In this document: piece by piece, positions 1 to 64,000 of the stretch
Numbering within the stretch: position 1 is the stretch's first letter
Layout of the letters: each line of letters opens with the position of its first letter
Origin: Shigella phage ESh27
Sequence record: ON528737
Direction: 5' to 3' (one strand)
DNA: 64,000 bases
Program-made: the position numbers and the translations under genes
The notes under the pieces: generated by a model
Told to the model about the DNA's origin: nothing
Databases searched by the model: none
The model's input: the letters and a program-made list of their open reading frames with translations, nothing else

Positions 1-528
1 GTCTACAGGAATTTCGGTATGACTAAACATACTTTCTGTAGAATAATCCCATATTGAGCCGCCTGTACCAGAAGAAATACAACGAAGAGTAACTTTAGTA
101 TAAGGTGTAGTTATAACTAAATTACCTGCAACACCTTTAATAGAATCTAATGCTTGGATACTTAATGGGTTGTTTACAGAAATTGACCCGTTTGAATTTA
201 TAAATTCCACGGAATCACCGAGTTCACCTCTAGCAACAGTAACAATAACACCACCAGTAGAAGCATCTATGTCGTGTCTACTTCCTACTGGAACAGGGGT
301 GAAATAATCAGTAGGACCTCCTTTTTGGTAGTATCCAGTAGCATGGATTATTTGTCCATTTGGTCCTGTCCCATTAGCAGTTGCCATTTTTCGTTGGTCG
401 CCAAACGCATTGTAAATAGCATTTATATCATTGTTTATTTTAACACCGCCGTCAAAAAGGATATCGCCTGTAGAAGCGTTACCAATTTCGCCAACGTCAA
501 TCAATTGTTTTGGAGTTTGAATATACAT
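1..528 (-). CDS. 9: baseplate wedge / long tail fibre connector gp9, N-terminal part (gene runs off the window start)
   Basis: Minus-strand ATG at 528-526; N-terminus MYIQTPKQLIDVGEIGNASTGDI resembles T4 gp9; sits downstream of gene 8. Confidence 0.75.
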   Translation of the reverse strand, partial: MYIQTPKQLIDVGEIGNASTGDILFDGGVKINNDINAIYNAFGDQRKMATANGTGPNGQIIHATGYYQKGGPTDYFTPVPVGSRHDIDASTGGVIVTVARGELGDSVEFINSNGSISVNNPLSIQALDSIKGVAGNLVITTPYTKVTLRCISSGTGGSIWDYSTESMFSHTEIPVD

Positions 529-590
529 ATGGCTAATCCTTAATAGTTTATACTATTTATACACGAAAGGGAGACCGAAGTCTCCCTAAA

Positions 591-1595
591 TTAGAACATA
601 AACAAAATATTGATTTCTTCGGTTTGGTCCATTGCCATAATAATAGGTGGACGGTTTTCCATATAAATCATTTCACCCGAATGACGTTGTAAATCTCTGG
701 GGTCATAATAATCCTTTTCAGCTTTTATATTAGGGTCATTAGGACGGAGTTTAGCTTCCAACGGGTTTGTGATAATAGAAATTTGTCTAAATCCTTTATT
801 ACCAGGCAGTGCTGCATTAGGGAAATAAACTGAGTCTAAATAGGCTTTAAAACGAATTATGTTTGCTTTAACTCTATACACAAGGCCAAAATCATCTTGT
901 TGCCAGGTTAGATTGTTTTCATATCCCCAACGAGCAGGGTCTTCTTTAACTTCTTCCGGCCATGGAACGACTATATATTCATTAGTACATCGGTTTATAG
1001 ACACATCGGGTGGAATCTCATAAAGATACTCCCATATATATCCATCGCCAACTTCGATAATCCCTTCAGCATCTCCACGGCCTTCAGGAGGGGTTAAAGA
1101 CCTAACAGATGGAGTCCATTTACCGCCTAATTTAAGACATTCTTCTTTGTTGTCGAGAGACTCAATAGAACACATCCCAACGTCAGGAACATCTACGCAA
1201 CGGTATACTAACCATCCAGCTCCGACTTCAGTGGCATTATATGGGGCTGTATTACATACGACTATATCATTTATTTTGAATGTATAAGGGTCCGGATAAC
1301 GAATATCTCCCCAGTCACGTCTAGGAATAACCGAGTCTAACATAGATGGGATAACTTTAACTAAACCCATCATGTTAGTCCACATATCTGTTACACCTAA
1401 AACCGAGTCTGTTGGATACGGTGGGGCGAAGCCCACCTCATTTTCGTTAGCAGCCCATGGTTCAGACCGACCAAACGTTATAAAGATGGTGTTTTTATTA
1501 TCACCATCACCTATTGAATTGTAGAAATTCAACATTTTTTCAGTTCTAAATTTTGAAGTAACTATCGCACGATAGACAACACTTGAATCATTCAT
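591..1595 (-). CDS. 8: baseplate wedge subunit gp8
   Basis: 334-aa ORF, near-colinear with remembered T4 gp8 (MNDSSV...EINILF). Confidence 0.9.
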   Translation of the reverse strand: MNDSSVVYRAIVTSKFRTEKMLNFYNSIGDGDNKNTIFITFGRSEPWAANENEVGFAPPYPTDSVLGVTDMWTNMMGLVKVIPSMLDSVIPRRDWGDIRYPDPYTFKINDIVVCNTAPYNATEVGAGWLVYRCVDVPDVGMCSIESLDNKEECLKLGGKWTPSVRSLTPPEGRGDAEGIIEVGDGYIWEYLYEIPPDVSINRCTNEYIVVPWPEEVKEDPARWGYENNLTWQQDDFGLVYRVKANIIRFKAYLDSVYFPNAALPGNKGFRQISIITNPLEAKLRPNDPNIKAEKDYYDPRDLQRHSGEMIYMENRPPIIMAMDQTEEINILFMF

Positions 1596-4500
1596 CTAAT
1601 TTAACCTGCGGTGGATTAATCGGGTCTCTAGGATTTCCCACGTTATCTAACAATCTTTCATTAACAAGCTCTCTAAATCTAGAGAACGTTGTACCTGATG
1701 CATCAAATAATGGGCTCATCGGCTTGCGTCGTTCGGACGGTAATTGTCCTTGGAAAATAGAGTTATCATTTTCTTCATTATAATTTGCAGGTAAAGGGTA
1801 TTCGATACCGGCATAAGGACCAGCATCATAAATTACTTCACCTGTAACAGGATTGAATTCTACATTACCTTGAGGGTCTAAACGAGCGACGCGGTCTGCA
1901 TATTCAGTAGGCAGTCCGGAATCCCACTTATAATTTTTATATTTATTAATAATAGTTTCAACATGTTTAAGCGTTAATCCTGTATTAATAAACATTGTTA
2001 ATAAGGTTATTGCAATAAATCCAAATCCTACCGGATGTACAAAACGTAGTACGTCAGATTTCCAACGAGAGGATGGAAGATTTGACTTTATTTTCATGAC
2101 GTAATAAGCTCTACCACGATTAAAATAATCGATAGTGTTTTGGGCAAGTTCTTTACCTTTAATACCGCGAACTATTTCACCTTCAAAATCTGCTAGTCTT
2201 TCGGCTTTTACTTCTTGACCGACTAAAAGCCTACCTAAAAGGTTATGAATAGTCACAGTCCATTGTAATTTACCTTTAGAATAGCTTCTTTCCAAATATG
2301 TAACATTACATCTACCTGTAGCGGTGTATATAGTTTGTCCAACCAAATCTTCACTTATGGAATCAGATTGAATTATGATATCATACTCTGTTCCAGCAGA
2401 TGACTCGATTTCCACTTCAACGTCTTCGTTATAAAGAACTTTAAACAAAAACTTATACGACGCTTCAGTTCCTTTAGTAGAATAAAAATCATAACTTCTA
2501 GACTCAAAGAACCTAGAAACTAAATCACGTTTCTCGGCATTCAAATAAATGTTCCGTTTATAAATTTCAGACCAAAGATATTCCCACGCGTGTTCTTCTC
2601 GTGGGTATTTATTTTTAATCAAATTCAATAAGTTATTATAATGAGTCCCGTATCCGTCAGAAAGATATTGAATATACGCTTCACAAAACGCTTCAAAGTT
2701 TGTATTATCCAACAGATAAGACTCTGGCATCATTGTAGTGAGTAATGGGCGTAAATCCGGGTCAGCTAGACCTGTCTCTTCAACAGGAACCCAAGAAGTT
2801 TCTTTTTCTTGGTTTTGTAATGAGGCGGTCAAAAATACGTTAGTGGGCTTCCAAATTATAGAAACGTTATCTCTAACACGATAACTAAAATCGTAATATG
2901 AAATTATTTCACCTGATGATTTATAAAACAACATACCAGATGCGTATTTTTTAAATCCAGTGAATTCTATATTCGGCATAACAATCTTACAATCACCATC
3001 ATTCCAGTATTCATGAACTTTACGATCAGGTGAAGTGCTAGGGTGGCTTTCCACTACCTTTGTATAAAGCAAATCAGAATAAATCACTACCGCTCTATCA
3101 GAGTTATTAATCCAAGAACGTGTGCCTGATTTTCTAGAATAACTAAAGAAAGGTTCTGCATAATACTGCATAGGAGTTGGTGAAAAAGTTTCCCAATTAC
3201 TTTCTTCGTTTGATGCGAAAATCATCATATGGTAATGTTTATCTGCGAGCCATTCTCTAGGATATTCATACTTAACTGCTCCTAAAAGTCCATACTTAGA
3301 TTGCGTTTCTGGGTCGTCAACAACATCAGATTCTAAAAATTTAAAATTACTAGAAGAGATATAAAGCTCAACACCATCAGTAGACATATTGGTGAAAGCC
3401 GGTTCTATACGACGGCGTTCTTCTTCGGTATTACCAAATATCCTTTTAAATGTTCCAGCGTCATGGTCTAAAACGTATACACCTTTATCAACGGAATCTA
3501 AAATAGGCTTTGTTCTTGGGTCGTCATTAACGTTTTCGACTTCACCAATAATAAGAGCGAATATTCTCCCACCAACAGAATCCATTTTATAACAAACTGC
3601 TTTAGGGTTGCCTGTTATTGTAAACGTCTCAGGTTCAAACAACCGTTCGGAATAGGTCGGAGATAATGGATCTGAATCAATAGGAGCGTTACTGGTTTTA
3701 ACGAAGCGAACTTTATCTCTGGCCGCAATATAAACATAGTCATCATTACAAGTAATAGCTTCTGCAATACGTGATACGTTTCCTGGTAATGACGCGTATG
3801 TACCGAAAATCTCTACATCAAAACCTAAATTTAATTGGTCCCCAATTTTAGCAAATGTTACATCTTGTGAACTGAAACGAACATCATCAGCAGACCAACG
3901 AATATCGGATGATTTACGCCCGTAAAAAATCTTATCATAGCCGAGCAAATACGTCGTATATTCTGATTGGTAATATACGGTTCGTGAAAGTGGATATCCT
4001 ACACGGTCATTAAGCAATTTAACCGCTTTCCATGTTTGGCCTTTATCATTAGACACTTTTACAATAGGTTGGAATCTTTCAAAAAGGTAAAGAATTCCTT
4101 CAGATTCCATTAGATATACTCGATTTATATCTTTACATACATCCTGGATATGCCCCTGGATTTCATGATACTGATTTTCACCAATTATAAAATTTCTAAT
4201 CGATGACACATCGGTGTATGCAGGACTAAATTGGAACGACTCGCTCATCAGTGCTGCCATGATCGTGTCATTATTAAAATCAACGTAGTTTGTATTATTT
4301 TTTGTAAATTTTTCAGAAATAAACTCGTTAGCTAATTGCATTTCAATCATATGTTGGAATGTGTAAGCGTTTATTTCAAATGTTTCAAACTCTTCGGTGT
4401 ATCTCCAATCAGACTGCTCAAATCCCTCCGCTGCTGTAGCCACACGCATCATATATGTTGTTAATGAATTTAAACCAGACTCAAAGAAATTGTTATCAGC

Positions 4501-4686
4501 TGTATATCCTAAATTAGTCCATCTATAGCTATTACGGGGAATTGCTTCCCCGTTAGCTGTTTTGGTCTCAGCTATTTCCACAAAATAGTAGAAATTAGCG
4601 CCAACCTCATCCCAGCGAATTTGAACTTGGTTTGCGGACAATTTAGATAATCTGAGACTCGTGACTGCTGGCGCTTTTACTGTCAT
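1588..4686 (-). CDS. 7: baseplate wedge initiator gp7
   Basis: 1032-aa ORF, same length as T4 gp7; position between genes 6 and 8. Confidence 0.9.
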   Translation of the reverse strand: MTVKAPAVTSLRLSKLSANQVQIRWDEVGANFYYFVEIAETKTANGEAIPRNSYRWTNLGYTADNNFFESGLNSLTTYMMRVATAAEGFEQSDWRYTEEFETFEINAYTFQHMIEMQLANEFISEKFTKNNTNYVDFNNDTIMAALMSESFQFSPAYTDVSSIRNFIIGENQYHEIQGHIQDVCKDINRVYLMESEGILYLFERFQPIVKVSNDKGQTWKAVKLLNDRVGYPLSRTVYYQSEYTTYLLGYDKIFYGRKSSDIRWSADDVRFSSQDVTFAKIGDQLNLGFDVEIFGTYASLPGNVSRIAEAITCNDDYVYIAARDKVRFVKTSNAPIDSDPLSPTYSERLFEPETFTITGNPKAVCYKMDSVGGRIFALIIGEVENVNDDPRTKPILDSVDKGVYVLDHDAGTFKRIFGNTEEERRRIEPAFTNMSTDGVELYISSSNFKFLESDVVDDPETQSKYGLLGAVKYEYPREWLADKHYHMMIFASNEESNWETFSPTPMQYYAEPFFSYSRKSGTRSWINNSDRAVVIYSDLLYTKVVESHPSTSPDRKVHEYWNDGDCKIVMPNIEFTGFKKYASGMLFYKSSGEIISYYDFSYRVRDNVSIIWKPTNVFLTASLQNQEKETSWVPVEETGLADPDLRPLLTTMMPESYLLDNTNFEAFCEAYIQYLSDGYGTHYNNLLNLIKNKYPREEHAWEYLWSEIYKRNIYLNAEKRDLVSRFFESRSYDFYSTKGTEASYKFLFKVLYNEDVEVEIESSAGTEYDIIIQSDSISEDLVGQTIYTATGRCNVTYLERSYSKGKLQWTVTIHNLLGRLLVGQEVKAERLADFEGEIVRGIKGKELAQNTIDYFNRGRAYYVMKIKSNLPSSRWKSDVLRFVHPVGFGFIAITLLTMFINTGLTLKHVETIINKYKNYKWDSGLPTEYADRVARLDPQGNVEFNPVTGEVIYDAGPYAGIEYPLPANYNEENDNSIFQGQLPSERRKPMSPLFDASGTTFSRFRELVNERLLDNVGNPRDPINPPQVKLDE

Positions 4687-6653
4687 TGTGAAATAGGCTC
4701 CAAATCTATGGTTAAATATTGTGGACGTAAGTCATTTTCAAATACAATTAATGACCCGTCTTTAGTAAAGATAACATCATCAGCTGGGTCTGAATAGAGT
4801 TCAATAGTTTGAACTTCAAACCTATCAGATGTTAAATCAATTTTAGCTATATTCCAATAAATTGAATCAGCCGGATAATTTACTTCACCTATAGAGTAAT
4901 ATTTGTTTCTTCCGTCCGTAACATGAAGTTTATTAAAATCGTCACCAGTATATGGTTGAATATAAGCATTTTCCATAACGTCGCCATCTGCAAACGGGCC
5001 AATGATAACTTGTCCAATGCCACGGTCATTTCTATCTGAACCTACAATGCGAACATCGTATTTAATGGTAGCTTCCGTTTCAGGGTCAACGCGTAAACTA
5101 TCAAATGAAAACACGTTAGATTCTAATGTTCTATCTTTAATCTGGTTATTGTATTTAATACCTGTTTCAGGTGTTTTGTAGAAGTTCTGTACCTCGCGAA
5201 CCATTTGAATAGTCGCAGATGAACCAATGATAGAAATGTCTGCGTCATCGACATACGTTAGCATTTTAGATTTTGCGAATGACGAGTTAAAAATTTCCAC
5301 GTCTTCAATATAATACCGGTCGATTTTATTAATAATTTGGCCTTCTAACCATTGTTCAGATTCCTGTAATTTGTTCAATGCATATGTAACGCGAATATTC
5401 ATTTTAATAAACAAATAATCAGGAGAAATAACAACAGGAGTTATCGTCCCTAAGTTATACTCATTAAGATAATTTTTAATATCGTCTCGTTGGACGGAAG
5501 TCAAATATAACCCAGACTTAGGTTTAGCAGCAATAAATGCGTACCCAGGCTTAGATGAATCCGTAAATGTCTGAACCGCTTGAATAATAGAACCAAATCG
5601 TTCAGAGACGAATGTGTCGTAATCGGTCGCTGTCACACATCGTTGTTGAGTTTCACGTTTAATTGTACCTAATTCACGGATACGTTCAATATCTTCAGGG
5701 TCGCCACCGCCATCCGCACCAACGAAGTCAGGGTTATTACTTGGGTTTTCATTAATTCCAATAACTGTGATATTAGCTAATGTATCAGCATAAGAGAATC
5801 CTACTGCACCATTTGCTTCAGCACCATTAGTAGAAATATATTCAATTACTATTTTAGAACCCTGGACAGGTTTAAGGCCGCCAATGTAGTTAGATGTTAA
5901 AGCACCTTCTGACGTGTTAATAGAGATTTCACCTTCACCAAAATAAAATTCAGTGTTCCCGTCAACAGTTTCTCGCATATAATAAATGGTTGAAGTAGAA
6001 CCAGCATGAACCATCGATTTGCGAGTCCAGTTAATCCATTCTGCTCCGTCAACATACAATTTAACCAAATTACGGTCAATGTTCTTATCACGAATAATGA
6101 TAGGTTTTAATTTATCAAATGTTAATTCAGTACGAACAATACGTCCCTGAGCTAACCTAAGACGTGGGAAATATTGATTATTTTTGTCTTTAACTACAAT
6201 GACGTCTTCAGTGGAAACAAAGTTATATGGATTTACAGAAGTACCTTTAGCATACGCCAGGAAACGAGTACCACGTGGAATAGTGATATAGTTTCTATTT
6301 AATGCATCCGTACATGTGAGCATAATTTCTGTTTGTGCTGCCGATTTAGATGCAGGCAGATATCCATTATCCTGAGCCGCTTGTACAACGGAACTGCGCA
6401 AGTTAGCAGTACGCATAAAGCTTTCATACACTGCACTATTACTGAACTGTTGGATATAAAGAGTATTATATGCTAAAAGGTCACACAATACGTTTAAACG
6501 CGAACCTTCAAAATCATAATCAAGAAATTCGTTCTGTCCATTGAGCCATTCGATTATATTTGTTTTAATTTCGGCAAATGTGCCCCCGATAAAAATTTCG
6601 GGAATAGCATTCGCCGTTCTGACTAACTGATAATTTACAGGAGTGTTTGCCAT
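4683..6653 (-). CDS. 6: baseplate wedge subunit gp6
   Basis: Start set at internal MANTPVNYQ (T4 gp6 N-terminus); ORF track extends 19 codons upstream. Confidence 0.88.
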   Translation of the reverse strand: MANTPVNYQLVRTANAIPEIFIGGTFAEIKTNIIEWLNGQNEFLDYDFEGSRLNVLCDLLAYNTLYIQQFSNSAVYESFMRTANLRSSVVQAAQDNGYLPASKSAAQTEIMLTCTDALNRNYITIPRGTRFLAYAKGTSVNPYNFVSTEDVIVVKDKNNQYFPRLRLAQGRIVRTELTFDKLKPIIIRDKNIDRNLVKLYVDGAEWINWTRKSMVHAGSTSTIYYMRETVDGNTEFYFGEGEISINTSEGALTSNYIGGLKPVQGSKIVIEYISTNGAEANGAVGFSYADTLANITVIGINENPSNNPDFVGADGGGDPEDIERIRELGTIKRETQQRCVTATDYDTFVSERFGSIIQAVQTFTDSSKPGYAFIAAKPKSGLYLTSVQRDDIKNYLNEYNLGTITPVVISPDYLFIKMNIRVTYALNKLQESEQWLEGQIINKIDRYYIEDVEIFNSSFAKSKMLTYVDDADISIIGSSATIQMVREVQNFYKTPETGIKYNNQIKDRTLESNVFSFDSLRVDPETEATIKYDVRIVGSDRNDRGIGQVIIGPFADGDVMENAYIQPYTGDDFNKLHVTDGRNKYYSIGEVNYPADSIYWNIAKIDLTSDRFEVQTIELYSDPADDVIFTKDGSLIVFENDLRPQYLTIDLEPISQ

Positions 6654-6661
6654 TTTAATTC

Positions 6662-6955
6662 CTATTTTATAAAGACTTTTGACGAGGCCTGAGAAACAGT
6701 GTCCCCGCATGAAATTGGGTCAGCCATTTGAACGGCCTTTTTACCGGTGACATATACTTTAGATGTACGAGGTTCAGTAACACCACCATGAGTCTCGTAC
6801 GGTTTTTTAATTTCTGTATGAGGTGTTATTTGGTCTCCTGCTACAAGAACAGGAATACCGCCGGTGAATACTTTAGATTGAGAAGCATTAATTACTGTAG
6901 GAGGCCATGCTTCATGACCTGTTGTAACGCACTGGTCGTAACTTAATCCAGACAT
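6662..6955 (-). CDS. 5.4: PAAR-repeat spike tip protein gp5.4
   Basis: 97 aa from [19 protein letters not shown]; matches remembered T4 gp5.4. Confidence 0.85.
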
Positions 6956-6957
6956 TT

Positions 6958-7473
6958 TTATGGCCTCGCATAAACATAGTTTCGTAATTGTTGAGCCCAT
7001 TTGCTCCAATTTCCTACTATAGTTTTTGTATAAACCTTAGTAAGAGTTTTTTGTACCGGAGCTGGCGGAGGTTCTATACTAGAGTCACTTCTTGAGCCGC
7101 CTGATGAACCTTCTTCTTGGTAGTTATAAATCATTTCAACCGTATAACTAAATACTTTACGGAGGTTCTGAGGAGCTCTCCACAAATATAGTTGAGTGCT
7201 TTGGTCTTGTGGTAAATCTTCCCATGAAGATGCAGTTTTAAAATCATCGTTTAATCGATATTTCAATGCATCTGAAGAAAAGCTAAATACGCTTTCGTAT
7301 GTTCCATATAAGTGATTACCGTCAACTGTAATGCCTTGTGTTGGTTCATAATCTATTATATTTATTGACACCAAAGTTTCGGTAGTTTCTAACTGCGGAG
7401 TAAAAAGGACGTCAATAGACGCCCCTTCCATGTCTTCTCCTAAGTCGGTATTTAAAGGAAGTATTTGTGCCAT
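6958..7473 (-). CDS. 5.1: gp5.1-like protein
   Basis: 171-aa ORF between gene 5 and 5.4, T4 synteny. Confidence 0.6.
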
Positions 7474-7476
7474 ATA

Positions 7477-9210
7477 TTACCCAATATCAATACGAGACCC
7501 GTCAACAGTATATTGTCCTGAAGCTATTGAGCTCATTGTAGTCATTGTCTCCGACCAATTACCAGCAACAGTCATATCAACATTACCATTAACCGTCCAT
7601 TTAACATTACCATTGACAGTATAGTCATGATTCCCTTCGACCTGAGTTTTAGCATCACCTTTAACAAGAATATCTGCATTTCCGTCAACAACTATTTTGA
7701 TATTACCCTTAACGTAAAGAGTTCCATCACCTTCAACAGTTTTAGTTTGGTTACCGCGAATAAAGATTGTGTCATTGCCGTCTATTTGATGGAGGCGGTC
7801 TGCCATGTTATAATATATTTCGTTAGCACCAACGTTAACAAGTTTATCACCAGAAACCAGGAAATTCCCATCACCGTTAGTGATGTCAAAAAGGTCTTCT
7901 ACAGTTTTACGAGTGCGACGCCCGGATGGAGAAACTTCCTCATACGACCCTGTTGGATGAACTAAGCGATAACGTTCGTTACCTGGAGTGTCGTCAAACT
8001 CTTGGATATGACCGCTTTCTGTTTCCATAGCATGAACATACGGGTATTCACCACGATAACTTGATTCAGGTTCTTTAAAAAGGATACGCGAATCTAATGG
8101 AACAGGAGGACCAGCCGGGTCTTCTGGATCGGTATTTCTAGTAACTAAATCGGCACCGACTCCTGGTGAAGGTGGTGTTTTAACAGGAACGCCATATGAT
8201 TCCATGTTACCAGTTAAAATAATTGTTGTTACACGTGAAGCACGCCCTTTAGTCTGTTGGAACCATAACGAATCGCGCCCGGATTTGTATGCGGTTTTCC
8301 AATCGCCTGTGGCCATTGCTTTAAGCATAGTATTGAATTTTGCTACACCGCCAACGCCCATTTGGAAGCACATGTTTTCTAATGCCATTTGGCGAGACCT
8401 ATTCATTTTGGCATAAACAGGTCCTACTTTAGAATTAGAACGAATGTCTTTCTGCATCTTAGCAAGGTCCTTCTCAAATAGAGCTGTTGCTTCTTCTAAT
8501 GTAATAGTCCCGGGATTTCCTGTTACTTCACGCCCTACTTGATCTGATAACAATTTATTAATTCGAGTCATGTCTCGGGTCTTTTCCATTACGATAAGGT
8601 GTCCAATACCTACTGTAGGATACCCTAGATGGTCCCAATAAACTTTATCACGAAGACCTTCATCACGACGTAACATTTCTGTTATTGTAAAATTAGGGTC
8701 ATCATCTTCTGGAATATTTGCTAAATCTGTATCATCTGGGTTTATACCATAATCTAAGTTGTTATCTTGAATTACGTTAGAATTCGAATAATAACCAGCT
8801 TCACCACCTTGGTTTAATACGTTCGTATCATTACCTAAACGTCGTGGATATTGACCTGTAGGGTCGGAAAAACCTTCGAGTCTATTAGGCTTTTCACGTA
8901 CTATTCCGCCATATGTACCAAGTACAATACCGTTTGTTTTCCATTTGTCTAAGAAATGACCATATACTCGAGTTCCTTCGACAGGGCCTGTAACAGAACC
9001 ACCAATACCCGACATTGATGCCGATGTAATAGGTTGAATAACAGTCATCCATGGAAGTTTTTCGGTAGGAATACCTTGTACGTCACCTTGTGCTCTCTGC
9101 GCAGGATGAAGTCCTACGACTCGTACTCGAACACGCCCTTGTTTCAATGGGTCCATTCTGTCCTCGACAACACCCACGAACCAATTAAGGCTACTGCTAA
9201 TCATTTCCAT
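7477..9210 (-). CDS. 5: baseplate hub / tail-associated lysozyme gp5
   Basis: 577 aa; internal T4-lysozyme-like segment (YWDHLGYPTVGIGHL...); C-terminal VxGxxxVxG beta-helix repeats. Confidence 0.9.
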   Translation of the reverse strand: MEMISSSLNWFVGVVEDRMDPLKQGRVRVRVVGLHPAQRAQGDVQGIPTEKLPWMTVIQPITSASMSGIGGSVTGPVEGTRVYGHFLDKWKTNGIVLGTYGGIVREKPNRLEGFSDPTGQYPRRLGNDTNVLNQGGEAGYYSNSNVIQDNNLDYGINPDDTDLANIPEDDDPNFTITEMLRRDEGLRDKVYWDHLGYPTVGIGHLIVMEKTRDMTRINKLLSDQVGREVTGNPGTITLEEATALFEKDLAKMQKDIRSNSKVGPVYAKMNRSRQMALENMCFQMGVGGVAKFNTMLKAMATGDWKTAYKSGRDSLWFQQTKGRASRVTTIILTGNMESYGVPVKTPPSPGVGADLVTRNTDPEDPAGPPVPLDSRILFKEPESSYRGEYPYVHAMETESGHIQEFDDTPGNERYRLVHPTGSYEEVSPSGRRTRKTVEDLFDITNGDGNFLVSGDKLVNVGANEIYYNMADRLHQIDGNDTIFIRGNQTKTVEGDGTLYVKGNIKIVVDGNADILVKGDAKTQVEGNHDYTVNGNVKWTVNGNVDMTVAGNWSETMTTMSSIASGQYTVDGSRIDIG

Positions 9211-9785
9211 TATGCAATCTCCATCTCACGAATCAAATCAGTAATAAACGAGTTTATATCTTCTTTTGCAACAATTTTTATTTTACGAAGTTTTTCATTA
9301 TCTAGTACAGCAGCTTCGTAAGTATCTACTGCAGCTAAAGGTCCTTTATATTGTGGATACTTACGAGCTTTATCGCCTTTATCATACCATACTAATGGCT
9401 CATCTGGATATGAAACTAAGTTATAAAATTTCTCGCGTTTTTCGTTAATATGATAAAGAATTTGGTCTCCGCCAGCATTTGCATATTTCTGAATAGACGC
9501 TTGATACGCTGCTTCCTGAGATGTAATCCAACCATAATACGGGTCGTAATTGTCATTACACATCAAAAGGACCCAGTATAATTGTGGATTACCATAAATG
9601 ATATTTGCTAGTTCTTCTGGGCGTGGAGAACCTTTAATATAATAAGTTTGTAATCTATAGTTGGTCGCAACACGTTTAAAGTACTCTTTATAATTACGAA
9701 ATATGTCTGTCATAGGAATAGTAGGTGCGTTCTTATTAATGGTTTTAGCACTATATCCTATTGGGTCGAAGAATGTAAATAACAA
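9210..9785 (-). CDS. 53: baseplate wedge protein gp53
   Basis: 191 aa MLFTFFDPIGY...; first codon is TTG at 9785-9783 preceded by AAGGAG. Confidence 0.85.
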   Translation of the reverse strand: MLFTFFDPIGYSAKTINKNAPTIPMTDIFRNYKEYFKRVATNYRLQTYYIKGSPRPEELANIIYGNPQLYWVLLMCNDNYDPYYGWITSQEAAYQASIQKYANAGGDQILYHINEKREKFYNLVSYPDEPLVWYDKGDKARKYPQYKGPLAAVDTYEAAVLDNEKLRKIKIVAKEDINSFITDLIREMEIA

Positions 9786-9812
9786 GATAGTCTCCTTCCA
9801 ATATAAAATTGG

Positions 9813-9820
9813 TATAAATA
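9813..9820 (+). promoter_or_regulatory. late promoter (TATAAATA) for gene 4
   Basis: TATAAATA 27 nt upstream of gene 4 ATG, followed by AAGGAGG. Confidence 0.5.
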
Positions 9821-9827
9821 ATAATAC

Positions 9828-9835
9828 TATTTATA
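9828..9835 (-). promoter_or_regulatory. late promoter (TATAAATA) for gene 53
   Basis: Reverse complement TATAAATA about 43 nt upstream of gene 53 start; divergent with gene 4 promoter. Confidence 0.5.
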
Positions 9836-9846
9836 AGGAGGACAAC

Positions 9847-10296
9847 ATGGCCTACTCTGGTAAATGGGTCCCAAAAAATTTAAAAAAATACCGTGGAGAC
9901 CATACCAAAATAACGTATCGTTCAAACTGGGAAAAATTCTTTTTCGAATGGTTGGATAAAAATCCAGAAATTATTGCATGGGGCAGCGAAACAGCAGTAA
10001 TTCCATATTTCTGTAACGCAGAAGGTAAGAAACGTCGATACTATATGGACATATGGATGAAAGATGCATCAGGTCAAGAGTTTTTTGTAGAAATAAAACC
10101 AAAGAAAGAAACTCAACCACCTATTAAGCCTGCAAATCTTACGACCGCGGCAAAGAAACGTTATATGAATGAAATATATACTTGGTCTGTGAACTGTGAC
10201 AAATGGAAAGCTGCCTCAGCTGTTGCTGAAAAGAGAAATATAAAATTTCGAGTTCTAACCGAAGACGGACTTAGGAAACTCGGATACAAGGGGTAA
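9847..10296 (+). CDS. 4: head completion protein gp4
   Basis: Start [11 protein letters not shown] after AAGGAGG; 149 aa like T4 gp4; upstream extension in ORF track rejected. Confidence 0.85.
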
Positions 10297-10298
10297 TT

Positions 10299-11120
10299 AT
10301 GAGCATATTCCAAATTATATCTGAAGGCGTACAAGCCCCTAAGATTGCTCAGTCTATGAATGAAAGAAAATGGATTGAGATAGGATTAGAATACAAGAAA
10401 GCTAAAGAGAAAGGAATCACTGCAAAAGCATTTGCAGAATCAAAAGGAATAAAATACTCGTCATTTACATCTGCAATGTCTAGATATGCATCATCTATTA
10501 AGACTGCACAGAAAATTGAAACGCTTGAATCTAAGCCTAAAAATAAACTCAATAAGCAAGAACGCCAGCTTCTGATGATAAACTCGTTTCGCAGTTCAAT
10601 ACGAGAAAAGATTAGAAATGAAGGTGCAGCAGTAAACAACAAATCATCCAAGTGGTTCGTTGAAACAATTAAGAAAAGTGTAAAAGGCCATAAAGTAGTC
10701 AAACCTACACCAGGCAAAATTTATACTTACGTGTATGATGCTAAACATAAAGATACTCTGCCGTATTGGGACCGATATCCTTTGATTATTTATTTAGGAT
10801 TAGGTAAACATAATTTGATGTATGGTCTAAACTTGCACTATATCCCGCCTAAAGCACGTCAACAGTTTCTTGAAGAATTGCTGAAGCAATATGCTAGCAC
10901 AACTACTATTACTAATAACACAAAGTTGAAGATAGACTGGAGCAAGGTGAAAGGATTTCAAGGTGCTGACAAAATGATTAAAGCATACCTACCAGGACAC
11001 ATTAGAGGAACAATAACAGAAATCGCTCCTAAAGACTGGGCTAACATAATCATGTTACCTACTCAACAGTTTATGTCAAAAGGAAAACGTTTCTCTGCGA
11101 ATACTGTTTGGAAATCTTAA
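10299..11120 (+). CDS. 2: DNA end protector protein gp2
   Basis: 273 aa, T4 gp2 size and position. Confidence 0.85.
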
Positions 11121-11222
11121 TTCTATTCTCTTCCGTTCTTCTGACATTCTGTTGAACCGGATTAATGGAAGAGACCTAAAACCATTATACTGCATTTTTA
11201 TTAAAGCGTTTTTGAGGTGCTT

Positions 11223-11807
11223 ATGACTCGTCCAGCGAGACAGATTTTTAACCAAACAAATATAACAAACTTTGTTGTGGATATCCCGGATAGTACACGA
11301 ACTTCAGGTTTTGTGCTCAATGCCCAAACGGCTCCATTACCTGGTGTGAGAATTCCTGTTGTTGAAACTGTGACAGGCACAATGGGGTTAGGACGTGCAA
11401 TGCGTGCAGGCACTACATTTGAATATGACCCTTTTGTTGTACGATTTATAGTTGATGAAGACATGACGTCCTGGATGAACATGTATAAATGGATGCTCAG
11501 CACTAATAACTATATAACAGGTCATAATACAGCCCATGCCGATGGTCCTGAGTTTGTTACTTTGCACATTTTAAACAACAATAAGACAGAAGTAGTTTTG
11601 ACGGCAAATTTCTATAAACCATGGATTTCCGATTTGAGCGAAATTGAATTTAGTTACACTGAAGACTCTGACCCTGCCGTTACTTGCGTAGCAACTATTC
11701 ACTACGCGTATATGACGATAGAAAAAGACGGCGAAGTCATTGTATCTCAACAACCACATCAGGCGGTCGAATCTAAATCCATTTCTAGACACCCTTCCTT
11801 GCGCTAA
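11223..11807 (+). CDS. 3: tail completion / sheath stabiliser gp3
   Basis: Position between genes 2 and 1; ATG at 11223 chosen over upstream GTG. Confidence 0.7.
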   Translation: MTRPARQIFNQTNITNFVVDIPDSTRTSGFVLNAQTAPLPGVRIPVVETVTGTMGLGRAMRAGTTFEYDPFVVRFIVDEDMTSWMNMYKWMLSTNNYITGHNTAHADGPEFVTLHILNNNKTEVVLTANFYKPWISDLSEIEFSYTEDSDPAVTCVATIHYAYMTIEKDGEVIVSQQPHQAVESKSISRHPSLR

Positions 11808-11861
11808 TCGCTTCTAGCTCCGTATGTTATAATCGTTCATAAATTATATGAGGAAAAACCT

Positions 11862-12596
11862 ATGGAGCTAATCTTTTTAAGCGGCATCAAACGTAGTGGT
11901 AAAGACACTACTGCTGATTACATCAATTCAAACTTTAAATCCATAAAATATCAATTAGCATATCCAATTAAAGACGCTCTAGCAATAGCTTGGGAGCGTA
12001 AACATACCGAAAACCCTGATGTATTCACCGAGTTGAAATATGAATACTTTGAAGGCATTGGATACGATCGTGAAACACCATTAAATCTCAATAAATTGGA
12101 TGTTATTGAATTAATGGAAGAAACGCTAATTTATTTACAACGACAATACCTGCCAATTAATGGTGTTAACGTATTATCATCACTAGAAGGTGGATATTCA
12201 TATCTAGATATTAAACCGTACGAAGCCCTGCGTGAAGCTATAAATAATATCAACGACACATGGTCGATCCGCCGTCTTATGCAAGCCCTCGGTACGGATG
12301 TTGTCGTTAATTTATTTGACCGTATGTATTGGGTTAAGCTTTTTGCATTAAACTATATGGATTATATTGGAAGTGATTTCGATTACTACGTTGTGACCGA
12401 TACACGACAAGTCCATGAAATGGAAACCGCTAGAGCGATGGGTGCTACAGTTATTCATGTGGTTCGCTCTGGTACGGAATCCACTGATAAACATATTACA
12501 GAAGCTGGGTTGCCTATTGAAGAAGGCGACTTAGTTATTACAAACGACGGCTCGTTAGAAGAGCTTTATTCTAAAATTGAAAAAATCTTAAGGTAA
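11862..12596 (+). CDS. 1: deoxynucleoside monophosphate kinase gp1
   Basis: 244 aa; LIFLSGIKRSGKDTTADYI P-loop and ...GATVIHVVR...LVITNDGSLEEL match T4 gp1. Confidence 0.92.
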   Translation: MELIFLSGIKRSGKDTTADYINSNFKSIKYQLAYPIKDALAIAWERKHTENPDVFTELKYEYFEGIGYDRETPLNLNKLDVIELMEETLIYLQRQYLPINGVNVLSSLEGGYSYLDIKPYEALREAINNINDTWSIRRLMQALGTDVVVNLFDRMYWVKLFALNYMDYIGSDFDYYVVTDTRQVHEMETARAMGATVIHVVRSGTESTDKHITEAGLPIEEGDLVITNDGSLEELYSKIEKILR

Positions 12597-12600
12597 TAAA

Positions 12601-13286
<686 letters not shown>

Positions 13287-13299
13287 TTTTCACAAAACA

Positions 13300-13334
13300 G
13301 TTTACATAAGGATGATGATGTGTTACTATCATCC
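13300..13334 (+). promoter_or_regulatory. early promoter (GTTTAC -35, TACTAT -10) with inverted repeat GGATGAT/ATCATCC
   Basis: -35 at 13300-13305, -10 at 13324-13329, 18-nt spacer. Confidence 0.5.
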
Positions 13335-13363
13335 TATCAAATAAACAACCTCAAGGAAATAAA

Positions 13364-13675
13364 ATGAAAACCTATCAAGAATTCATCGCGGAAGCTACTA
13401 AAGCGGATAAAAATTTTGTTATTAACACTAATGGCCCATTAGATGATGAATACGCTAATGCTATTATTAAGTCAATTTCTAATCAAGGCGTTGAAGTAAC
13501 AAATTTCGAATATAAGAAAAATGATACTTATATGGTAATTAGTATCAAAAAAGGTTCAAAGGCCAAAATTAAATCTGCGTTTGGTGTTATGCGAGTTGAC
13601 CAAATTGATAATCATGATTTTTCACAAACTGGGGTTAAACGCCAGAACACTATTTCATCTAAAGGCATAAAATAG
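13364..13675 (+). CDS. internal-protein-like protein with capsid targeting sequence (IPI position)
   Basis: N-terminus MKTYQEFIAEA equals the T4 internal-protein CTS; 103 aa; adjacent to 57B as ipI is in T4. Confidence 0.7.
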   Translation: MKTYQEFIAEATKADKNFVINTNGPLDDEYANAIIKSISNQGVEVTNFEYKKNDTYMVISIKKGSKAKIKSAFGVMRVDQIDNHDFSQTGVKRQNTISSKGIK

Positions 13676-13711
13676 TTTACATCTTGGTAGGACTATGTTA
13701 TAGTAGTCCTA
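13675..13711 (+). promoter_or_regulatory. early promoter cassette with palindrome TAGGACTA-N8-TAGTCCTA over the -10
   Basis: GTTTAC 13675-13680, TATAGT 13699-13704; 37-bp element repeated at 33491-33527. Confidence 0.5.
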
Positions 13712-13736
13712 ACAAAACAACAAAATGGAACCTAAA

Positions 13737-14000
13737 ATGAAAACTTTCAACGAATTCATCTCAGAATCGTCTGGTGTGAAAATTAACAAAGCGGTCAATC
13801 AGGTTATTGCTGATATTCTTAATTTGTATAACATTGACTTAACTCCGCATATCACGCTTGGTAACAAACGAAACTTTTTCATATTTGACACATCCGAACT
13901 TGACGAAAATCAGTTCAATAACATTCAACGTTTTGCGAATGATAAAGGTCTTCGACATGAGCCTGGTGGCTATAAAAAATACGCAATATATTTGAAATAA
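13737..14000 (+). CDS. internal-protein-like protein with CTS
   Basis: N-terminus MKTFNEFISES; start moved to the CTS methionine. Confidence 0.6.
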   Translation: MKTFNEFISESSGVKINKAVNQVIADILNLYNIDLTPHITLGNKRNFFIFDTSELDENQFNNIQRFANDKGLRHEPGGYKKYAIYLK

Positions 14001-14002
14001 AG

Positions 14003-14039
14003 GTATACAAGCCTATATGGATATGTTATAGTAGTCCTA
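14003..14039 (+). promoter_or_regulatory. early promoter cassette (variant -35 GTATAC, -10 TATAGT, TAGTCCTA arm)
   Basis: Shares ...tgttatagtagtccta core with 13675 and 33491 cassettes. Confidence 0.45.
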
Positions 14040-14069
14040 TCAAAACAAATGAGTAAATGGAGAAATAAA

Positions 14070-14255
14070 ATGAAACGCGCTGAACTGATTCGTAATGTTG
14101 CTGTAGTAATTGCTTCAATGGCTTTTAGTTTTTCGATGTTTGTAGGATTCATTTGCGGACTACTGACAACAACCGAAAATTCTATCTCATTGGTAGTAGC
14201 ATTTCTAATCGGTTTAATCGCTATTGTTATGGATAAAATTGCAAAAGGTGAGTAA
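14070..14255 (+). CDS. small hydrophobic membrane protein
   Basis: GGAG then ATG at 14070; two hydrophobic stretches. Confidence 0.5.
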   Translation: MKRAELIRNVAVVIASMAFSFSMFVGFICGLLTTTENSISLVVAFLIGLIAIVMDKIAKGE

Positions 14256-14618
14256 ATGAAATATCATGTATATGCAGATTTTGAAGCAAATCCTTCTAAA
14301 GACCCTGATTGTCGTTTGATACGTAGACCATTTGATTCGGCATCTCAAGCATGGGCTTGGATTAAAACTTGTACTCCTTCTTACACTTTCTTTGAAGTGG
14401 TAGATGATAACGGTGTTCTGCATCCAGAACCTACAGAAACTATTAATTTCCTTCTGTTTGCTGGTTATGACTGTTATCCTCTTGGTGGTATTGATGATCT
14501 TGTTGCTACAGGAAAAACTGTTGAAGCTCTTCGCGAAATTTATAAAAACGCAGAAGAAAATTTTGACTGGTATCATATTGTTGATGCTCATAGCTTTGAA
14601 GTGGTGGAACATTCATGA
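14256..14618 (+). CDS. hypothetical protein
   Basis: 120-aa ORF, tightly packed with neighbours. Confidence 0.6.
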   Translation: MKYHVYADFEANPSKDPDCRLIRRPFDSASQAWAWIKTCTPSYTFFEVVDDNGVLHPEPTETINFLLFAGYDCYPLGGIDDLVATGKTVEALREIYKNAEENFDWYHIVDAHSFEVVEHS

Positions 14619-14905
14619 TTCTTTATGCTAAAGTGTCATCTATTGAGAACGGATACGAAAGCGACCAACGTGCAGCTAAAGCACTAGTTGATGACTACGG
14701 TATTCTGACTAACTTTGAGGTTGAAAAGGTTTATATCGACCGTTCATCTTCGCAAGTTAAATTACTCTGTGAAGATGATAAATTTAACACAGTTAACTTT
14801 GATTTCTTTATTGAAACAGAAAAAGGCCCTCTTGAATACAATATTTTCAAGAATCCTTTGAAATTACGTTGCATTGAATATAATTACATTAATATGGTAC
14901 GGTGA
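14615..14905 (+). CDS. hypothetical protein
   Basis: 96-aa ORF, ATGA overlap with upstream gene. Confidence 0.55.
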   Translation: MILYAKVSSIENGYESDQRAAKALVDDYGILTNFEVEKVYIDRSSSQVKLLCEDDKFNTVNFDFFIETEKGPLEYNIFKNPLKLRCIEYNYINMVR

Positions 14906-14909
14906 GTAA

Positions 14910-15425
14910 ATGAATATTTGTTTAGGCAGTACAATTCCTAAGGGTTATGTAATTGATGTCACTACCTATGAAAATGATGGTGACAACTATAAAACCAAAA
15001 CATTGTTTGAAGTGGAAGAGCATGAGCTCCAACAGTTTAAATATCTTTTGAAGAAATTTAAGAGTCGTCATTCTAGCACTAAAGCTGAACGTTACTGTGG
15101 TAATACACCATTCAGTGATTGCTCGCTTTTAATCTATGAATACTTGGTTGAAGGATTGTTCTCAGACCAGCTTTATCCAGAATTCATTAAAAAGGTCTTT
15201 GATATTGAAGTCGACCTCGGTAATAAATCTGAAGAAGATGAATCACGTGTATTTGACCTGTTCCGTGAGAATGGATATTTAGTATCAGAAGGTCTCATTG
15301 ATATTCTTGGCCATGCTTCTGAATATTATGATTATGATTTCTTGCGTGTAGTCGAATGTGTTGAATTTGCTTATATTGAAGAAGAAATCGTTTTGCCAAC
15401 TGTTAAAATGATTGATTTGCTTTAA
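14910..15425 (+). CDS. hypothetical acidic protein
   Basis: 171-aa ORF. Confidence 0.6.
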   Translation: MNICLGSTIPKGYVIDVTTYENDGDNYKTKTLFEVEEHELQQFKYLLKKFKSRHSSTKAERYCGNTPFSDCSLLIYEYLVEGLFSDQLYPEFIKKVFDIEVDLGNKSEEDESRVFDLFRENGYLVSEGLIDILGHASEYYDYDFLRVVECVEFAYIEEEIVLPTVKMIDLL

Positions 15426-15504
15426 GAATTATGTGTTATTATTAATTCATACCCTCTATTACCAAAGGTGCTCTAAAGTGCCTTTCATAATAGAAAGTTA
15501 TTTA

Positions 15505-15576
15505 GGCCCTGTAGCTCAATGGGAGAGCTGTCAGCTCATAACTGATAGGTAGCTGGATCGAAACCAGCCAGGGTCA
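15505..15576 (+). tRNA. tRNA with CAT anticodon (Met, or AUA-reading Ile if lysidine-modified as in T4)
   Basis: Hand-folded cloverleaf: acceptor GGCCCTG/CAGGGTC, D stem GCTC/GAGC, anticodon loop CTCATAA, T stem GCTGG/CCAGC, then ACCA. Confidence 0.85.
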
Positions 15577-15601
15577 CCAAACAATTTATGAGAATAACAC
15601 T

Positions 15602-16135
15602 ATGAGAAGCGATGTAGATTGGGACCAAATTAATTTGGCCATTAAAAAGGGCTTAATTGGTCATTATAATTTTGAAATGACTAAAGAACTTATCGAAAAG
15701 GTGGCCTATCTTAAAATTGTGGATAAAGAAAATTTTCTTTTAAAGTCAAGAGCAAAACAACAAGCTATTTGGCGAGTGTTTTGTAGAACTGCTGCTTTAA
15801 ATCTCTTAAAATTTAAAGATGAGTTTGATATAGAAAAAAGCCACCGTCAGGCATTTGTTTATATAATGGCTGACACTAAAAATCCAAATTATTATAAAAT
15901 AGGAAGAAGTATAGAACCTGATATAAGAGCTTTATCAGCAAATACATTTTCTCCATTTAAAAGTTTTAAAATACTATCATTTAGATATTCTCAAGATGCG
16001 GTTGAACTCGAAAAATACTTACATTCAATTTATGAATCTGACCATGTAAACGGTGAATGGTTTTTCTTCCATGATATAAATTCTATAATTAGAAAATTAG
16101 ATTCAAAATCTACTAAATTTGATATACCACTGTGA
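15602..16135 (+). CDS. GIY-YIG superfamily (T5orf172-like) domain protein, putative nuclease
   Basis: FVYIMADTKNPNYYKIGRS...LEKYLHSIY...EWFFF resembles the T5orf172 motif; sits by the tRNA like T4 segB. Confidence 0.6.
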   Translation: MRSDVDWDQINLAIKKGLIGHYNFEMTKELIEKVAYLKIVDKENFLLKSRAKQQAIWRVFCRTAALNLLKFKDEFDIEKSHRQAFVYIMADTKNPNYYKIGRSIEPDIRALSANTFSPFKSFKILSFRYSQDAVELEKYLHSIYESDHVNGEWFFFHDINSIIRKLDSKSTKFDIPL

Positions 16136-16142
16136 GGAAAAT

Positions 16143-16487
16143 ATGAAAGGTAATGTTTACTTAGTAGTTCATGATTTAACGTTTTATTTTAACGAACAGG
16201 ATACAGTTATTTCCGACCGGTTGATTAATTCGTTATATCAACACGCTGATTACGTTTATTTTCAAAATGAATTCGGACATTGGAAGTTCATTAAAAACCG
16301 TTCTGGGTTAACTAGTTTTGAATACTTTGACCGTAAAGACCTTTTAAACGAAATCCCATTGCAACATCGGTTCCAGAAACGCGAATCATTATATTATTGC
16401 CGTCATATATCAAACGCTGAATGTGTTGATGAAGTAATTAATCTATGGCGTAGACGTAGAGAACAAATTGATGATATGTCAAAATAA
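16143..16487 (+). CDS. hypothetical protein
   Basis: GAGGAAA then ATG at 16143. Confidence 0.55.
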   Translation: MKGNVYLVVHDLTFYFNEQDTVISDRLINSLYQHADYVYFQNEFGHWKFIKNRSGLTSFEYFDRKDLLNEIPLQHRFQKRESLYYCRHISNAECVDEVINLWRRRREQIDDMSK

Positions 16488-16649
16488 GAAGCCGGGTCGC
16501 TACCGGCAAGTCGTCGGACTGATGTTCCCTGAGTAAGGACTGGTCTTAATAAATCTTTACTATTTGTTAATATCCCCTTACATCACAGCAGAAACGGCGC
16601 ACAGAATTATCGATTCGAGGAAATATCTTTGCCGTAAGCCGAGTAGCGT

Positions 16650-16750
16650 TTTTGACGGAACGTTCGGATATGGTCGAGATATGGCCTTTTAAAAATATTG
16701 AGTAGCGTCAACTGCTTAATAACCGGGTTCGAATCCCGGCGTTTCGTACA
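16650..16750 (+). ncRNA. candidate tRNA-like or stable RNA (unresolved)
   Basis: Canonical T-arm CCGGG-TTCGAAT-CCCGG at 16723-16739 in a 270-nt ORF-free stretch; could not fold a full cloverleaf by hand. Confidence 0.2.
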
Positions 16751-16799
16751 AACACTTGCCTTAGCAGGTGGAACCCCGACAAGGTTGCCTCAAGGCTTA

Positions 16800-16826
16800 G
16801 CCCCTTCCGAAAGGTTGGGGCTTTTT
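16800..16826 (+). terminator. rho-independent terminator (repeat copy 1)
   Basis: GCCCCTTCCGAAAGGTTGGGGC hairpin plus T5; identical element at 32378 and 33001. Confidence 0.6.
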
Positions 16827-16916
16827 AGTTTGAATCACTCAGAGAATGCTGTTACTGATAATACCAAAGTAATAAATAATTAATAACAAACCGATAAATT
16901 ATTTCAAGGATTTTAA

Positions 16917-17480
16917 ATGAAAACCTATGCCGAATTTTTAACCGAAGCAGCAAAATTACCATCTGAAGCAGATCTTACTAAAGTATTCTTCTACTTGGAT
17001 CCAAAAGACCGTGGCGATTTTCTTAAGTGGAAAGCTAAAGCTATTGAAATGTATAGCATCGATACTAGTTCTTTTACGATGAGTCAAGAAAATAGTTTCA
17101 ATAAAGCGTTTTTCAAAATTTCTAAGAAACTGGCAGCTGGCACACAGGTTCCTAAATCCGCCTTAGCTACTCCTGAACGTGCACCTGTTAAAATTTCTAA
17201 GAATATGTTTGACACTAAAAAATATGTCAATGCTTTGAATAAAGCTCTTGATGCATTGGATGATGCAAAGAAGGCAGCCCGTGATCTTCAAGACGTGTAC
17301 ACTGATTTTGATCGTAAAACTAAAGGTTCTATTTCAAATAGCGAACGCAATAGTGTAAGTGTTTATTCTGATAGCCTTGATGTTCTTGGCGATGCGTATA
17401 CCGAAATTAAAAATCGTATTAACACTGCATCTAAGCTAAAAGCTGCTGCCGAAGCTATAATAACTAAACTAGGTAAATAA
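16917..17480 (+). CDS. internal-protein-like protein with CTS
   Basis: N-terminus MKTYAEFLTEA; 187 aa. Confidence 0.7.
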   Translation: MKTYAEFLTEAAKLPSEADLTKVFFYLDPKDRGDFLKWKAKAIEMYSIDTSSFTMSQENSFNKAFFKISKKLAAGTQVPKSALATPERAPVKISKNMFDTKKYVNALNKALDALDDAKKAARDLQDVYTDFDRKTKGSISNSERNSVSVYSDSLDVLGDAYTEIKNRINTASKLKAAAEAIITKLGK

Positions 17481-17486
17481 TTTTAA

Positions 17487-17512
17487 GCCCTATCTAAATG
17501 ATAGGGCTTTTT
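17487..17512 (+). terminator. rho-independent terminator
   Basis: GCCCTATC-TAAAT-GATAGGGC hairpin followed by TTTTT. Confidence 0.6.
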
Positions 17513-17582
17513 GGTATCTAGGCCTTTCCTCTCCCTGTCCTAGAATTCCCCAAAACTTTTTAAAAATTTTTTTCACAAAACT

Positions 17583-17612
17583 GTTTACATCCCTGTTCTT
17601 CCGTGGTACTAT
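17583..17612 (+). promoter_or_regulatory. early promoter (GTTTAC / TACTAT)
   Basis: 18-nt spacer; downstream ATCAACTAC leader motif. Confidence 0.5.
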
Positions 17613-17653
17613 ACAACTATCAACTACCGATACAGAAAAACTTGGAGAATGAA

Positions 17654-17917
17654 ATGGATAATTACGGTGAACTGTTCAACTTCTTTATGAAATGCGTTCC
17701 AGAAGATTTCGGACGTACGGTGAATGATATTAAAGTTATCGGTCCTGAACACCCTGTGTATGAAACCTATGCAGTAATGGGTAACGAAGATGGACAGTGG
17801 TATACAATTAAAGTTGTGATTAATATGTTCTCAGCTGAAGGTTACGCCAAATCGTCTACCAAAGTTTACCATGATAATGTCGAAATCGCTGAAGAATATT
17901 TCGATAATATGAAATAA
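17654..17917 (+). CDS. hypothetical protein
   Basis: Start MDNYGELF after GGAGAA; upstream in-frame ATG lies before the predicted transcript start. Confidence 0.55.
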   Translation: MDNYGELFNFFMKCVPEDFGRTVNDIKVIGPEHPVYETYAVMGNEDGQWYTIKVVINMFSAEGYAKSSTKVYHDNVEIAEEYFDNMK

Positions 17918-17974
17918 ATGCGTACATGGGCTTATGATTGAGATATTATGAGCCCTATTAATGAGGAGAATATT

Positions 17975-18280
17975 ATGAGTCTTTACACTGAACTGAATAA
18001 AAAATCTGAAGAATCTTCTGAAACTATTTTTAAAAACGTGCAAAAGCGTATTTTAGAAAAGACGTATAATGCTGCAGCTAAAGGTGAAAAATCTTGCCAG
18101 TTTCCGATGAGGTGTTCTTCAGATTTATGCGCAAACACTATTGAATGGCTGGAAAGTGAAGGTCTTACGGTAGAGAAAAACCCGGCGACTTCTATTGACA
18201 GTGAATCATATATTAGTATTTCTTGGGATAAACCTCGTACGAATGAAGGACACTACAAGTTGTTAAGTTGGAAAAATTAA
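17975..18280 (+). CDS. hypothetical protein
   Basis: GAGGAGAA then ATG at 17975. Confidence 0.55.
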   Translation: MSLYTELNKKSEESSETIFKNVQKRILEKTYNAAAKGEKSCQFPMRCSSDLCANTIEWLESEGLTVEKNPATSIDSESYISISWDKPRTNEGHYKLLSWKN

Positions 18281-18288
18281 AAATAATG

Positions 18289-18318
18289 ATGTACAAACAC
18301 CAAGGATGGTGATACTAT
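18289..18318 (+). promoter_or_regulatory. early promoter (variant -35, TACTAT -10, CACCA/TGGTG repeat)
   Basis: Same downstream ATCAACTAC...GAGGAG leader as other cassettes. Confidence 0.45.
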
Positions 18319-18347
18319 AGACTTATCAACTACAGAGGAGAAACAAA

Positions 18348-18575
18348 ATGGCTAAAGTTAGTATTGATGTCGTTGATTATGAATACACCGAAGAAGTTAT
18401 TCGCAACCGACACCCTGAAGTTCGTATCGATTCAGTCCAAGATTCCAAGTTCTGGACAACTGAGCTTAATCTGAGTGGTCCTTATGAAGCTGTTAAGAAG
18501 TTCATGGTTGAAGAATATTGCGAAGGCATGCACCCAGAAGACGCCAAGTTTTATGTCAATTTGATTAAAAAATAA
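18348..18575 (+). CDS. hypothetical protein
   Basis: 75-aa ORF after GAGGAGAAACAAA. Confidence 0.6.
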   Translation: MAKVSIDVVDYEYTEEVIRNRHPEVRIDSVQDSKFWTTELNLSGPYEAVKKFMVEEYCEGMHPEDAKFYVNLIKK

Positions 18576-18623
18576 TTTACAAACTCTTGAGAGCAGAGTA
18601 TAATGCTCTCGTTGGATAATAAA
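18575..18623 (+). promoter_or_regulatory. early promoter cassette (TATAAT -10 inside GAGAGCA/TGCTCTC palindrome), repeat copy A
   Basis: 41 bp 18583-18623 identical to 48207-48247. Confidence 0.5.
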
Positions 18624-18645
18624 CCACCAATTGAAAGGTAATAAT

Positions 18646-19239
18646 ATGAACACACTGAAGAAACTTGTTGAATTCATTCGCACTAAACTGGGTACTGCTA
18701 TGGCTAAAAATCTGACTGTCGAAGAACAGTATAACGCAGCCGCAGATAAGTTGATTACCCAAATCAAAGAACTAAAAACGGCTTCTATTAAATCTATTAA
18801 TGAAGAAAAACGTATTCGCGAACTTGTTAATGAAAAGAACAAGCAAGCCGCTTCTAAGGAACGTGAAATTCGTAAGCTCCTGGCTGAAGGACAAGATGTT
18901 ACCATGCATGCTAAGCTTGGACTTCTGTATCGTCGAACCGCCGAACAACTTAATACAAAAGCTGACGGGTATGCCGCTATGCGAATTGAAATTGCTCGTA
19001 AGGTGGTTGAACTTGACGATGCTCGTCAGAACCTGGCAATCAAACTTGAATACATCCGCGAAACTCGAGCAGCCAATGCCCTTGGTATCTCTACAGCTGA
19101 TGATGTAATTGAAATTGCTGCACTGACTAAGGTTGATATCGAAGACACTCTGACTCGTGTTGAAACATTCAATGGCACTCCAGCCGGTGTTGAAACCACT
19201 TCTGCTGATGTACAAGAATATATTAACTCTTTGAAATAA
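18646..19239 (+). CDS. hypothetical coiled-coil protein
   Basis: 197 aa, charged heptad-like sequence; AAAGG then ATG at 18646. Confidence 0.6.
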
Positions 19240-19247
19240 AATAATAC

Positions 19248-19269
19248 GGAGGACTCCGGTCCTCCTTTT
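19248..19269 (+). terminator. rho-independent terminator
   Basis: GGAGGAC-TCCG-GTCCTCC hairpin then TTTT. Confidence 0.55.
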
Positions 19270-19288
19270 GGATAATAAAGGAGTTAAC

Positions 19289-19891
19289 ATGCGAAACCAA
19301 AATAATGATATTGACTCAATGTTCGAAGAGTTCCGAGATAAGGTAAATCCACCTACGTCTTTAGTTGATTCATTACGATATGTTGCAACTGGACGTAAAT
19401 GGTATTGGTCGTCTTCTTATGAGACTACTGAGAAAACGGCTAGCCATAGCAGAAAATCTTTATTAGCCCCAGGTATTATGATTCATGATATCGGAGCTAT
19501 TGCTAAACTAGTTGCAGACCATGATATTAGATTCACTGATTTCGTTGCTCCTACGTGGTCTGTTTGTTGTTTAAACACTGAATGGGAATATATCAGCGAA
19601 CGCTCTGAAGATTATTATGGTTTTAGAGATAAGCTTTTAAGGTCTAACATGTTTTATATCGATACTGAAGTTCTAGTCGATAATAAAAAATATTACTTTA
19701 CGTTAATCGTCGATTCTGAAACTATGTATGAAGGCAAGCCTTTGCTTAAAAGAGTTGATGCTTTAAGTGCTATTGATGCGCTTTATGAAACTATGGTTGT
19801 TAGTCCTAATTTCACTAACAATTTAATCCTTGAGCAATTTATTATGGAATGTAGAGAATATGTCAAAGCCAACCCTGTACATGCCAATTAA
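19289..19891 (+). CDS. hypothetical protein
   Basis: AAAGGAG then ATG at 19289. Confidence 0.6.
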   Translation: MRNQNNDIDSMFEEFRDKVNPPTSLVDSLRYVATGRKWYWSSSYETTEKTASHSRKSLLAPGIMIHDIGAIAKLVADHDIRFTDFVAPTWSVCCLNTEWEYISERSEDYYGFRDKLLRSNMFYIDTEVLVDNKKYYFTLIVDSETMYEGKPLLKRVDALSAIDALYETMVVSPNFTNNLILEQFIMECREYVKANPVHAN

Positions 19892-20255
19892 GCCCTGGGC
19901 ATACGAATACAAACGTAAATTAATCCCAAATGAAGTACTATTTGGCCCTATTTTAGCTTTAGCATTTTTAATCTTTATGATTATAGGAGCTGTTTTAGAT
20001 TCCAACAAAGTTATATCGTCTGATGCAGCGTTTTCATTAATGTTCGTCGCACCACTTATTGTACCGTTTTTATTAATGCCTATTAATTGGGCAGGATATT
20101 GGCACCAAGGCCGTCATCACAGAGCCCGATTAAGAGAATGGAAAGTTCAGTGTGCAAAAGCCCAAGCTCAGTATGATGAAGCTGTTAAAAAATATGAATA
20201 TGAAGAAGCCATGGAATTCGTTAAGGAGATAAGATGCAAAAGCCTCAACTCTTAA
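19860..20255 (+). CDS. membrane protein (start uncertain)
   Basis: Hydrophobic segments; overlaps upstream gene end; ATG at 19860 or 19881. Confidence 0.45.
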   Translation: MSKPTLYMPIKPWAYEYKRKLIPNEVLFGPILALAFLIFMIIGAVLDSNKVISSDAAFSLMFVAPLIVPFLLMPINWAGYWHQGRHHRARLREWKVQCAKAQAQYDEAVKKYEYEEAMEFVKEIRCKSLNS

Positions 20256-20593
20256 CCGTATGGCCTTCTCTTGGTGAGAACATTCTAATTTTTATTATGA
20301 GTATTGGCATGGGATTTGCCTTTGGATTAGTTGGATTTATTATTGACGGCGTTGTGTTAGGATTTATAGGGAACACTGGTGGATTCACAGACCAATGGCA
20401 GGACTTACGGTATACCCAAGCCTTTGCATCCATCGCATCGTTTTGTACTGTAGCCTATTTTTACTACGATTTTATAAACCATAACAAGAAAAATAAAAAA
20501 GTTTACGCTTCTCAAATGATTAGTTATAATGAACTTCTAGCTAGACGTGAAAATGAAACAATCGAAAACTTTATTAAGGAATGTAGAAAATGA
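20234..20593 (+). CDS. membrane protein
   Basis: 119 aa with two hydrophobic helices. Confidence 0.55.
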   Translation: MQKPQLLTVWPSLGENILIFIMSIGMGFAFGLVGFIIDGVVLGFIGNTGGFTDQWQDLRYTQAFASIASFCTVAYFYYDFINHNKKNKKVYASQMISYNELLARRENETIENFIKECRK

Positions 20594-20895
20594 GTAAGAT
20601 TATTGAAATTAAAGTACCAGAGTTTAATGATGCCAAATCCGCTTCAGATGCAATTTATAAACTTCTGAATCAAGCTGAACGTATCGAAGAAGAAGCAACA
20701 AAGATCGCAGACCAATATGCCGTATCATTTTCTGTAGGTGATTATGGTAGCGGTCGTACTTATTATCCTAAGGGTGAAATTGTATCCCAGTGGATGAAAG
20801 ATGAAATTGAAAATAATGGTGGCGATGTTAAGCGTGAAGGTAATGGTTACGTTATTACTGAAGGTGCTTGGGTTTCGTCTTCTGCGTTGTGCTAA
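20590..20895 (+). CDS. small protein, C-terminal GWVSSSxxC family, paralog A
   Basis: Ends ...ITEGAWVSSSALC; AAGGAA-type RBS. Confidence 0.6.
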   Translation: MSKIIEIKVPEFNDAKSASDAIYKLLNQAERIEEEATKIADQYAVSFSVGDYGSGRTYYPKGEIVSQWMKDEIENNGGDVKREGNGYVITEGAWVSSSALC

Positions 20896-20904
20896 GGAAT
20901 CATT

Positions 20905-21177
20905 ATGTCTAAAGAACAAACCGAACTGGCTGAAGCCGTAGCAAAAATCTATGCAGCTATTGAGGCTGCCAAAGAAATTGCTAATAAACAAAACACAACA
21001 TTCGACTTGTATCCAGCTTATGGCATGGGTGGAACCTATCATTCACCAGGACATCTTAAAGCCGATCTTGAACGTTGTACAAAAAACGGCTATGCTGAAT
21101 GGGCTGACGTTTACCAATATGACTACAACCTGAGCCTTGAAGATGGCGGTTGGGTTGCATCTTCTCACACTTGTTAA
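20905..21177 (+). CDS. small protein, C-terminal GWVSSSxxC family, paralog B
   Basis: Ends ...EDGGWVASSHTC. Confidence 0.6.
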   Translation: MSKEQTELAEAVAKIYAAIEAAKEIANKQNTTFDLYPAYGMGGTYHSPGHLKADLERCTKNGYAEWADVYQYDYNLSLEDGGWVASSHTC

Positions 21178-21186
21178 GGAAATCAT

Positions 21187-21384
21187 ATGTCTCGCGAATT
21201 AGATTGTGCTGTACGTACGGCAGTAGCTGCTCTGGAAAACCTGTTCCAGATTGCAACCGAAGAGCGTGAAGAAGTTACATTGTGGATTGAAGATAACGCA
21301 GGTCTGAATCTCCAGGACGCGATCTCATTATCCAATAATAGCATTACTGTTCAAGGCTGGGTATCATCTAGTTATTCTTGCTAA
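21187..21384 (+). CDS. small protein, C-terminal GWVSSSxxC family, paralog C
   Basis: Ends ...TVQGWVSSSYSC. Confidence 0.6.
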   Translation: MSRELDCAVRTAVAALENLFQIATEEREEVTLWIEDNAGLNLQDAISLSNNSITVQGWVSSSYSC

Positions 21385-21388
21385 AACA

Positions 21389-21425
21389 GTTTACAACAAG
21401 ATAGGGCTATGTTATAGTAGTCCTA
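21389..21425 (+). promoter_or_regulatory. early promoter cassette (GTTTAC / TATAGT / TAGTCCTA arm)
   Basis: Same core as the 13675 cassette with one arm mismatch. Confidence 0.5.
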
Positions 21426-21446
21426 TCAAATTAAATGGAGTCCACA

Positions 21447-21686
21447 ATGATTTATTACGAAAGTATCGGAACCGAAGTAGTTGCTAAAACTATTACTCGT
21501 GAAAGGTTTGCAAAGATATTCGATATGCGTTATAAAAAATCTGAACACAAAGGCATCCGATTCGAAGATGCGCACTGTACAATTTGTCCTTATAATGAAG
21601 ACATAAACGGTACAATCGTTCCGTTGGTAGAGGCTTCACATGATGACCTCTGGGATGAATATAATATCGCATGTCGTGAAATTTAA
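21447..21686 (+). CDS. hypothetical protein
   Basis: GGAG then ATG at 21447. Confidence 0.55.
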   Translation: MIYYESIGTEVVAKTITRERFAKIFDMRYKKSEHKGIRFEDAHCTICPYNEDINGTIVPLVEASHDDLWDEYNIACREI

Positions 21687-21711
21687 GTAATCTAAATTTG
21701 AGGAAATTATT

Positions 21712-22668
21712 ATGATGTTAGTTATTGGTTCTCGTGCACTTCACTATCACGGCCTTATTGATTCTAGCGCTATCAAAAATAGTGATTGGGACTTTATTGC
21801 GGACCAAGGTTCTTGGAATGCATTCAAAAATCAAATGATGGGTGTATATGTTCACCAAGATAACCCTGATGTCCAAGTTTTCAAATGCTTCCATAATGGA
21901 CGCGAAACTCATTTTGAAGCATATATTGTTCCGGCAATCACTAATGTCCGTGAATTAGTCGGTGAACTCACTCCTGAAGATTTCACGTCTTCTTATGACC
22001 TTTTAAAATATGCCAAGAAAAATTTGACTAAAGACCGTTTGAACGGGTTTTACTGGGCAACTCCTGAGATGTGCCTTGCAATTAAGATGTCCCATCGTTT
22101 CAAGAAAAATAATCCATTCTTTTTAAAGACTATGAACCATATTCAGTATCTTCGTGGTAAAGGTGTTACACTGAACGATGAACTTACTGAAATTATGCTG
22201 AAACGCCAGAAAGAAACCTTGAACTATGCCCACCCAGTTCTTGACACTTCTAAAAGCGCATTCTTTAAAGATGACATCTATACATATGACCATGATACTA
22301 TTCACGAAGCCATTGCACTAACAGACCGTCCAGCGTATACATTTTATATGAAAGATGGTTCTGAAGTCATGACCTCACGCGAGAAGTTCGAATCATTACC
22401 AGAAATGGTCAAATTGGCCGGTGTATACGAAGAATCATGTGTACTAGCATTAGAACGTTCTCAGATTCCTAATGACTTTAAAATTAACCCTGAAGCCAGT
22501 TTCATGATGGCATTAGAAAAAGTCTGTACAAGCATCACCTCGGGTTGGTTCCGTGAGTATGCCTGGGAAAACTACAGCAAAGTAGTAAGTATGTACCAAA
22601 GCTTAGGACATGATGATTACGTCAAACGTTTCAAACAAAATTTCCATATGGTAAAACCTTTCAAATAA
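21712..22668 (+). CDS. hypothetical protein, possible nucleotidyltransferase fold
   Basis: 318 aa; N-terminal IGSRAL...SDWDF resembles a loosened GS...DxD motif; assignment weak. Confidence 0.6.
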   Translation: MMLVIGSRALHYHGLIDSSAIKNSDWDFIADQGSWNAFKNQMMGVYVHQDNPDVQVFKCFHNGRETHFEAYIVPAITNVRELVGELTPEDFTSSYDLLKYAKKNLTKDRLNGFYWATPEMCLAIKMSHRFKKNNPFFLKTMNHIQYLRGKGVTLNDELTEIMLKRQKETLNYAHPVLDTSKSAFFKDDIYTYDHDTIHEAIALTDRPAYTFYMKDGSEVMTSREKFESLPEMVKLAGVYEESCVLALERSQIPNDFKINPEASFMMALEKVCTSITSGWFREYAWENYSKVVSMYQSLGHDDYVKRFKQNFHMVKPFK

Positions 22669-22680
22669 CTTCACAAAACT

Positions 22681-22717
22681 GTTTACACAATTATAGGACT
22701 ATGTTATAGTAGTCCTA
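22681..22717 (+). promoter_or_regulatory. early promoter cassette with perfect palindrome TAGGACTA-N8-TAGTCCTA
   Basis: GTTTAC 22681-22686, TATAGT 22705-22710. Confidence 0.5.
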
Positions 22718-22738
22718 TTAAAACATGAGGAGAATATT

Positions 22739-23044
22739 ATGAAATTATCCGAAACCAACCGAATTGGCCTTTTAACGATACTTACATCACCTTTTTATGC
22801 TGTGCTTTCTGTTGCAGTATTACAAAAGGCCTATGGCATGGACGGTGTTCCTGGTTGTGTATTTTTATCACCATTTTTGTTATTCGTTGGTGCTCTGTTA
22901 TTATACGCGACAACAGGTTTCGACCATAATGTTTGGGTCAAGTTTAAACGTAGATTAACTGAAGAAGAACACGCTGAAGCTCGTAAAAAAGCTATTGAAT
23001 CAACAGATTTAGAAAATTTTGTTAAAGAATGTCGAGGAAAATAA
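22739..23044 (+). CDS. membrane protein
   Basis: 101 aa, two hydrophobic helices. Confidence 0.6.
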   Translation: MKLSETNRIGLLTILTSPFYAVLSVAVLQKAYGMDGVPGCVFLSPFLLFVGALLLYATTGFDHNVWVKFKRRLTEEEHAEARKKAIESTDLENFVKECRGK

Positions 23045-23045
23045 T

Positions 23046-23732
23046 ATGAATAGTTCTAAAGTGTTTAATAGTCAAGCTCGTGCAGTAGGTGGTTTTGCTC
23101 ACGATATTAAGAATGACGAAATCAAAAATGAACCTATGTTCTTTAACTGTGATTTGAGTTTTGCTTGGGATAATGGTGGCCCAATCACTCGTAGCTTTAT
23201 TGCCAATCTCCCAATTGATTGGACTAATCAACATGTTGTATTCGATTCTCGGGTTCATATGCTGATGCCTGGTTGGTATCCTGCTATTCCTGGTTATCAC
23301 CATGACGATGTACCACGCCCAGATATTCCAACAGGACAACATTTTATTACTGCAGGACAACCTGATTATGACAATCCTCGCTATTTGTCTGAACATATTC
23401 TTGGTCTTGTTAACGCTGATGTGTGTCCTACTCATTTTGCAACAGGAACTGCAGAGTTCAGTCAGATTCCTGATGGCGAACTTATCTATCGCCAGTGGCA
23501 CAAAGAAGTCCTCGAAAAAATTGAAAAAGGTGAACTAGAGAAATGGGAAGCTCCAGATCGTACTCTTCTTCAGTTTGATTGGCAAACATGGCACACTGGT
23601 TCTCGTGCAATTAGTAACGGATGGCGTTGGTTCGGACGTGTATCTCGTAATACAGACCGAGTTAAAAAGATTACCAATGAAATTCGTGTCAATGCTCAAG
23701 TTTATCTGGAATTCCCTATGGAAGGCTGGTAA
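23046..23732 (+). CDS. hypothetical protein (His/Trp-rich)
   Basis: GAGGAAAA then ATG at 23046; 228 aa. Confidence 0.6.
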   Translation: MNSSKVFNSQARAVGGFAHDIKNDEIKNEPMFFNCDLSFAWDNGGPITRSFIANLPIDWTNQHVVFDSRVHMLMPGWYPAIPGYHHDDVPRPDIPTGQHFITAGQPDYDNPRYLSEHILGLVNADVCPTHFATGTAEFSQIPDGELIYRQWHKEVLEKIEKGELEKWEAPDRTLLQFDWQTWHTGSRAISNGWRWFGRVSRNTDRVKKITNEIRVNAQVYLEFPMEGW

Positions 23733-24223
23733 TGATTAACAAAACATATTGGTCTAATATAGACGATGGCAACGAAGGTATTTCGTACTATTCAGTGGAT
23801 TGGACAGGATGTCCATCCTACTTAGTGAAACGTATTTGTCAAGAATTTAAAATCGACCAGCCAGCAGGTATTATCGTGAACAGATACATTAATGGATATC
23901 AACCTATCGATGAAGTAATAAGAACAACTCAAGCCGAGCTTGAAAAGTTTTTCAATAAGTGCCAATGGATAACAGGATGGATTATATTTGTACCGTCGGT
24001 ATGGTTTTTTAGTACTAAAGTAAGTGCCTTTGCCATACCAGATATTATCGCTATATTATTAGCATCTACTATCGTAAGTATTATTGGTGGTATTATTGGT
24101 GGAGGTACTATAGGCATCATTATTAATCTTGTTAAAAGTAGTTTACAGGAACGTAAAGACAAGATAAAGGCCAAGAATAATGAAGTTGAACGTTTTATTA
24201 CCGAATGCAGGAATTTGAGATGA
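23732..24223 (+). CDS. membrane protein with glycine-zipper segment
   Basis: IIGGIIGGGTIGIII hydrophobic Gly-rich helix. Confidence 0.6.
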   Translation: MINKTYWSNIDDGNEGISYYSVDWTGCPSYLVKRICQEFKIDQPAGIIVNRYINGYQPIDEVIRTTQAELEKFFNKCQWITGWIIFVPSVWFFSTKVSAFAIPDIIAILLASTIVSIIGGIIGGGTIGIIINLVKSSLQERKDKIKAKNNEVERFITECRNLR

Positions 24224-24456
24224 GTATAGCAATTTACATTAAATCAGAATCGTGTGATAGTTATCTGTACACATATGATAAAGATGTGTCAGAAGAAAAA
24301 ATCAAAGACGATCTTAATATGGACCTTGATTTGTTCCGTCCTATTGCAGATTACAAACTTGCGGTCTCTAATAGTGAAAGTCCATCTAAAGAAACACGCA
24401 TTGAAGAATTTATGTCCGAATTAATGGCCAAATCATGGGACCGAGATGATGAGTAA
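24220..24456 (+). CDS. hypothetical acidic protein
   Basis: ATGA start/stop overlap with upstream gene. Confidence 0.5.
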   Translation: MSIAIYIKSESCDSYLYTYDKDVSEEKIKDDLNMDLDLFRPIADYKLAVSNSESPSKETRIEEFMSELMAKSWDRDDE

Positions 24457-24904
24457 GAAAAATAAAGTGAAAGAGCTATCAGCCGGTATTATTTTCCTTA
24501 CCGAAGATAAAGAGTTATTCATGGGCCGTGTAACTGGTTCTCGTCCTAAAGGTTCTTTAGCTCATCGGTGGGATATTCCTAAAGGCCGTGTCGAACCCGG
24601 CGAATCTCCTATCGAAGCCGCTATTCGTGAATGCGAAGAAGAAACTGGGTTTACACAATATGACCCTGCCTTCCTGAAAGACCTAGGTGAACATCATTAC
24701 TCAGACAATAAGAATATTCATCTGTTCCTATATACCATCCCTGTAGAGCACGAGCAATTCAGAAACAGTGTTTGTAATTCCTATCATACATTCCCGGACG
24801 GACGACAGATTCCTGAATTTGATGCATTCGCTTTAATTAAACCTTCTCAATGGGAATATGTGATGGGCAAATCATTATATAAGGTGCTCACTACCATCCT
24901 ATAA
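24446..24904 (+). CDS. nudE: Nudix hydrolase NudE
   Basis: Nudix box GRVEPGESPIEAAIRECEEETG; 152 aa; adjacent to gene e. Confidence 0.85.
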   Translation: MMSKKNKVKELSAGIIFLTEDKELFMGRVTGSRPKGSLAHRWDIPKGRVEPGESPIEAAIRECEEETGFTQYDPAFLKDLGEHHYSDNKNIHLFLYTIPVEHEQFRNSVCNSYHTFPDGRQIPEFDAFALIKPSQWEYVMGKSLYKVLTTIL

Positions 24905-24910
24905 GTAATA

Positions 24911-24938
24911 AATACCTCCTATAAACGTGGGAGGTATT
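24911..24938 (+). promoter_or_regulatory. hairpin pairing the lysozyme SD with an upstream arm; late-promoter-like TATAAACG in the loop
   Basis: AATACCTCC (24911-19) / GGAGGTATT (24930-38) inverted repeat. Confidence 0.5.
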
Positions 24939-25427
24939 ATGAATATATTTGAAATGCTTCGTAATGACGAAGGTCTTAGACTGACTTTATACAAAGACAC
25001 CGAAGGCTTTTGGACGATTGGCATAGGCCATTTGGTAACAAAGGACCCGTCTTTAGCCGTAGCTAAAGCTGAACTTGATAGAATGATCGGTCGTAAATGC
25101 AACGGTACAATTACCCTTGATGAGGCTGAAAAGCTATTTAATGAAGATGTTGATAAAGCCGTTCGCGGAATCTTGGGTAATGCTAAACTTAAACCGGTAT
25201 ATGATTCTTTAGATGCAGTTCGTCGATGTGCATTGGTCAATATGGTCTTCCAAATGGGTGTAGCAGGCGTTGCTGGTTTTACTAATTCTCTTCGTATGCT
25301 TCAACAGAAACGTTGGGACGAAGCGGCAGTAAATCTAGCCCAATCTAAATGGTATCGTCAGACACCTAATCGCGCGAAACGCGTAATCTCAACATTTAAA
25401 ACAGGAACTTGGAAAGCGTATATATGA
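24939..25427 (+). CDS. e: endolysin (T4 lysozyme)
   Basis: MNIFEMLR...DEAEKLFN...[22 protein letters not shown] matches T4 lysozyme. Confidence 0.96.
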
Positions 25428-25705
25428 AAACATATAGTGAATTTTTATCAGAATCTATTCTTAACGAAGCTACTGACACATTTGCAACTAAGCTAGGTGC
25501 AGCTTTGGTTGAAGCTGAAAGTCTATTAGCACGTATTTCTGAACTTGCTAGTAAGATAGATACTCGCAAATTTGAGCGCACCAGTGATATCGTTAAGCTT
25601 GAAGCACTGTTGCGTATGTGCGATAAACCAGAAGAAATCGCTAAGAACGGCTCGCTGATGAAACAACGTCTTGAAAAATATATTTCAGGCGCTTCAGAAA
25701 AATAG
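25424..25705 (+). CDS. internal-protein-like protein with CTS
   Basis: N-terminus [11 protein letters not shown]; ATGA overlap with gene e stop. Confidence 0.7.
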
Positions 25706-25706
25706 T

Positions 25707-25760
25707 GTTTACTTCCTCCAAGGACTTTGATACTATACATTCATCAACTACTTGGAGGAA
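25707..25760 (+). promoter_or_regulatory. early promoter inside a 10-bp inverted repeat that includes the denV SD
   Basis: GTTTAC 25707-12, TACTAT 25731-36; arms TTCCTCCAAG (25714-23) / CTTGGAGGAA (25751-60). Confidence 0.55.
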
Positions 25761-25763
25761 ATT

Positions 25764-26177
25764 ATGACTCGTATCAATTTAACACTTGTTTCTGAACTGA
25801 CTGACCAACATCTTATGGCTGAGTATCGTGAATTACCACGCGTATTTGGTGCAGTCCGTAAACATGTTCAAAACGGTAAACGTGTAAAGGATTTTAAAAT
25901 CTCTCCGACATTTATCTTAGGCACGGGTCACGTAACATTCTTTTACGACAAACTCGAATTTTTACGTTTACGTCAAATCGAGCTAATCACTGAATGCTTG
26001 AAACGTGGTTTCAAAATCAAGGACACGACAGTCCAGGATATTTCCGACATCCCTGCCGAATTTCGTAATAATTATGTCCCGTCCGAAGCGTCCATTGCGA
26101 TAAGTCAAGCACGCTTAGATGAAAAAATTGCTCAACGTCCGACTTGGTACAAATACTATGGTAAATCAATTTACTAA
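25764..26177 (+). CDS. denV: endonuclease V (pyrimidine dimer DNA glycosylase)
   Basis: [34 protein letters not shown]... matches T4 DenV. Confidence 0.96.
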
Positions 26178-26183
26178 GGAAAA

Positions 26184-26444
26184 ATGAAAATGTATCAAGA
26201 ATTTATCACTGAAGCAGATGCCAAAGGTCCTAAATTTAAAGTTAAAGCTTTCATTGGTGATGCGGAAGACTTTGGCTCGTTAAAACGTAATGGGTATTCT
26301 TTCTTAGGTGGCGATGGTAAAGAAATCAACACCTATGCAAAACGTAGTGAAATTGCTTATGTTGTAGCAAGCCCTAAAGTAGATGCTGACGATATTGGAT
26401 ACGATTTTAACAACTTCGGAATTATTTCTGGCGGTAAAGCTTAA
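26184..26444 (+). CDS. internal-protein-like protein with CTS
   Basis: N-terminus MKMYQEFITEA; 86 aa. Confidence 0.65.
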   Translation: MKMYQEFITEADAKGPKFKVKAFIGDAEDFGSLKRNGYSFLGGDGKEINTYAKRSEIAYVVASPKVDADDIGYDFNNFGIISGGKA

Positions 26445-26446
26445 AT

Positions 26447-26478
26447 TGTTTACGCTTAAGTATTAATATGGTATAATT
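26447..26478 (+). promoter_or_regulatory. early promoter (GTTTAC / TATAAT)
   Basis: Followed by the CTATCAAAACAA leader motif. Confidence 0.45.
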
Positions 26479-26507
26479 ACTCTATCAAAACAAACAAGGA
26501 AACAAAA

Positions 26508-27086
26508 ATGAAAACATATAAAGAATTTATCGCCGAGGCCTTTGCAGGAAAAGTCCAAGGCATTAATAAGGACGAGTGGAATTATCGTGGCGGAAACGGC
26601 TTTGACCCTAAAACTGCTCCTATTGAACGGTACTTAGCTACAAAGGCTTCCGACTTTAAAGCCTTCGCTTGGGAAGGACTTCGCTGGCGTAACGATCTAA
26701 ATATTGAAGTTGATGGTCTTAAATTTGCTCATATTGAAGATGTTGTTGCTAGTAACTTAGACGCAGCTTTTGTTAAAGCCGACAGTGACCTTCGTCGCTG
26801 GAATTTAAAACTGTTCTCTAAACAAAAAGGCCCGAAGTTTGTGCCTAAAGCAGGTAAATGGGTCATTGATAATAAATTGGCTAAAGCTGTCAACTACGCT
26901 GGTCTTGAATTTGCCAAGCATAAATCATCATGGAAAGGTCTTGACGCAATGGCTTTCCGTAAAGAATTTGCCGATGTTATGGCTAAAGGCGGCTTTAAGG
27001 CAGAAATAGATACCTCTAAAGGTACGTTTAAAGACGCTAATGTTCAGTACGCTTACGCCGTTGCTAATGCAGCCCGTGGTAATTAA
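26508..27086 (+). CDS. internal-protein-like protein with CTS (IPIII-sized)
   Basis: N-terminus MKTYKEFIAEA; 192 aa. Confidence 0.7.
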   Translation: MKTYKEFIAEAFAGKVQGINKDEWNYRGGNGFDPKTAPIERYLATKASDFKAFAWEGLRWRNDLNIEVDGLKFAHIEDVVASNLDAAFVKADSDLRRWNLKLFSKQKGPKFVPKAGKWVIDNKLAKAVNYAGLEFAKHKSSWKGLDAMAFRKEFADVMAKGGFKAEIDTSKGTFKDANVQYAYAVANAARGN

Positions 27087-27088
27087 TA

Positions 27089-27110
27089 AGGCCTATACTT
27101 AGGCCTATTT
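27089..27110 (+). terminator. terminator-like hairpin
   Basis: AGGCCT-ATACTT-AGGCCT then ATTT, directly after the stop codon. Confidence 0.4.
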
Positions 27111-27264
27111 ACATTCAACTAAAATGGGAACAACCTGGACCTCATTATTCTATGAGGGATTCCCGCCAACCTGTAATAAGGTCGAGCCCAAGTGCGGTAA
27201 TGGGTAAATACAGAAACGGACAAGTCATGCGCCATGGAATGGCCCAAACCTTAAGAGAAATAAT

Positions 27265-27804
27265 ATGAGAACATTTTTAACTGGACCTTATCTATCCCTG
27301 ATGAATGCTTTTACACACCATTCTGATGCTAGAGTAGAAGAAATTTGTAAGAACGGTTATACCCCACCATTTGAAGATGTACTCAAGCAGTACTGTACAC
27401 TTCGTTTAGACGGCGGCAGACAATCAGGTAAATCAATTGCTGTGACTAACTTTGCTGCTAATTGGCTGTATGATGGTGGAACAGTTATTGTTCTTTCTAA
27501 TACTTCAGCTTATGCTAAAATTTCTGCTGGCAACATTGAAAAAGAATTTTCGCGTTATTCTAGCGACGATATTCGATTCCGTTTATTTACTGATTCTGTT
27601 CGTAGTTTTATTGGCAATGAAGGTTCTAAATTCCGTGGATTAACGCTTTCTCGTATTCTGTATATAATTGACGAGCCTATTAAAGCTCCTGATATGGATA
27701 AGATTTACAATGTCCATATTAAAACAGTCCAACACTGCTGTAAAAGCAAATATTGCAACGGCGGTATTGCTCGTCCTCAATTTTTTGTGATTGGAATGCA
27801 ATGA
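27265..27804 (+). CDS. small P-loop NTPase
   Basis: Walker A GGRQSGKS and Walker B ILYIIDE. Confidence 0.6.
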   Translation: MRTFLTGPYLSLMNAFTHHSDARVEEICKNGYTPPFEDVLKQYCTLRLDGGRQSGKSIAVTNFAANWLYDGGTVIVLSNTSAYAKISAGNIEKEFSRYSSDDIRFRLFTDSVRSFIGNEGSKFRGLTLSRILYIIDEPIKAPDMDKIYNVHIKTVQHCCKSKYCNGGIARPQFFVIGMQ

Positions 27805-28109
27805 TGACCACTATTGAAGTTTTTGAGTATTGTTATAACAGCCCAGTATGCAATAAAAGGGCTCTTGTAGAAAATTACGAGATTTACCATTTTAAACCTA
27901 AACGATATCGTTTGACTAAAGGTCCGTTCGCAGGGCAGCAGGTTCTTTGTACTGCTCCTAATGCACGGTTGATGACTAGTATTCCACATTTCAAAATGGA
28001 ATTTATTGATGGGCCATTTAAGGGATTAATCACTCAAAGTTTAATGGCGTTTAATTCCGACCCATTTTTGATTAAAGAAAAAACTTGGATAAATTTATTT
28101 TCTAATTGA
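27801..28109 (+). CDS. hypothetical protein
   Basis: ATGA overlap with upstream gene. Confidence 0.5.
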   Translation: MMTTIEVFEYCYNSPVCNKRALVENYEIYHFKPKRYRLTKGPFAGQQVLCTAPNARLMTSIPHFKMEFIDGPFKGLITQSLMAFNSDPFLIKEKTWINLFSN

Positions 28110-28115
28110 GGTTAT

Positions 28116-28478
28116 ATGAAAGCATATCAAATTCTTGAAGGTGCACATAAAGGCACTATTTATTTTGAAGACGGTACTCAAGCCCGGATTATTGTCTCTA
28201 AGACTTTTAAAGAAGACGCTATTGTAGACTCAGAAATTTTCTACGGTTTGAATGCCCGTGAAATTGAAATTGAACATCAACCTAAAGTTAAAATTGAAGG
28301 TGGTCAACACCTGAACGTTAACGTTCTGCGTCGTGAAACTCTGGAAGATGCAGTTAAGCATCCGGAAAAATATCCGCAGCTGACCATCCGTGTATCCGGT
28401 TATGCAGTTCGCTTTAACTCTCTGACTCCGGAACAGCAGCGCGACGTTATCGCTCGTACCTTTACTGAGAGTCTATAA
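28116..28478 (+). CDS. autonomous glycyl radical cofactor (GrcA/YfiD-like)
   Basis: C-terminus ...[60 protein letters not shown] with the RVSGY glycyl radical motif. Confidence 0.85.
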
Positions 28479-28702
28479 TGGCTAAATTGATTATAGAAGG
28501 GTCTGAAGATGTTTTAAAATGTTTTGCCGCCTGGTTTAGTTGCTCAGGCGAGCAATCATTCATTGAAGCATTTAGAATGGGTGATATTACTGGAAACTAT
28601 CCGACAACTGATATCACTGTACGTGGATACGGTATTAATGAGCCTATCCAATTGGTCGAATATGACCTTGCCACCGATGAGGAAATTCCTTATGTCGATT
28701 GA
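28478..28702 (+). CDS. hypothetical protein
   Basis: 74-aa ORF; overlapping alternative-frame ORF 28524-28958 not preferred. Confidence 0.45.
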   Translation: MAKLIIEGSEDVLKCFAAWFSCSGEQSFIEAFRMGDITGNYPTTDITVRGYGINEPIQLVEYDLATDEEIPYVD

Positions 28703-28958
28703 AGACATCAAAGGCTACAAGCCGCATACCGATGATAAAATTGGTAAAGTGAACGCTATTAAAGATGCTGAAGTCCGTCTTGGATTGTTGTTTGATGCTC
28801 TGATTGAAGAAGCATATATCTTGAAAGAAAATGAAACAGAGCAACAAACCAAAGAAGATATGGATGCAGTGCAGGCTCTTAAGTATGCTAAGCAACATCT
28901 AAAAGAAGCCAGCATGTGGGCATGCCGCGCAGTATTTCGACCTGAGGAAAAATACTAA
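28692..28958 (+). CDS. hypothetical protein
   Basis: ATG at 28692 overlaps upstream stop. Confidence 0.45.
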   Translation: MSIEDIKGYKPHTDDKIGKVNAIKDAEVRLGLLFDALIEEAYILKENETEQQTKEDMDAVQALKYAKQHLKEASMWACRAVFRPEEKY

Positions 28959-29173
28959 TGGCTTCTACTATTACTGGGTTATTGGACTTCCAGGAAAAGG
29001 TCAACAAAATTTGTAGTGAATACTTAAAGTATCTTGAAGAAGACCTTGAAGATTGTAAAGAAGAAGGCGAAGAAGACTATGCTGACCAGCGTCGTCGCCA
29101 AATCGAAGAGATGAGGCATTTCGCCGATATGGTATCTAAAGAATCTTGGGCTTTAACTCCATTTTATCAATAA
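28958..29173 (+). CDS. hypothetical acidic protein
   Basis: 71-aa ORF. Confidence 0.5.
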   Translation: MASTITGLLDFQEKVNKICSEYLKYLEEDLEDCKEEGEEDYADQRRRQIEEMRHFADMVSKESWALTPFYQ

Positions 29174-29177
29174 AGTA

Positions 29178-29228
29178 GTTTACTTCTCCTCTAGTTGTGT
29201 TACTATAGACCTGTCAACTAGAGGAGAA
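29178..29228 (+). promoter_or_regulatory. early promoter inside a perfect 14-bp inverted repeat that includes the regB SD
   Basis: GTTTAC 29178-83, TACTAT 29201-06; arms TTCTCCTCTAGTTG (29184-97) / CAACTAGAGGAGAA (29215-28). Confidence 0.55.
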
Positions 29229-29234
29229 ATCAAA

Positions 29235-29693
29235 ATGACTATCAATTCGGAAGTTTTTATCCGCCGTAATAAACTCCGTCGAATCTTTGAAACGGAGTTC
29301 CGCAAAATAAATGCCGGTATAAAAGATGCTGCAAAGTCTCTTGGACTACCAGGCTTTCATATCAAGTATTCTCAACATCTCTTAGATCGTGCCATCCAGA
29401 GAGAAATAGATGAGAATTACGTTTTTGAATTATTTCGTAAAGTAAAAAATCACGTTAAAGAAGTTGCAGAATTTTTATCAATGCCGGCACGTCCAGATGT
29501 TGATGAAGATTTTGTCGAAGGTGTCGAATATCGCCCAGGCCGTTTAGAAATAACTGATGGAAATCTTTGGTTAGGCCTTACAGTTTGTCGCGAAAATCCG
29601 GCATTCAAAATGAAGACTCTTCAATGTAGAATGGCTATTATTAACAGTAAACGACTACCAGGAAAAGCTTCTAAAGCAGTGATTAAAATCTAG
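29235..29693 (+). CDS. regB: RegB site-specific endoribonuclease
   Basis: MTINSEVFIRRNKLRR...LDRAIQREIDE...RMAIINSKRLPGKASKAVIK matches T4 RegB. Confidence 0.92.
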   Translation: MTINSEVFIRRNKLRRIFETEFRKINAGIKDAAKSLGLPGFHIKYSQHLLDRAIQREIDENYVFELFRKVKNHVKEVAEFLSMPARPDVDEDFVEGVEYRPGRLEITDGNLWLGLTVCRENPAFKMKTLQCRMAIINSKRLPGKASKAVIKI

Positions 29694-29701
29694 AGGTAAA
29701 C

Positions 29702-30244
29702 ATGAGAAAAGCACTACTCGCTGGTCTATTTGCTCTTTCGTTATCAGCACATAGCTCCGAGCATACTTTTAGTAATGTCCAACTCGATAACTTGAATTAT
29801 GCTTATCAGTTTGGGGAACAGTTTTCTAAGGACGGAAAATTTAAAACGCATGAAAATATGCATAAGAAAGGACTTGGATACATAATGGCCGCAATACTAT
29901 GGCAGGAATCATCTGCCGGTGTTAATCTTAAAGATAAGAAAGGTCACCATGCGTATGGAATGTTCCAAAACTATCTACCAACAATGAGGGCAAGAATTAA
30001 CCAGCTTGGTTATAATATGACTGATGCCCAAATTAAGAAAATGCTATCTAAGCGGTCTAATTCAGCCAGATGGGCTTATATCGAATTTTCTTATTGGTTA
30101 AATATACATAACGGGGATATAAGAAAAGCTATATCCTCATATAATGCGGGATGGAAGACAAGTGCTGGAAGTAAATATGCTTCTGAAGTCCTAGAAAAGG
30201 CTAATTACCTTAAATCAAATAAACTACTGGAAGTAAAAGAATGA
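29702..30244 (+). CDS. secreted lytic-transglycosylase-like (SLT domain) protein
   Basis: Signal peptide MRKALLAGLFALSLSAHS; QESS and SYNAG motifs. Confidence 0.65.
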   Translation: MRKALLAGLFALSLSAHSSEHTFSNVQLDNLNYAYQFGEQFSKDGKFKTHENMHKKGLGYIMAAILWQESSAGVNLKDKKGHHAYGMFQNYLPTMRARINQLGYNMTDAQIKKMLSKRSNSARWAYIEFSYWLNIHNGDIRKAISSYNAGWKTSAGSKYASEVLEKANYLKSNKLLEVKE

Positions 30245-30588
30245 CCAAAATGTTGGCTTTAATAGTTGGCTTGGTTTCATTTAACGCTCTTGCTAATACT
30301 ACATATACTGATGTAACGGAGTATATAAACAGAACGGCGTCTGATTATTGTGGTAAAAGTCAAGAGTGTAAAGTAGATTTTTCACAAAAATTGTTATACG
30401 CATATAAAGACGGAGAAAAAGATGGGGCGTCTAGTAGGTTCAAGGCGTCTACCTTAATTAAACGATATCATAAAAAATGGCAAATATTAGAATGCTCGGT
30501 GGCGGAACCTAAAGATAAGGCAGCATGCAATTCTATGGTGGACCGTCTAGTTGACTCTTATACTAGAGGACTTGCAGCAAGTGATTAA
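30241..30588 (+). CDS. secreted cysteine-containing small protein
   Basis: Signal peptide MTKMLALIVGLVSFNALA; 115 aa. Confidence 0.55.
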   Translation: MTKMLALIVGLVSFNALANTTYTDVTEYINRTASDYCGKSQECKVDFSQKLLYAYKDGEKDGASSRFKASTLIKRYHKKWQILECSVAEPKDKAACNSMVDRLVDSYTRGLAASD

Positions 30589-31045
30589 AAACTATATCAA
30601 GGGCGATATTGTCGCCCTGTTTTCTAAAGGTAATAATATTGCTCATGGGTGTAATTGTTTTCATACAATGGGCGCAGGTGTAGCAGGACAATTAGCAAAG
30701 GCGTATCCAAAAATTCTGGAAGCTGATAAACTTCAAACTGTATATGGAGATGAGTCTAAACTCGGATCTTATTCAGTTTATGAAAAATATTTTAAGACCC
30801 ATAAAGCTTATTGCTTTAATCTTTATACACAGTTTGAGCCGGGACCTAATTTTGAGTACTCTGCTTTAATGAATTGTATAATAGAATTAAATGAATTCGG
30901 AAAAAATAAGATAACAAAGCCTGTAATTTATATGCCAAGAATTGGTGCAGGTATTGGTGGCGGAAACTGGGATGTCATCGAAGAGATTTTAGATACGTAT
31001 TCCACTAAACTAGAAATTGTGATTGTTGATTGGGAACCTAAATGA
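30581..31045 (+). CDS. macro-domain-like protein (putative ADP-ribose binding or processing)
   Basis: GDIV...NIAHGCNC...MGAGVAG and ...PRIGAGIGGG pattern; GTG start at 30581 after AGAGGA. Confidence 0.55.
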   Translation: MIKNYIKGDIVALFSKGNNIAHGCNCFHTMGAGVAGQLAKAYPKILEADKLQTVYGDESKLGSYSVYEKYFKTHKAYCFNLYTQFEPGPNFEYSALMNCIIELNEFGKNKITKPVIYMPRIGAGIGGGNWDVIEEILDTYSTKLEIVIVDWEPK

Positions 31046-31224
31046 AATTGACTAAAGAAGAGAAAGCTAAACTGTTCGAACTTATCCATGACCTATTGGA
31101 TGAGCAAGCAGCCACTAATGCGTATGATGAATATGCTCCTTTAACAGATGAAGAATATCAAACATTGTTGGAATCATTTGACAGGAAAGAACAAGAACTC
31201 ATTGACTATGTGAATTCACTATAA
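31042..31224 (+). CDS. hypothetical acidic protein
   Basis: 60-aa ORF. Confidence 0.45.
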   Translation: MKLTKEEKAKLFELIHDLLDEQAATNAYDEYAPLTDEEYQTLLESFDRKEQELIDYVNSL

Positions 31225-31233
31225 GGGACTCTT

Positions 31234-31815
31234 ATGGCTAGTTTAATTTTTACCTATGCCGCTATGAACGCCGGTAAGTCTGCTTCATTACTTACCGCCG
31301 CACATAACTATAAAGAACGTGGCATGGGTGTATTAGTTCTTAAACCGGATATTGATACTCGTGATTCAAAAGGTGAAATAGTCTCTCGTATTGGTATTCG
31401 TCAGGATGCCAATATAATTACAAAAGACATGGATATCTTTGAATTCTATAAATGGGCTGCAGCACAAAAGGATATTCACTGTGTATTTGTTGATGAAGCT
31501 CAGTTCTTAACTACTGAAAAGGTGTATCAGCTTAGTCGTATTGTTGACGTATACAATGTGCCGGTAATGGCATACGGACTACGAACAGATTTTAAAGGTA
31601 ATCTATTTGAAGGTTCTCAAGCATTAATGGCTATTGCCGATAAGCTTGTTGAACTTAAAGGTGTCTGTCATTGTGGTAAAAAGGCCACTATGGTAGCTAG
31701 AGTCACGGAAGATGGACTTCCAATTACAGACGGTGGACAAATTGAAATTGGTGATACTGATAGATATGTGTCATTATGCCGGAAGCATTGGAATGATTTG
31801 ACAGGGTTGTTATAA
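31234..31815 (+). CDS. tk: thymidine kinase
   Basis: P-loop AAMNAGKSASLL, VDEAQF, C-terminal zinc ribbon CHCGKKA...LCRKHW; 193 aa. Confidence 0.92.
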   Translation: MASLIFTYAAMNAGKSASLLTAAHNYKERGMGVLVLKPDIDTRDSKGEIVSRIGIRQDANIITKDMDIFEFYKWAAAQKDIHCVFVDEAQFLTTEKVYQLSRIVDVYNVPVMAYGLRTDFKGNLFEGSQALMAIADKLVELKGVCHCGKKATMVARVTEDGLPITDGGQIEIGDTDRYVSLCRKHWNDLTGLL

Positions 31816-31842
31816 ATACTAATATCTAACCAAGAGGTATAT

Positions 31843-32055
31843 ATGCAGCAATTAAACGAAAGACAACTTCGTAATCTTACTGTAACCCAATTGGATGAAA
31901 TCCGAAGAGAATTAGGACATTCTATTTCTCATTTAAACGAGGATATCCGTCAAACTGGTTCTAAAGCTGATTATACACGCAAGCGCAAGCTGGAAAAATA
32001 CCTCGCAGATGTTAAGGCCGTTCAAAGGCGAAAAATAAATACTGGCCAAAATTAA
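31843..32055 (+). CDS. hypothetical basic protein
   Basis: 70-aa ORF between tk and rI. Confidence 0.5.
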
Positions 32056-32067
32056 CAGGAGGCCTAT

Positions 32068-32370
32068 ATGGCCTTAAGAGCGATAGCCATTGTGGCGATG
32101 CTGGGGTTTTTTGCAGCAACGACTCCTATTGTTGGTACTGCATATGTTGACCCGTACTTTGATAACTTTATGGAATCAGGGATTAAAAACGTATATACTT
32201 TGTTCGAAATTCAAAATGTTGAGAATTCTGAAAAATTTTATAAGTATATGGCAAAGCATTACAAAAATAGCCCCTGTGATGATGCATTTGAATGCCAGGA
32301 ACAAGGCATAAAAACTGCCAGACAATTTGCCGAGTTCATGAAAATAAAATTAGAGCCTACATCTATCTAA
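32068..32370 (+). CDS. rI: lysis inhibition regulator RI
   Basis: Signal anchor MALRAIAIVAMLGFF..., VDPYFDNFMESGI..., ~100 aa, resembles T4 RI. Confidence 0.82.
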   Translation: MALRAIAIVAMLGFFAATTPIVGTAYVDPYFDNFMESGIKNVYTLFEIQNVENSEKFYKYMAKHYKNSPCDDAFECQEQGIKTARQFAEFMKIKLEPTSI

Positions 32371-32377
32371 TTTACTA

Positions 32378-32404
32378 GCCCCTTCCGAAAGGTTGGGGCT
32401 TTTT
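32378..32404 (+). terminator. rho-independent terminator (repeat copy 2)
   Basis: Same GCCCCTTCCGAAAGGTTGGGGC-T5 element. Confidence 0.6.
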
Positions 32405-32437
32405 GTATAAATATCCTTGTAAACTAAGAGAGGATAT

Positions 32438-32995
32438 ATGAAATTTTTAAAATATGTAAGTTGGGTTGTTCTTGTTCCTATAGATTGGATCGCAGCGATT
32501 TTGGCAATTATTCTAGCACCATTTGTAGTTCCATTCCATAGTGAAAAAACCGGTAAACTACCTTATGGCTTTAACTGGATGATGACTTACGATAATCCTA
32601 TCGATGGTGACCGTGGCCATGTTGAACGTTGGTCTAAAATACGTAAAATTCCTGTTATAGGTAAATATGCTCAACGCGTAGCTTGGCTATGGCGAAACAA
32701 AGCATATAATTTTTCGTATCATGTTTTAGGGCGTGAAGCTTCATCAGAATGGCACTATAAAGGCAACACCGAAACTAAATCTGGTTCTCCTGACCCAGCA
32801 CATCATGGATACCTTTTAGTTTGGAATGAGTCTGCATGGGGATTATTCGCTGCTATACCTTATCTTAAGGTCGGCGGTATTACATTTTATCTGCGCGTTT
32901 ACTGTGGTTGGAAACTTAAGAGTCTTTTGAGTCGTCCTATTCCACGCGCAATGCTTTCATTCCATATCAACCCTTTACGATATTACAAAAACTAA
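32438..32995 (+). CDS. membrane-anchored hypothetical protein
   Basis: N-terminal hydrophobic helix; 185 aa. Confidence 0.6.
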   Translation: MKFLKYVSWVVLVPIDWIAAILAIILAPFVVPFHSEKTGKLPYGFNWMMTYDNPIDGDRGHVERWSKIRKIPVIGKYAQRVAWLWRNKAYNFSYHVLGREASSEWHYKGNTETKSGSPDPAHHGYLLVWNESAWGLFAAIPYLKVGGITFYLRVYCGWKLKSLLSRPIPRAMLSFHINPLRYYKN

Positions 32996-33000
32996 TCAAA

Positions 33001-33028
33001 GCCCCTTCCGAAAGGTTGGGGCTTTTTT
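33001..33028 (+). terminator. rho-independent terminator (repeat copy 3)
   Basis: Same GCCCCTTCCGAAAGGTTGGGGC element, T6. Confidence 0.6.
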
Positions 33029-33038
33029 GTATCTATCA

Positions 33039-33090
33039 GTTTACTTCTCCTCAGGTTGTGTTATAGTAGACCTTACTTACTAGAGGAGAA
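33039..33090 (+). promoter_or_regulatory. early promoter with TTCTCCTC / GAGGAGAA inverted repeat spanning the SD
   Basis: GTTTAC 33039-44, TATAGT 33062-67. Confidence 0.55.
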
Positions 33091-33094
33091 CGTT

Positions 33095-33274
33095 ATGTCA
33101 CGTAAAGAAAAAATTTCTAAGTTAATGTTTTTGATTGAAGAGTACGCTAACGCTGTATCTGATTGGGAAAATGCCCATGGGTGTGAAGACGGTGATATCG
33201 ATATCAATAAGGCAATGAAAAAGATGGCCGACTCCCACACCGAATTGCAAATGTATGTTAACGAGATTATGTGA
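33095..33274 (+). CDS. hypothetical protein
   Basis: GAGGAGAA then ATG at 33095. Confidence 0.55.
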   Translation: MSRKEKISKLMFLIEEYANAVSDWENAHGCEDGDIDINKAMKKMADSHTELQMYVNEIM

Positions 33275-33281
33275 GGATATT

Positions 33282-33491
33282 ATGCTTTACGATTATACTG
33301 GAAAATCTGAAGACGGCGTACTTGAACTTTTACCTGAAAGCGCTGAAGATGATGATATGACGACGGTGATGTTTTGTAAAAATGGCCCTGGGGATAAGGG
33401 ATGGATTTATCTTCGTCAAGAAAATGACCTAATTGTTTTGGACCCTAAACAAGTTGAAGAGCTTTATCAACATTTAAAACACAATCGGTAG
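33282..33491 (+). CDS. hypothetical acidic protein
   Basis: GAGG then ATG at 33282. Confidence 0.55.
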   Translation: MLYDYTGKSEDGVLELLPESAEDDDMTTVMFCKNGPGDKGWIYLRQENDLIVLDPKQVEELYQHLKHNR

Positions 33492-33527
33492 TTTACATCT
33501 TGGTAGGACTATGTTATAGTAGTCCTA
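33491..33527 (+). promoter_or_regulatory. early promoter cassette, 37-bp repeat of 13675-13711
   Basis: Identical gtttacatcttggtaggactatgttatagtagtccta. Confidence 0.5.
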
Positions 33528-33548
33528 CTAAAACAAACGGAGAACAAA

Positions 33549-33659
33549 ATGAAACTTTTGCTTATCGCTTATGTTGTAGTACAATACAATTATCCGATGT
33601 TTACGTATAACATGGTAAACGGTGTAATGAATCTTATTGAAGCGAGTATGGTAAAATGA
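33549..33659 (+). CDS. small hydrophobic ORF (36 aa)
   Basis: GGAGAA then ATG; below ORF-track length cutoff. Confidence 0.3.
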   Translation: MKLLLIAYVVVQYNYPMFTYNMVNGVMNLIEASMVK

Positions 33660-33835
33660 CCCGTGAACAAGCTAATAAATTGATGGAACTTATCCGTAAC
33701 TTGCGTGAAGCCGATACTGATTTGAATGATGTAGCTCATTGCGAAGTAAATGGTGGCGACGAGTTCTATGAAAAACAGGTTGATGCTTGTCTGAATGATT
33801 TGGTGAATTTTGTTGAAACTTTAATTGGTGAATAA
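33656..33835 (+). CDS. small ORF (59 aa)
   Basis: ATGA overlap with upstream small ORF. Confidence 0.35.
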   Translation: MTREQANKLMELIRNLREADTDLNDVAHCEVNGGDEFYEKQVDACLNDLVNFVETLIGE

Positions 33836-33836
33836 T

Positions 33837-34367
33837 ATGAAAACTGTAATTGAAACAACTGAGCTGTTTGGCGATTTATGTATCGAAAAACGTGGTTATG
33901 CTTACGTTCTGACACAAGAAGATGATGCTGTTACTATTCTTCCTATGGAACTGGACAAGATTTTGAAACTCAATCCACCAGGCCATGCATCTGTAATTAA
34001 CATTGACGAAGACCTTCAAGTTCGTTTTTATCACGGACTTTATAGTGGGGTTAATATCGAAACTGAAGACGAATGTTTTTCTATTAATAATTGGAAAACA
34101 TTCGTCACTAAGGTGAAAGAATTCATGGAATCTGAACCAGTCAAAAAGGCCAAACTTCAATGGTCTAAATGCCGTAATGCTTTTATTACAAATCTGGTCA
34201 ACCCTGACTCTACAACGGTCCTGAGCGTTAATCCTTCTTATGAAGACGGCGATGTCGTAGTTATTCGCCAAATTGATGACCTTCGTCAACATATCGTTAC
34301 ATTAGACAAAGATGAAGCAGTTGCTCTTAAAGCTTATCTTGATTCTATTATCCCGACTTTGAAATAA
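33837..34367 (+). CDS. hypothetical protein
   Basis: ATG at 33837 directly after upstream stop. Confidence 0.6.
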   Translation: MKTVIETTELFGDLCIEKRGYAYVLTQEDDAVTILPMELDKILKLNPPGHASVINIDEDLQVRFYHGLYSGVNIETEDECFSINNWKTFVTKVKEFMESEPVKKAKLQWSKCRNAFITNLVNPDSTTVLSVNPSYEDGDVVVIRQIDDLRQHIVTLDKDEAVALKAYLDSIIPTLK

Positions 34368-34376
34368 GGAATTATT

Positions 34377-34850
34377 ATGATTATCAATGAAAACTCTTGG
34401 CATTTTAAAATTTATGCAGCGTTCAATAGTACATGGAATCGTCCGAAAACGTTGTGTGCTTATTTTTGGAAAACGTTAATCCCGGTATTGGCTGTTTCAA
34501 TTATTGGATTTGCGATTTTAGCAGCAGTCATAATCATTGGCCATGAAATTTTAACTAAATTCTTTGTTTTTAGCAGTCTATGGACATTAGTTCCAGCCTC
34601 AATTGGTGTAGGCATTTTAATTGTAGCAGTCATGGCTCTTATTTCTGTTGGGTTGATAATTGGTCCGTCTTGGTTGTTAGACAAATATAACGACAGAAAA
34701 TATTATAAAGAAATTGAGCTCATTGCACAAAACCAAGAACGAATTAAAAATGGACTTGAGCCTATTGAACGTAAGAAATCATTAATAGGTGAATACCTTA
34801 AATCTCGTAAAGAAAAAGTCTGTCCTACTCTTGAATATAAGGCTAAATGA
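34377..34850 (+). CDS. membrane protein
   Basis: Multiple hydrophobic helices; 157 aa. Confidence 0.6.
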   Translation: MIINENSWHFKIYAAFNSTWNRPKTLCAYFWKTLIPVLAVSIIGFAILAAVIIIGHEILTKFFVFSSLWTLVPASIGVGILIVAVMALISVGLIIGPSWLLDKYNDRKYYKEIELIAQNQERIKNGLEPIERKKSLIGEYLKSRKEKVCPTLEYKAK

Positions 34851-35836
34851 TGAAAACAATTATGAAAGGCTACTTTGGTAGCCACCTTTATGGAACGTCT
34901 ACTCCTGAATCTGACGTCGATTTTAAAGAAATTTATGTCCCTCATGCTCGTGATATCTTGACCGGTAACGTTAAAGAACATATGAGCAAGAACACGAATA
35001 ACACATCTTCTAAGAACACAAAAGACGACGTGGACCATGAGTTGTATAGTCTCAAATATTTCTTTAAACTAGCTGCAGATGGTGAAACTGTCGCATTAGA
35101 TATGCTTCACACTCCACCAAGTCTAGTAGTTAAATCTGATTTGCCTGATGTATGGAAGTATATTCAAGACAACAGGTCTCGTTTCTATACCACTAACATG
35201 AAATCTTATTTAGGGTATGTCCGTAAGCAAGCTTCTAAATATGGCGTCAAGGGTTCTCGTCTGGCTGTTCTCCGCCAAGCCCTTAAACGTTCTAATGAAT
35301 GGGGACAATACTTTGATAATGGTGCAGTAATTCGTTTATCACATATGAAGAATGTTCTGCCTGTAGGTGAATTTGCTTCATGGGTTGAAACTGAAAACGA
35401 GAAAACAGGTAAGCAAACATTCTATAGTCTGTTGGACCGTAAATTCCAAGACACGTTAACCAATAAAGAGTTCAATGCCATCCTGGTTAAACTTGAAGAG
35501 AACTACGGTGAACGTGCTCGTAAGGCAGAAGCCAATGAAGGTATTGATTGGAAAGCATTGAGTCACGCATGCCGTGGTGGACTTCAGCTCTTAGAAATTT
35601 ACAAAACCGGCGACCTGGTTTACCCGCTTCAGGATGCTCCATTTATTCTCGATGTTAAGCTTGGTAAACATACGTTTAAAACCGTACAGGAATTCCTAGA
35701 AGATATCGTCGACCAAGTTGAACATGCCGCAGAACAAGCCGCTAAGAATGGTATGCAGCAAAAAGTAGATATGAGTTTCTGGGATGACTTCCTTGAGCAA
35801 GTCTACTTAGAAAACCACAATTCATACTATAAATGA
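34847..35836 (+). CDS. nucleotidyltransferase-fold protein (Pol-beta superfamily)
   Basis: N-terminal GSHLYGTSTPESDVDF fits hG[GS]x3Gx5SDhDh; 329 aa with helical C-terminal region. Confidence 0.7.
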   Translation: MMKTIMKGYFGSHLYGTSTPESDVDFKEIYVPHARDILTGNVKEHMSKNTNNTSSKNTKDDVDHELYSLKYFFKLAADGETVALDMLHTPPSLVVKSDLPDVWKYIQDNRSRFYTTNMKSYLGYVRKQASKYGVKGSRLAVLRQALKRSNEWGQYFDNGAVIRLSHMKNVLPVGEFASWVETENEKTGKQTFYSLLDRKFQDTLTNKEFNAILVKLEENYGERARKAEANEGIDWKALSHACRGGLQLLEIYKTGDLVYPLQDAPFILDVKLGKHTFKTVQEFLEDIVDQVEHAAEQAAKNGMQQKVDMSFWDDFLEQVYLENHNSYYK

Positions 35837-35839
35837 TAA

Positions 35840-35856
35840 GGGCCTTCGGGCCCTTT
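35840..35856 (+). terminator. hairpin terminator
   Basis: GGGCC-TTCG-GGCCC then TTT. Confidence 0.5.
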
Positions 35857-35883
35857 AGGGGGTCAAAATATTTTTAAAAAGTA

Positions 35884-35912
35884 GTGTACATGCTTTTAGG
35901 ATATGTTATTAT
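35884..35912 (+). promoter_or_regulatory. early promoter (GTGTAC / TATTAT)
   Basis: 17-nt spacer; followed by the CTATCAAAACAAGAGG leader. Confidence 0.45.
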
Positions 35913-35940
35913 AGACCTATCAAAACAAGAGGAAAACAAA

Positions 35941-36159
35941 ATGAAAACCAAAATGTTAGAAATGATTCGTGAAGCTGGTGATAAAGGTCTTATGGTTAAC
36001 ACTCGTGATGCAGACCAACGTCAAGCATTCGGTGAACTGAAAGCTAAAGGTCTAGTTAAAGCATCCTTGGGAATCGGTAACGCATTACGAGTCACTTTGA
36101 CTCCTGCTGGTAAAGCAATGTTCTTTCAACCTCTTACCAAAAAATCTCGTCGCAAATAA
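35941..36159 (+). CDS. small basic protein, possible winged-helix DNA-binding
   Basis: 72 aa; GAGGAAAA then ATG; fold assignment is a guess. Confidence 0.5.
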   Translation: MKTKMLEMIREAGDKGLMVNTRDADQRQAFGELKAKGLVKASLGIGNALRVTLTPAGKAMFFQPLTKKSRRK

Positions 36160-36161
36160 TT

Positions 36162-36190
36162 GTTTACTTTTGCTTTAAACATGTTATTAT
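36162..36190 (+). promoter_or_regulatory. early promoter (GTTTAC / TATTAT)
   Basis: 17-nt spacer. Confidence 0.5.
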
Positions 36191-36229
36191 AGACCTATCG
36201 AAACGAAATGAGTAAATTTGGAGAATAAA

Positions 36230-37210
36230 ATGTTCAACGTTCAAATCAAAAAAGGTATCTATCGTAATAACGAAATCTCTGGTTCTTATGTTGCCACAAA
36301 GACATGGTTCCCGGCAAAGCTTAATCCTGAATGTTCCCACTTAGGTGACGGTAAAATTTTCGTTATGATTGATGGTTCTGAACGTGGAGTATGGGTCTTC
36401 AAATCAGACATCGTAATGGAAGGAGTTGAGACATCACCAGTTGCAGTTATTGAAAGCGCTGAAGATATGAAAACTCGTATCAACAAACGCTTTAAAGTAA
36501 TGAACATGATGACGAATGGCATTATCGATGGCAAAATTCGTTCACTCATTATTTCAGGTGCAGCAGGTATTGGTAAGACGTATTCTCTGGATAAAGCACT
36601 TAATAATGCTAATGATAATGGTTTCATCAAATACAAAAGCATTAATGGCAAAATCTCTGGTATTGGCCTTTACGAACAACTTTGGCTCAACCGTGATGCA
36701 GACAGCGTTCTCTTAATCGATGACGTTGACGTATTCTCAGATATGGATATCTTGAACCTTCTTAAAGCAGCATTAGATACTGGCGATAAACGCAAAGTTT
36801 GCTGGAGCACTGCATCATCTTATCTTGATGATAAGGGTATCGATAAAGAATTTGAGTTTGAAGGTACTATCGTTTTCATTACAAACGTTGATATCGATAA
36901 AGAGTTAGAACGCGGTTCGAAACTTGCTCCACACCTTCAAGCTTTAGTATCTCGTTCAGTGTATTTGGACCTTGGAGTACACTCTAATGAAGAGATTATG
37001 GTCCGAGTTGAAGATGTAATATTATCTACTGACATGATGCAGAAACGTGGTCTGACTGATGCTGAAACGTATAAAGCATTGTCCTGGATGAAGGCTAACA
37101 TATCTCGTCTTCGCAATGTATCATTACGTACGGCTCTTTATGTAGCAGATTTTATTTCAACTGATAAAGACGGTTGGGAGGAAATCTCCGAAGTAACTTT
37201 ACTGAAATAA
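36230..37210 (+). CDS. AAA+ family ATPase
   Basis: Walker A GAAGIGKT, Walker B VLLIDDVD, sensor-1-like FITN; 326 aa. Confidence 0.7.
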   Translation: MFNVQIKKGIYRNNEISGSYVATKTWFPAKLNPECSHLGDGKIFVMIDGSERGVWVFKSDIVMEGVETSPVAVIESAEDMKTRINKRFKVMNMMTNGIIDGKIRSLIISGAAGIGKTYSLDKALNNANDNGFIKYKSINGKISGIGLYEQLWLNRDADSVLLIDDVDVFSDMDILNLLKAALDTGDKRKVCWSTASSYLDDKGIDKEFEFEGTIVFITNVDIDKELERGSKLAPHLQALVSRSVYLDLGVHSNEEIMVRVEDVILSTDMMQKRGLTDAETYKALSWMKANISRLRNVSLRTALYVADFISTDKDGWEEISEVTLLK

Positions 37211-37348
37211 ACTTACAGGAAGTCCTGAGGTAACAAAAGCCATAAAGATGAATAATCATATGGCTTACCTCAAAGAAGGACACCAGGAACCTACTGAGGG
37301 CATAGAAATATTTAAAAATAATGATGTACAAATCAAAGAGGATATGTT

Positions 37349-37636
37349 ATGGATTTTATGCAAAAAATTAAAGCCGCAGTCGAACTCTATGCTCATCGTA
37401 TGGTTAGTTCTACGATGCAATATAGCGAGGATGTTCGCCAGGACTCTTCCTTGAAAGGAAAAACTAAAGCCTTAATTACCTTAGATCGTTTGCAAAAGAA
37501 TGCCCTAGAGATGCTCCAGTACGACAAGGGTGTATATAAGAAAGAACAGGAAGAGAAACTTAAATCTGAAAAATTACAAAAAATCCCGAAGTCTGTTTGG
37601 TTCAGTGGAAAAAATACCGAAAAAAGTTTCTTTTAG
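37349..37636 (+). CDS. hypothetical basic protein
   Basis: AGAGGA then ATG at 37349. Confidence 0.5.
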   Translation: MDFMQKIKAAVELYAHRMVSSTMQYSEDVRQDSSLKGKTKALITLDRLQKNALEMLQYDKGVYKKEQEEKLKSEKLQKIPKSVWFSGKNTEKSFF

Positions 37637-37638
37637 TT

Positions 37639-37672
37639 GTTTACAAGGTCTATGGTTATGTTATTATAGACC
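37639..37672 (+). promoter_or_regulatory. early promoter with GGTCTAT/ATAGACC inverted repeat
   Basis: GTTTAC 37639-44, TATTAT 37662-67. Confidence 0.5.
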
Positions 37673-37694
37673 TATCAACTACTGGAGGTAAAAC

Positions 37695-38222
37695 ATGAAC
37701 GCTAAAGATATTTTCAACCTGGTAAATTATAACGACGGTAAATTTAAATCTGAAGCACAAAGCAAGTTCTTTAATGACGTTGCTTATGGTAACGAGATTA
37801 CCGTGGACGGAGGTCAGATTTTCAAATCTCGCTGGAATTGGATTGTTATCATCGATTCGATTGGAATTGTGGAAGTCTACAAAAACACTAACAAAAAACG
37901 TACATTATTCTGGTCTCGTGAAACTAACGAGCAGTACAAAAAGGATAAAGCATCTCGTTTATCCAAAGTAACCAAGGAAGATATCGAGTTTATCAAGAAA
38001 GATATCGAGATGTACGAAAATTTAATCGCTGAAGACCAGGCAGTACTCGATAAGTTTGATGAAATTAAAGCTTCTCGTGAAATCCCTGACTTCATGAAAG
38101 AAACAGTAAACGAACGATACGCTCTCACTTCAGAACGTATTGCAAACTATACAAAACAGAAATCAGAACGTATTAGTACTCTTCGGAAATTTGAAGAACG
38201 TTTAAAGACGGTTCACGCATAA
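37695..38222 (+). CDS. hypothetical protein
   Basis: 175-aa ORF after CTGGAGG. Confidence 0.6.
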   Translation: MNAKDIFNLVNYNDGKFKSEAQSKFFNDVAYGNEITVDGGQIFKSRWNWIVIIDSIGIVEVYKNTNKKRTLFWSRETNEQYKKDKASRLSKVTKEDIEFIKKDIEMYENLIAEDQAVLDKFDEIKASREIPDFMKETVNERYALTSERIANYTKQKSERISTLRKFEERLKTVHA

Positions 38223-38284
38223 ACGCTTTACCCAAGGACGGGTTATAATGGTTTTGAGTTCCAATTCAATCTGAGGAAATAGTT

Positions 38285-39280
38285 ATGAGCATTACATCTG
38301 ATGCGGTAAAACATGAAATTAACGGTTTATGTGCTTCACAGATTAAAGTGTGGTTTAAAGACCATAACGATCGCAGAGCACTTAATTATGAGCAAATTGC
38401 TATCCAAGTTCATCAATTACTGACTAGTAAATTTGATTTTCATATGCCGTCTGAAATCTATACTAATCTGCCGCGAGCACTTATTAAAGCGTGTAAAGGT
38501 TATGGAAAATCAATGGCTGATGGAATCTTCAGCGCGCTGAATAAACTTAACGTTCTGTCGATGATTAACTCTAACAACATCCTGCGTAATCTAGGACGTA
38601 CTGATTTGTTCGGTCGTGAACAGTGTAAAATGCCTTTGAAATGGATCGTTGCTCATCTTAACGAGAACCAAACACGTTTTATGGCTGTAACAGCACGTTT
38701 ACAAATGGGCCTAGATCGTCAGATGAACTTTAAAACTCATCCACGTTATTCAGGTTCAACAGACTTTTATAAATGCGAGCTTCAAAAGGTCGGTGGCAAA
38801 ACTGTCTTAGTAGTTCGTGTAACGTTTGAAGGACGACGTCAAGGATATTTTGACATAATCGGCTCTGGACTTAAACATTGCGGATTTATCGACGAAGTTG
38901 ATATCAAGCGAGACGGCATTGGATACCGTATTGGATATGTTTGTACTCTTAAAGAAGAGATTTCAGGACCAGCACCAGGACTAAAAGACGTTAGATATAA
39001 AGACGAGCTCGTCGAAGAAATAAAAGAAGTTGAATATGATATCAACCAAGAAGATGCTCTTAAAGACCTTATTGATGAACTGAACCAAGACGTTATTCCG
39101 GTTCAGAAATTTGAATCAAAACATGCTGAGCAAATCAAATACTTTGAAGCTTTGATTAACGAACTTAATGTAACTATTCAACAGACCGACGATGAAATCT
39201 CACGATTGGCCGGATTGAACGGCAAAAATAAAACAGAACGAGCTAATCTTATTCAAGTAGTAAAACTTCTTAAGGAATGA
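38285..39280 (+). CDS. hypothetical protein with C-terminal coiled coil (triplet member 1)
   Basis: 331 aa; last ~60 aa heptad-like. Confidence 0.6.
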   Translation: MSITSDAVKHEINGLCASQIKVWFKDHNDRRALNYEQIAIQVHQLLTSKFDFHMPSEIYTNLPRALIKACKGYGKSMADGIFSALNKLNVLSMINSNNILRNLGRTDLFGREQCKMPLKWIVAHLNENQTRFMAVTARLQMGLDRQMNFKTHPRYSGSTDFYKCELQKVGGKTVLVVRVTFEGRRQGYFDIIGSGLKHCGFIDEVDIKRDGIGYRIGYVCTLKEEISGPAPGLKDVRYKDELVEEIKEVEYDINQEDALKDLIDELNQDVIPVQKFESKHAEQIKYFEALINELNVTIQQTDDEISRLAGLNGKNKTERANLIQVVKLLKE

Positions 39281-39309
39281 TGTACAACCAAGGATGGTTG
39301 GAGTATAAT
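39281..39309 (+). promoter_or_regulatory. early promoter cassette (core ACAACCAAGGATGGTTGGAGTATAAT)
   Basis: 26-bp core repeated at 40304-40329. Confidence 0.45.
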
Positions 39310-39335
39310 AAATTTTTCAACATGAGGAATATAAA

Positions 39336-40295
39336 ATGGCTCCTATTACACGTAGAGAACTTATCAAAGAATTTACCTCGAACGCATATACCCCAGGACC
39401 TAATCCTATCCGTATGCCTGTAAAGACACCTGAAGAGATTGAGGAAATCTGTTCATATTATGGGATTAATTCTCGTAAGTTTACTCAATTTGAATGTGTT
39501 ACTAACACACCCGTTAAAGAGTTCATTAAAAATGGTGAGTTCAGCCGTTTACTGGCCAAACAGAAACTTCGTAATTTTTGTATTGGCGGTTATGGACAAT
39601 ATTTCGCTAAGCAGTTCCGGAATAACCTTAACAATCTGATGGCCATTGCTTCTCGTATTCGTCCTCAAGCAATTAACATGAAACATTTGAAATATACTTA
39701 CGATAAGTTGGAAATCATGGTTATCAGTGAGAACGAGTTCACTCTTACGTATAAACCTAAGAATGATAACGTTGCTCGTGTATTCCACCAAGCGTTGGAA
39801 GTTTTAGGTGATAATATCCACGAGATTAAAGCAATTTATTCTCGTGAGCTTAATATTATCGACGTTATCAAGAATAAGGGCCATATCGCTATCCAGGCTC
39901 GTGTATCTATTGGTAAAAAGGTTCCTGCGCCATGGTGGCACAAAGACTCTGAATACTATCAAAATCTTAAAAAGGAAAATGCATTGTTTGAAGGCAATAT
40001 TACAGCAACACCAGTCGGTAATGCAGAGGTTCTAGGCGCATATTCTCCGGCACAATCTGGTATGTTTAAAGGTTTGCCAAATGTGTGCAAACTGTCGGCA
40101 GTAAAACTAAATGTTTCTAATGACCTTCTTCCGGCTGAAGATTATCATTACAATCAAATCAAGGCTACTGTAGACCAACTGTCTGCTGAACTTGATAAGG
40201 CACAAGCTAAGCTTCGTGATGCTCAACAGGTGGTGACCAATCTCCAGTTGCAGTACTCTAAACTTTTTAACGCAATGAATGCATTAAAATCATAA
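39336..40295 (+). CDS. hypothetical protein with C-terminal coiled coil (triplet member 2)
   Basis: 319 aa. Confidence 0.6.
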   Translation: MAPITRRELIKEFTSNAYTPGPNPIRMPVKTPEEIEEICSYYGINSRKFTQFECVTNTPVKEFIKNGEFSRLLAKQKLRNFCIGGYGQYFAKQFRNNLNNLMAIASRIRPQAINMKHLKYTYDKLEIMVISENEFTLTYKPKNDNVARVFHQALEVLGDNIHEIKAIYSRELNIIDVIKNKGHIAIQARVSIGKKVPAPWWHKDSEYYQNLKKENALFEGNITATPVGNAEVLGAYSPAQSGMFKGLPNVCKLSAVKLNVSNDLLPAEDYHYNQIKATVDQLSAELDKAQAKLRDAQQVVTNLQLQYSKLFNAMNALKS

Positions 40296-40299
40296 ATCA

Positions 40300-40329
40300 G
40301 TTTACAACCAAGGATGGTTGGAGTATAAT
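40300..40329 (+). promoter_or_regulatory. early promoter cassette (GTTTAC / TATAAT), copy of 39281 core
   Basis: GTTTAC 40300-05, TATAAT 40324-29. Confidence 0.5.
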
Positions 40330-40357
40330 GAATCTATCTTAACGAGAGGAAAATATT

Positions 40358-41302
40358 ATGACGCGTTCACATTACATTGAATACTTTGCCGGTCTTATCG
40401 CTAACGTTCGTGCCCAGCGCGCCGTTGGTGCACTAGGATTTGATGTTCCACACCGAGATGTAGTAAGTGGTATTCTTCGCGATTTTGGTACATACACAGG
40501 CCAAGAAAACCATATCTGTAAAGATACTCAGAATGCGTATTCTCATTCATTAGGGACACTGCTTCAATGGTTCAAACGTTCTCGTTTATTATCTTCTACT
40601 GTAGCTCGCGATAACATTAAAAACTTTATGAAGCCGAGCTTTATTAAATCTGTGACATCTAAAACCGATTTGGTTGAATTCACTATTGTTAATGATGTTA
40701 AAAAGGCTCATTTGGCCGATTGGTTATCTACCATTCCTGAAACTAAATTTGCCGATAAATTTGCTTGTGAATTCAACAACCAAGTGAATATGCTTTTTAA
40801 ACATTCTCGTAAATTATTCACAGGCGGTGATGGTCGTACAAATAAAGTTCATGTTAAAGATTGGGTTACTGCAGTATTCAAACCAACCGGTAATGGTAAC
40901 GCATCATTATCAATTGATATCCAGGTTCCTTATTACTACTCACGTAATCTCGGTACCATGAAAGCCGAAGAAATTAATAAGCACAACAAAACCGTTCGTT
41001 CATTGTCTTATAAACTCCTTGTGATGTTACAGACTATGGATGTTGTTGAAATGTTTGACGAAACCGAAGATAACGGTTCAATGTTATTCAGTTCTCGAAT
41101 TCGAATTAAACTGAAGAACCCTAATGTGTTTAAGCCTATTAAAGAACCTAAAGCAGAAAAGGTCGATATCATGGCTGAAGAACGTGAGTACCTCAAATCT
41201 CGTCTGAAAGAAGTCGAAGCCCAGATTGCAGAACAAACTAAATCGTTAAAAGCTCTGAATGCGAAAGCTGACGGTTTACGAAATGCCATTGAGGTGTTAT
41301 AA
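40358..41302 (+). CDS. hypothetical protein with C-terminal coiled coil (triplet member 3)
   Basis: 314 aa. Confidence 0.6.
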   Translation: MTRSHYIEYFAGLIANVRAQRAVGALGFDVPHRDVVSGILRDFGTYTGQENHICKDTQNAYSHSLGTLLQWFKRSRLLSSTVARDNIKNFMKPSFIKSVTSKTDLVEFTIVNDVKKAHLADWLSTIPETKFADKFACEFNNQVNMLFKHSRKLFTGGDGRTNKVHVKDWVTAVFKPTGNGNASLSIDIQVPYYYSRNLGTMKAEEINKHNKTVRSLSYKLLVMLQTMDVVEMFDETEDNGSMLFSSRIRIKLKNPNVFKPIKEPKAEKVDIMAEEREYLKSRLKEVEAQIAEQTKSLKALNAKADGLRNAIEVL

Positions 41303-41607
41303 TGAACTTACGTCTTTTAGAGGATATTGATATGAACACTAATCACAGCTTAGTTAAGTTTATTGATGATAGTTCAAAGATTGAATTTGTTCAGCGAGAT
41401 AAAATCCACGGTGAAGAAGAGTTCGTTCCTCCAGCATGGAACGAAATAATGAAAATGGTTGAACGACGTGAAAATGCTGCCAAATCGGCAGCAAAACATC
41501 CATGTCCGGAATGTGGAACTATCCAAGTCCAATTGGTTAACTGGACCACTGATAACTTGAAATTGAAATGCCGTAAATGCTTCCACAAATTTGAGAGAAC
41601 ATTATAA
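41302..41607 (+). CDS. zinc-ribbon protein
   Basis: CPECG...CRKC four-cysteine motif. Confidence 0.55.
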   Translation: MNLRLLEDIDMNTNHSLVKFIDDSSKIEFVQRDKIHGEEEFVPPAWNEIMKMVERRENAAKSAAKHPCPECGTIQVQLVNWTTDNLKLKCRKCFHKFERTL

Positions 41608-42020
41608 TGAGATATAGCCTTCGTTGTTTTATCGCAGCTTTAGTTTTTGCTGTTATTCCATTCATTTGGAACAGCCAGAATACTTACATGGAAACTAAAG
41701 TAATTCCTGTGGAGGTAGTGGAATTAATCTCAGGCCAATCTACAGGAAAATATTCTAAATTAGAATTTATTGCAGTCTATAAAGACGAGCAAGGACGAGT
41801 TTTTGACAGGCATGTATCACCGTCATTTTATACGCTTCTGAATAAAGGTGATACGATAGCTATAGAAATTCGTGAGATGGATATTCAACAAAATAGTAAA
41901 GATAACCTGATTTGGTTCTTTGGTACAGTGTTGTTGGTTTCTATCTGTATCACAGGTTTTATTACATGTATTGTATTGGGTGTTAATTGCTTAATTGACG
42001 AAAGGAAAAATAATGTTTAA
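41607..42020 (+). CDS. membrane protein
   Basis: N- and C-terminal hydrophobic helices. Confidence 0.55.
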   Translation: MRYSLRCFIAALVFAVIPFIWNSQNTYMETKVIPVEVVELISGQSTGKYSKLEFIAVYKDEQGRVFDRHVSPSFYTLLNKGDTIAIEIREMDIQQNSKDNLIWFFGTVLLVSICITGFITCIVLGVNCLIDERKNNV

Positions 42021-42276
42021 AGTGTACGGGTATGACTCTACTATTCATAAATGCATTTATTGTGATAACGCGAAACGATTGCTGACTGTTAAGAAACAGC
42101 CGTTCGAATTCATTAACGTGATGCCAGAAAAAGGTGTGTTCGATGATGAGAAAATTGCTGAGCTTCTGGTTAAGCTTGGACGTGAATCACAAGTTGGATT
42201 GACTATGCCTCAGGTGTTTGCTCCTGATGGAACTTCGATCGGTGGCTTTGACCAACTACGAGAATATTTTAAATGA
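42013..42276 (+). CDS. nrdC: glutaredoxin (T4 thioredoxin NrdC)
   Basis: MFKVYGYDSTIHKCIYCDNAKRLL... matches T4 NrdC. Confidence 0.92.
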   Translation: MFKVYGYDSTIHKCIYCDNAKRLLTVKKQPFEFINVMPEKGVFDDEKIAELLVKLGRESQVGLTMPQVFAPDGTSIGGFDQLREYFK

Positions 42277-42629
42277 CATATTCATTAAATCTTAAAGATT
42301 TCCAAGATGTATACGAAGTTTGTGCCAATGAACTTGGTCCTGATGCTCCAACTATTATTGAAGTTTTAAATGTGCTCCCTTCATCATTAGCTTACGAAGC
42401 CAAATCATGGGGTTGGAACGACACTGTCGTTCGTGATGACCTTTACGTCCTGATGAACGATATGATGGTTAAAAAGGCAGAACCGGTTGCACCAATGGTT
42501 ACCATTACCGTTGAAGAATATAATCGCCTGCAAGCCATTGAAGAGCTTCTGTGGAACATTGAATGTGACCTTCCGTCAGGGCTAGAATCCTGGATTGATT
42601 ATGAAGAGCTCAATAAACTCCGGGGTTAA
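42273..42629 (+). CDS. hypothetical protein
   Basis: 118-aa ORF, ATGA overlap. Confidence 0.6.
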   Translation: MTYSLNLKDFQDVYEVCANELGPDAPTIIEVLNVLPSSLAYEAKSWGWNDTVVRDDLYVLMNDMMVKKAEPVAPMVTITVEEYNRLQAIEELLWNIECDLPSGLESWIDYEELNKLRG

Positions 42630-42757
42630 ACCATGGTATTCGGCTCGATGGGAGACTGTCGAGCCAGACGTCGAAACGGTTTACAACGGCGAAGAACCAT
42701 GTTATGATGAACCTTCAATAAATGAATTAATTGATATGGAAATGGGAAGAGATTATT

Positions 42758-42928
42758 ATGCAAGTTAAATTATTGTACCGTTTATTAAAAAACGGCAAAC
42801 ATGATTGGTATTTGCTTATTAAAACCGATCCGAATTTTTTCTCTGGACAACCATTTACAGTTCGTCCTACTAAACGTCAGCTTCGCAAAGCTAAACGTTC
42901 TCATCGTAACTTTTATAAAGTTTACTAA
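42758..42928 (+). CDS. small basic protein
   Basis: ATG at 42758. Confidence 0.45.
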   Translation: MQVKLLYRLLKNGKHDWYLLIKTDPNFFSGQPFTVRPTKRQLRKAKRSHRNFYKVY

Positions 42929-42967
42929 ATTATAAATACCCTTATCTATTTAAGGTAAGGGTTTATC

Positions 42968-43441
42968 ATGTTATTATCAGGCGCAAAATATAAAGAAGAA
43001 AAACAAAAATTTTATGATGCACAGAACGGTAAGTGTCCTATTTGCCGCCGTGAATTAGACTCTGATGTTCAAGGTAACCATCTTGACCACGACCATGAAT
43101 TAAACGGGCCAAAAGCCGGTAGAGTTCGTGGATTACTCTGTAATCTGTGCAACGCAGCAGAAGGTCAAATGAAGCATAAGTTCAACCGTTCCGGTTTGAA
43201 AGGTCAAAACGTTGATTACTTAGAATGGCTTGAAGCTCTTCTTGCTTATTTGAAACAAGATTATTCTGATAATAATATCCATCCTAATTTTGTTCCGGAT
43301 AAAACTAAAGAGTTCTCAAGACTAGGTAAAGAGGAAATGATGACCGAGATGCTTCAAAGAGGATTTGAATATAATGAATCTGATACTAAAACACAATTAA
43401 TAGCTTCATTCAAAAAGCAGCTTAGAAAGAGTTTAAAATGA
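42968..43441 (+). CDS. 49: endonuclease VII (Holliday junction resolvase)
   Basis: 157 aa; ...CPICRREL...HLDHDHELNGPKAGRVRGLLCNLCNAAEG... matches T4 gp49. Confidence 0.92.
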   Translation: MLLSGAKYKEEKQKFYDAQNGKCPICRRELDSDVQGNHLDHDHELNGPKAGRVRGLLCNLCNAAEGQMKHKFNRSGLKGQNVDYLEWLEALLAYLKQDYSDNNIHPNFVPDKTKEFSRLGKEEMMTEMLQRGFEYNESDTKTQLIASFKKQLRKSLK

Positions 43442-45255
43442 AAATTGAAAAAGAAATTGAAGGATTAATTTATAAAACTAATAAAGACCTTTTAAACGAG
43501 AATGCTAATAAAGATTCTCGTGTTTTTCCAACTCAACGGGACCTTATGGCTGGTATTGTGTCTAAGCACATTGCCAAAAATATGGTCCCGTCTTTTATTA
43601 TGAATGCGCATGAAAGTGGAATTATCCACATGCATGATATTGATTATTCTCCTGCTCTTCCATTTACTAATTGCTGTTTAGTCGATTTAAAGGGGATGCT
43701 TGAGAATGGTTTTAAATTAGGCAATGCTCAAATCGAAACGCCTAAATCAATTGGTGTTGCTACTGCAATTATGGCACAAATTACTGCACAAGTTGCTTCC
43801 CATCAATACGGCGGAACGACTTTTGCTAATGTAGATAAAGTACTTTCTCCTTATGTTAAACGCACCTATGCAAAACATATTGAGGACGCAGAAAAATGGC
43901 AAATCGCTGATGCGTTGAATTATGCTCAATCTAAAACAGAAAAAGACGTATACGATGCATTCCAAGCTTATGAATATGAAGTAAATACTCTCTTTAGTTC
44001 AAATGGACAAACGCCTTTTGTAACAATTACATTTGGTATGGGAACCGATTGGACTGAACGAATGATTCAGAAAGCAATTCTGAAAAATCGGATTAAAGGT
44101 CTTGGACGTGATGGGATAACTCCTATTTTCCCTAAACTTGTTATGTTCATTGAAGAAGGTGTTAATCTTTATAAAGATGATCCAAATTATGATATTAAAC
44201 AACTTGCGTTAGAATGTGCAAGCAAAAGAATGTATCCTGACATCATTTCGGTTAAGAATAATAAAGCTATTACTGGTTCTTCAGTTCCAGTTTCTCCAAT
44301 GGGTTGCCGTAGTTTCTTGAGTGTGTGGAAAGATTCGACCGGTAATGAAATTCTTGATGGACGTAATAATCTAGGTGTTGTAACGCTGAATCTTCCTCGC
44401 ATCGCGTTAGATTCTTATATTGGAACACAGTTCAATGAACAGAAATTTGTTGAGCTATTTAATGAACGAATGGATCTGTGCTTTGAAGCCTTGATGTGCA
44501 GAATTAGTTCTTTAAAGGGTGTTAAAGCAACTGTAGCTCCTATTCTTTACCAAGAAGGTGCATTCGGTGTTCGTCTTAAACCTGATGATGATATAATTGA
44601 GTTATTTAAAAACGGTAGAAGTTCAGTGTCTTTAGGATACATTGGTATTCATGAATTGAATATTCTTGTTAGTCGTGATATTGGACAAGAAATTTTAACT
44701 AAAATGAATGCTCATCTTAAACAGTGGACTGAAAGAACTGGATTTGCTTTTAGTTTATATTCGACTCCTGCTGAAAACCTTTGTTATCGCTTCTGTAAAC
44801 TTGATACAGAAAAATACGGAAGTGTAAAAGATGTTACCGATAAAGGCTGGTACACTAATAGTTTCCACGTTTCAGTAGAAGAAAATATTACTCCGTTTGA
44901 AAAGATTTCTCGTGAAGCGCCATATCATTTCATTGCGACAGGTGGTCACATTTCTTATGTTGAACTTCCTGATATGAAAAATAACCTAAAAGGTCTTGAG
45001 GCTGTCTGGGATTATGCTGCACAACATTTAGATTATTTTGGTGTTAATATGCCAGTGGATAAATGTTTTACATGCGGAAGTACTCATGAAATGACTCCTA
45101 CTGAAAACGGATTTGTTTGTTCAGTTTGCGGAGAAACTGATCCTAAAAAGATGAACACTATAAGAAGGACGTGCGGTTATTTGGGAAATCCGAACGAACG
45201 CGGATTTAATCTCGGTAAAAATAAAGAAATCATGCATAGGGTTAAACACCAATGA
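43438..45255 (+). CDS. nrdD: anaerobic ribonucleoside-triphosphate reductase
   Basis: 605 aa continuous ORF; C-terminal zinc ribbon and glycyl radical motif RRTCGY. Confidence 0.92.
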   Translation: MKIEKEIEGLIYKTNKDLLNENANKDSRVFPTQRDLMAGIVSKHIAKNMVPSFIMNAHESGIIHMHDIDYSPALPFTNCCLVDLKGMLENGFKLGNAQIETPKSIGVATAIMAQITAQVASHQYGGTTFANVDKVLSPYVKRTYAKHIEDAEKWQIADALNYAQSKTEKDVYDAFQAYEYEVNTLFSSNGQTPFVTITFGMGTDWTERMIQKAILKNRIKGLGRDGITPIFPKLVMFIEEGVNLYKDDPNYDIKQLALECASKRMYPDIISVKNNKAITGSSVPVSPMGCRSFLSVWKDSTGNEILDGRNNLGVVTLNLPRIALDSYIGTQFNEQKFVELFNERMDLCFEALMCRISSLKGVKATVAPILYQEGAFGVRLKPDDDIIELFKNGRSSVSLGYIGIHELNILVSRDIGQEILTKMNAHLKQWTERTGFAFSLYSTPAENLCYRFCKLDTEKYGSVKDVTDKGWYTNSFHVSVEENITPFEKISREAPYHFIATGGHISYVELPDMKNNLKGLEAVWDYAAQHLDYFGVNMPVDKCFTCGSTHEMTPTENGFVCSVCGETDPKKMNTIRRTCGYLGNPNERGFNLGKNKEIMHRVKHQ

Positions 45256-45722
45256 ATTATGATAGATTTTATCCTTGCGATTTTGTGAATGGCCCTGGTT
45301 GCAGGGTCGTTCTTTTCGTTACAGGTTGTTTGCATAAATGCGAAGGGTGTTATAATAAATCAACATGGAATGCTAGAAATGGTATTCCATTCACCGGTGA
45401 AACACTAGAACAATTAATTGAATGTTTGAATAATGATTATATAGAAGGATTAACTATAACCGGAGGTGACCCTCTCTATCCTGACAACCGAGATGTTATT
45501 CATTCTGTGGTTCAAACTATTAAAAATATTTATCCAAATAAAAGCATTTGGTTGTGGACAGGATATAAGTTTGAAGATATTAAACAACTAGAAATGCTTA
45601 AATATGTTGATGTTATTATTGATGGGAAGTATGAGAAAAATCTTCCGACCAAAAAGCTGTGGCGAGGATCAGATAATCAGCGACTTTGGTCAAATACCAA
45701 TGGGGTGTGGAAACATGATTAA
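45252..45722 (+). CDS. nrdG: anaerobic RNR activating enzyme (radical SAM)
   Basis: CDFVNGPGCRVVLFVTGCLHKCEGCYN cysteine cluster; 156 aa. Confidence 0.9.
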   Translation: MNYDRFYPCDFVNGPGCRVVLFVTGCLHKCEGCYNKSTWNARNGIPFTGETLEQLIECLNNDYIEGLTITGGDPLYPDNRDVIHSVVQTIKNIYPNKSIWLWTGYKFEDIKQLEMLKYVDVIIDGKYEKNLPTKKLWRGSDNQRLWSNTNGVWKHD

Positions 45723-45836
45723 ATTGAACTACATTATGGATACTATAAATGATATGATTTTTCATTTTGGTCCGGAATTTTATTCGCAATATAGTTTAGT
45801 GCTTATCAATGCTTGGTTAATTAATTAAGGGTAAAT

Positions 45837-46052
45837 ATGTATAAATTTCGTAAAGGTTTAGCTGATTTTCTTACAACTGTAACGTTCTTTTTGTTTATGG
45901 CAGTTGGAGCTATTTTTCTTATTCCTTTTACTGGTATATTTTTCGTGATTAGTTTAATTTCTCCGGAAAAGGGTTTATCCTCCAGCGAATTCAATGAACG
46001 TTTGGACAAAATTACTAATAAACTGAATTCTGTTCTTGATAAAAAGGCTTAA
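45837..46052 (+). CDS. small membrane protein
   Basis: 71 aa, two hydrophobic helices. Confidence 0.5.
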   Translation: MYKFRKGLADFLTTVTFFLFMAVGAIFLIPFTGIFFVISLISPEKGLSSSEFNERLDKITNKLNSVLDKKA

Positions 46053-46054
46053 TT

Positions 46055-46372
46055 ATGATTAGTTTTGAGCAGTACGTGGTAGAGAGTTGGAATGGGTTTG
46101 ATATGTTCGGTAATGACTATTATTTTTACGAATGTGGTCTAAATCCTAGTTTTTGGGCTGGACGTGAACGAGATCTCGAAGAAATTAACGCTCGTGCCGA
46201 ATTGTTAGGTGAACTGCCTACGGTTTATTTTACCTTTGATGCATCTGGATTTGTTATCCAGGTTTATTTTCCTGAAGAAAACTCTGGCGAGGATTCTGTT
46301 AATCCTCCTTATTGGGCTTACCAAGGAATTATTTCTCGTGGAACAAAACTCGAACTTAAAGAACAAGATTGA
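46055..46372 (+). CDS. hypothetical protein
   Basis: 105-aa ORF. Confidence 0.5.
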   Translation: MISFEQYVVESWNGFDMFGNDYYFYECGLNPSFWAGRERDLEEINARAELLGELPTVYFTFDASGFVIQVYFPEENSGEDSVNPPYWAYQGIISRGTKLELKEQD

Positions 46373-46661
46373 AATTTATGGCATCCCTGAAGAAGTTGGA
46401 CGTTGTCCAGGATGTTATACTGTTACAAAACTTTTAAAGGAGCTCAATGCTCCTTATACATTTTATAAAGTCCTCACTAATAATGGTAAGATTGAATATG
46501 ACCGACCTTTAATCGTATCTCTTGCTAAACGTGCAGGATTCACTTCACTTAATATTCGTTATCCTGTCATATTTTTAAATGATAAGAAACAAAAGAATAT
46601 TGCAGAGTTTAAAAAGTCCTTGATTTCATTAGGATACGACTCTGATATCATAGAAGATTGA
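46338..46661 (+). CDS. nrdH: glutaredoxin-like protein (NrdH-like), probable GTG start
   Basis: KIEIYGIPEEVGRCPGCYTV redox motif; only in-frame start with an RBS is GTG at 46338. Confidence 0.6.
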   Translation: MEQNSNLKNKIEIYGIPEEVGRCPGCYTVTKLLKELNAPYTFYKVLTNNGKIEYDRPLIVSLAKRAGFTSLNIRYPVIFLNDKKQKNIAEFKKSLISLGYDSDIIED

Positions 46662-46685
46662 CCAGGTGCCGCCTGGTCTTCTTTA
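46661..46685 (+). terminator. hairpin terminator
   Basis: ACCAGG-TGCCG-CCTGGT then a T-rich tract. Confidence 0.4.
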
Positions 46686-46769
46686 TCCTATTTCTAATAT
46701 AATCCATTAGAATCTTCACTTCACTATCTCCTTGTGCCCCTCTCAAATCGAAAATATTTTCATAAAACA

Positions 46770-46798
46770 GTTTACATCCTCGATAGATATGTTAAGAT
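46770..46798 (+). promoter_or_regulatory. early promoter (GTTTAC / TAAGAT)
   Basis: 17-nt spacer; upstream A-rich tract. Confidence 0.45.
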
Positions 46799-46827
46799 TA
46801 ACACCATCTACCACAGAGGAAAACAAA

Positions 46828-47010
46828 ATGACAATTGAAGATAAAGAAATTAAGGTTGACCAGTACTATTCTGTCAATGGTAATGCAGTACGGATAACCA
46901 GAATTTCAAGCCTGGATGTTTGGTATCGTTCAATCAAATATCCAGAAATTGGTGAACTGCTTTGTGACCGTGGTATCTTCTGTTCAATCGCGAAGGAAAT
47001 TAAACTATGA
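46828..47010 (+). CDS. hypothetical protein
   Basis: GAGGAAAA then ATG at 46828. Confidence 0.45.
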   Translation: MTIEDKEIKVDQYYSVNGNAVRITRISSLDVWYRSIKYPEIGELLCDRGIFCSIAKEIKL

Positions 47011-47255
47011 TTAGTTTAGATTCAAAGAAAGTTGTTCTAACCCTTAAAGTTAATGATGAGCGACCGGTATTCGTTACCATTTCAGATTTGCATGTTGAAA
47101 TTGCTAACGGCGTCCGTACTTATCAAACGTCTAAAACACATTGGGACTATATCCCAATGTTGACGCTTACTCAGCGTTTAGAATCAATCGGTCTTAAAGA
47201 CCTTTCAGTAAGTGAAGTGAATTTTATCAAACGCATTGTATCAATCAACCTCTGA
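47007..47255 (+). CDS. hypothetical protein
   Basis: 82-aa ORF, ATGA overlap. Confidence 0.5.
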   Translation: MISLDSKKVVLTLKVNDERPVFVTISDLHVEIANGVRTYQTSKTHWDYIPMLTLTQRLESIGLKDLSVSEVNFIKRIVSINL

Positions 47256-47262
47256 GGTACTT

Positions 47263-47556
47263 ATGGGTAAAACATATCGTCGTAAAGATTTGAAAGTTCG
47301 CGATTACGACTATTTTGGTAAGCGTAAAGCTCCTGATGGTGTTAGCCACAAAGACATGGTTGAAAACATCTTCCGCTCAGATAAATGGAAACGTATGAAA
47401 GGCGTTGATTCTGAAGTCAAGAACGAAATGAATCGACAACTCCGCAAAGAAGTTCGTAAGTTGAAAAAGGATGTTTACAGTAAAGAAGAGTATGATTATA
47501 ATACTTCTCATACTGAAGCCAAACGTAAAGCTAACGAATGTTATCGTTACAGTTGA
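47263..47556 (+). CDS. hypothetical basic protein
   Basis: GAGGT then ATG at 47263. Confidence 0.5.
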   Translation: MGKTYRRKDLKVRDYDYFGKRKAPDGVSHKDMVENIFRSDKWKRMKGVDSEVKNEMNRQLRKEVRKLKKDVYSKEEYDYNTSHTEAKRKANECYRYS

Positions 47557-47563
47557 GGAAATT

Positions 47564-47695
47564 ATGAATATCAAACGCTGGCTTTTTAAGCAAGGGTTCT
47601 ACACTTTAAATGCTACTCCAAAAGGCGATACAACTAAGTGGTCAGTAACTGACTGGATTAAATTTATTGATGAAAATGGCAATTGGGAAATTTAA
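47564..47695 (+). CDS. small ORF (43 aa)
   Basis: GAGGAA then ATG at 47564. Confidence 0.35.
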   Translation: MNIKRWLFKQGFYTLNATPKGDTTKWSVTDWIKFIDENGNWEI

Positions 47696-47896
47696 ATGAA
47701 TCCTGAATCTATGTTATCTCAAAAACTTCGTGAAGAACGTGCCGAATTCTTTGCCAATATGAAACTCAACGGTGTTGAGGATGAAGACTTTTTACGCTGG
47801 TTCTGGATTTACAAATACAAAGAATGCCAACATGCTGTACTATTGACTTGTGCAGTTATGTACGAAGGCTGGAAAGGCGCTAAAAAGTTCGGTTAA
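47696..47896 (+). CDS. hypothetical protein
   Basis: 66-aa ORF. Confidence 0.5.
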   Translation: MNPESMLSQKLREERAEFFANMKLNGVEDEDFLRWFWIYKYKECQHAVLLTCAVMYEGWKGAKKFG

Positions 47897-47898
47897 TA

Positions 47899-47938
47899 AT
47901 GTACAACGATAGGAAGACATGTTATTATCTTCCTATCG
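47899..47938 (+). promoter_or_regulatory. early promoter with perfect 11-bp inverted repeat CGATAGGAAGA/TCTTCCTATCG around the -10
   Basis: -35 ATGTAC 47899-904, -10 TATTAT 47923-28. Confidence 0.5.
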
Positions 47939-47959
47939 TCTTAAAATGAGGAAAATATC

Positions 47960-48199
47960 GTGGCCCAAGAATTAGATTTTATCAAATTCAAAAAACACCT
48001 CGACGTTAAAATTGGGGATTCAATTGTTAGGATTGAGTATGACATTTTAACAGATGCTATTACTGTTAGATGTGATGGAAATAGTTTCAGCTTCGATACA
48101 ACCGAAAACAAATACCCAATCTATAAAGGCATCTTTGATATGGGTGTTGATATTACTCCACGTGATACAAATTACTTACTTTTCATGCTTAAAAAATAG
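47960..48199 (+). CDS. hypothetical protein, GTG start
   Basis: GAGGAAA then GTG at 47960. Confidence 0.45.
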   Translation: MAQELDFIKFKKHLDVKIGDSIVRIEYDILTDAITVRCDGNSFSFDTTENKYPIYKGIFDMGVDITPRDTNYLLFMLKK

Positions 48200-48247
48200 T
48201 GTACAGACTCTTGAGAGCAGAGTATAATGCTCTCGTTGGATAATAAA
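48199..48247 (+). promoter_or_regulatory. early promoter cassette, repeat copy B of 18583-18623
   Basis: 41-bp identity; -35 GTGTAC 48199-204, TATAAT 48223-28. Confidence 0.5.
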
Positions 48248-48265
48248 ATAACCGAGGAAAATAAT

Positions 48266-48598
48266 ATGTCTACTAAAATCAAAAACGTAGTTAATTCTTT
48301 CGCTTTCGATAAAGTTGTTGCTCTTCTGGAATCCGGCAATATTGTTACTCCTCAAGTTCTTGACGCGTGGGAATTCCGTCTTTATGAAATCATGCAAAAA
48401 CACGACCAGAAAATTGGACGTAATTCTATTCGTGAAATTCTAGTACAATATATTCTTTCTGAATTTGACGTTGCTGCATTTGGTGTTGAATCTAAAGCTT
48501 ATCAGAAACATGAAATCTCTGAAAAGACTATCCGTCGTATGAAAAATCAACGTAAGAAAAAATTCGTTGACCTGAAAATTGTTAAGGCGGTAAAATGA
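48266..48598 (+). CDS. hypothetical protein
   Basis: GAGGAAAA then ATG at 48266. Confidence 0.55.
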   Translation: MSTKIKNVVNSFAFDKVVALLESGNIVTPQVLDAWEFRLYEIMQKHDQKIGRNSIREILVQYILSEFDVAAFGVESKAYQKHEISEKTIRRMKNQRKKKFVDLKIVKAVK

Positions 48599-48822
48599 GC
48601 GTATTAACAGAAACTTTGATTAATGACCTGCGTCTAGCTGGTTACGAAGTTGGTACAAATAGTCTAGGTCTTCCTCAGATTGAAGGGCCTGGATTTATTC
48701 TAGAATACGAATTCAAACAATGGTGGTTATATGCTACGGTTGACGATGCGTTGAATATTGATTTCGTTGACCAATTTGATTCGTTGGATGCTGCCTTATT
48801 TGCAGCGAAGGAATTAGAATGA
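48595..48822 (+). CDS. hypothetical acidic protein
   Basis: 75-aa ORF, ATGA overlap. Confidence 0.5.
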   Translation: MSVLTETLINDLRLAGYEVGTNSLGLPQIEGPGFILEYEFKQWWLYATVDDALNIDFVDQFDSLDAALFAAKELE

Positions 48823-48911
48823 AACTATCTCGAATTGCTATAACCGAAGAAAAGTTTGGTGAATTTTAAGTCGTCAACTTTATGAAAGTTACGTATCTTT
48901 GATAGTATCTC

Positions 48912-48957
48912 GTGCTTTAAGATAGGTCTCTAAATATTATGATATAATAGACCTATG
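48912..48957 (+). promoter_or_regulatory. candidate promoter with ATAGGTCT/AGACCTAT inverted repeat upstream of gene 55
   Basis: TATAAT at 48944-49; -35 assignment uncertain. Confidence 0.35.
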
Positions 48958-48977
48958 AATTGAGCCAAGAGGTACTT

Positions 48978-49535
48978 ATGACTGAACAAAAACCTAAAAA
49001 TAACTATGTGAATAATAAAGAGCTTCTCGCTGCTATAATCGAGTGGAAAAAGGAGCTCTTAAATAATAAAGACCCAAACAAAATTATTCGTCAGAATGAT
49101 ACCATAGGTTTAGCAATTATGCTTATCGCCGAAGGCCTGTCCAAACGTTTCAACTTTTCAGGATATACCCAGTCTTGGAAGCAGGAGATGATTGCAGATG
49201 GGATTGAAGCCTCTATTAAGGGACTTCATAATTTCGACGAAACTAAGTACAATAACCCACATGCATACATAACTCGAGCTTGTTTTAATGCTTTTGTCCA
49301 ACGTATCAAAAAAGAACGTAAGGAAGTTGCAAAGAAATATAGTTACTTCGTTCATAATGTCTACGACAGTCATGACGATGATATGGTAGCGTTGGTAGAT
49401 GAAACGTTTATTCAAGACATCTACGATAAAATGACGCATTATGAAGAATCCGCTTATAAAGCTCCTGGGGCTGAAAAGAAGGAAGTTGTTAGCGATTCGC
49501 CTAGTTTGGATTTTTTATATGAGGATGACAATTGA
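48978..49535 (+). CDS. 55: late-transcription sigma factor gp55
   Basis: 185 aa from [17 protein letters not shown]...; ...[24 protein letters not shown]... matches T4 gp55. Confidence 0.92.
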
Positions 49536-49734
49536 CATCTCTAACTACTTAGAAGAACCTTTTGACGAAGCAATCCCTTATTTGGTAAAACTGTTGGGTC
49601 GTGAATTTAAAATTAATTTTGACATCGACCCTTTGAACCCACATGACGTGTCATTTTCGATAAATGGGACTCCAGTTGAGTACGAGTTCTGTATTGAAGA
49701 GGATGGACGTTTTTATTTTAATTTAATGAGATAA
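49519..49734 (+). CDS. hypothetical protein (start uncertain)
   Basis: Overlaps the end of gene 55. Confidence 0.4.
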
Positions 49735-49735
49735 T

Positions 49736-50059
49736 ATGACTACCGAGATTATTGAAAATAAAGAAGCAGAAGATGCAGTAGCTAAAATGCTACAAGAAAT
49801 ACAAAAGAAAAATGAAGCTGAAGCACGTAAAAAATCCGAAAAGATTCTTAAAAAGAATCGTTTCGAACTAAATCGACTTTATGCTCATGCTCAAGAAGCA
49901 GCAATTCAAAACAACTTCGAAGCTTACGAATATGCTATTAAGAAATCTCGGGATATTCTACGACAACCATATAATGACAAGTTAATTAAAATCCAGTGGG
50001 TTACTACTCGTCAGGCTATTGAGGACATTATTAATGGCGCTAGTTCAAACAAAGTTTAA
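49736..50059 (+). CDS. hypothetical protein
   Basis: 107-aa ORF. Confidence 0.5.
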   Translation: MTTEIIENKEAEDAVAKMLQEIQKKNEAEARKKSEKILKKNRFELNRLYAHAQEAAIQNNFEAYEYAIKKSRDILRQPYNDKLIKIQWVTTRQAIEDIINGASSNKV

Positions 50060-50240
50060 ACGTCTGAATCTGAACGCAGGGTTCACCCTTAAATTGGGAG
50101 GTCCTCTTTGTGTTAAAATTTCCGAAAAGGAATATCACGACGGTTCTATTACAGAAATTTGTCCGCCTATTGTAAAGGCAGACCCAAAACAACTCGTGTG
50201 GGTTGATTCATTTCAAGTTAAGAAATGGTGGAAACGATGA
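50034..50240 (+). CDS. hypothetical basic protein
   Basis: ATG at 50034 overlapping upstream gene end. Confidence 0.4.
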   Translation: MALVQTKFKRLNLNAGFTLKLGGPLCVKISEKEYHDGSITEICPPIVKADPKQLVWVDSFQVKKWWKR

Positions 50241-50330
50241 TAACTTGGACAGGTGGCTAATGAAAGACGAACACCCGGATTTTTAAGCTTATGAATGACA
50301 AATACGAAAAAGTTTAAGGGGTCATATGAA

Positions 50331-50504
50331 TGACGAATTTGACGGATTTTGATAAGATTAAATCTGATAAAAATGAGATGATACTTCAATTTGAAGCCGC
50401 TCGTATTAAAGCAGAAAATGAAGGTACTATTACCCGTAAGAAAATCAAGTTCAGGTATAGTCACGAACCTCTATACGGTGTATTAATTGGAAAGGAAGCC
50501 TAGT
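50331..50504 (+). CDS. small ORF (57 aa)
   Basis: AAGGGG then ATG at 50331; below ORF-track cutoff. Confidence 0.35.
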
Positions 50505-50519
50505 GCTTCCTTTTTTTTT
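50494..50519 (+). terminator. rho-independent terminator
   Basis: GGAAGC-CTAGT-GCTTCC then T9. Confidence 0.6.
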
Positions 50520-50566
50520 GCTTTATATTCTGGATGATAAAATGAACCAACTAATGAGGAAAACAT

Positions 50567-50710
50567 ATGATTATATTTTTAGGTGTGACTATATTGATAT
50601 TAGCCTTCTATCTATTCACTAGGGCGTGTTGGATAGGTTTCTTTAGTACCCCAGATGGATTAATTTCTGTGGTTTTATTTTGCATTGCGATAACGGCGTT
50701 AGACTTATGA
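50567..50710 (+). CDS. small hydrophobic ORF (47 aa)
   Basis: GAGGAAAA then ATG; stop overlaps gene 47 start. Confidence 0.35.
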   Translation: MIIFLGVTILILAFYLFTRACWIGFFSTPDGLISVVLFCIAITALDL

Positions 50711-51726
50711 AAATTTTACATTTAGGTGACTTCCATATCGGCGTTAAACAGGACGACCCATGGGTTCAAGATATTCAACGTGATGGTATTCGTCAAGCAA
50801 TTGAATACTCTAAGAAACACGGGATTAAAACTTGGATTCAGTACGGTGATTGGTTTGACGTCCGTAAAGCAATTACACATCGTACAATGGAATTCAATCG
50901 TGAAATCGTTGATATGATTTCTAAAGCAGGCATTCACGTTCATGTCACGATAGGAAACCATGACATGGCGTTTAAGAATACAATAACACCTAACACTGTT
51001 TCTGAATTGTTAACACAATTTGAAAACTTTACTATTTACGAACATCCAACTACTGTAGATTTTGACGGATGTCTGATTGATATCGTTCCGTGGATGTGTG
51101 AAGAAAATACAGGTGAAATCTTAGAGCATATCAAGACTTCTTCTGCTGCGTATTGTGTTGGACACTGGGAACTGAACGGCTTCTATTTCTATAAAGGAAT
51201 GAAGTCTCATGGGCTTGAACCTGATTTCTTAAAGACCTATAAACAAGTCTGGTCCGGCCACTTCCACACAATCTCTGAAGCTGCTAACGTCAAATATATT
51301 GGGACACCATGGACCCTTACTGCAGGTGACGAGAATGATCCTCGCGGATTCTGGGTATTTGACACTGATGTTGAACGTATGGAATTTATTCCTAATGAAA
51401 CAACATGGCATCGACGAATCACTTATCCGTTTAAAGGCAAAATTAATTATTCTGATTATACTAATCTAGCCGTACGTGTTATAGTATCAGAAATTGATTC
51501 AGAGTTGACTAAGTTTGAATCTGAACTTGAAAAAGTAGTTCACTCTCTTCGTATGGTTTCTAAAGTTGATAACAGTGTTGAATCTGATGACGACCAGGAA
51601 ATCGAGATTAAATCACTTCAAGATATCATTAAAGAATATATTGACGCGATTCCAGATATCTCAGACGAAGACAGAGAAGCGCTGGTCAAATATTCCAACG
51701 AACTTTATATTGAGGCAACACAATGA
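50707..51726 (+). CDS. 47: recombination endonuclease subunit gp47 (Mre11-like)
   Basis: MKILHLGDFHIG... and GNHD phosphoesterase motifs. Confidence 0.9.
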   Translation: MKILHLGDFHIGVKQDDPWVQDIQRDGIRQAIEYSKKHGIKTWIQYGDWFDVRKAITHRTMEFNREIVDMISKAGIHVHVTIGNHDMAFKNTITPNTVSELLTQFENFTIYEHPTTVDFDGCLIDIVPWMCEENTGEILEHIKTSSAAYCVGHWELNGFYFYKGMKSHGLEPDFLKTYKQVWSGHFHTISEAANVKYIGTPWTLTAGDENDPRGFWVFDTDVERMEFIPNETTWHRRITYPFKGKINYSDYTNLAVRVIVSEIDSELTKFESELEKVVHSLRMVSKVDNSVESDDDQEIEIKSLQDIIKEYIDAIPDISDEDREALVKYSNELYIEATQ

Positions 51727-51980
51727 CTTTAGATGAATTTAACAATGCTGGGCTCGGGCTTGAAGTTGAAATAGACGTTAAAGATGATGATGGATTCGAG
51801 AACACCATCAAGTATTGGATTGAGCCATTACGTGTTGAAGACAATGAAGTTAAAGCAGTTCATGTTTGTACCGACTGGGCTATTGAATTTAGCTTTAACA
51901 TAATGGACAATGATACTCCTGGCTCTATTCTTAAAATGGCTGAAGCGTGTATTGAGGATGCGTATAATGACGAAGACTGA
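51723..51980 (+). CDS. hypothetical acidic protein
   Basis: 85-aa ORF between 47 and 46. Confidence 0.5.
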   Translation: MTLDEFNNAGLGLEVEIDVKDDDGFENTIKYWIEPLRVEDNEVKAVHVCTDWAIEFSFNIMDNDTPGSILKMAEACIEDAYNDED

Positions 51981-52206
51981 TTATGAAATCCATCGTCATG
52001 AATTTAGTATTGGCGACGGTTATATTGGTATCGTTGAATGGACTGAGAATTACGAGGAATCAACTCCTCGTTTCTTTGGAACAATGTATGTTACATGTGA
52101 GTACGCACCAGGTGTTGTTATGTATGCAGAACTAGATGAATATTTTGCTGATAGGGATGACATGTTAAAATATGTAGAGGACTTCATTCGAAGAGAATAC
52201 ATATGA
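51967..52206 (+). CDS. hypothetical protein
   Basis: ATG at 51967. Confidence 0.5.
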   Translation: MTKTDYEIHRHEFSIGDGYIGIVEWTENYEESTPRFFGTMYVTCEYAPGVVMYAELDEYFADRDDMLKYVEDFIRREYI

Positions 52207-53891
52207 AATCATTTAAATTAAATCGTGTTCGTTATCAAAACATCATGTCGGTAGGTGGGAATCCTATCGATATCCAATTAGATAAAGTCCAAAAGACATT
52301 AATCACTGGTAAAAATGGCGGTGGTAAATCTACGATGTTAGAAGCCATTACTTTCGGACTTTTCGGTAAACCATTTCGTGATGTTAAGAAAGGACAAATC
52401 ATTAATAGCACGAACAAGAAAGAGCTCTTAGTTGAGCTTTGGATGGAATTCGATGATAAAAAATACTTCATTAAACGTGGCCAAAAGCCCAATATTTTCG
52501 AAATCTCCGTTAACGGTGTTCGTCTTGATGAATCTGCCAGCAGTCGCGACTTCCAAGAAGAATTTGAACGTAGCATCGGAATGTCATACGCGTCTTTTAA
52601 ACAGATCGTTGTGCTTGGGACGGCAGGGTATACCCCTTTCATGGCTCTTAGCACCCCTGCTCGTAGAAAACTTGTCGAAGACCTTTTAGAAGTCGGCACA
52701 CTTGCTGAAATGGATAAAATCAATAAGTCTCAAGTTCGCGAACTTAATTCCCAGGGACAAGTTCTCGATGCCAAGAAAGATGGTATTATCCAACAAATTA
52801 AGATTTATAACGAGAATATCGAACGCCAAAAGAAATTATCTGGCGATAATGTAGCACGTCTACAGAATATGTATGACGACCTAGCCAAAGAAGCTCGTTC
52901 ATTAAAAGCAGAAATTGAAGAAGCTAATGAGCGTCTACTTAATATCGTTCTTGACGAAGACCCTACTGAGGCATTCAACAAGATCGGACAAGAAGCATTC
53001 TTGATTAAATCTAAAATCGACTCATATAACAAAGTTATTAAGATGTATCATGATGGCGGCACGTGTCCTACTTGCGCATCACAATTGCACCAGGGTGACC
53101 CTATTGTCTCTAAGATTACCGATAAGCTTCATGAATGTAATCACTCATTCGAGCAACTTACCTGTCACAGAGATAATCTGAGTGTCCTAGTGGACGAATA
53201 TAGAGCTAACGTTAAGACTAAACAGGACCTTGCATCTGATATTCGTACAAAGAAACAAACAATGATTGCCACTATTGATAAAGCTAAGAAAGTTAAAGCT
53301 GCAATAGAGCAAGCCTCGGCTGAATTTATCGACCATGCCGATGAGATAGCTTTGCTTCAAAAAGAACTTGATAAAATCATTAAAACAAAATCGGATATCG
53401 TTCTTGAAAAATACCATCGTGGTATTATCACAGATATGTTAAAAGATTCTGGTATTAAAGGTGCTATCATTAAAAAATATGTGCCTCTGTTCAACAAGCA
53501 GATTAACCATTATCTTAAAATCATGGAAGCTGATTATGTGTTTTCTATTGACGAAGAATTCAATGAATCTATAAAATCACGCGGACGTGAAGATTTTAGT
53601 TATGCTTCATTTAGTCAAGGTGAAAAAGCACGTATCGATATCGCATTGTTGTTTACATGGCGAGATATTGCTGAAAAGGTTTCTGGTGTTAGAATCAATA
53701 CATTAATTATGGACGAAGTCATGGATTCCGCGACTGATTCTGAAGGTATTAAAGCTATTTCAACAATTCTTAACTCTCTAACCGATGCAAACGTGTTTAT
53801 AATTAGTCACAGAGACCATGACCCACAAGCTTATGGACAACATCTTCAGATGAGCAAAGTTGGACGATTTACTGTAATGACTGTTTCATAA
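52203..53891 (+). CDS. 46: recombination endonuclease subunit gp46 (Rad50-like ATPase)
   Basis: 562 aa; Walker A GKNGGGKST, central coiled coil with CPTC zinc hook, C-terminal LIMDEV. Confidence 0.9.
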   Translation: MKSFKLNRVRYQNIMSVGGNPIDIQLDKVQKTLITGKNGGGKSTMLEAITFGLFGKPFRDVKKGQIINSTNKKELLVELWMEFDDKKYFIKRGQKPNIFEISVNGVRLDESASSRDFQEEFERSIGMSYASFKQIVVLGTAGYTPFMALSTPARRKLVEDLLEVGTLAEMDKINKSQVRELNSQGQVLDAKKDGIIQQIKIYNENIERQKKLSGDNVARLQNMYDDLAKEARSLKAEIEEANERLLNIVLDEDPTEAFNKIGQEAFLIKSKIDSYNKVIKMYHDGGTCPTCASQLHQGDPIVSKITDKLHECNHSFEQLTCHRDNLSVLVDEYRANVKTKQDLASDIRTKKQTMIATIDKAKKVKAAIEQASAEFIDHADEIALLQKELDKIIKTKSDIVLEKYHRGIITDMLKDSGIKGAIIKKYVPLFNKQINHYLKIMEADYVFSIDEEFNESIKSRGREDFSYASFSQGEKARIDIALLFTWRDIAEKVSGVRINTLIMDEVMDSATDSEGIKAISTILNSLTDANVFIISHRDHDPQAYGQHLQMSKVGRFTVMTVS

Positions 53892-53945
53892 ACGCTTTAA
53901 CACGATGTGGTCATTATAACCACATCAAATTAAATGGAGAACAAC

Positions 53946-54134
53946 ATGGAGTATTCAACCGGACAACATCTTCTTGTTGTCCCTGAAATTAAAAAATATG
54001 TTTTGACCAATACGTTTTCAGGTGAAGAACATATTGTTACTGAACAAATGCTCAAATCTGCTTTTAAAGATGAGTATAATAAAATAATGTCTAATCGCAA
54101 TTCCGCATGGACAGTTACCGACTTCTACGAATAA
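53946..54134 (+). CDS. 45.2: gp45.2-like small protein
   Basis: 62 aa, positional equivalent of T4 45.2. Confidence 0.55.
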   Translation: MEYSTGQHLLVVPEIKKYVLTNTFSGEEHIVTEQMLKSAFKDEYNKIMSNRNSAWTVTDFYE

Positions 54135-54146
54135 GAGAGAAATAAT

Positions 54147-54563
54147 ATGTTTACTACTGCTAAAGGTTTTACCGCTGCTGATCTGAAAGTTACTTCTATC
54201 CGTACTGACGCTAACCCGCATAACCATAATCGTGTTCGTAAAGCATGGGTCCTGCATTGTGATGACGCAAGTGCTAAAAAGCTTCAATCTTTGCCACAAG
54301 AAACTCGTTTTATGATTTATGGTTTTATTGATAATGATGTATCTGATATGTGGATTCATCTGATGCGTAAGCACTATAAAGATTCTATTGAAGCCGGTGG
54401 AAAAATCGTTCTTGATAAAGATGGTTCTGAGCGCCTGGAAGATTTCTACTGTGTTGATGCCGACGAACAACTAATTGCAGCCGGCGAAATTGTTGCTTCT
54501 AAAATTCCAGAATATATTGAATCACTGCCTGAAGCTATTAAAAAGCAGATGGTTGCTGCATAA
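54147..54563 (+). CDS. rpbA: RNA polymerase binding protein RpbA (by position)
   Basis: 138 aa between 45.2 and 45, T4 synteny. Confidence 0.55.
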   Translation: MFTTAKGFTAADLKVTSIRTDANPHNHNRVRKAWVLHCDDASAKKLQSLPQETRFMIYGFIDNDVSDMWIHLMRKHYKDSIEAGGKIVLDKDGSERLEDFYCVDADEQLIAAGEIVASKIPEYIESLPEAIKKQMVAA

Positions 54564-54603
54564 TAAATTTGTTAAACTTTGAATTGTCTTGAAAGGAAAT
54601 AAA

Positions 54604-55290
54604 ATGAAACTGTCTAAAGATACTATCGCTATTCTGAAAAACTTTGCCTCTATTAACTCCGGCATTCTGCTGAGTCAAGGTAAATTTATTATGACCCGTG
54701 CAGTTAATGGCACCACTTATGCTGAAGCAAATATCTCTGATGAAATTGATTTTGACGTAGCACTTTATGATTTGAATAGCTTCTTAAGCATTCTGAGTCT
54801 AGTGTCTGATGATGCTGAAATTTCAATGCACACCGATGGCAATATTAAAATTGCAGATACACGTTCCACAGTTTATTGGCCTGCTGCTGACAAGAGCACC
54901 ATTGTTTTTCCTAATAAGCCAATTCAATTCCCAGTGGCTTCTGTGATTACTGAAATTAAAGCTGAAGACCTTCAACAATTGCTTCGAGTTTCACGTGGTC
55001 TTCAGATTGATACAATTGCTATTACAAATAAAGATGGTAAAATTGTTATCAACGGTTATAATAAAGTTGAAGATTCTGGACTAACTCGTCCTAAGTATTC
55101 TTTGACTCTTACCGATTATGATGGCTCTAATAACTTCAACTTCGTAATCAATATGGCTAATATGAAAATTCAGCCGGGTAATTATAAAGTAATGTTGTGG
55201 GGAGCTGGTGATAAAGTTGCAGCTAAGTTTGAAAGCTCTCAAGTAAGTTATGTTATTGCAATGGAAGCCGATTCTACTCACGACTTCTAA
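54604..55290 (+). CDS. 45: sliding clamp gp45
   Basis: 228 aa MKLSKDTIAILKNFASINSGILL...; matches T4 gp45. Confidence 0.92.
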   Translation: MKLSKDTIAILKNFASINSGILLSQGKFIMTRAVNGTTYAEANISDEIDFDVALYDLNSFLSILSLVSDDAEISMHTDGNIKIADTRSTVYWPAADKSTIVFPNKPIQFPVASVITEIKAEDLQQLLRVSRGLQIDTIAITNKDGKIVINGYNKVEDSGLTRPKYSLTLTDYDGSNNFNFVINMANMKIQPGNYKVMLWGAGDKVAAKFESSQVSYVIAMEADSTHDF

Positions 55291-55365
55291 GTCAAAGCTT
55301 TACGTTTAATGTAGTACGATTATGGAGGAGAAATCCTCCAGATTAATGATAATGAGGAAAATTAC

Positions 55366-56328
55366 ATGATTACTATCAATTCCAAAGAACACATTCTAGA
55401 ACAGAAATATCGTCCTTCTTCCATTGACGAATGTATTCTGCCTGCGTATGACCATGAAACATTCAAGTCTTTAGTATCTAAAGGAAAACTTCCTCATATT
55501 ATTTTGCACTCTCCTTCTCCTGGTACAGGTAAAACAACCGTAGCAAAAGCATTATGTAATGATATCAATGCCGAAATGATGTTCGTCAACGGTTCTGATT
55601 GTAAGATTGATTTTGTGCGTGGTCCGTTAACTGCATTCGCTCGTTCAGTCTCAATGGAAGGCAAGCCTAAAGTTATTGTTATTGATGAATTTGACCGTAG
55701 TGGCCTTGCTGAATCACAACGTCACCTTCGTACATTCATGGAAGAATTCTCTAGTAACTGCTCTATTATTATCACTGCTAACAATATTGACGGAATTATT
55801 GAACCATTACGTAGCCGTTGTCGAGTTATCGAATTCGGTCGTCCAACCGAAGAAGATAAAATCTCGATGATGAAGAAAATGATTCATCGTATGGTTGAAA
55901 TCTGTAAGAACGAAAATATCGAAATCGCTGATATGAAAGTTGTTGCAGCTCTGGTTAAAAAGAACTTCCCGGACTTTCGTCGCACAATCGGCCAATTAGA
56001 CCAGTACTCGTCTAAAGGTGTTCTTGATGCAGGTATTCTGTCTATTGTAACTAATGACCGTGGCACAGTCTCTGATGTTATCGAAGCAATGAAGAACAAA
56101 GATATCAAACAGCTTCGTGCATTAGCTCCAAAATATGCTGCAGATTATTCGTGGTTCATCGATAAATTAGTTTCAGAATGTTATGACCAAGTTGCACCTG
56201 GTAAAAGTATTATTTTGCTTTACGAAATTGCAGGCGAAAATAATAAGTTTCATGGACTAGCAAGTAATATTGAATTACATGTTATGTATATGCTTCTTCA
56301 ACTGACCTGTGAACTGACTTGGAAATAA
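55366..56328 (+). CDS. 44: clamp loader large subunit gp44
   Basis: Walker [10 protein letters not shown], Walker B VIVIDEFD; 320 aa. Confidence 0.92.
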
Positions 56329-56329
56329 T

Positions 56330-56893
56330 ATGAACTTATTCGATGATGACGTCCAGCTTAACGAGCACCAAATTGCATGGAAGTCTAATGACGCTGATGC
56401 GATTCAAAAATGTGCTGATATGTTTAAAGAAAAACCTGAGAATGAATTCTTTAAAATCATTAATGCTATTAACGAAAAGAAATCTATGTCAATTGCTCAG
56501 GTCGACTACTCAAAATTTATGGTTGAGAACTCATTATCCCAGTTCCCAGAATGTATGCCAGCCGTTTACATGATGAACTTAGTCGGTTCTGAATTAAGTG
56601 ATGAAGCGCACTTCAACTATATGATGGCGGCAATTCCGCGTGGTCGTCGATTCTCTAAATGGGCTAAACTAGTCGAAGACACTTCAGAGTTACTAGTTAT
56701 CAAACTGTTGATGAAACATTACACAATCAACATGAATGATGCTACCGAGTATAAGCGGCTCCTTGAAAAAAATAACAAGCTGCCAATAGTCCTTAAAGAA
56801 CTGAAGGCCATGGTCACTGATGAGTTTCTCAAAGAAGTTACTAAAAACGTAAAAGAACAAAAACAATTTAAAAAATTAGCATTGGAATGGTAA
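56330..56893 (+). CDS. 62: clamp loader small subunit gp62
   Basis: 187 aa, T4 gp62 size and sequence. Confidence 0.88.
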
Positions 56894-56895
56894 AA

Positions 56896-57264
56896 ATGAT
56901 TGAAATTAAATTGAAGAACCCTGAAGATTTTCTGAAAGTCAAAGAGACTTTGACCCGTATGGGCATCGCTAATAACAAAGATAAAGTCCTTTACCAGTCT
57001 TGTCATATCCTCCAAAAGCAAGGTAAGTACTATATTGTCCACTTTAAAGAAATGTTGCGAATGGATGGACGCCAGGTTGATATTGACGGCGAAGACTATC
57101 AACGACGCGATTCTATTGCTCAGTTGCTTGAAGACTGGGGACTGATTGTTATTGAAGACTCTGCTCGTGAAGATCTATTTAGCCTGACTAATAACTTCCG
57201 AGTCATCTCTTTTAAACAGAAAGATGACTGGACTTTGAAAGCAAAATATACAATTGGTAATTAA
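56896..57264 (+). CDS. regA: translational repressor RegA
   Basis: 122 aa MIEIKLKNPEDFLKVKETLTRMGIANNKDKVLYQSCHILQK... matches T4 RegA. Confidence 0.92.
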   Translation: MIEIKLKNPEDFLKVKETLTRMGIANNKDKVLYQSCHILQKQGKYYIVHFKEMLRMDGRQVDIDGEDYQRRDSIAQLLEDWGLIVIEDSAREDLFSLTNNFRVISFKQKDDWTLKAKYTIGN

Positions 57265-57271
57265 AGCAATG

Positions 57272-57289
57272 GGACTTCGGTCCCATTTG
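57272..57289 (+). promoter_or_regulatory. stable UUCG-loop hairpin upstream of gene 43 (terminator or regulatory RNA element)
   Basis: ATGGGAC-TTCG-GTCCCAT followed by TTGGAGTATAAT. Confidence 0.4.
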
Positions 57290-57345
57290 GAGTATAATAA
57301 GTTCATCAACAAACAAAAGACAATAACTCGTCTAAAGGAAATTAA

Positions 57346-60057
57346 ATGAAAGAATTTTACTTAACGGTTGAACAGATCGGTGATTCAATTTTTGAACGTT
57401 ACATCGATTCTAATGGCCGTGAACGTACTCGTGAAGTAGAATATAAACCATCATTGTTTGCTCATTGTCCAGAAAGTCAGGCTACGAAATATTTCGATAT
57501 CTACGGTAAGCCGTGTACTCGTAAGTTGTTCGCTAATATGCGTGATGCCTCCCAATGGATTAAACGCATGGAAGATATCGGTCTTGAAGCACTTGGCATG
57601 GACGATTTCAAATTGGCGTATTTGTCTGACACTTATAATTATGAAATCAAATACGACCATACAAAAATTCGTGTGGCTAACTTCGACATCGAAGTAACAT
57701 CTCCGGATGGGTTCCCTGAGCCGTCACAAGCAAAACGTCCTATTGATGCTATCACTCATTATGACTCAATTGATGACAGGTTTTATGTATTTGACCTTTT
57801 GAATTCTCCATATGGTAATGTGGAAGAATGGTCTATCGAAATTGCAGCTAAGCTTCAAGAACAAGGTGGTGATGAAGTTCCATCCGAAATTATTGATAAA
57901 ATCATTTATATGCCGTTCGATAACGAAAAAGAATTGTTGATGGAATATCTCAACTTCTGGCAACAGAAAACTCCTGTCATTTTAACCGGATGGAACGTTG
58001 AGTCATTTGATATTCCATATGTGTATAACCGAATCAAGAATATTTTTGGCGAATCTACTGCGAAACGTTTATCACCACATCGTAAAACTCGTGTTAAAGT
58101 TATCGAAAACATGTATGGTTCTCGTGAAATCATTACATTGTTTGGTATCTCTGTTCTTGATTACATTGACCTTTACAAAAAATTCTCTTTTACCAATCAA
58201 CCGTCGTATTCTCTGGATTACATTTCAGAATTTGAATTGAACGTTGGTAAACTGAAATATGACGGCCCTATTTCTAAGCTTCGTGAAAGCAATCACCAAC
58301 GATATATTTCTTATAACATCATCGACGTGTATCGTGTATTGCAAATTGATGCTAAACGCCAGTTCATCAACTTGAGTTTGGACATGGGTTATTATGCTAA
58401 GATACAGATTCAATCTGTGTTCAGCCCAATTAAAACTTGGGACGCTATTATTTTTAATAGCCTTAAAGAGCAGAACAAGGTGATTCCACAAGGTCGTTCG
58501 CATCCAGTTCAACCTTACCCAGGCGCTTTTGTTAAGGAACCTATTCCAAATCGATACAAATATGTAATGAGTTTCGACCTTACATCTCTGTATCCAAGCA
58601 TCATTCGCCAAGTGAATATTAGCCCGGAAACAATAGCAGGAACGTTTAAAGTAGCTCCATTGCATGATTATATTAACGCAATCGCTGAACGTCCTTCAGA
58701 TGTGTACAGTTGCTCTCCTAATGGCATGATGTATTATAAAGACCGTGACGGTGTAGTTCCAACTGAAATCACTAAGGTCTTTAATCAACGTAAAGAACAT
58801 AAAGGTTACATGCTTGCAGCTCAACGTAATGGTGAAATAATTAAAGAGGCATTGCATAATCCTAATCTTTCTGTTGATGAACCATTAGATGTTGATTATC
58901 GTTTCGACTTCACTGACGAGATTAAAGAAAAGATTAAAAAGTTGTCTGCTAAATCTCTTAATGAAATGCTGTTTAGAGCTCAACGTACTGAAGTTGCAGG
59001 TATGACTGCACAAATTAACCGTAAATTGCTCATCAACTCGCTTTATGGTGCACTTGGCAACGTTTGGTTCCGTTATTATGATTTGCGTAATGCTACTGCA
59101 ATCACAACATTCGGGCAAATGGCTTTACAGTGGATTGAACGTAAAGTTAATGAATATCTGAATGAAGTTTGTGGTACAGAAGGTGAAGCTTTCGTTCTTT
59201 ATGGTGATACAGACTCTATTTACGTATCTGCTGATAAAATTATCGATAAGGTTGGTGAATCTAAATTCCGTGATACCAACCATTGGGTAGACTTCTTAGA
59301 TAAGTTCGCTCGTGAACGTATGGAACCTGCTATTGATAGAGGTTTCCGTGAAATGTGTGAATACATGAACAATAAACAACACTTAATGTTCATGGACCGA
59401 GAAGCTATCGCTGGTCCTCCGCTCGGTTCTAAAGGTATTGGCGGATTTTGGACTGGTAAGAAACGTTATGCATTAAACGTGTGGGATATGGAAGGTACTC
59501 GTTACGCTGAGCCTAAACTCAAAATCATGGGTCTCGAAACACAGAAATCTTCGACCCCAAAAGCAGTACAGAAAGCTCTTAAAGAATGTATTCGACGTAT
59601 GCTTCAGGAAGGTGAAGAATCATTACAAGAATATTTTAAAGAGTTTGAAAAAGAATTCCGTCAATTGAATTATATTAGCATCGCGTCGGTATCTTCTGCG
59701 AATAACATTGCTAAATATGACGTAGGTGGATTCCCGGGTCCCAAATGCCCGTTCCATATTCGTGGAATTCTGACGTATAACCGGGCTATCAAAGGTAATA
59801 TCGATGCACCACAAGTTGTAGAAGGTGAAAAAGTATATGTTCTGCCTTTACGTGAAGGAAACCCGTTCGGTGATAAATGTATCGCATGGCCTTCTGGTAC
59901 TGAAATCACAGATTTAATTAAAGACGACGTACTTCATTGGATGGACTACACGGTTCTCCTTGAGAAGACATTTATTAAACCACTTGAAGGATTCACATCA
60001 GCAGCGAAACTCGATTACGAGAAGAAAGCATCTCTATTCGATATGTTCGATTTTTGA
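57346..60057 (+). CDS. 43: DNA polymerase gp43 (family B, RB69-type)
   Basis: 903 aa; exo FDIEV, DLTSLYPSII, YGDTDS; N-terminus MKEFYLTVEQIGDSIFERYIDSNGRE as remembered for RB69 gp43. Confidence 0.97.
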   Translation: MKEFYLTVEQIGDSIFERYIDSNGRERTREVEYKPSLFAHCPESQATKYFDIYGKPCTRKLFANMRDASQWIKRMEDIGLEALGMDDFKLAYLSDTYNYEIKYDHTKIRVANFDIEVTSPDGFPEPSQAKRPIDAITHYDSIDDRFYVFDLLNSPYGNVEEWSIEIAAKLQEQGGDEVPSEIIDKIIYMPFDNEKELLMEYLNFWQQKTPVILTGWNVESFDIPYVYNRIKNIFGESTAKRLSPHRKTRVKVIENMYGSREIITLFGISVLDYIDLYKKFSFTNQPSYSLDYISEFELNVGKLKYDGPISKLRESNHQRYISYNIIDVYRVLQIDAKRQFINLSLDMGYYAKIQIQSVFSPIKTWDAIIFNSLKEQNKVIPQGRSHPVQPYPGAFVKEPIPNRYKYVMSFDLTSLYPSIIRQVNISPETIAGTFKVAPLHDYINAIAERPSDVYSCSPNGMMYYKDRDGVVPTEITKVFNQRKEHKGYMLAAQRNGEIIKEALHNPNLSVDEPLDVDYRFDFTDEIKEKIKKLSAKSLNEMLFRAQRTEVAGMTAQINRKLLINSLYGALGNVWFRYYDLRNATAITTFGQMALQWIERKVNEYLNEVCGTEGEAFVLYGDTDSIYVSADKIIDKVGESKFRDTNHWVDFLDKFARERMEPAIDRGFREMCEYMNNKQHLMFMDREAIAGPPLGSKGIGGFWTGKKRYALNVWDMEGTRYAEPKLKIMGLETQKSSTPKAVQKALKECIRRMLQEGEESLQEYFKEFEKEFRQLNYISIASVSSANNIAKYDVGGFPGPKCPFHIRGILTYNRAIKGNIDAPQVVEGEKVYVLPLREGNPFGDKCIAWPSGTEITDLIKDDVLHWMDYTVLLEKTFIKPLEGFTSAAKLDYEKKASLFDMFDF

Positions 60058-60097
60058 TATAATGCCATGGACGGTAAACTAATTAAATGAGAGAAAT

Positions 60098-60733
60098 ATG
60101 AAAACTACTCCTATTACTATCGCTATTGACGCAATCATAAAACAAGCTTCTTCTTTGGCCGCTATGGCCAAAGTAATTAGTCAAAACCCTGCTCGTTATA
60201 ATGTTATTCTAGAAACACTTCGACGCCCTGGACTGAGTAATTATGAAAGTCGTGTAATTATTACAGGTGTTGGTAAGAACGCTAATATCGCAACTAAAGC
60301 TTCTGAGACATTTGCTTCACTCGGTATCCCAAGTATGTACTTGAACACCGGGCATTATTCTCACGGTGATGCAGGATTTATTGCGCCTAATGATGTGTTG
60401 ATTCATATTAGTCGTTCTGGTAAGACTGAAGAAATGATAGGTGTTGCTAAACATCTTCGTATGATTCGTCCTCAGGTTAAACAGATTCTGTTACATTGTA
60501 ACCCTGACATTCCACAAGAATACGAAGCTCTTTTTGATTATACGTTCTGTACCGGTATCGCGGTAGAAGTTGACGAGAACTCTTTAGCTCCGACTATGTC
60601 CACTACATTGTTGTTAGCGCTTATCGATACGTTTGCTATCAACCTTTCGTCTGAACGTGGATTTACCTCTAATGACTTCCTTAAGTTCCACCCTGGCGGT
60701 GCACTAGGTGCCATGTTACGAGGCGAACAATGA
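60098..60733 (+). CDS. SIS-domain sugar phosphate isomerase, KdsD/GutQ-type (putative D-arabinose-5-phosphate isomerase)
   Basis: VIITGVGKNANIATKASETFASLGIPS...HGDAGFIAPNDVLIHISRSGKTEE...LAPTMSTTLLLALIDTFA...HPGGALG pattern of API SIS domains. Confidence 0.8.
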   Translation: MKTTPITIAIDAIIKQASSLAAMAKVISQNPARYNVILETLRRPGLSNYESRVIITGVGKNANIATKASETFASLGIPSMYLNTGHYSHGDAGFIAPNDVLIHISRSGKTEEMIGVAKHLRMIRPQVKQILLHCNPDIPQEYEALFDYTFCTGIAVEVDENSLAPTMSTTLLLALIDTFAINLSSERGFTSNDFLKFHPGGALGAMLRGEQ

Positions 60734-60873
60734 AAGCAATAACAATAGGACTTTTACTATTGATGCTTGTCATGACTATCTACTGGAGCTTAACGGCTCC
60801 GGTAATGATTCCAACACTTGTAATTGGATGGATTATGATTGGTCTACAGGCAAAGTATGAATGCTTTAACTAG
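60730..60873 (+). CDS. small hydrophobic ORF (47 aa)
   Basis: ATGA overlap with isomerase stop; two hydrophobic stretches. Confidence 0.35.
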   Translation: MKAITIGLLLLMLVMTIYWSLTAPVMIPTLVIGWIMIGLQAKYECFN

Positions 60874-60914
60874 AATAGTGTACAATACACCTACTTACCA
60901 ATGAGGACTTCAAC

Positions 60915-62600
60915 ATGAAAAAAGCTGTTATTCTTGGTGCTGGATTGGCAACTCGTTTATATCCAATTACTCACCATATTCCAAAAGTTCTTGTGAACTA
61001 TAAACAAGACACTATTCTGAGCAATTTGTATACAATTTATTCTGACCTTGGCGCAGATGAAATTATTGTAGTAGTTCATTCAAAATTTGCTGAAACCGTT
61101 CGAGCTTATTGTGAGCAAGAAGGGTTCAATGTGACTATTCGTACAGTTGATGAAGCGTATGGTTCTGCTTATGCTCTTGCTAAATTACACAAAGATTTAG
61201 ACGGCCATAACGTAGTTGTTAACTGGTGCGATATTATTCCTGATTTTGGTTCATGGTCTTGGAATGTTAACGCAATCTATGTTAAGGGTGATGAATGTCG
61301 ATATAATTTCGATGGTGAAAATATCACTAACGTAGGTTCAACAGGCGGTAATGTTGTAGGAATTTATCAGTTCAAAGACTGGGAATTCTATATGGGTTCT
61401 ACTGATGAGGAAATTCATGAATACTGCAAAGGACGTGATTTCGTAGAATTCCTTTACAGCAGCGCATTCAATAAATCAGAGCTTATGAATCTAATTGATT
61501 TAGGTGATATGCCTAAACTTGAAAAAGCTCATGAAGTTCGTGAACTTAATCGTAGTTTTAATGCAGTTGAAATTGGTGAAGAAACTGTAACTAAATTCGC
61601 ATTAACTGAACAAGGTCGAGCTCTTCAAAAAGATGAGATTTCATGGTATTTGAAAGTGAAATCAGATTCAGTCCCTCAGTTAGTTTCTGTTAATGAAAAT
61701 AACTTTGAAATGGAACGCATTAAAGGTAAGCCAGCATTTGAATATATTAAATCCAAATCAAGTCTTGCTCGTCCACAAATTGTTGATGCAATTTTAGATG
61801 CACTGAAATTCAGCACAGACATTTATTTTGTAAGTCCTGAAACTGTTCGTCGTGATTTCACTAAAGAATTCTATACGAAAGTTATTGATCGTTGTGAAAG
61901 CATTCAACCATTGATTGATTCATTTGGTAAAATCACACATGTGAACTACACTAAGATTGGACGTCTGAAGCCAATGCTGAAACAAGCTTTAGAACATCTT
62001 ATTCGTTATCATAACCGTTCTCAGGGACAGTACTCTGTTATTCATGGTGACCCAAACTTCAGTAATACTATGATTACCGATAACGGCGAAGTCAAGTTTA
62101 TCGACCCTCGTGGATATTTTGGTGAAACCAAGATTTACGGGCCAAAATTGTATGATGAAGCTAAAGTGCTTTATGCTGTTTCAGGTTATGATGAATTCAA
62201 CGCTAATCCGACCTGGGGCCAGTTTATTATTGATGAAACAACTTGTAATGTGACTATTAACATCAATCCATTAGTTTACAAATATGGAAAGATGAGTTCG
62301 TTTAACGAGTATCATCATTTGGCAGTGGCAATTATCTGGATTGCATTAGGTGGTTATTTCAAGAATAATCCACTTAAAGCGGTAGCCGCATATTATAAAG
62401 GTATGGAACTTCTAACTAAGCAATTACGTAACATGGGCCGTGTACTTCAAGATGGCTCTATTAGTTATGACGTAGCAGAACCTGTAACGGCTACTCTGAT
62501 TACAAAAAATCCTGGTAAATGGGTACTAACTGATAAAGAAACTGGTGTTTCCTATCGTCCAATCGGTGGCGATATCACTCATCAATGGGAACGAATCTAA
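60915..62600 (+). CDS. bifunctional sugar-1-phosphate nucleotidyltransferase / sugar kinase (APH-fold)
   Basis: N-terminal ILGAGLATRLYPIT (RmlA-like G-x-G-T-R-L); C-terminal HGDPNFSN...FIDPRG kinase motifs; 561 aa. Confidence 0.75.
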   Translation: MKKAVILGAGLATRLYPITHHIPKVLVNYKQDTILSNLYTIYSDLGADEIIVVVHSKFAETVRAYCEQEGFNVTIRTVDEAYGSAYALAKLHKDLDGHNVVVNWCDIIPDFGSWSWNVNAIYVKGDECRYNFDGENITNVGSTGGNVVGIYQFKDWEFYMGSTDEEIHEYCKGRDFVEFLYSSAFNKSELMNLIDLGDMPKLEKAHEVRELNRSFNAVEIGEETVTKFALTEQGRALQKDEISWYLKVKSDSVPQLVSVNENNFEMERIKGKPAFEYIKSKSSLARPQIVDAILDALKFSTDIYFVSPETVRRDFTKEFYTKVIDRCESIQPLIDSFGKITHVNYTKIGRLKPMLKQALEHLIRYHNRSQGQYSVIHGDPNFSNTMITDNGEVKFIDPRGYFGETKIYGPKLYDEAKVLYAVSGYDEFNANPTWGQFIIDETTCNVTININPLVYKYGKMSSFNEYHHLAVAIIWIALGGYFKNNPLKAVAAYYKGMELLTKQLRNMGRVLQDGSISYDVAEPVTATLITKNPGKWVLTDKETGVSYRPIGGDITHQWERI

Positions 62601-62986
62601 TGCACCGTGTAGAAAACATGCTTAATCTTTGTTTTGATGTCGATGATTGTATAACAGAGTGGAATAACAATCGTGATTATGTGAACTTCAAACCGGACGT
62701 CGAAATGGTGTCCGCCATTAATGCCCTGTATGATGCAGGGCACACCATAACGCTTTACACGGCTCGTGGTATGAAGTCTGTAGGACCTGGTCGTATAGCA
62801 ATTGACATTCTCCCGAGTCTGATTCAGAACTTGGAAAACATTGGTTTGAAGTACCATAATTTGCTAACACATAAACCAGTATATGATTGGATTATCGACG
62901 ACAAAGCTATGCGTCCTGACGAATTCAAAGCTCTTATGAATAAAGGCGAATTCGAAACATTTAAATCATATAAACCGAATCTATAA
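62600..62986 (+). CDS. HAD-superfamily phosphatase-like protein
   Basis: N-terminal LCFDVDDCIT resembles HAD motif I; start set at ATG overlapping upstream stop. Confidence 0.55.
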   Translation: MHRVENMLNLCFDVDDCITEWNNNRDYVNFKPDVEMVSAINALYDAGHTITLYTARGMKSVGPGRIAIDILPSLIQNLENIGLKYHNLLTHKPVYDWIIDDKAMRPDEFKALMNKGEFETFKSYKPNL

Positions 62987-63043
62987 TAATTTAAGTAAGA
63001 CCTGCAAAAACCATCGCATCAATTAACGTGAGATGCAAAAAAA

Positions 63044-64000
63044 ATGAATACTTTTAAAATCGGAACGAATTTTGATTTAGCTCTTCTTGATAAAATCGTA
63101 GAGCTCAATAAAACCTATCCTAATAGCTTGATAAACGAAGTATATGGCTCTACAAGAGAAATGGCTTTTGTAGCAGCCAGACCTGATTTTAGGCTTCCTG
63201 ACGTCGACAAAAAGATGTTAGAAGACTATGTTAAACGTTGTAACGAATTAGGTATTTGCTTTAACTATACACTCAACACGATAAATCCTGGTTCAAAAAG
63301 AGAACTAGTTGAGTGGAAGAAGAAAGCTATTCAGGATTATGTTCAGTATCTTTGGTCAATAGGCGTATGGCGTATTACTATCGCTAACCCTGTTGTTATG
63401 GAAATTGTTCGTGAAGTCAATAAAGATATTGAGATTGAAGTTTCAACAATTCTACATGTTGATGCCGTAACTCAAATCAAATACTTACACGACCAATATA
63501 ACATCAAAAAGGTCTGCTGTGGAATTCATAAGAACCGTTCAGTTTCTTTCCTGAAGCGTGCAGCAGAGTTTTGCAATAAGAACAATATAATATTTGAAGT
63601 TCTTGTAAATGAGTTCTGTTCTAATGCTGGTAAAGGGTATACAACACATTGTAGCTATCGTGACTCTTGCTATATTTTCCATAGTACTGATGTTACAGCT
63701 GATGATGCTAAATCCTTAAATGGATATCCAATGCAACACTGCATTAAAGCTCGTGATACAGACCCATTTAACTGGCTGAGAACTCGTTTTGTTCGTCCTC
63801 AAGATTTGAAACTTTATAATGATATTGGTATCACTCAATTCAAAGTTTCAGGACGTACAGGTAGCACAGACTACATTTTGAAAGTTCTTGAAGCATACGC
63901 TTCTGAAAAGTTTGAAGGTAATTTGTTAGAACTGTGGAAGCCTTTAGAGACTATTTTCACTCTTGAAAATGAGACTGAGTTTTCACATACAGTAAATATT
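63044..64000 (+). CDS. U32-family-like protein (partial, runs off window end)
   Basis: No stop before 64000; ...YTLNT..., ...IANPVVMEIVRE..., Cys-rich EFCSNAGKGYTTHCSYRDSC recall the U32 family; assignment tentative. Confidence 0.45.
   Translation, partial: MNTFKIGTNFDLALLDKIVELNKTYPNSLINEVYGSTREMAFVAARPDFRLPDVDKKMLEDYVKRCNELGICFNYTLNTINPGSKRELVEWKKKAIQDYVQYLWSIGVWRITIANPVVMEIVREVNKDIEIEVSTILHVDAVTQIKYLHDQYNIKKVCCGIHKNRSVSFLKRAAEFCNKNNIIFEVLVNEFCSNAGKGYTTHCSYRDSCYIFHSTDVTADDAKSLNGYPMQHCIKARDTDPFNWLRTRFVRPQDLKLYNDIGITQFKVSGRTGSTDYILKVLEAYASEKFEGNLLELWKPLETIFTLENETEFSHTVNI

Follow-up and report, generated by a model that had tools for sequence, protein, structure and literature searches.

In phage T4 the interval between genes 55 and 47 holds, in this order, a-gt.5, a-gt.4, a-gt.3, a-gt.2, mobB, a-gt and 47.1, with the alpha-glucosyltransferase gene a-gt (400 aa) placed between the two anchors just as an earlier note on this DNA had stated. 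According to published work, RB69 has none of the genes a-gt, b-gt and ba-gt (PMC6024577), and its DNA is reported to contain arabinosylated 5-hydroxycytosine (PMC13326640). An empty a-gt slot is nevertheless no proof by itself that glucosylation is absent, and phages such as CC31 lack a-gt yet contain b-gt and ba-gt homologues (PMC6024577). Changes in gene content between related T4-type genomes have also been described in connection with PeSL/PmSL cassettes, in which a stem-loop followed by a promoter stands at the boundaries of ORF-level indels (Arbiol et al., 2010, PMC2839356; Comeau et al., 2014, PMC4122927). They were reported chiefly from hyperplastic regions, in association with early promoters, and as a family repeated within a single genome; a version of the cassette with a Mot box (PmSL) has been described as well (PMC2839356; PMC4122927).

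The 64-kb stretch of DNA analysed here (the window) originates from a Mosigvirus, a T-even relative of the RB69 type. Its best DNA matches are Mosigvirus genomes (98%), and its proteins are 97.6–100% identical to those of RB69 across the region, the arabinose-nucleotide genes included. Our overall explanation of the locus, which we consider very probable, is that of a Mosigvirus carrying a conserved array of small genes without mobB and a-gt, a single terminator–promoter module, and arabinose chemistry in place of the T4 scheme. The absence of a-gt is in itself the documented state of RB69-type phages and is already known.

The small genes between 55 and 47

The earlier note had reported five short ORFs between genes 55 and 47, and these are indeed present on the + strand, with lengths of 71 or 69, 107, 68, 57 and 47 aa (Table 1). 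They run from the first ATG of the first ORF at 49519 to the end of the stop codon of the last at 50710. No gene of glycosyltransferase size is found among them, again as reported: the longest coding-strand ORF has 107 aa and the longest antisense ORF, which is unsupported, has 83 aa. The synteny comparison with T4 that had been proposed as a check shows that the five are one-to-one collinear homologues of T4 a-gt.5, a-gt.4, a-gt.3, a-gt.2 and 47.1 (45–76% amino acid identity), in an unchanged order and comparable in size and overlap. T4 differs by the presence of just two more genes, mobB and a-gt, between a-gt.2 and 47.1; at this point the window has a 63-nt spacer, which holds the single hairpin–promoter module described below. 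The description of the interval as an a-gt slot holding only small ORFs therefore needs to be divided. The gene is absent, as claimed, but the ORFs are no substitute for it; since T4 has the same five around its a-gt, the slot proper is confined to the 63-nt spacer at 50504–50566.

Table 1. Features of the 55–47 interval and of the arabinose-nucleotide module (positions in the window).
Feature	Position	Strand	Description
Gene 55, late sigma factor, left anchor	48978–49535	+	89–91% aa identity to T4 gp55, 99.5% to RB69 gp55
a-gt.5 homologue (DUF5491)	49519–49734	+	71 aa; 45% identity to T4 a-gt.5, E = 2e-15
a-gt.4 homologue (DUF2654)	49736–50059	+	107 aa; 58% identity to T4 a-gt.4, E = 6e-37
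a-gt.3 homologue	50034–50240	+	68 aa; 69% identity to T4 a-gt.3, E = 8e-33
a-gt.3/a-gt.2 spacer	50241–50329	+	a-gt.2 ribosome-binding site and start repeated twice more in degenerate form
Mosaic patch: a-gt.2 allele, terminator–promoter module, 47.1	50241–50705		465 nt replacing 281 nt of RB69
a-gt.2 homologue (DUF5486), divergent allele	50330–50503	+	57 aa; 55% identity to T4 a-gt.2
Intrinsic-terminator-like hairpin	50489–50519	+	11-bp stem, 5-nt CTAGT loop, nine-T run
MotA-type middle promoter (predicted)	50519–50543	+	MotA box (ttt)TGCTTTA 50519–50525, 12-nt spacer, -10 TAAAAT 50538–50543
47.1 homologue	50567–50710	+	47 aa; 76% identity to T4 47.1, E = 4e-24
Gene 47, SbcD-like nuclease subunit, right anchor	50707–51726	+	76% identity to T4 gp47, 100% to RB69 gp47
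Arabinose-nucleotide ('sugar') module	60098–64000	+	Pfam SIS, NTP_transferase, Peptidase_U32

Three of the five products match Pfam models over their full length and above the gathering cutoff, namely the homologues of a-gt.5 (PF17595, 49.5 bits against a cutoff of 27), a-gt.4 (PF10849, 96.6 bits against 25) and a-gt.2 (PF17588, 63.8 bits against 27). PHROG families were assigned to a-gt.5 (phrog_1169) and a-gt.4 (phrog_951), and with full-length matches to a-gt.3 (phrog_1648, E = 1e-33) and 47.1 (phrog_6693, E = 2e-27). The a-gt.5 homologue is 100% identical to RB69p070; relatives annotate its start at 49525, which gives 69 aa, and the start at 49519 yields a protein beginning MRMTI..., like the MRLTI... 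of T4, with a 17-nt overlap with gene 55 that is also present in T4. Apart from the cyanophage, all genera sampled have a homologue of a-gt.4 in the 55–47 interval. A single-sequence AlphaFold model of the window protein is all-helical, with four predicted helices (pLDDT 75), and a Foldseek search of the PDB with this model gave no match better than E = 4. The equivalent model of the a-gt.3 homologue, which is 98.5% identical to RB69p068, was unusable (pLDDT 48.5). The 47.1 homologue is predicted to be a two-pass membrane protein, and two transmembrane segments are noted in the record of the relative Mizar; its TGA stop codon overlaps the ATG of gene 47, the product of which matches Pfam Metallophos. 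Comparison of all five small proteins with PDB sequences returned nothing better than E = 0.7, the PADLOC defence models gave no matches, and a literature search on a-gt.2, a-gt.3, a-gt.4, a-gt.5 and 47.1 found no paper in the library searched that names two of them.

Glucosyltransferase searches and the arabinose pathway

Four glucosyltransferases were used as tblastn queries: T4 Agt, T4 Bgt, the Agt of Mineola (Jiaodavirus) and the T2-type beta-alpha-GT of RB27. None gave a significant match in the interval or in the 64-kb window. Absence beyond the window was judged from two relatives, TH12 (90–97% nucleotide identity to the window, with several indels) and Mizar, and the same queries found no glucosyltransferase in the complete TH12 genome or in Mizar 1–42 kb; the best E value over the window and these two relatives was 0.068. 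The search with T4 Agt and Bgt suggested by the earlier note was thus negative both in the window and in TH12. With Bgt and beta-alpha-GT as queries, no E value below 1.4 was obtained in the window, TH12 or Mizar 1–42 kb; the slot occupied by b-gt in T4 lies past the window end and was looked at in Mizar only. When the 1.4-kb interval was searched alone, the Agt queries from T4, RB27 and Mineola reached an E value of 0.02 at best, and no Pfam glycosyltransferase domain was found in the five small ORFs. The window contains no homologue of Agt, Bgt or beta-alpha-GT. A weak Agt match at 19376–19555 (E = 0.068) lies in a 207-aa ORF with no Pfam family; the match is absent from TH12 and was taken as chance. 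Agt homologues were found in 657 records of the phage collection and showed either at least 90% identity (Tequatrovirus among the matches listed) or about 66% (Klebsiella Jiaodavirus among the matches listed), the remainder comprising two at 80–90% and ten below 60%. Records bearing gp47 number roughly 2,300.

The small ORFs could in principle be fragments of a decayed a-gt gene, a reading suggested by a weak BLAST similarity of the first ORF to Agt residues 300–342 (E 0.006–0.02, in very small databases only). A profile–profile comparison of the a-gt.5 family with Agt using hhalign, however, returned a probability of 0.1%, and the proposed relationship was rejected. The searches of the interval gave no glucosyltransferase homologue, the finding that the earlier note had named as a refutation. 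In addition, each ORF has a full-length T4 homologue that coexists with an intact a-gt in T4, and the ORFs fall in Pfam and PHROG families of their own. Decay of a-gt into these ORFs is refuted, and we give it practically no weight.

A different objection is that a glucosyltransferase is still encoded, either relocated in the genome or too diverged to detect, in which case the empty slot would be uninformative on modification. The readable part of the genome is only 64 kb, and GT-B enzymes of RB69-type phages do escape BLAST and Pfam. Mizar003 and Mizar041, for example, have no Pfam match, and their RB69 counterparts have been modelled as glycosyltransferases (PMC13326640). These hidden GT-B proteins were nonetheless assigned as arabinosyltransferases in that work (PMC13326640), and RB69 DNA has arabinose, not glucose (PMC6024577; PMC13326640). 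Together with the negative searches of complete TH12 and of Mizar 1–42 kb, this makes a concealed glucosyltransferase very improbable in our estimation.

The window itself encodes an arabinose-5-P isomerase (SIS), a nucleotidyltransferase/kinase and two further proteins, one small and phosphatase-like, the other U32-like and truncated where the window ends. These are 97.6–99.7% identical to RB69p055, p053/p052, p051 and p050, and we follow the roles proposed for them in PMC13326640. The genes for NDP-arabinose synthesis in the RB69-type arabinosyl-5-hydroxycytosine pathway are accordingly present in the window. Mizar has counterparts of the 5hodCMP synthase (Mizar042, a Thymidylat_synt protein with 25% identity to T4 gp42) and of the DNA arabinosyltransferases (Mizar041 and Mizar003); the genes for both functions lie outside the window, the transferases by their position in relatives. 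Since its proteins are so nearly identical to those of RB69, in which the chemistry was measured, arabinosylated 5-hydroxycytosine is expected to take the place of cytosine in the window phage. The genes at 60.1–64 kb would provide part of this pathway, and no alpha-glucosyltransferase would be needed. The view that the phage does not use the T4 glucosylation scheme, which the earlier note had put forward, is supported by the lack of any Agt, Bgt or beta-alpha-GT match and by the arabinose-nucleotide genes shared with RB69.

The terminator–promoter module and the mosaic patch

The strong terminator previously noted in the interval is real as a sequence feature. The stem-loop occupies 50489–50515 and the T run 50511–50519, and the folding dG is -13.3 kcal/mol (z = -2.9 against shuffles). 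The stop codon of a-gt.2 is inside the hairpin loop, and the 5' arm of the hairpin encodes the end of a-gt.2. A GC-rich hairpin with another stem sequence is found at the same position in T4, RB27, Mineola, PEi20, NBG1, SP18, DP45 and GAP161. With its GC-containing stem-loop, direct U-run and conserved structure, the element is a good candidate for an intrinsic terminator. An Rfam scan of 48900–51000 produced a sub-threshold miRNA match only (E = 0.18).

The sequence tttTGCTTTA, followed after 12 nt by TAAAAT (50516–50543), fits the MotA promoter consensus of (a/t)3TGCTTtA, 12 ± 1 bp and TAtaaT (PMC2988021). Transcription is predicted to start near 50550, and a Shine–Dalgarno sequence, GAGG, at 50556–50559 serves 47.1. 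The motA gene lies outside the window, and the close relative TH12 encodes a MotA homologue (51% identity, E = 6e-54). This promoter aligns with the module that follows T4 a-gt.2, which is the mapped PmobB/Pa-gt.1 with its start at 38682. The second T4 module, P47, is missing from the window: it starts at 36576, within 47.1, whereas the window promoter is upstream of the 47.1 ribosome-binding site. The MotA pattern occurs five times in the window, in every case on the + strand, against 1.07 expected. No such hairpin was found at the other four sites, and the hairpin–promoter module is thus not a repeated element within the 64-kb window. In having a stem-loop and then a promoter at the boundaries of ORF-level indels between related genomes, the arrangement resembles the PeSL/PmSL cassettes; those described previously are repeated and mainly linked to early promoters, and here one copy with the hairpin was seen in 64 kb.

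From the sequence and by analogy with T4, termination and promoter activity, including dependence on MotA, are predicted at this site in vivo. Transcription coming from the direction of gene 55 and crossing the four a-gt.x genes would stop at the hairpin and, once MotA and AsiA appear, RNA polymerase would restart about 30 nt downstream of it. The restarted transcript would cover 47.1, 47, 46.2, 46.1 and 46, that is, the recombination nuclease genes.

The module also falls within a 465-nt patch that is Gaprivervirus-like and unlike RB69, set in an otherwise RB69-like region. RB69 shares the gene order around it (annotated in its own record as RB69p066–p071: 47, a-gt.2, a-gt.3, a-gt.4, a-gt.5 and 55), likewise lacks a-gt, and has gp55, a-gt.5, a-gt.4, a-gt.3 and gp47 that are 98.5–100% identical to those of the window. 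The differences are an a-gt.2 allele with only 54% identity to that of RB69 and NBG1, a longer a-gt.3/a-gt.2 spacer, another terminator stem, and the extra 47.1, which is missing from RB69, NBG1 and most Mosigvirus genomes. The spacer has 50 nt more than in most Mosigvirus genomes, and direct repeats at 50251–50271 and 50290–50303 match the real a-gt.2 start region at 50317–50338. With blastn the patch finds no counterpart in RB69, and identity in the flanks is 97–99%. Only about five phage records match the patch at 90% identity or more, and the next-best matches are SP18, TH15 and LHE83 (82–84%). Gaprivervirus SP18 provides the closest DNA to a-gt.2 outside the phage's own lineage (84%) and has the same arrangement of 55, a-gt.5 to a-gt.2, an unannotated 47.1, and 47. 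Its 197-nt gap before gene 47 matches the terminator, promoter and 47.1 of the window, with 84% DNA identity over 82% of the patch. SP18 belongs to another genus, however, and its flanking genes are far less similar to the window than are those of RB69.

Origin of the empty site

The survey of the interval took in nine more genomes, which represent eight other genera and a second Mosigvirus. In the a-gt-bearing Tequatrovirus and Jiaodavirus, a-gt lies between two hairpin–promoter modules, whereas the window phage and the other a-gt-less genera have one. The same leader precedes a-gt in RB27 and Mineola, mobB in T4, 47.1 in the window and SP18, and 47 in RB69, NBG1 and PEi20. Among the Straboviridae sampled, the empty a-gt slot is the commoner state.

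This distribution could have arisen by secondary deletion, with an ancestor of Mosigvirus that had a-gt between two copies of the module and recombination between these copies that removed the gene cleanly and left one module behind. The T4, RB27 and Mineola a-gt genes are flanked by two similar modules, each consisting of a GC hairpin (TTCG loop), (T/A)GCT(T/A)T... and a -10 element, and recombination of just this kind is what the published PeSL/PmSL model envisages. Moreover, the 67% identity between T4 and Mineola Agt is comparable to that of core genes (gp47 71%, gp55 78%), and Mosigvirus is nearer to T4 (gp47 76%, gp55 89%) than Mineola is, so that a simple tree places a-gt in the common ancestor. 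That tree, however, comes from two core genes only, in genomes that are mosaic. The gene is absent from all outgroups sampled (Krischvirus, Pseudotevenvirus, Lazarusvirus and a cyanophage) and also from Kanagawavirus and Gaprivervirus. In the gp47 comparison Jiaodavirus falls together with Kanagawavirus (75%), which has no a-gt, and loss would therefore need at least two or three independent events. No remnant of a-gt is detectable either, a search of the interval for a-gt or mobB remnants (tblastn, word size 2, E up to 100) having given only noise. We hold deletion as a tentative possibility, somewhat short of an even chance; if it took place, it would have accompanied a switch of the lineage from hmC to 5-hydroxycytosine chemistry.

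It may equally be asked whether the site was ever occupied. One module before 47 or 47.1 would then be ancestral, and an a-gt cassette with its own module would have been inserted in Tequatrovirus and Jiaodavirus. The Straboviridae do form a nested series, starting from 55 directly beside 47 in a cyanophage and continuing with two small ORFs in Krischvirus, Pseudotevenvirus and Lazarusvirus, four in Kanagawavirus and Mosigvirus, and four together with 47.1 in Gaprivervirus and the window, with a-gt in two genera only. The mobB gene of T4 further shows that the junction accepts insertions. This history nevertheless requires two gains, or one gain and an ancient transfer, and the agreement between Agt and core-gene divergence fits vertical descent at least as well. 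We rate its chances as close to evenly balanced.

A broader proposal is that the leader upstream of 47/47.1, made up of hairpin, MotA promoter and Shine–Dalgarno sequence, acts as a constant site of recombination where entire ORFs are swapped precisely at the start codon, and that loss or gain of a-gt there accompanied the change between hmC-glucosyl and 5hoC-arabinosyl chemistry. We regard this as rather unlikely. If it were true, the swapped ORFs would be a-gt in Tequatrovirus and Jiaodavirus, mobB in T4, 47.1 in Gaprivervirus and the lineage of the window, and 47 in RB69, and the Gaprivervirus-like 465-nt patch would have arisen by a recent swap of this kind.

The comparison illustrates how T4-type phages gain and lose accessory genes at terminator–promoter junctions, a principle already published for the PeSL/PmSL cassettes. 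The locus bears out the assignment of the window to an RB69-type phage, and beyond correct annotation its importance is small. For the biology of the phage, the main implication concerns its DNA, which, as in other RB69-type phages, is expected to be protected from restriction enzymes and Cas nucleases by arabinosylated 5-hydroxycytosine, not by glucosyl-hmC. Arabinosylated DNA of this kind would bear on host range and phage engineering, and on which enzymes are chosen to handle the DNA.

Gene content between genes 55 and 47

Five short ORFs lie between gene 55 and gene 47, one-to-one and collinear with small genes of T4, in which the order is 55, a-gt.5 (72 aa), a-gt.4 (105), a-gt.3 (67), a-gt.2 (63), mobB (264), a-gt (400), 47.1 (46) and 47. 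Compared with T4, the window lacks exactly mobB and a-gt, the alpha-glucosyltransferase gene, and the real 'slot' is the 63-nt spacer at 50504-50566. An earlier note, whose bounds (49519 and 50710) run from the initial ATG of the first ORF to the last ORF's stop codon, had described five short ORFs and a strong terminator, with no glycosyltransferase-sized gene where T4 has an a-gt of about 400 codons. All of this holds, including the absence of any ORF of that size from either strand of the interval. Its phrase that the slot 'holds only small ORFs' is correct as to their presence, but T4 carries all five small genes as well as a-gt and the ORFs are therefore no stand-in for it. For the first ORF, 49519 is the probable start: its MRMTI... 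N-terminus parallels MRLTI... in T4 and the resulting 17-nt overlap with gene 55 is as in T4.

Features of the 55-47 interval
Feature	Position	Strand	Remarks
gene 55	48978-49535	+	
a-gt.5 homologue (first short ORF)	49519/49525-49734	+	71 or 69 aa; 45% identity to T4 a-gt.5
a-gt.4 homologue (second)	49736-50059	+	107 aa; 58% identity to T4 a-gt.4
a-gt.3 homologue (third)	50034-50240	+	68 aa; 69% identity to T4 a-gt.3
a-gt.2 homologue (fourth)	50330-50503	+	57 aa; 55% identity to T4 a-gt.2
hairpin	50489-50515		11 pairs, 5-nt loop, then nine T
MotA box tttTGCTTTA	50516-50525	+	directly 3' of hairpin
-10 element TAAAAT	50538-50543	+	12 nt after MotA box
GAGG	50556-50559	+	downstream of -10, ahead of 47.1 ATG (50567)
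47.1 homologue (fifth)	50567-50710	+	47 aa; 76% identity to T4 47.1
gene 47	50707-51726	+	

Three of the five ORFs pass Pfam gathering cutoffs (DUF5491, DUF2654, DUF5486) and all match PHROG families of unknown function; a-gt.5 to a-gt.2 are already named in the RB69 GenBank record, and the record for Mizar mentions T4 matches. The five proteins gave no PDB sequence matches and no defence-system matches, and a literature search found no papers naming a-gt.2-a-gt.5 or 47.1. For the a-gt.4 homologue a helical structure is predicted, and a fold search gave no informative match; the model of the a-gt.3 homologue was too low in confidence for use, and 47.1 is a hydrophobic peptide predicted to cross the membrane twice.

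Just upstream of gene 55, ~184 nt of RB69, TH12 and Mizar are absent from the window (48823-48977, break at 48900/48901). The missing sequence is most of a 270-nt ORF (RB69p072/Mizar066), and the remnant kept in the window precedes a TGCTTTA box (48913-48919), itself ahead of an extended -10, TGaTATAAT (48941-48949).

Glucosyltransferases and DNA chemistry

The region is 98% identical at the nucleotide level to Mosigvirus genomes (best CCU7, Mizar and TH12), and gp55, gp47 and gp43 are 99.5%, 100% and 99.7% identical to those of RB69. As the earlier note had proposed, tblastn was run with T4 Agt and Bgt (beta-glucosyltransferase), together with RB27 Agt, RB27 beta-alpha-GT and Mineola Agt; the targets were the window, the complete TH12 assembly (90-97% identical across most of the window length) and Mizar 1-42 kb, and no significant glucosyltransferase match was obtained. 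The best match (E = 0.068) fell at 19376-19555, inside a 207-aa ORF without a Pfam family. A recurrent weak match between the a-gt.5 homologue and Agt residues 300-342 was rejected (profile-profile probability 0.1%). In the phage collection, 657 records contain a T4 Agt homologue, nearly all at >=90% or ~66% identity (two at 80-90%, ten at <60%); among the Agt matches listed, the upper band is Tequatrovirus and the ~66% band Klebsiella Jiaodavirus.

The window's sugar genes encode an SIS isomerase and a nucleotidyltransferase/kinase, along with one U32-like protein and one small protein that is phosphatase-like. At 60098-64000, identity to RB69p055, p053/p052, p051 and p050 is 97.6-99.7%. The near-identical RB69 counterparts of the sugar genes are proposed to make NDP-arabinose (PMC13326640). 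RB69 was reported to contain arabinose and to lack a-gt, b-gt and ba-gt homologues (PMC6024577), and a later report describes mono- and poly-arabinosylated 5-hydroxycytosine in its DNA, derived from 5hodCMP made by a thymidylate-synthase homologue (PMC13326640). In line with the published reassignment of its RB69 counterpart as a 5-hydroxy-dCMP synthase, the Mizar gene in the T4 gene-42 position (Mizar locus 25174-25890, outside the window) is only 25% identical to T4 gp42, the dCMP hydroxymethylase. The absence of an Agt/Bgt match and the RB69-like arabinose genes, with the chemistry measured in RB69, thus support the view that this phage does not use the T4 glucosylation scheme. Both the feature and the conclusion that the note drew from it stand, but this restates published knowledge: annotation of RB69 already shows the a-gt-less state, and the literature explains it.

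A MotA-type pattern (TGCTTTA, 12 nt, TACAAT) at 60862-60886, between the SIS arabinose-5-P isomerase and nucleotidyltransferase genes, suggests from sequence that the arabinose module is partly expressed as middle genes.

The interval across genera

Gene 55 abuts 47 in cyanophage S-RIM12, and two small ORFs separate them in GAP161 (Pseudotevenvirus), MIZ6 (Krischvirus) and DP45 (Lazarusvirus). PEi20 (Kanagawavirus) and most Mosigvirus have a-gt.5 to a-gt.2, to which SP18 (Gaprivervirus) and the window add 47.1, Mineola (Jiaodavirus) a-gt, RB27 (Tequatrovirus) a-gt and 47.1, and T4 these two plus mobB. Among the genomes sampled, the a-gt position is thus more often empty than occupied. Mosigvirus and Kanagawavirus, which lack a-gt among the genera sampled, are assigned to the 5-hydroxycytosine type (PMC13326640). 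Mosigvirus may have lost a-gt, as the T4-Mineola Agt divergence (67%) parallels that of core genes and Mosigvirus is closer to T4 than Mineola is; equally, it may never have had the gene, with gain in other lineages, as favoured by outgroups without a-gt and by the affinity of Jiaodavirus and Kanagawavirus.

The predicted terminator-promoter junction

The hairpin (-13.3 kcal/mol; z = -2.9 versus shuffles) holds the a-gt.2 stop codon within its loop, and the sequence behind it matches the T4 middle-promoter consensus in MotA box, spacing and -10 (PMC2988021). The window has five instances of the fixed-spacer MotA pattern, each on the + strand, where 1.07 would be expected, and TH12 encodes a MotA homologue. 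The hairpin would stop transcription arriving from the gene 55 side and the promoter would restart it for 47.1, 47, 46.2, 46.1 and 46. A MotA-type promoter pattern also lies inside gene 46 (53353-53377), where T4 has mapped internal middle promoters (P46i).

After a-gt.2, T4 has GGAGC-TTCG-GCTCC, TATAT, TGCTTTA, 12 nt and TAAAAT, coinciding with PmobB/Pa-gt.1, a promoter whose start is mapped to 38682, and a second, similar module 3' of a-gt is P47 (start site 36576). Because the P47 start lies inside the 47.1 ORF (T4 locus 4580-4644, - strand), T4 47.1 is not expressible from it; the sole predicted promoter at the window junction, unlike P47, precedes the 47.1 ribosome-binding site. In RB27 and Mineola a-gt is flanked by a module on either side, whereas RB69-type NBG1, PEi20, SP18 and the window have a single one. 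Across the genomes compared, the stems vary in sequence while pairing and position are kept, and the common leader is followed by a-gt, mobB, 47.1 or 47. The annotated Mineola a-gt start (Mineola locus 2547) falls within the hairpin and MotA-box module; since homology to T4 Agt only begins at 2601, the annotation probably includes 54 nt too many at its 5' end (2547-2600).

A 465-nt patch (50241-50705), bounded by the stop codon of a-gt.3 and the start codon of gene 47, finds no nucleotide counterpart in RB69, with both flanks 97-99% identical. It comprises a divergent a-gt.2 allele (54% identity to that of RB69), a different terminator stem and 47.1, which is missing from RB69 and most Mosigvirus genomes. 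At >=90% identity it is shared by only about five Mosigvirus records; next are the Gaprivervirus-like SP18, TH15 and LHE83 (82-84%). Within its spacer (50241-50329) the a-gt.2 start region recurs in two additional, degenerate copies, so that ribosome-binding site and first codons occur three times (degenerate at 50251-50271 and 50290-50303, functional-looking at 50317-50338); the first degenerate copy opens a mini-ORF, MKDEHPDF*, resembling the T4 a-gt.2 N-terminus.

What is added to existing knowledge is the exact junction anatomy and the Gaprivervirus-like patch only. The patch has the look of a small replacement by recombination at this junction, in keeping with the published proposal that modular shuffling in T4-type phages proceeds through terminator-promoter cassettes (PMC2839356, PMC4122927).

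Follow-up and report, generated by a model that had tools for sequence, protein, structure and literature searches.

A probable UDP-D-arabinofuranose supply module in Shigella phage ESh27 and an adjacent U32-family gene with a proposed role in base hydroxylation

Directly 3' of the RB69-type DNA polymerase gene of Shigella phage ESh27 (ON528737), the ORF list places five open reading frames, all on the + strand, at positions 60098-64000 of the window, by which we mean the whole 64,000-nt stretch analysed. The first four encode an SIS isomerase, a 47-aa membrane peptide, a nucleotidyltransferase/kinase fusion and a HAD phosphatase; the fifth, cut off by the end of the window, encodes a U32 protein. 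An earlier note on this DNA had described four consecutive genes; its assignments of a KdsD-type SIS isomerase, the fusion, the phosphatase and a partial U32 protein agree with the profile matches and motifs reported here, and it had overlooked the conserved 47-aa ORF. In a nucleotide search the 4-kb stretch showed 97-98% identity to more than 150 phage genomes, including Mosigvirus, which rules out a chance pattern. The encoded proteins are 96-100% identical to those of HY126 and Bas47, and the Bas47 GenBank record labels these genes UDP-arabinose biosynthesis.

The first gene (60098..60733, +) encodes a 211-aa single-domain D-arabinose-5-phosphate (A5P) isomerase, the counterpart of RB69 gp55, which consists of the SIS domain only and has no CBS pair. 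It matches Pfam SIS (4.2e-10), PHROG 5670 'arabinose 5-phosphate isomerase' (4e-116) and the NCBIfam models KpsF/GutQ (5e-32) and KdsD (2e-30), the NCBIfam matches covering profile positions 48-202 of 328 only and falling below the equivalog cutoffs. Identity is 98.6% to HY126 and 99.1% to Bas47. Its stop is overlapped by 4 nt by the start of the 47-aa ORF (60730..60873, +), whose very hydrophobic product (Kyte-Doolittle means of 1.4-2.2 along most of its length) belongs to the RB69 orf054c family. This peptide is conserved (PHROG 3610, 6.8e-27), with homologues in Virsaitis27 (ORF42) and JS98 (orf44).

The third gene (60915..62600, +) encodes a 561-aa AfhE-like bifunctional enzyme (RB69 ORF53_52c), 96.4% identical to HY126 AfhE, with an N-terminal sugar-1-phosphate uridylyltransferase and a C-terminal APH-fold kinase. 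The fusion matches Pfam NTP_transferase (7.9e-10, residues 3-99), PDB 1jyk (2e-5) and many NCBIfam sugar-1-phosphate nucleotidyltransferase models, among them MurU; PMC13326640 likewise reports MurU as the structure that best matches the N-terminal domain. In the C-terminal half kinase matches were sub-threshold only, with Fructosamin_kin and EcKL weakly aligned over residues 310-409. Motifs are clear: GAGLATR (residue 8), HGDPNFSN (377) and IDPRG (396). PMC13326640 reports arabinose-5-phosphate 1-kinase and UDP-arabinose pyrophosphorylase activities for HY126 AfhE.

The fourth gene (62585..62986, +; alternative start 62600 as annotated in HY126) encodes a 133-aa AfhF-like HAD-superfamily phosphatase (RB69 gp51), 99.2% identical to HY126 AfhF, with motifs DVDD (residue 18) and IIDD (105). 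A Pfam search of this protein returned no match; NCBIfam gave the capsule-biosynthesis phosphatase TIGR01689 (1.9e-13, below cutoff) and HAD-IIIA (0.026). It also matches PHROG 1238 (3e-43), whose label 'phosphoheptose isomerase' is wrong. HY126 AfhF is reported to take the 5-phosphate off arabinose-1,5-bisphosphate (He 2026, as summarised in PMC13326640). A5P isomerases and EcbF/BcbF-type phosphatases are capsule/KDO-type families, and some records carry the annotation 'capsule biosynthesis protein', as would be expected if the module served the host envelope, through KDO, capsule or LPS arabinose. We find a role there rather than in DNA scarcely credible, given that the genes keep a strictly conserved order with those for the 5hodCMP synthase and the DNA arabinosyltransferases and that arabinose has been demonstrated in the literature on virion DNA of RB69, Bas46/47, NP and HY126.

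In a single judgement covering both parts, we consider it highly likely that 60098-62986 is a UDP-D-arabinofuranose supply module, belonging to the arabinosyl-5-hydroxycytosine system of RB69-like (Mosigvirus) phages, and that the U32 gene encodes an inferred base hydroxylase rather than a sugar enzyme. Ribulose-5-phosphate from the host pentose-phosphate pathway would be converted to arabinose-5-phosphate by the SIS protein, phosphorylated at C1 by the kinase domain of the fusion to give arabinose-1,5-bisphosphate, stripped of its 5-phosphate by the HAD phosphatase to give arabinose-1-phosphate, and turned into UDP-arabinofuranose by the fusion's nucleotidyltransferase domain. The sugar would then be put onto 5-hydroxycytosine by transferases whose genes lie outside the window. 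These steps are taken from the literature on proteins of 96-99% identity, the activities having been measured on the HY126 proteins according to PMC13326640; nothing of weight speaks against this reading of the sugar genes. The arabinose-nucleotide gene set is already published (Thomas 2018; Bas47 annotation; Mahler 2025; He 2026; Lee 2026), as are the chemistry and enzymology of the module (PMC6024577, PMC13326640). The earlier note had read the genes as making a pentose nucleotide sugar, here that of D-arabinose, in what is an RB69-like phage, in agreement with the Mosigvirus identity and the published enzymology, and had rightly expected a non-glucose hypermodification in place of T4 glucosylation; the idea has been in print since 2018 (PMC6024577) and in the Bas47 annotation.

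The route drawn in that note differs. It ran linearly from A5P through free arabinose and arabinose-1-phosphate to NDP-arabinose, took U32 as a fourth sugar-activation step and fed arabinosyl-hydroxymethylcytosine, a scheme we now regard as very unlikely. The domain content fits such a pathway on paper, the original 2018 report named the base ara-hmC (PMC6024577), and Table 1 of PMC13326640 contains the wording 'dephosphorylates Araf5p to Ara'. However, the text of PMC13326640, citing He 2026, has the kinase act first and the phosphatase act on the 1,5-bisphosphate, and NMR/MS and 18O2 labelling in that paper establish an arabinosylated 5-hydroxycytosine with an ether link. Complete clusters without U32 also occur in Dhakavirus, Acinetobacter and Pseudomonas phages, those of DLP3, JS98 and PspYZU05 being full and functional; from these we infer that U32 is no part of sugar activation.

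Between gp55 (48960-49535) and gp47 (50680-51726) lie small ORFs only, and the alpha-gt slot is empty, as previously noted. The statement that the window lacks a glycosyltransferase and a dCMP hydroxymethylase also held: purpose-built family HMMs for Aat1-type transferases and ThyA-type hydroxylases had no match in the 64,000 nt. The transferase and base-modifying genes lie shortly beyond the window, where a transferase had been predicted: in Bas47 the module runs directly on into U32, a 79-aa ORF and the gene of the ThyA homologue, and then come Aat1, a Tmk-like gene and uvsX.

The last gene (63044..64000, +; conserved start 63044) runs off the window and supplies the N-terminal 319 of ~386 codons of a divergent U32-family protein (RB69 gp50), 100% identical to HY126 and Bas47 over these 319 aa. 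It matches Pfam Peptidase_U32 (4.5e-11), and the best PDB match of its AF2 model (pLDDT 93) is the U32 protein 5D88. Ten Cys and the counterpart of RlhA Glu161 are invariant among the homologues (n=36-61), and the essential RlhA residues E161, C169 and C176 align with the invariant phage residues E193, C206 and C212. The similarity to RlhA (hhalign E 2e-5), TrhP (E 1.6e-3) and UbiU (E 9e-3) is remote, and the Cys spacing is CX10CX5CX23C versus the canonical CX6CX15CX3/4C. A collagenase-like peptidase, the reading that Pfam, PHROG and GenBank names convey, is extremely unlikely: the family owes its name to history and is not defined by any catalytic residues, and the gene's surroundings belong to nucleotide metabolism rather than to morphogenesis or lysis. 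Characterised members are instead Fe-S factors for O2-independent, prephenate-dependent hydroxylation, namely RlhA (ho5C, rRNA), TrhP (ho5U, tRNA) and UbiU/V (PMC5727448, PMC10990095, PMC6747719).

A true AroQ chorismate mutase (CM; Pfam CM_2, 1.7e-11) comes after U32 in 13 of 15 IMG/VR loci from T4-like phages, an arrangement that recurs in 54 GenBank records, and in Shewanella phage Thanatos the two move as a unit. Of 32 non-T4 viral loci, 12 have next to U32 either a DAHP synthase, alone or fused to CM, or a CM gene standing by itself. An Aat1-family transferase (hhalign 99.85%, E 6e-31) flanks U32 in 23 of these 32, and a motif-based scan of ±10 kb detected a ThyA-type hydroxylase in none (0/32); at ThyA-type loci (n=44) Aat1 comes after the ThyA homologue in about three-quarters. 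That Aat1 is the first transferase is itself just a proposal. Phages that infect facultative anaerobes carry U32, and it was found in none of 57 Acinetobacter phages nor in a Pseudomonas phage, all of which have the rest of the cluster.

This comparative work suggests that U32 (gp50) is probably an Fe-S, prephenate-dependent, O2-independent pyrimidine C5-hydroxylase. It would be a functional analogue of the ThyA-type enzyme two genes on, the gene-42 homologue, which is a flavin/O2-dependent 5-hydroxy-dCMP synthase (PMC13326640). Because Mosigvirus, the genus of the window, has lost the CM found with U32 in most other genera, prephenate would there come from host PheA/TyrA. No earlier proposal of U32 as a base hydroxylase was found in the literature consulted. 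Counted for this role were the chemistry of characterised U32 proteins, the CM/DAHP synthase partners, Aat1 without ThyA, the invariant Cys, the anaerobe distribution and the anaerobic NrdD/NrdG encoded in the same genome. Counted against it were the variant Cys spacing, the remote similarity to RlhA, TrhP and UbiU, the absence of CM from the window's own genus, the coliphage Dhakaviruses that do without U32, the sufficiency of the ThyA homologue by itself for 5hoC in aerobic E. coli (PMC13326640), and the fact that in vitro hydroxylation has never been demonstrated for any U32 protein (PMC10990095).

Two other roles have to be weighed. U32 could belong to the arabinose branch as an enzyme that modifies a sugar or heterocycle, a reductase or epimerase, as its label in Table 1 of PMC13326640 (undiscussed there) and 'epimerase' in PMC13390438 imply. 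Its TIM-barrel fold, Foldseek matches to sugar isomerases, epimerases and aldolases (E about 1e-5), its place after the phosphatase gene and ahead of those for base modification and its proximity to SIS and AfhE-like genes in many non-T4 loci are in keeping with this. Yet D-arabinofuranose requires no redox or epimerisation step after A5P (PMC13326640), the modification is made in DLP3 and JS98, which have no U32, Tmk-Aat1-U32-PolIII loci have no sugar-activation genes at all, and the recurrent CM/DAHP synthase partner and ten invariant Cys would be left unexplained; we consider this role unlikely. Hydroxylation of RNA, with CM, for instance at ho5U34 in phage or host tRNAs or as ho5C in rRNA, would make U32 a translation-tuning auxiliary gene. 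RNAs are the only known nucleic-acid substrates of U32 proteins and RlhA is the closest characterised relative, but phage U32 lacks RlhA's long C-terminal region and is embedded in DNA-modification/replication modules of T4-like and unrelated phages, where it overlaps the Aat1 gene and has as neighbours genes for dCMP deaminase, Tmk-like proteins, dUTPase/DCD and polymerases. An RNA substrate is, in our view, quite improbable.

The sugar-supply module and the putative base hydroxylase beside it can be set against known systems. The published Afh pathway (HY126 AfhE/AfhF; RB69 gp55, gp52:53 and gp51; DLP3 gp81-83) matches the window in gene content and order and likewise sits directly behind the DNA polymerase gene, with identities to the window proteins of 96-99% (HY126), 99-100% (Bas47) and 57-60% (DLP3). 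There is no difference of substance, the window being another Mosigvirus isolate; the published descriptions give U32 (gp50) and the 47-aa and 79-aa ORFs no discussed role. The T4 glucosyl-hydroxymethylcytosine system (gene 42, alpha-gt, beta-gt, host UDP-glucose) uses the same slots, after gene 43 and before uvsX, and the same logic, running from a ThyA-family enzyme that makes hydroxylated dCMP, through a kinase that supplies it to the polymerase, to the transferases that attach sugar. In contrast to T4, the base is 5-hydroxy- rather than 5-hydroxymethylcytosine, and the arabinose donor is no host metabolite, so that the phage encodes its synthesis. AmgK-MurU of MurNAc recycling likewise couples an APH-fold sugar kinase, which we presume the phage kinase domain to resemble, to a minimal sugar-1-phosphate uridylyltransferase, whereas the phage enzymes are fused in one polypeptide and the kinase uses a sugar 5-phosphate, hence the extra phosphatase step. 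KdsD/GutQ/KpsF share a homologous SIS catalytic domain with the phage isomerase (NCBIfam 5e-32 to 2e-22), which at just 211 aa, without the C-terminal CBS pair and far below equivalog cutoffs, is more like the single-domain isomerases, of which PMC13326640 cites PDB 3ETN. Phage U32 has the PF01136 domain, a TIM-barrel model and many invariant Cys in common with RlhA (23S rRNA ho5C2501), TrhP (tRNA ho5U34) and UbiU/UbiV (ubiquinone), and its association with genes for prephenate supply parallels the dependence of the E. coli factors, shown genetically, on PheA/TyrA chorismate mutase. It differs as a separate phage-specific subfamily of ~360-390 aa (45-88% internal identity) with its own C-terminal CX4CX3CX2C cluster and variant Cys spacing, and a deoxynucleotide or DNA, proposed as its substrate, would be a first among U32 proteins. 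In E. coli each U32 factor is paired with an O2-dependent alternative (TrhO, UbiI/H/F).

The distal part of the window, from 54.6 kb to its end, carries all of its genes on the plus strand and follows the T4 order 45, 44, 62, regA and DNA polymerase. Downstream of the RB69-type DNA polymerase (903 aa, 57346-60057, +) we identified five ORFs. These encode a SIS-domain isomerase (60098-60733, +, 211 aa), a hydrophobic 47-aa protein (60730-60873, +) that overlaps the isomerase stop by 4 nt, an AfhE-like fusion (60915-62600, +, 561 aa), an AfhF-like phosphatase (62585-62986, +, 133 aa) and a peptidase U32 family protein, whose conserved start is at 63044 (+) and which continues for 319 codons to the window end, where it is still open. 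The base composition of the five-gene stretch is even with its flanks. More than 150 Mosigvirus genomes match this 4-kb stretch at 97-98% identity, phiE142 being the best at 97.9%, and this marks the window as DNA of an RB69-like coliphage. Promoter and terminator counts across 59800-64000 were not above those of shuffled sequences, which gives no basis for drawing operon boundaries. The 47-aa ORF, absent from the gene list of the earlier note, is conserved and very hydrophobic (PHROG 3610); its homologues include ORF42 of Winklervirus Virsaitis27 and orf44 of Dhakavirus JS98, with a conserved C-terminal 'K(Y/F)xCFN'.

The earlier note had placed a pentose-activation module at 60098-64000, and both the ORFs and their Pfam, NCBIfam and PHROG matches bear out the genes and their location. 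Its statement that the alpha-gt slot between genes 55 and 47 is empty also holds, as this interval contains four small ORFs and nothing else. T4-type alpha- and beta-glucosyltransferase genes are absent from it and from the post-polymerase slot, the latter being occupied by the arabinose genes. Likewise, the note saw no glycosyltransferase or dCMP hydroxymethylase gene in the window, and family HMMs run across its whole length agree for the Aat1-type transferase and the ThyA-type enzyme (the gene-42 homologue). These genes and the Tmk-like kinase gene fall outside because the window ends inside the U32 gene; in the 97-99% identical genomes of Bas47, HY126 and phiE142 all three lie directly downstream. 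Elsewhere, at 43438-45722 (+), the window encodes the anaerobic ribonucleotide reductase NrdD, of 605 aa, together with the 156-aa activase NrdG. The phage thus already possesses an O2-independent version of one step of nucleotide metabolism.

The 211-aa protein matches the Pfam SIS family (4e-10), the NCBIfam KpsF/GutQ (5e-32) and KdsD (2e-30) models and PHROG 5670 (4e-116), and is 98.6% identical to the HY126 isomerase. On this basis we classify it as a predicted SIS-only arabinose-5-phosphate isomerase. The KdsD/GutQ equivalogs combine a SIS domain with tandem CBS domains, whereas the match of the window isomerase is confined to positions 48-202 of the 328-position profile, and its 106 bits in NCBIfam fall short of the equivalog cutoff of 505; the protein is therefore not an equivalog, although it probably works as an arabinose-5-phosphate isomerase. 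The N-terminal half of the 561-aa protein is a sugar-1-phosphate nucleotidyltransferase (Pfam 8e-10, many NCBIfam matches, PDB 1jyk), with a GAGLATR motif at residue 8. In the C-terminal half the Pfam kinase matches are all below cutoff, and the APH-fold kinase domain was assigned from motifs (the catalytic loop HGDPNFSN and IDPRG), from 96.4% identity to HY126 AfhE and from published fold matches. The 133-aa protein has no Pfam match and reaches the EcbF/BcbF HAD phosphatase subfamily TIGR01689 only below cutoff (1.9e-13); it carries DVDD and IIDD motifs, directly follows the fusion gene and is 99.2% identical to HY126 AfhF. An isomerase directly after the DNA polymerase, a nucleotidyltransferase-kinase fusion of about 560 aa and a small HAD phosphatase, three features of an Afh module, are thus present. 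Database names for these proteins are frequently wrong. In PHROG 1238 and GenBank, 'phosphoheptose isomerase' is widely used for the HAD phosphatase; 'GlmU' or 'capsule biosynthesis protein' is given to the fusion and 'peptidase' to the U32 protein, and such names have spread through RefSeq phage records. In four Marfavirus- or Bragavirus-like loci (L028, L029, L032 and L038) the SIS isomerase gene was not detected within ±10 kb, with AfhE, AfhF, U32, the ThyA homologue and Aat1 all present; these phages may obtain arabinose-5-phosphate through the host KdsD or GutQ.

The chemistry of this module has been described. Thomas et al. (2018) reported arabinose on RB69 DNA, where ORF053c/052c is a single 561-aa gene, and proposed a role in UDP-arabinose synthesis for this fusion gene and for ORF055c (PMC6024577); the Bas47 GenBank record labels the same genes UDP-arabinose biosynthesis. 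Lee et al. (2026) demonstrated by NMR and MS mono- to tri-arabinosylated, ether-linked 5-hydroxycytosine in RB69 and DLP3, and identified the gene-42 homologue as a flavin-binding 5-hydroxy-dCMP synthase that takes 18O from O2 (PMC13326640). As relayed there, He et al. (2026) found for HY126 that the AfhE kinase domain converts arabinose-5-phosphate to arabinose-1,5-bisphosphate, that AfhF, a Mg-dependent phosphatase, yields arabinose-1-phosphate, and that the AfhE N-terminal domain produces UDP-arabinofuranose. The literature on arabinosyl-5hoC virion DNA or the UDP-arabinofuranose pathway covers HY126, RB69, Bas46/47 and NP. Given the near-identity of its proteins to those for which the route is reported, the segment 60098-62986 very probably encodes a three-enzyme path to UDP-arabinofuranose. 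The module was therefore read correctly in kind in the earlier note, with an outdated base and order of steps: the published base is 5-hydroxycytosine rather than hydroxymethylcytosine (PMC13326640), and the route as relayed passes through arabinose-1,5-bisphosphate, not free arabinose. The sugar module is known, published between 2018 and 2026, and the window adds one more Mosigvirus copy.

The gene that deserves specialist attention is instead the fifth, mentioned in the earlier note as a 'U32-like protein' and counted there among the sugar-activation genes. Clusters of the chemically characterised Acinetobacter phage DLP3 (PMC13326640), Dhakavirus JS98 and Pseudomonas phage PspYZU05 hold AfhE, AfhF, the ThyA homologue, Aat1 and a Tmk-like gene, and are otherwise complete yet lack U32. 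This gene content argues that U32 is not part of the sugar pathway. The RB69 counterpart, gp50, appears in a single table of Lee et al. (2026) as 'sugar or heterocycle reductase' and is undiscussed; their Discussion cites RNA hydroxylation by RlhA and TrhP, leaving the family membership of gp50 unremarked (PMC13326640). A literature search, with He 2026 and Mahler 2025 outside its scope, returned no paper tying U32, prephenate or chorismate mutase (CM) to phage 5-hydroxycytosine.

The window ORF matches PF01136 at 4.5e-11 (42.9 bits, where the cutoff is 22.4), and its sole NCBIfam match is UbiU (9e-4), indicating a divergent U32 protein. Its sequence gave no PDB match at E ≤ 1. An AF2 model (pLDDT 93.3) found the U32 protein 5D88 as the best Foldseek match in the PDB; the other matches were generic TIM barrels, without subfamily resolution. 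Among the three E. coli enzymes compared, RlhA is closest (E 2e-5), followed by TrhP (1.6e-3) and UbiU (9e-3). RlhA is needed for 5-hydroxycytidine in 23S rRNA, and its function depends on prephenate, on Fe-S biogenesis and on the residues E161, C169 and C176 (PMC5727448). With hhalign, phage E193, C206 and C212-YIFH align with RlhA E161, C169 and C176-YISH; in MAFFT the register differs and a Gly falls at C176. E193, C206 and C212 are invariant among the phage U32 homologues. Across 36-61 sequences so are C161, C195, C236, C343, C348, C352 and C355, and C180 nearly so, ten cysteines in total, giving the spacing C195-X10-C206-X5-C212-X23-C236 plus a C-terminal CX4CX3CX2C cluster. This differs from the canonical U32 [4Fe-4S] motif CX6CX15CX3/4C. 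UbiU and UbiV, which are [4Fe-4S] U32 proteins, likewise deviate from this four-Cys motif, common to most U32 subfamilies (PMC6747719). The anaerobic UbiU/V hydroxylations take their oxygen from prephenate, which the PheA chorismate-mutase domain is sufficient to supply, and no member of the U32 family has had its hydroxylation reaction reconstituted in vitro (PMC10990095).

We found the U32 gene in 221 phage records of GenBank, none of them below 80% identity. By host, the counts are 137 of 177 records for Escherichia, 26 of 26 for Klebsiella, 7 of 7 for Proteus, 6 of 6 for Yersinia and 0 of 57 for Acinetobacter. A strict rule linking U32 to host aerobiosis was rejected, as E. coli Dhakaviruses lack the gene; the relation is a tendency only. 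The presence of the ThyA homologue matches that of AfhE from genus to genus. Apart from Mosigvirus and one Marfavirus locus (Klebsiella phage Marfa), U32 is followed in all genera examined by a true AroQ CM, which exceeds the Pfam CM_2 cutoff (1.7e-11) and shows the invariant pattern R/D/R/K/E/K/S/Q. The gap between the two is sometimes filled by a 54-74-aa ORF, and the ThyA homologue comes next after CM. Shewanella phage Thanatos has the U32-CM pair at another place in the cluster, the two genes still adjacent and overlapping by 4 nt.

Mosigviruses carry a 79-aa ORF in this position, located in Bas47 just past the equivalent of the window end (L001:10203-10442) and overlapping the U32 stop by 4 nt. 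We considered whether it is a degenerate CM and rejected this, as it has no Pfam or NCBIfam match and a blastp E value of 0.054. Its homologue (E ~4e-12; PHROG 8601) is instead the small ORF that separates U32 from CM in Yersinia and Serratia phages, from which it follows that Mosigvirus has simply lost CM. The PHROG 8601 proteins, found in Yersinia, Serratia and other phages, share the motif EYYxDAFxHS; the 79-aa protein contains no cysteines and could be a partner of U32. The 114-aa CM of Virsaitis27 (L002:7158-7502) begins with about 15 residues, MRRINHTMNELVIKS, resembling the N-terminus of the small U32-associated ORF of other phages, which suggests that a deletion fused the small ORF and CM genes in Winklervirus.

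Two features of the region upstream of U32 were also observed. Its leader in the window (63000-63043) contains two poly-A tracts whose lengths vary among near-identical phages: A5 and A8 in the window, A8 and A6 in Bas47, A6 and A7 in a phiE142-like contig, and A5 and TAAAAA in HY126. Because of these differing lengths the 'MQKM' start annotated in Bas47 is out of frame in the window. Slippage of the polymerase, errors in sequencing or a site for tuning U32 translation could each account for the variation. Secondly, a Seg-like GIY-YIG homing endonuclease gene lies between the phosphatase and U32 genes in Winklervirus, Kanagawavirus and Tegunavirus (L002:5352-5990, L015:1686-2324 and L017:1424-2062). 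Mobile elements insert at this boundary between the sugar genes and the base-modifying genes.

A database search returned 282 U32 homologues, including a tight subfamily of about 360 aa (45-58% identity); the viral contigs that carry it reach 466 kb and have replicases of the Pol III alpha type. We scanned 47 IMG/VR loci, 15 T4-like and 32 from other viruses, with per-family HMMs. Within ±10 kb the ThyA homologue was present in 15/15 T4-like and 0/32 other loci, and a separate scan for ThyA-type synthases similarly returned all 15 T4-like U32 contigs and none of the 32 others. The Aat1 family was found in 15/15 and 23/32 loci respectively, AfhE-like genes in 15/15 and 16/32, and SIS genes in 11/15 and 9/32. 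A shikimate or prephenate gene stands beside U32 in 13/15 T4-like loci (CM) and 12/32 others, the latter comprising six stand-alone CM_2 genes, five DAHP synthase-CM fusions and one DAHP synthase. Pfam matches above gathering cutoffs confirmed stand-alone CM, the fusions and the equivalent DAHP synthase on the 80-kb contig L013. The fusions (DAHP_synth_1 plus CM_2) adjoin U32, Aat1-like, SIS and AfhE-like genes on five IMG/VR contigs of 41-199 kb (L052, L053, L054, L055 and L061). Shikimate-pathway auxiliary genes of large phages appear to be unreported.

In the uncultured phages the gene overlapping the U32 start is an Aat1 homologue (hhalign 99.85%, E 6e-31, 263 columns), and in about three-quarters of 44 ThyA-type loci Aat1 directly follows the ThyA homologue. 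Aat1 is therefore paired with either a ThyA-type hydroxylase or U32, the pattern expected for two analogous enzymes. The Aat1 family has been taken as the base-proximal arabinosyltransferase (PMC13326640). In conflict with this, the homologue TH1_063 of Shewanella phage Thanatos-1 (L008:3407-4309) is reported to be a UDP-xylose pyrophosphorylase in vitro (PMC12838424), and the transferase role is a proposed one. On one 60.9-kb contig (SRR33454321; L023:7777-16179) U32 lies between Aat1-like and TAGT-like (Tet-associated glycosyltransferase) genes, near a Gly_transf_sug protein, a dUTPase/DCD and a UDP-galactopyranose mutase, with no ThyA-type gene in view; this locus is reminiscent of the galactofuranosyl-5hoC chemistry of Rhizobium phage RL38J1.

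These data allow us to propose, at about an even chance, that U32 is an Fe-S, prephenate-using, O2-independent C5-hydroxylase of a pyrimidine deoxynucleotide or of DNA, duplicating or replacing the ThyA-type synthase. Its product would be 5-hydroxy-deoxycytidylate, or a 5-hydroxypyrimidine in DNA. In enteric T4-like phages U32 would serve as the anaerobic twin of the flavin- and O2-dependent synthase; in many large phages known only from uncultured material, Aat1-family DNA glycosyltransferases would be fed by U32 as the sole hydroxylase. Phage CMs and DAHP synthase-CM fusions would then be auxiliary genes supplying the oxygen donor, while the Mosigvirus of the window would draw prephenate from its host. 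Several points weaken this reading. The ThyA homologue alone suffices aerobically (PMC13326640), E. coli Dhakaviruses manage without U32, the cysteine spacing departs from the canonical motif, the similarity is remote, the search behind the absence of ThyA-type genes was a local one (±10 kb), and the role of Aat1 is itself a proposal.

If the proposal is correct, U32 would explain how gut phages manage to make an O2-requiring DNA modification in an anoxic habitat, and CM and DAHP synthase would be phage auxiliary genes for DNA modification. It would also provide the first DNA-precursor substrate for U32 hydroxylases, with prephenate as an organic oxygen donor, and such a soluble nucleotide could make the long-sought in vitro assay of this family feasible. 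The large set of uncultured phages with U32 and Aat1 but no ThyA-type enzyme would be likely to contain glycosylated hydroxypyrimidine DNA, with relevance for restriction evasion, phage therapy and sequencing artefacts. The proposed pairing of U32, as the anaerobic twin, with the ThyA-type synthase would parallel the pairs NrdDG/NrdAB, TrhP/TrhO and UbiUV/UbiIHF.

Follow-up and report, generated by a model that had tools for sequence, protein, structure and literature searches.

The last gene in the analysed stretch of Shigella phage ESh27 DNA encodes a predicted Fe-S protein of the U32 family, which we propose to be a prephenate-dependent, O2-independent C5 hydroxylase acting on the pyrimidine of phage DNA precursors, and the anaerobic counterpart of the thymidylate synthase (TS)-type 5hodCMP synthase, a reading to which we assign a probability of about 0.6. 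The functional proposal is based on guilt by association together with homology to characterised U32 proteins, including the four E. coli MG1655 paralogues, at 12–20% identity. The window, by which we mean the whole stretch of 64,000 nt (record ON528737, one strand, 5' to 3'), is 97–98% identical to Mosigvirus (RB69-like) coliphages, and its relevant features are collected in the table. Whilst the gene itself is already known and annotated, the function proposed for it here appears to be new.

Table. Features of the ESh27 window that bear on the proposed hydroxylation step.
Feature	Position	Strand	Basis and remarks
Anaerobic ribonucleotide reductase NrdD	43438-45255	+	Pfam NRDD 570.8 bits, and Gly_radical
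NrdG, activase of NrdD	45252-45722	+	Pfam Fer4_12 165.7 bits, and Radical_SAM
Arabinose-5-phosphate isomerase-like SIS protein (RB69 gp55-like)	60098-60733	+	Pfam SIS 40 bits; annotation in related phages
Bifunctional arabinose-phosphate kinase / UDP-arabinose pyrophosphorylase (AfhE / RB69 gp52:53-like)	60915-62600	+	N-terminal Pfam NTP_transferase; kinase-like C-terminus in the Bas47 orthologue
HAD-type phosphatase (AfhF / RB69 gp51-like), the final UDP-arabinose gene	62585-62986	+	Position and annotation in Bas47, role from the literature; no Pfam match
U32-family (predicted Fe-S) protein gene	63044-64000	+	Orthologue of RB69 gp50 / RB69p050; codons 1-319 of 386, the rest cut off by the window edge
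Catalytic/metal-binding segment of the U32 protein (predicted)	63596-63742	+	E185 63596-63598; C192 63617-63619; C203 63650-63652; C209 63668-63670; H213; C233 63740-63742

The U32 reading frame starts with an ATG and stays open without a break through to the end of the window, which truncates the gene, as a preliminary description of this DNA had stated. Some database records place the start at an alternative upstream ATG, but in the window sequence the preceding A-run consists of eight A's and this ATG is consequently out of frame. Residues 1–319 are identical to residues 1–319 of the counterpart in phage Bas47/AlbertHofmann, a protein of 386 residues that also supplies the 67 lying beyond the window edge, an invariant CX4CX3CX2C motif among them. 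The protein matches Pfam PF01136 (Peptidase_U32) over residues 94–286 and profile positions 2–192 of 233, scoring 42.9 bits where the gathering cut-off is 22.4, and this is the only domain detected in the protein, whose full length is 386 residues. PHROG 5757 is matched with an E value of 9.7e-221 (residues 1–319 on profile positions 2–320 of 387), the name of this group, 'peptidase', being an annotation label and not a tested function. These two matches establish the U32 assignment, which the preliminary description had made from motifs, and PF01136 is also the precomputed match in all but three of the homologues listed. Furthermore, the best fold match is the U32 structure 5D88, with the TIM-barrel-like fold of the family, which was recovered by fold comparison alone; by sequence, neither the single protein nor a 109-sequence profile gave more than chance matches in the PDB. 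The other outcome foreseen in that description, a different TIM-barrel family lacking a conserved Cys cluster, is at odds with both this fold and the conserved Cys residues considered below.

Judged by its sequence, the phage U32 protein belongs to a separate subfamily, apart from the UbiU, UbiV, TrhP, and RlhA orthologous groups. None of the NCBIfam equivalog models for these four groups scores above its cut-off, with the sole match, to UbiU (NF047963), reaching 19.5 bits, so far under the cut-off of 440 that the phage protein is not a UbiU member. Profile alignment with hhalign relates it to RlhA with 85% probability (E 6e-6). Its identity to the four E. coli paralogues is 15–20%, and none of their C-terminal regions is found in the phage protein by alignment. 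The subfamily comprises 492 clusters (50% identity) at E ≤ 1e-30, and 1165 at E ≤ 1e-10.

The similarity to the characterised enzymes extends to their essential residues, with E185, C203, and C209 of the phage protein aligning with E162/C170/C177 of TrhP and E161/C169/C176 of RlhA, all of which are essential (Sakai et al. 2019, PMC6599085), and C203 and C209 also aligning with C169/C176 of UbiU. The Glu and the two Cys of the U32 signature E-x-F-x2-G-[SA]-[LIVM]-C-x4-G-x-C are present, however their spacing is altered to E-x17-C-x5-C, compared with the canonical E-x7-C-x6-C. The motif around the second Cys, C-x5/6-C-Y-I-x-H-[AS], is common to the phage protein and RlhA. Conservation of the Cys ligands thus holds in part: the Glu and two of the four canonical cluster Cys are kept in place, whilst the third and fourth (C193/C232 in UbiU, and the C-x3-C of TrhP and RlhA) have no Cys aligned with them in the phage protein. 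Candidate substitutes for these two are C192 and C233, which are invariant in 121 close homologues and conserved in about 100% of 131 distant ones, as is C203 among the latter. Position 209 is occupied by Cys or His, with His in 54 of 132 distant members, an alternation typical of metal ligands. Near-universal positions of putative metal ligands number eight in the clade, and the four Cys of the C-terminal C340-x4-C345-x3-C349-x2-C352, beyond the window, are about 95% conserved. From this conservation we infer one canonical and one additional metal centre. The Cys content of the U32 fragment is 2.8%, compared with 1.15% for the window.

The pathway in which this gene is embedded has become clear only recently, with arabinosyl-5-hydroxycytosine DNA worked out only in 2025–2026. 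RB69 DNA carries arabinosylated 5-hydroxycytosine, and the flavin-bound thymidylate synthase homologue gp48 hydroxylates dCMP, incorporating 18O from O2 (Lee et al., NAR 2026, PMC13326640), with O2 as the oxygen source confirmed in vitro by He et al. 2026, as cited in PMC13326640. All C is replaced via the nucleotide pool in RB69-type phages (PMC13326640). In the same paper arabinosyl transfer is placed on DNA, and the route from ribulose-5-phosphate to UDP-arabinofuranose is given, citing He et al. 2026, as complete with the isomerase, AfhE, and AfhF (PMC13326640). The U32 protein, gp50, is listed by Lee et al. in their Table 1 as a 'sugar or heterocycle reductase', from the match to 5D88 and without discussion, and RlhA and TrhP/TrhO enter their Discussion solely as enzymes unrelated to the TS-type enzyme (PMC13326640). 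We found no paper linking U32, prephenate, or chorismate mutase with phage DNA modification, in a literature coverage that excluded He et al. 2026 (Nat Chem Biol) and Mahler et al. 2025 (Cell Host Microbe), and the function of the gene is undiscussed in the Thanatos paper and in Thomas et al. 2018.

In the window the U32 gene directly follows the three UDP-arabinose genes, and in relatives the TS homologue, the O2/flavin-dependent 5hodCMP synthase, lies two genes downstream of it. NrdD and NrdG are both encoded in the window, and the phage is therefore built to replicate anaerobically, making its dNTPs without oxygen. The TS-type hydroxylase needs O2, yet the enteric bacteria on which these phages prey live largely without it.

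ORFs were called across a set of 68 fetched loci, and iterated profiles built from the module proteins were run against them; a narrower scan with a glycosyltransferase alignment returned mostly the same contigs, and the broad alignment was too diverse for scanning. Homologues of RB69 gp46:47, the first arabinosyltransferase, and of the thymidylate-kinase-like gp45 accompany U32 far beyond the T4-like phages, and a nucleotide kinase of one of two families lies near U32 in nearly every context. Further neighbours are dCMP deaminase, dUTPase, NUDIX/MazG and UDG-family proteins, and Pol III alpha. Among the loci with a 5hoC-type glycosyltransferase, both the TS homologue and U32 are found in 17 (16 T4-like phages and L027), U32 only in 27, TS only in 4, and neither in 1, where the contig stops 277 nt past the sugar genes, although these counts are biased because most of the loci were collected via the U32 gene itself. 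The 27 loci with U32 only are all non-T4 and hold the kinase as well, and over some 8 kb to each side they lack a TS homologue. Bare triads of kinase, glycosyltransferase, and U32, devoid of sugar-activation genes, occur in L029, L030, L031, L033, L041, and L051. A scan anchored on an unrelated neighbour gene recovered L085, a sister of the U32-bearing gut phage L070; the flanking proteins of the two are 80–97% identical, with the same locus holding kinase, glycosyltransferase, and U32 in L070, and a MazG-like pyrophosphatase and a TS homologue in L085. TS or U32 alternates at one position, and U32 thus sits where the base-activating enzyme is expected.

These neighbourhoods strongly support the suggestion of the preliminary description that a U32 'peptidase' homologue bears on phage DNA modification, however they shift its place within the pathway. 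The gene had been tied to the nucleotide-sugar pathway beside it; we argue instead for the base branch, because the same sugar pathway exists without U32, and kinase, glycosyltransferase, and U32 exist together without sugar activation. Nor is it probably an extra modification step, as had been supposed, with a second, O2-independent route fitting better since the gp48-type enzyme already provides the hydroxyl in air. A second conserved operon consists of genes for a GP88-family protein, a guanylate-kinase/SAM-methyltransferase fusion, a 267-aa protein, and U32.

The neighbours of U32 also include genes for the synthesis of a possible oxygen donor. Erwinia phage Virsaitis27 has, overlapping the stop codon of U32, a gene for a chorismate mutase of type II (44.6 bits on Pfam CM_2, cut-off 27), an enzyme whose product is prephenate. 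This mutase gene recurs in T4-like phages, in 54 records overall, from phages of Serratia, Klebsiella, Enterobacter, Yersinia, Proteus, Edwardsiella, Pectobacterium, Providencia, Morganella, Erwinia, and Kosakonia, and from Shewanella phage Thanatos; it sits between the U32 gene and the TS homologue wherever coordinates or annotation were inspected, and the phage mutase retains residues R11, R28, K39, E52, S84, and Q88 of EcCM. In metagenomic phages with a U32 protein 45–54% identical to that of ESh27, the neighbour is either a DAHP synthase with a C-terminal chorismate mutase (L035, L036, L037, and L044, with L058 and L082 added by local search) or a DAHP synthase alone (L004 and L026). These neighbours score 150–237 bits on the DAHP synthase models of NCBIfam, compared with 50–67 on the KDO8P synthase models. 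The alternative that the DAHP_synth_1 neighbours are KDO-8-P synthases using arabinose-5-P, which would have suggested a role in sugar metabolism, was rejected because their scores are three- to fourfold higher on the DAHP synthase models.

Prephenate is the oxygen donor of UbiU/UbiV, with the mutase domain of PheA alone shown to restore the pathway (PMC10990095), and TrhP and RlhA are likewise prephenate-dependent (PMC6599085). No other candidate prephenate user was found in the T4-like clusters. The link between U32 and prephenate is seen in independent gene architectures, and gives indirect support to prephenate use by the phage enzyme. In Mosigvirus, the lineage of ESh27, the chorismate mutase gene is absent and a 79-aa ORF follows the U32 gene instead, and such phages would depend on PheA/TyrA of the host. 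This ORF was considered as a degenerate chorismate mutase and discarded, showing no Pfam or NCBIfam match, no BLAST similarity, and no alignment of catalytic residues.

The distribution of the subfamily is largely consistent with a function in the absence of oxygen. Cultured phages contribute 221 records of the clade, every one at 80% identity or above and with a host from the Enterobacterales or Shewanella. The AfhE-type arabinose enzyme is found in 368 records, including 57 Acinetobacter phages and one Pseudomonas phage, and in these Acinetobacter and Pseudomonas phages with the arabinose pathway the U32 clade is absent. Acinetobacter is an aerobe. The cluster of Acinetobacter phage Apostate has its phosphatase gene directly next to the TS homologue and contains neither U32 nor the mutase, and the table entry for DLP3 shows a like arrangement (Lee et al., PMC13326640). 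The pattern is nevertheless imperfect, as the E. coli Dhakavirus WG01, which arabinosylates 5hoC, also lacks the U32–mutase pair, and U32 is therefore not obligatory in enteric hosts; the distribution of NrdD proved too broad to establish a clean absence from Acinetobacter phages. The GTDB genome collection has 12 contigs with the clade, and each bears the label of an anaerobe from gut or sediment (Erysipelotrichales, Gastranaerophilaceae, Oscillospiraceae, Romboutsia, Tannerella, Angelakisella, and others, with a scaffold of the Phocaeicola faecalis isolate FXJYN30E22, in L067, too), although such contig and MAG bin labels are weak evidence of host and a better guide to environment. Across phage genera U32 is the most conserved protein of the module, with 83–89% identity compared with 74–83% for the TS homologue, and 40–73% for the kinase, the glycosyltransferase, and AfhE.

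In the scheme that we propose, the U32 enzyme would take oxygen from prephenate, as in UbiU/UbiV, TrhP, and RlhA, and would convert its most likely substrate, dCMP, to 5-hydroxy-dCMP without O2. In an RB69-like phage the TS-type synthase would work with O2 and the U32 enzyme without it, with cytosine replaced by arabinosyl-5-hydroxycytosine whether the enteric host has oxygen or none. Beyond hydroxylation the steps would be common to both routes, namely the dNMP kinase, incorporation by the polymerase, and arabinosyl transfer from UDP-arabinose. A mononucleotide is favoured over a polymer as the substrate because nucleotide kinases are the constant company of U32, and the extensions of the RNA enzymes are absent. 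Cytosine would be the base hydroxylated rather than uracil, however in some distant phages the enzyme may act on dUMP, to judge from the dCMP deaminase encoded next to U32.

Post-replicative hydroxylation, in which U32 would act on cytosine already in DNA instead of the free dNMP, is consistent with the use of polynucleotides by every characterised pyrimidine-directed U32 system, RlhA and TrhP acting on folded RNA (PMC6599085), and with an arabinosyl transfer step that is itself placed on DNA (PMC13326640). We consider it unlikely, given that the C-terminal domains of TrhP and RlhA are missing from a protein of 386 aa with PF01136 alone, which resembles the small-molecule enzymes UbiU/UbiV, that a nucleotide kinase is nearly always in attendance, with dUTPase, dCMP deaminase, or NUDIX genes in addition, and that RB69-type phages swap all of their C through the nucleotide pool (PMC13326640). 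To much the same degree we doubt a place for U32 in the sugar branch or as a redox helper, be it as a 'sugar or heterocycle reductase', as an enzyme of UDP-arabinose biosynthesis, or as a supplier of reduced flavin to the TS-type hydroxylase. The published route to UDP-arabinofuranose is complete with the isomerase, AfhE, and AfhF, and Acinetobacter and Dhakavirus phages with the same pathway genes (and arabinosyl-5hoC DNA in those analysed in the literature) do without U32; the bare triads lack sugar activation, the 27 U32-only loci contain no TS homologue to assist, and the adjacent chorismate mutase and DAHP synthase genes are left unexplained. These observations outweigh the position of U32 right after the three UDP-arabinose genes, the presence of isomerase and kinase/pyrophosphorylase together with U32 in 19 of 45 non-T4 loci, and the agreement of annotations from two groups (Lee et al. 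2026 Table 1, and the Bas47 annotation, UDP-arabinose biosynthesis).

Slightly less probable again is an RNA hydroxylase, forming ho5U or ho5C in phage or host tRNA or rRNA to tune translation, for which the location among DNA-modification genes would be incidental. T4-like phages do encode tRNAs, and the C-x5/6-C-Y-I-x-H-[AS] motif resembles that of RlhA. The sole known pyrimidine substrates of U32 enzymes are, moreover, tRNA U34 and 23S rRNA C2501 (PMC6599085). Against this, the phage protein is not equivalent to any of the cellular subfamilies in NCBIfam (with UbiU, at 19.5 bits, the only model matched), RNA-binding extensions are absent, the genes for dNMP kinase, glycosyltransferase, dUTPase, and deaminase remain linked to U32 in unrelated phage lineages, and at one locus the U32 module is exchanged for a DNA-modification module of the TS type. 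A collagenase-like U32 peptidase, as annotated, is scarcely credible: database names speak for it, however the family label is historical, with the characterised E. coli members serving hydroxylation and carrying or depending on Fe-S clusters (PMC10990095, PMC6599085), the conserved residues are predicted to bind metal, and the gene lies among those of nucleotide metabolism. The sugar or redox, RNA hydroxylase, and peptidase explanations each miss the linkage to mutase and DAHP synthase, the U32-only modules, or both.

The O2-independent hydroxylation of DNA precursors proposed for ESh27 can be extended, more tentatively and with slightly less than an even chance of being right in full, to the phage U32 subfamily as a whole. 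Its members would be the O2-independent pyrimidine-deoxynucleotide C5 hydroxylases of viral DNA hypermodification, and in phages of strict anaerobes the sole entry to 5-hydroxypyrimidines, with the phages' own DAHP synthase and/or mutase raising prephenate, and the second operon leading to further bases. On this extended reading they would be the first U32 enzymes working for DNA, and the DNA of those phages would carry O-glycosylated 5-hydroxypyrimidine, whilst the bases of the second operon might, by analogy with the conversion of ho5U to mo5U and cmo5U in tRNA, be 5-methoxy- or 5-oxyacetyl-pyrimidines, for example.

If true, a prephenate-dependent bypass would keep the modification, and hence resistance to restriction and CRISPR, going in the gut, which is of relevance to phage therapy with RB69-like phages. 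The 'organic oxygen donor' chemistry of U32 would extend from RNA and quinones to DNA precursors, and the occurrence of shikimate-pathway genes in phages would be accounted for. Many gut and sediment phages are additionally flagged as likely carriers of hydroxypyrimidine DNA modifications that are missed by rules based on TS homologues. Direct hydroxylase activity in vitro has been reconstituted for no U32 protein (PMC10990095), and the phage enzyme, which would be small, soluble, highly conserved, and active on a simple nucleotide, could permit the first such reconstitution in the family.

Of the systems already described, the 5hodCMP synthases (RB69 gp48, DLP3 gp80, and the HY126 enzyme) share with the phage U32 protein the proposed product, the pathway position, the kinase, and the arabinosyltransferases; in contrast to U32, they have a thymidylate synthase fold, use flavin, and take their oxygen from O2 (18O2), and their role is experimentally proven whereas that of U32 is inferred. 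The T4-type NrdAB/NrdDG pair likewise covers a single step of DNA precursor synthesis with one enzyme for aerobic and another for anaerobic conditions, with NrdDG encoded in the window and aerobic NrdAB also encoded by T4, although the reaction and the protein families are different and the analogy is one of logic only. Within the U32 family, RlhA, the 23S rRNA ho5C2501 synthase, performs a prephenate-linked C5 hydroxylation of cytosine, the same base chemistry as that proposed here, however it is a protein of 653 aa with large extra domains that modifies one ribosomal residue, compared with the 386 aa and single domain of the phage protein. UbiU and UbiV are small U32 proteins, as is the phage protein; they contain Fe-S clusters, act on a small molecule with prephenate as the oxygen donor and back up the flavin/O2-dependent UbiI/H/F across the oxygen range, although they form a heterodimer, require the accessory protein UbiT, and have a lipid substrate (PMC10990095).

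In the synthesis of tRNA 5-hydroxyuridine in E. coli, the O2-dependent TrhO and the prephenate-dependent U32 enzyme TrhP, which are unrelated, carry out one C5 hydroxylation. The phage substrate would differ, being a deoxynucleotide bound for DNA and not a tRNA, and so does the protein, which is 19% identical to TrhP, lacks its C-terminal domain, carries 10 inserted residues that move the first Cys further from the Glu, places its remaining ligands at other positions, and carries the additional C-terminal CX4CX3CX2C. The essential Glu and two Cys are nonetheless kept, and in the phage the O2/flavin-dependent TS homologue and the U32 enzyme would form a pair, much as TrhO and TrhP do in E. coli, an arrangement that was read by the authors who described it as an adaptation to aerobic and anaerobic life (PMC6599085).

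The locus occupied by a hypermodification cassette in the sister gut phages L085 and L070 (IMG/VR contigs 3300045988_077387 and _147269) looks like a swappable DNA-modification island, with flanking proteins 80–97% identical and different cassettes at the same position. One of the two cassettes encodes a MazG-like pyrophosphatase and a homologue of thymidylate synthase (TS), the other a kinase, a glycosyltransferase, a U32 protein, and a GT47-like protein. Radical-SAM/SPASM proteins are repeatedly found near both U32-type and TS-type modules, with the contig L060 carrying two U32 paralogues, the second of which adjoins a radical-SAM/SPASM gene. Further recurrent neighbours of the U32 gene, in 8–11 metagenomic loci, are a pair of small conserved ORFs of 82 and 109 aa and RimK-like ATP-grasp proteins (PF08443).

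In the T4-like phages, the Seg-like homing endonuclease gene of Erwinia phage Virsaitis27 identifies the junction between the phosphatase and U32 genes as a site of mobile-element traffic. Immediately 5′ of the U32 start codon, homopolymer length varies between the window and phage Bas47. The run between the ATG codons at 63035 and 63044 (window 63035–63046) contains eight A's, placing the upstream ATG out of frame with the U32 gene, whereas the shorter run of Bas47 leaves an earlier start open to annotators, the annotated protein beginning three codons upstream (MQKMNTF...). A 47-codon ORF amongst the sugar genes of the window has no family match, and is annotated in the same position in Bas47, JK42, and Winklervirus Virsaitis27.

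A 79-aa ORF 3′ of the U32 gene may encode an accessory factor for the U32 protein. This ORF also adjoins the U32 gene in Yersinia phages, and occurs together with the chorismate mutase gene in Pectobacterium phage PM2 and in the metagenomic T4-like contig L023. It is without a family match, and its identification as a chorismate mutase was rejected.

Two further genes of the window encode NrdD, an anaerobic ribonucleotide reductase of 605 aa that matches Pfam NRDD at 570.8 bits, and NrdG, the radical-SAM protein of 156 aa (3.8% Cys) that serves as its activase. We take the pair as a setting for anaerobic replication of the phage.

Features of the window and of U32 loci (L numbers, phage or metagenomic loci)
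Feature	Location	Position
NrdD and NrdG	window 43438-45722	
47-codon ORF	window 60730-60873	between isomerase and kinase/pyrophosphorylase genes
79-aa ORF	L001:10203-10442 (Bas47)	immediately past window end; overlaps U32 stop codon in Mosigviruses
Seg-like homing endonuclease gene	L008:6355-6993 (Virsaitis27)	inserted between phosphatase and U32 genes
RimK-like/small ORFs	L063:1627-2691, L057:5092-6597, 9 more loci	
U32 paralogues/radical-SAM/SPASM	L060:7992-9089, L060:13218-14351, L003:1314-2249, L097:7082-8110	
Second operon		~3-7 kb upstream of, and reaching up to, U32 gene

A second conserved operon with a U32 gene is found in six loci (L060, L062, L065, L066, L067, and L068), on contigs binned with anaerobes. 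It encodes a GP88-family protein (PF17338; gene absent from L066), a guanylate-kinase/SAM-methyltransferase fusion, a 267-aa protein assigned to no family (gene absent from L068), and the U32 protein. By analogy with the conversion of ho5U to mo5U or cmo5U in tRNA, this operon could mark 5-alkoxy-pyrimidine modifications of DNA.
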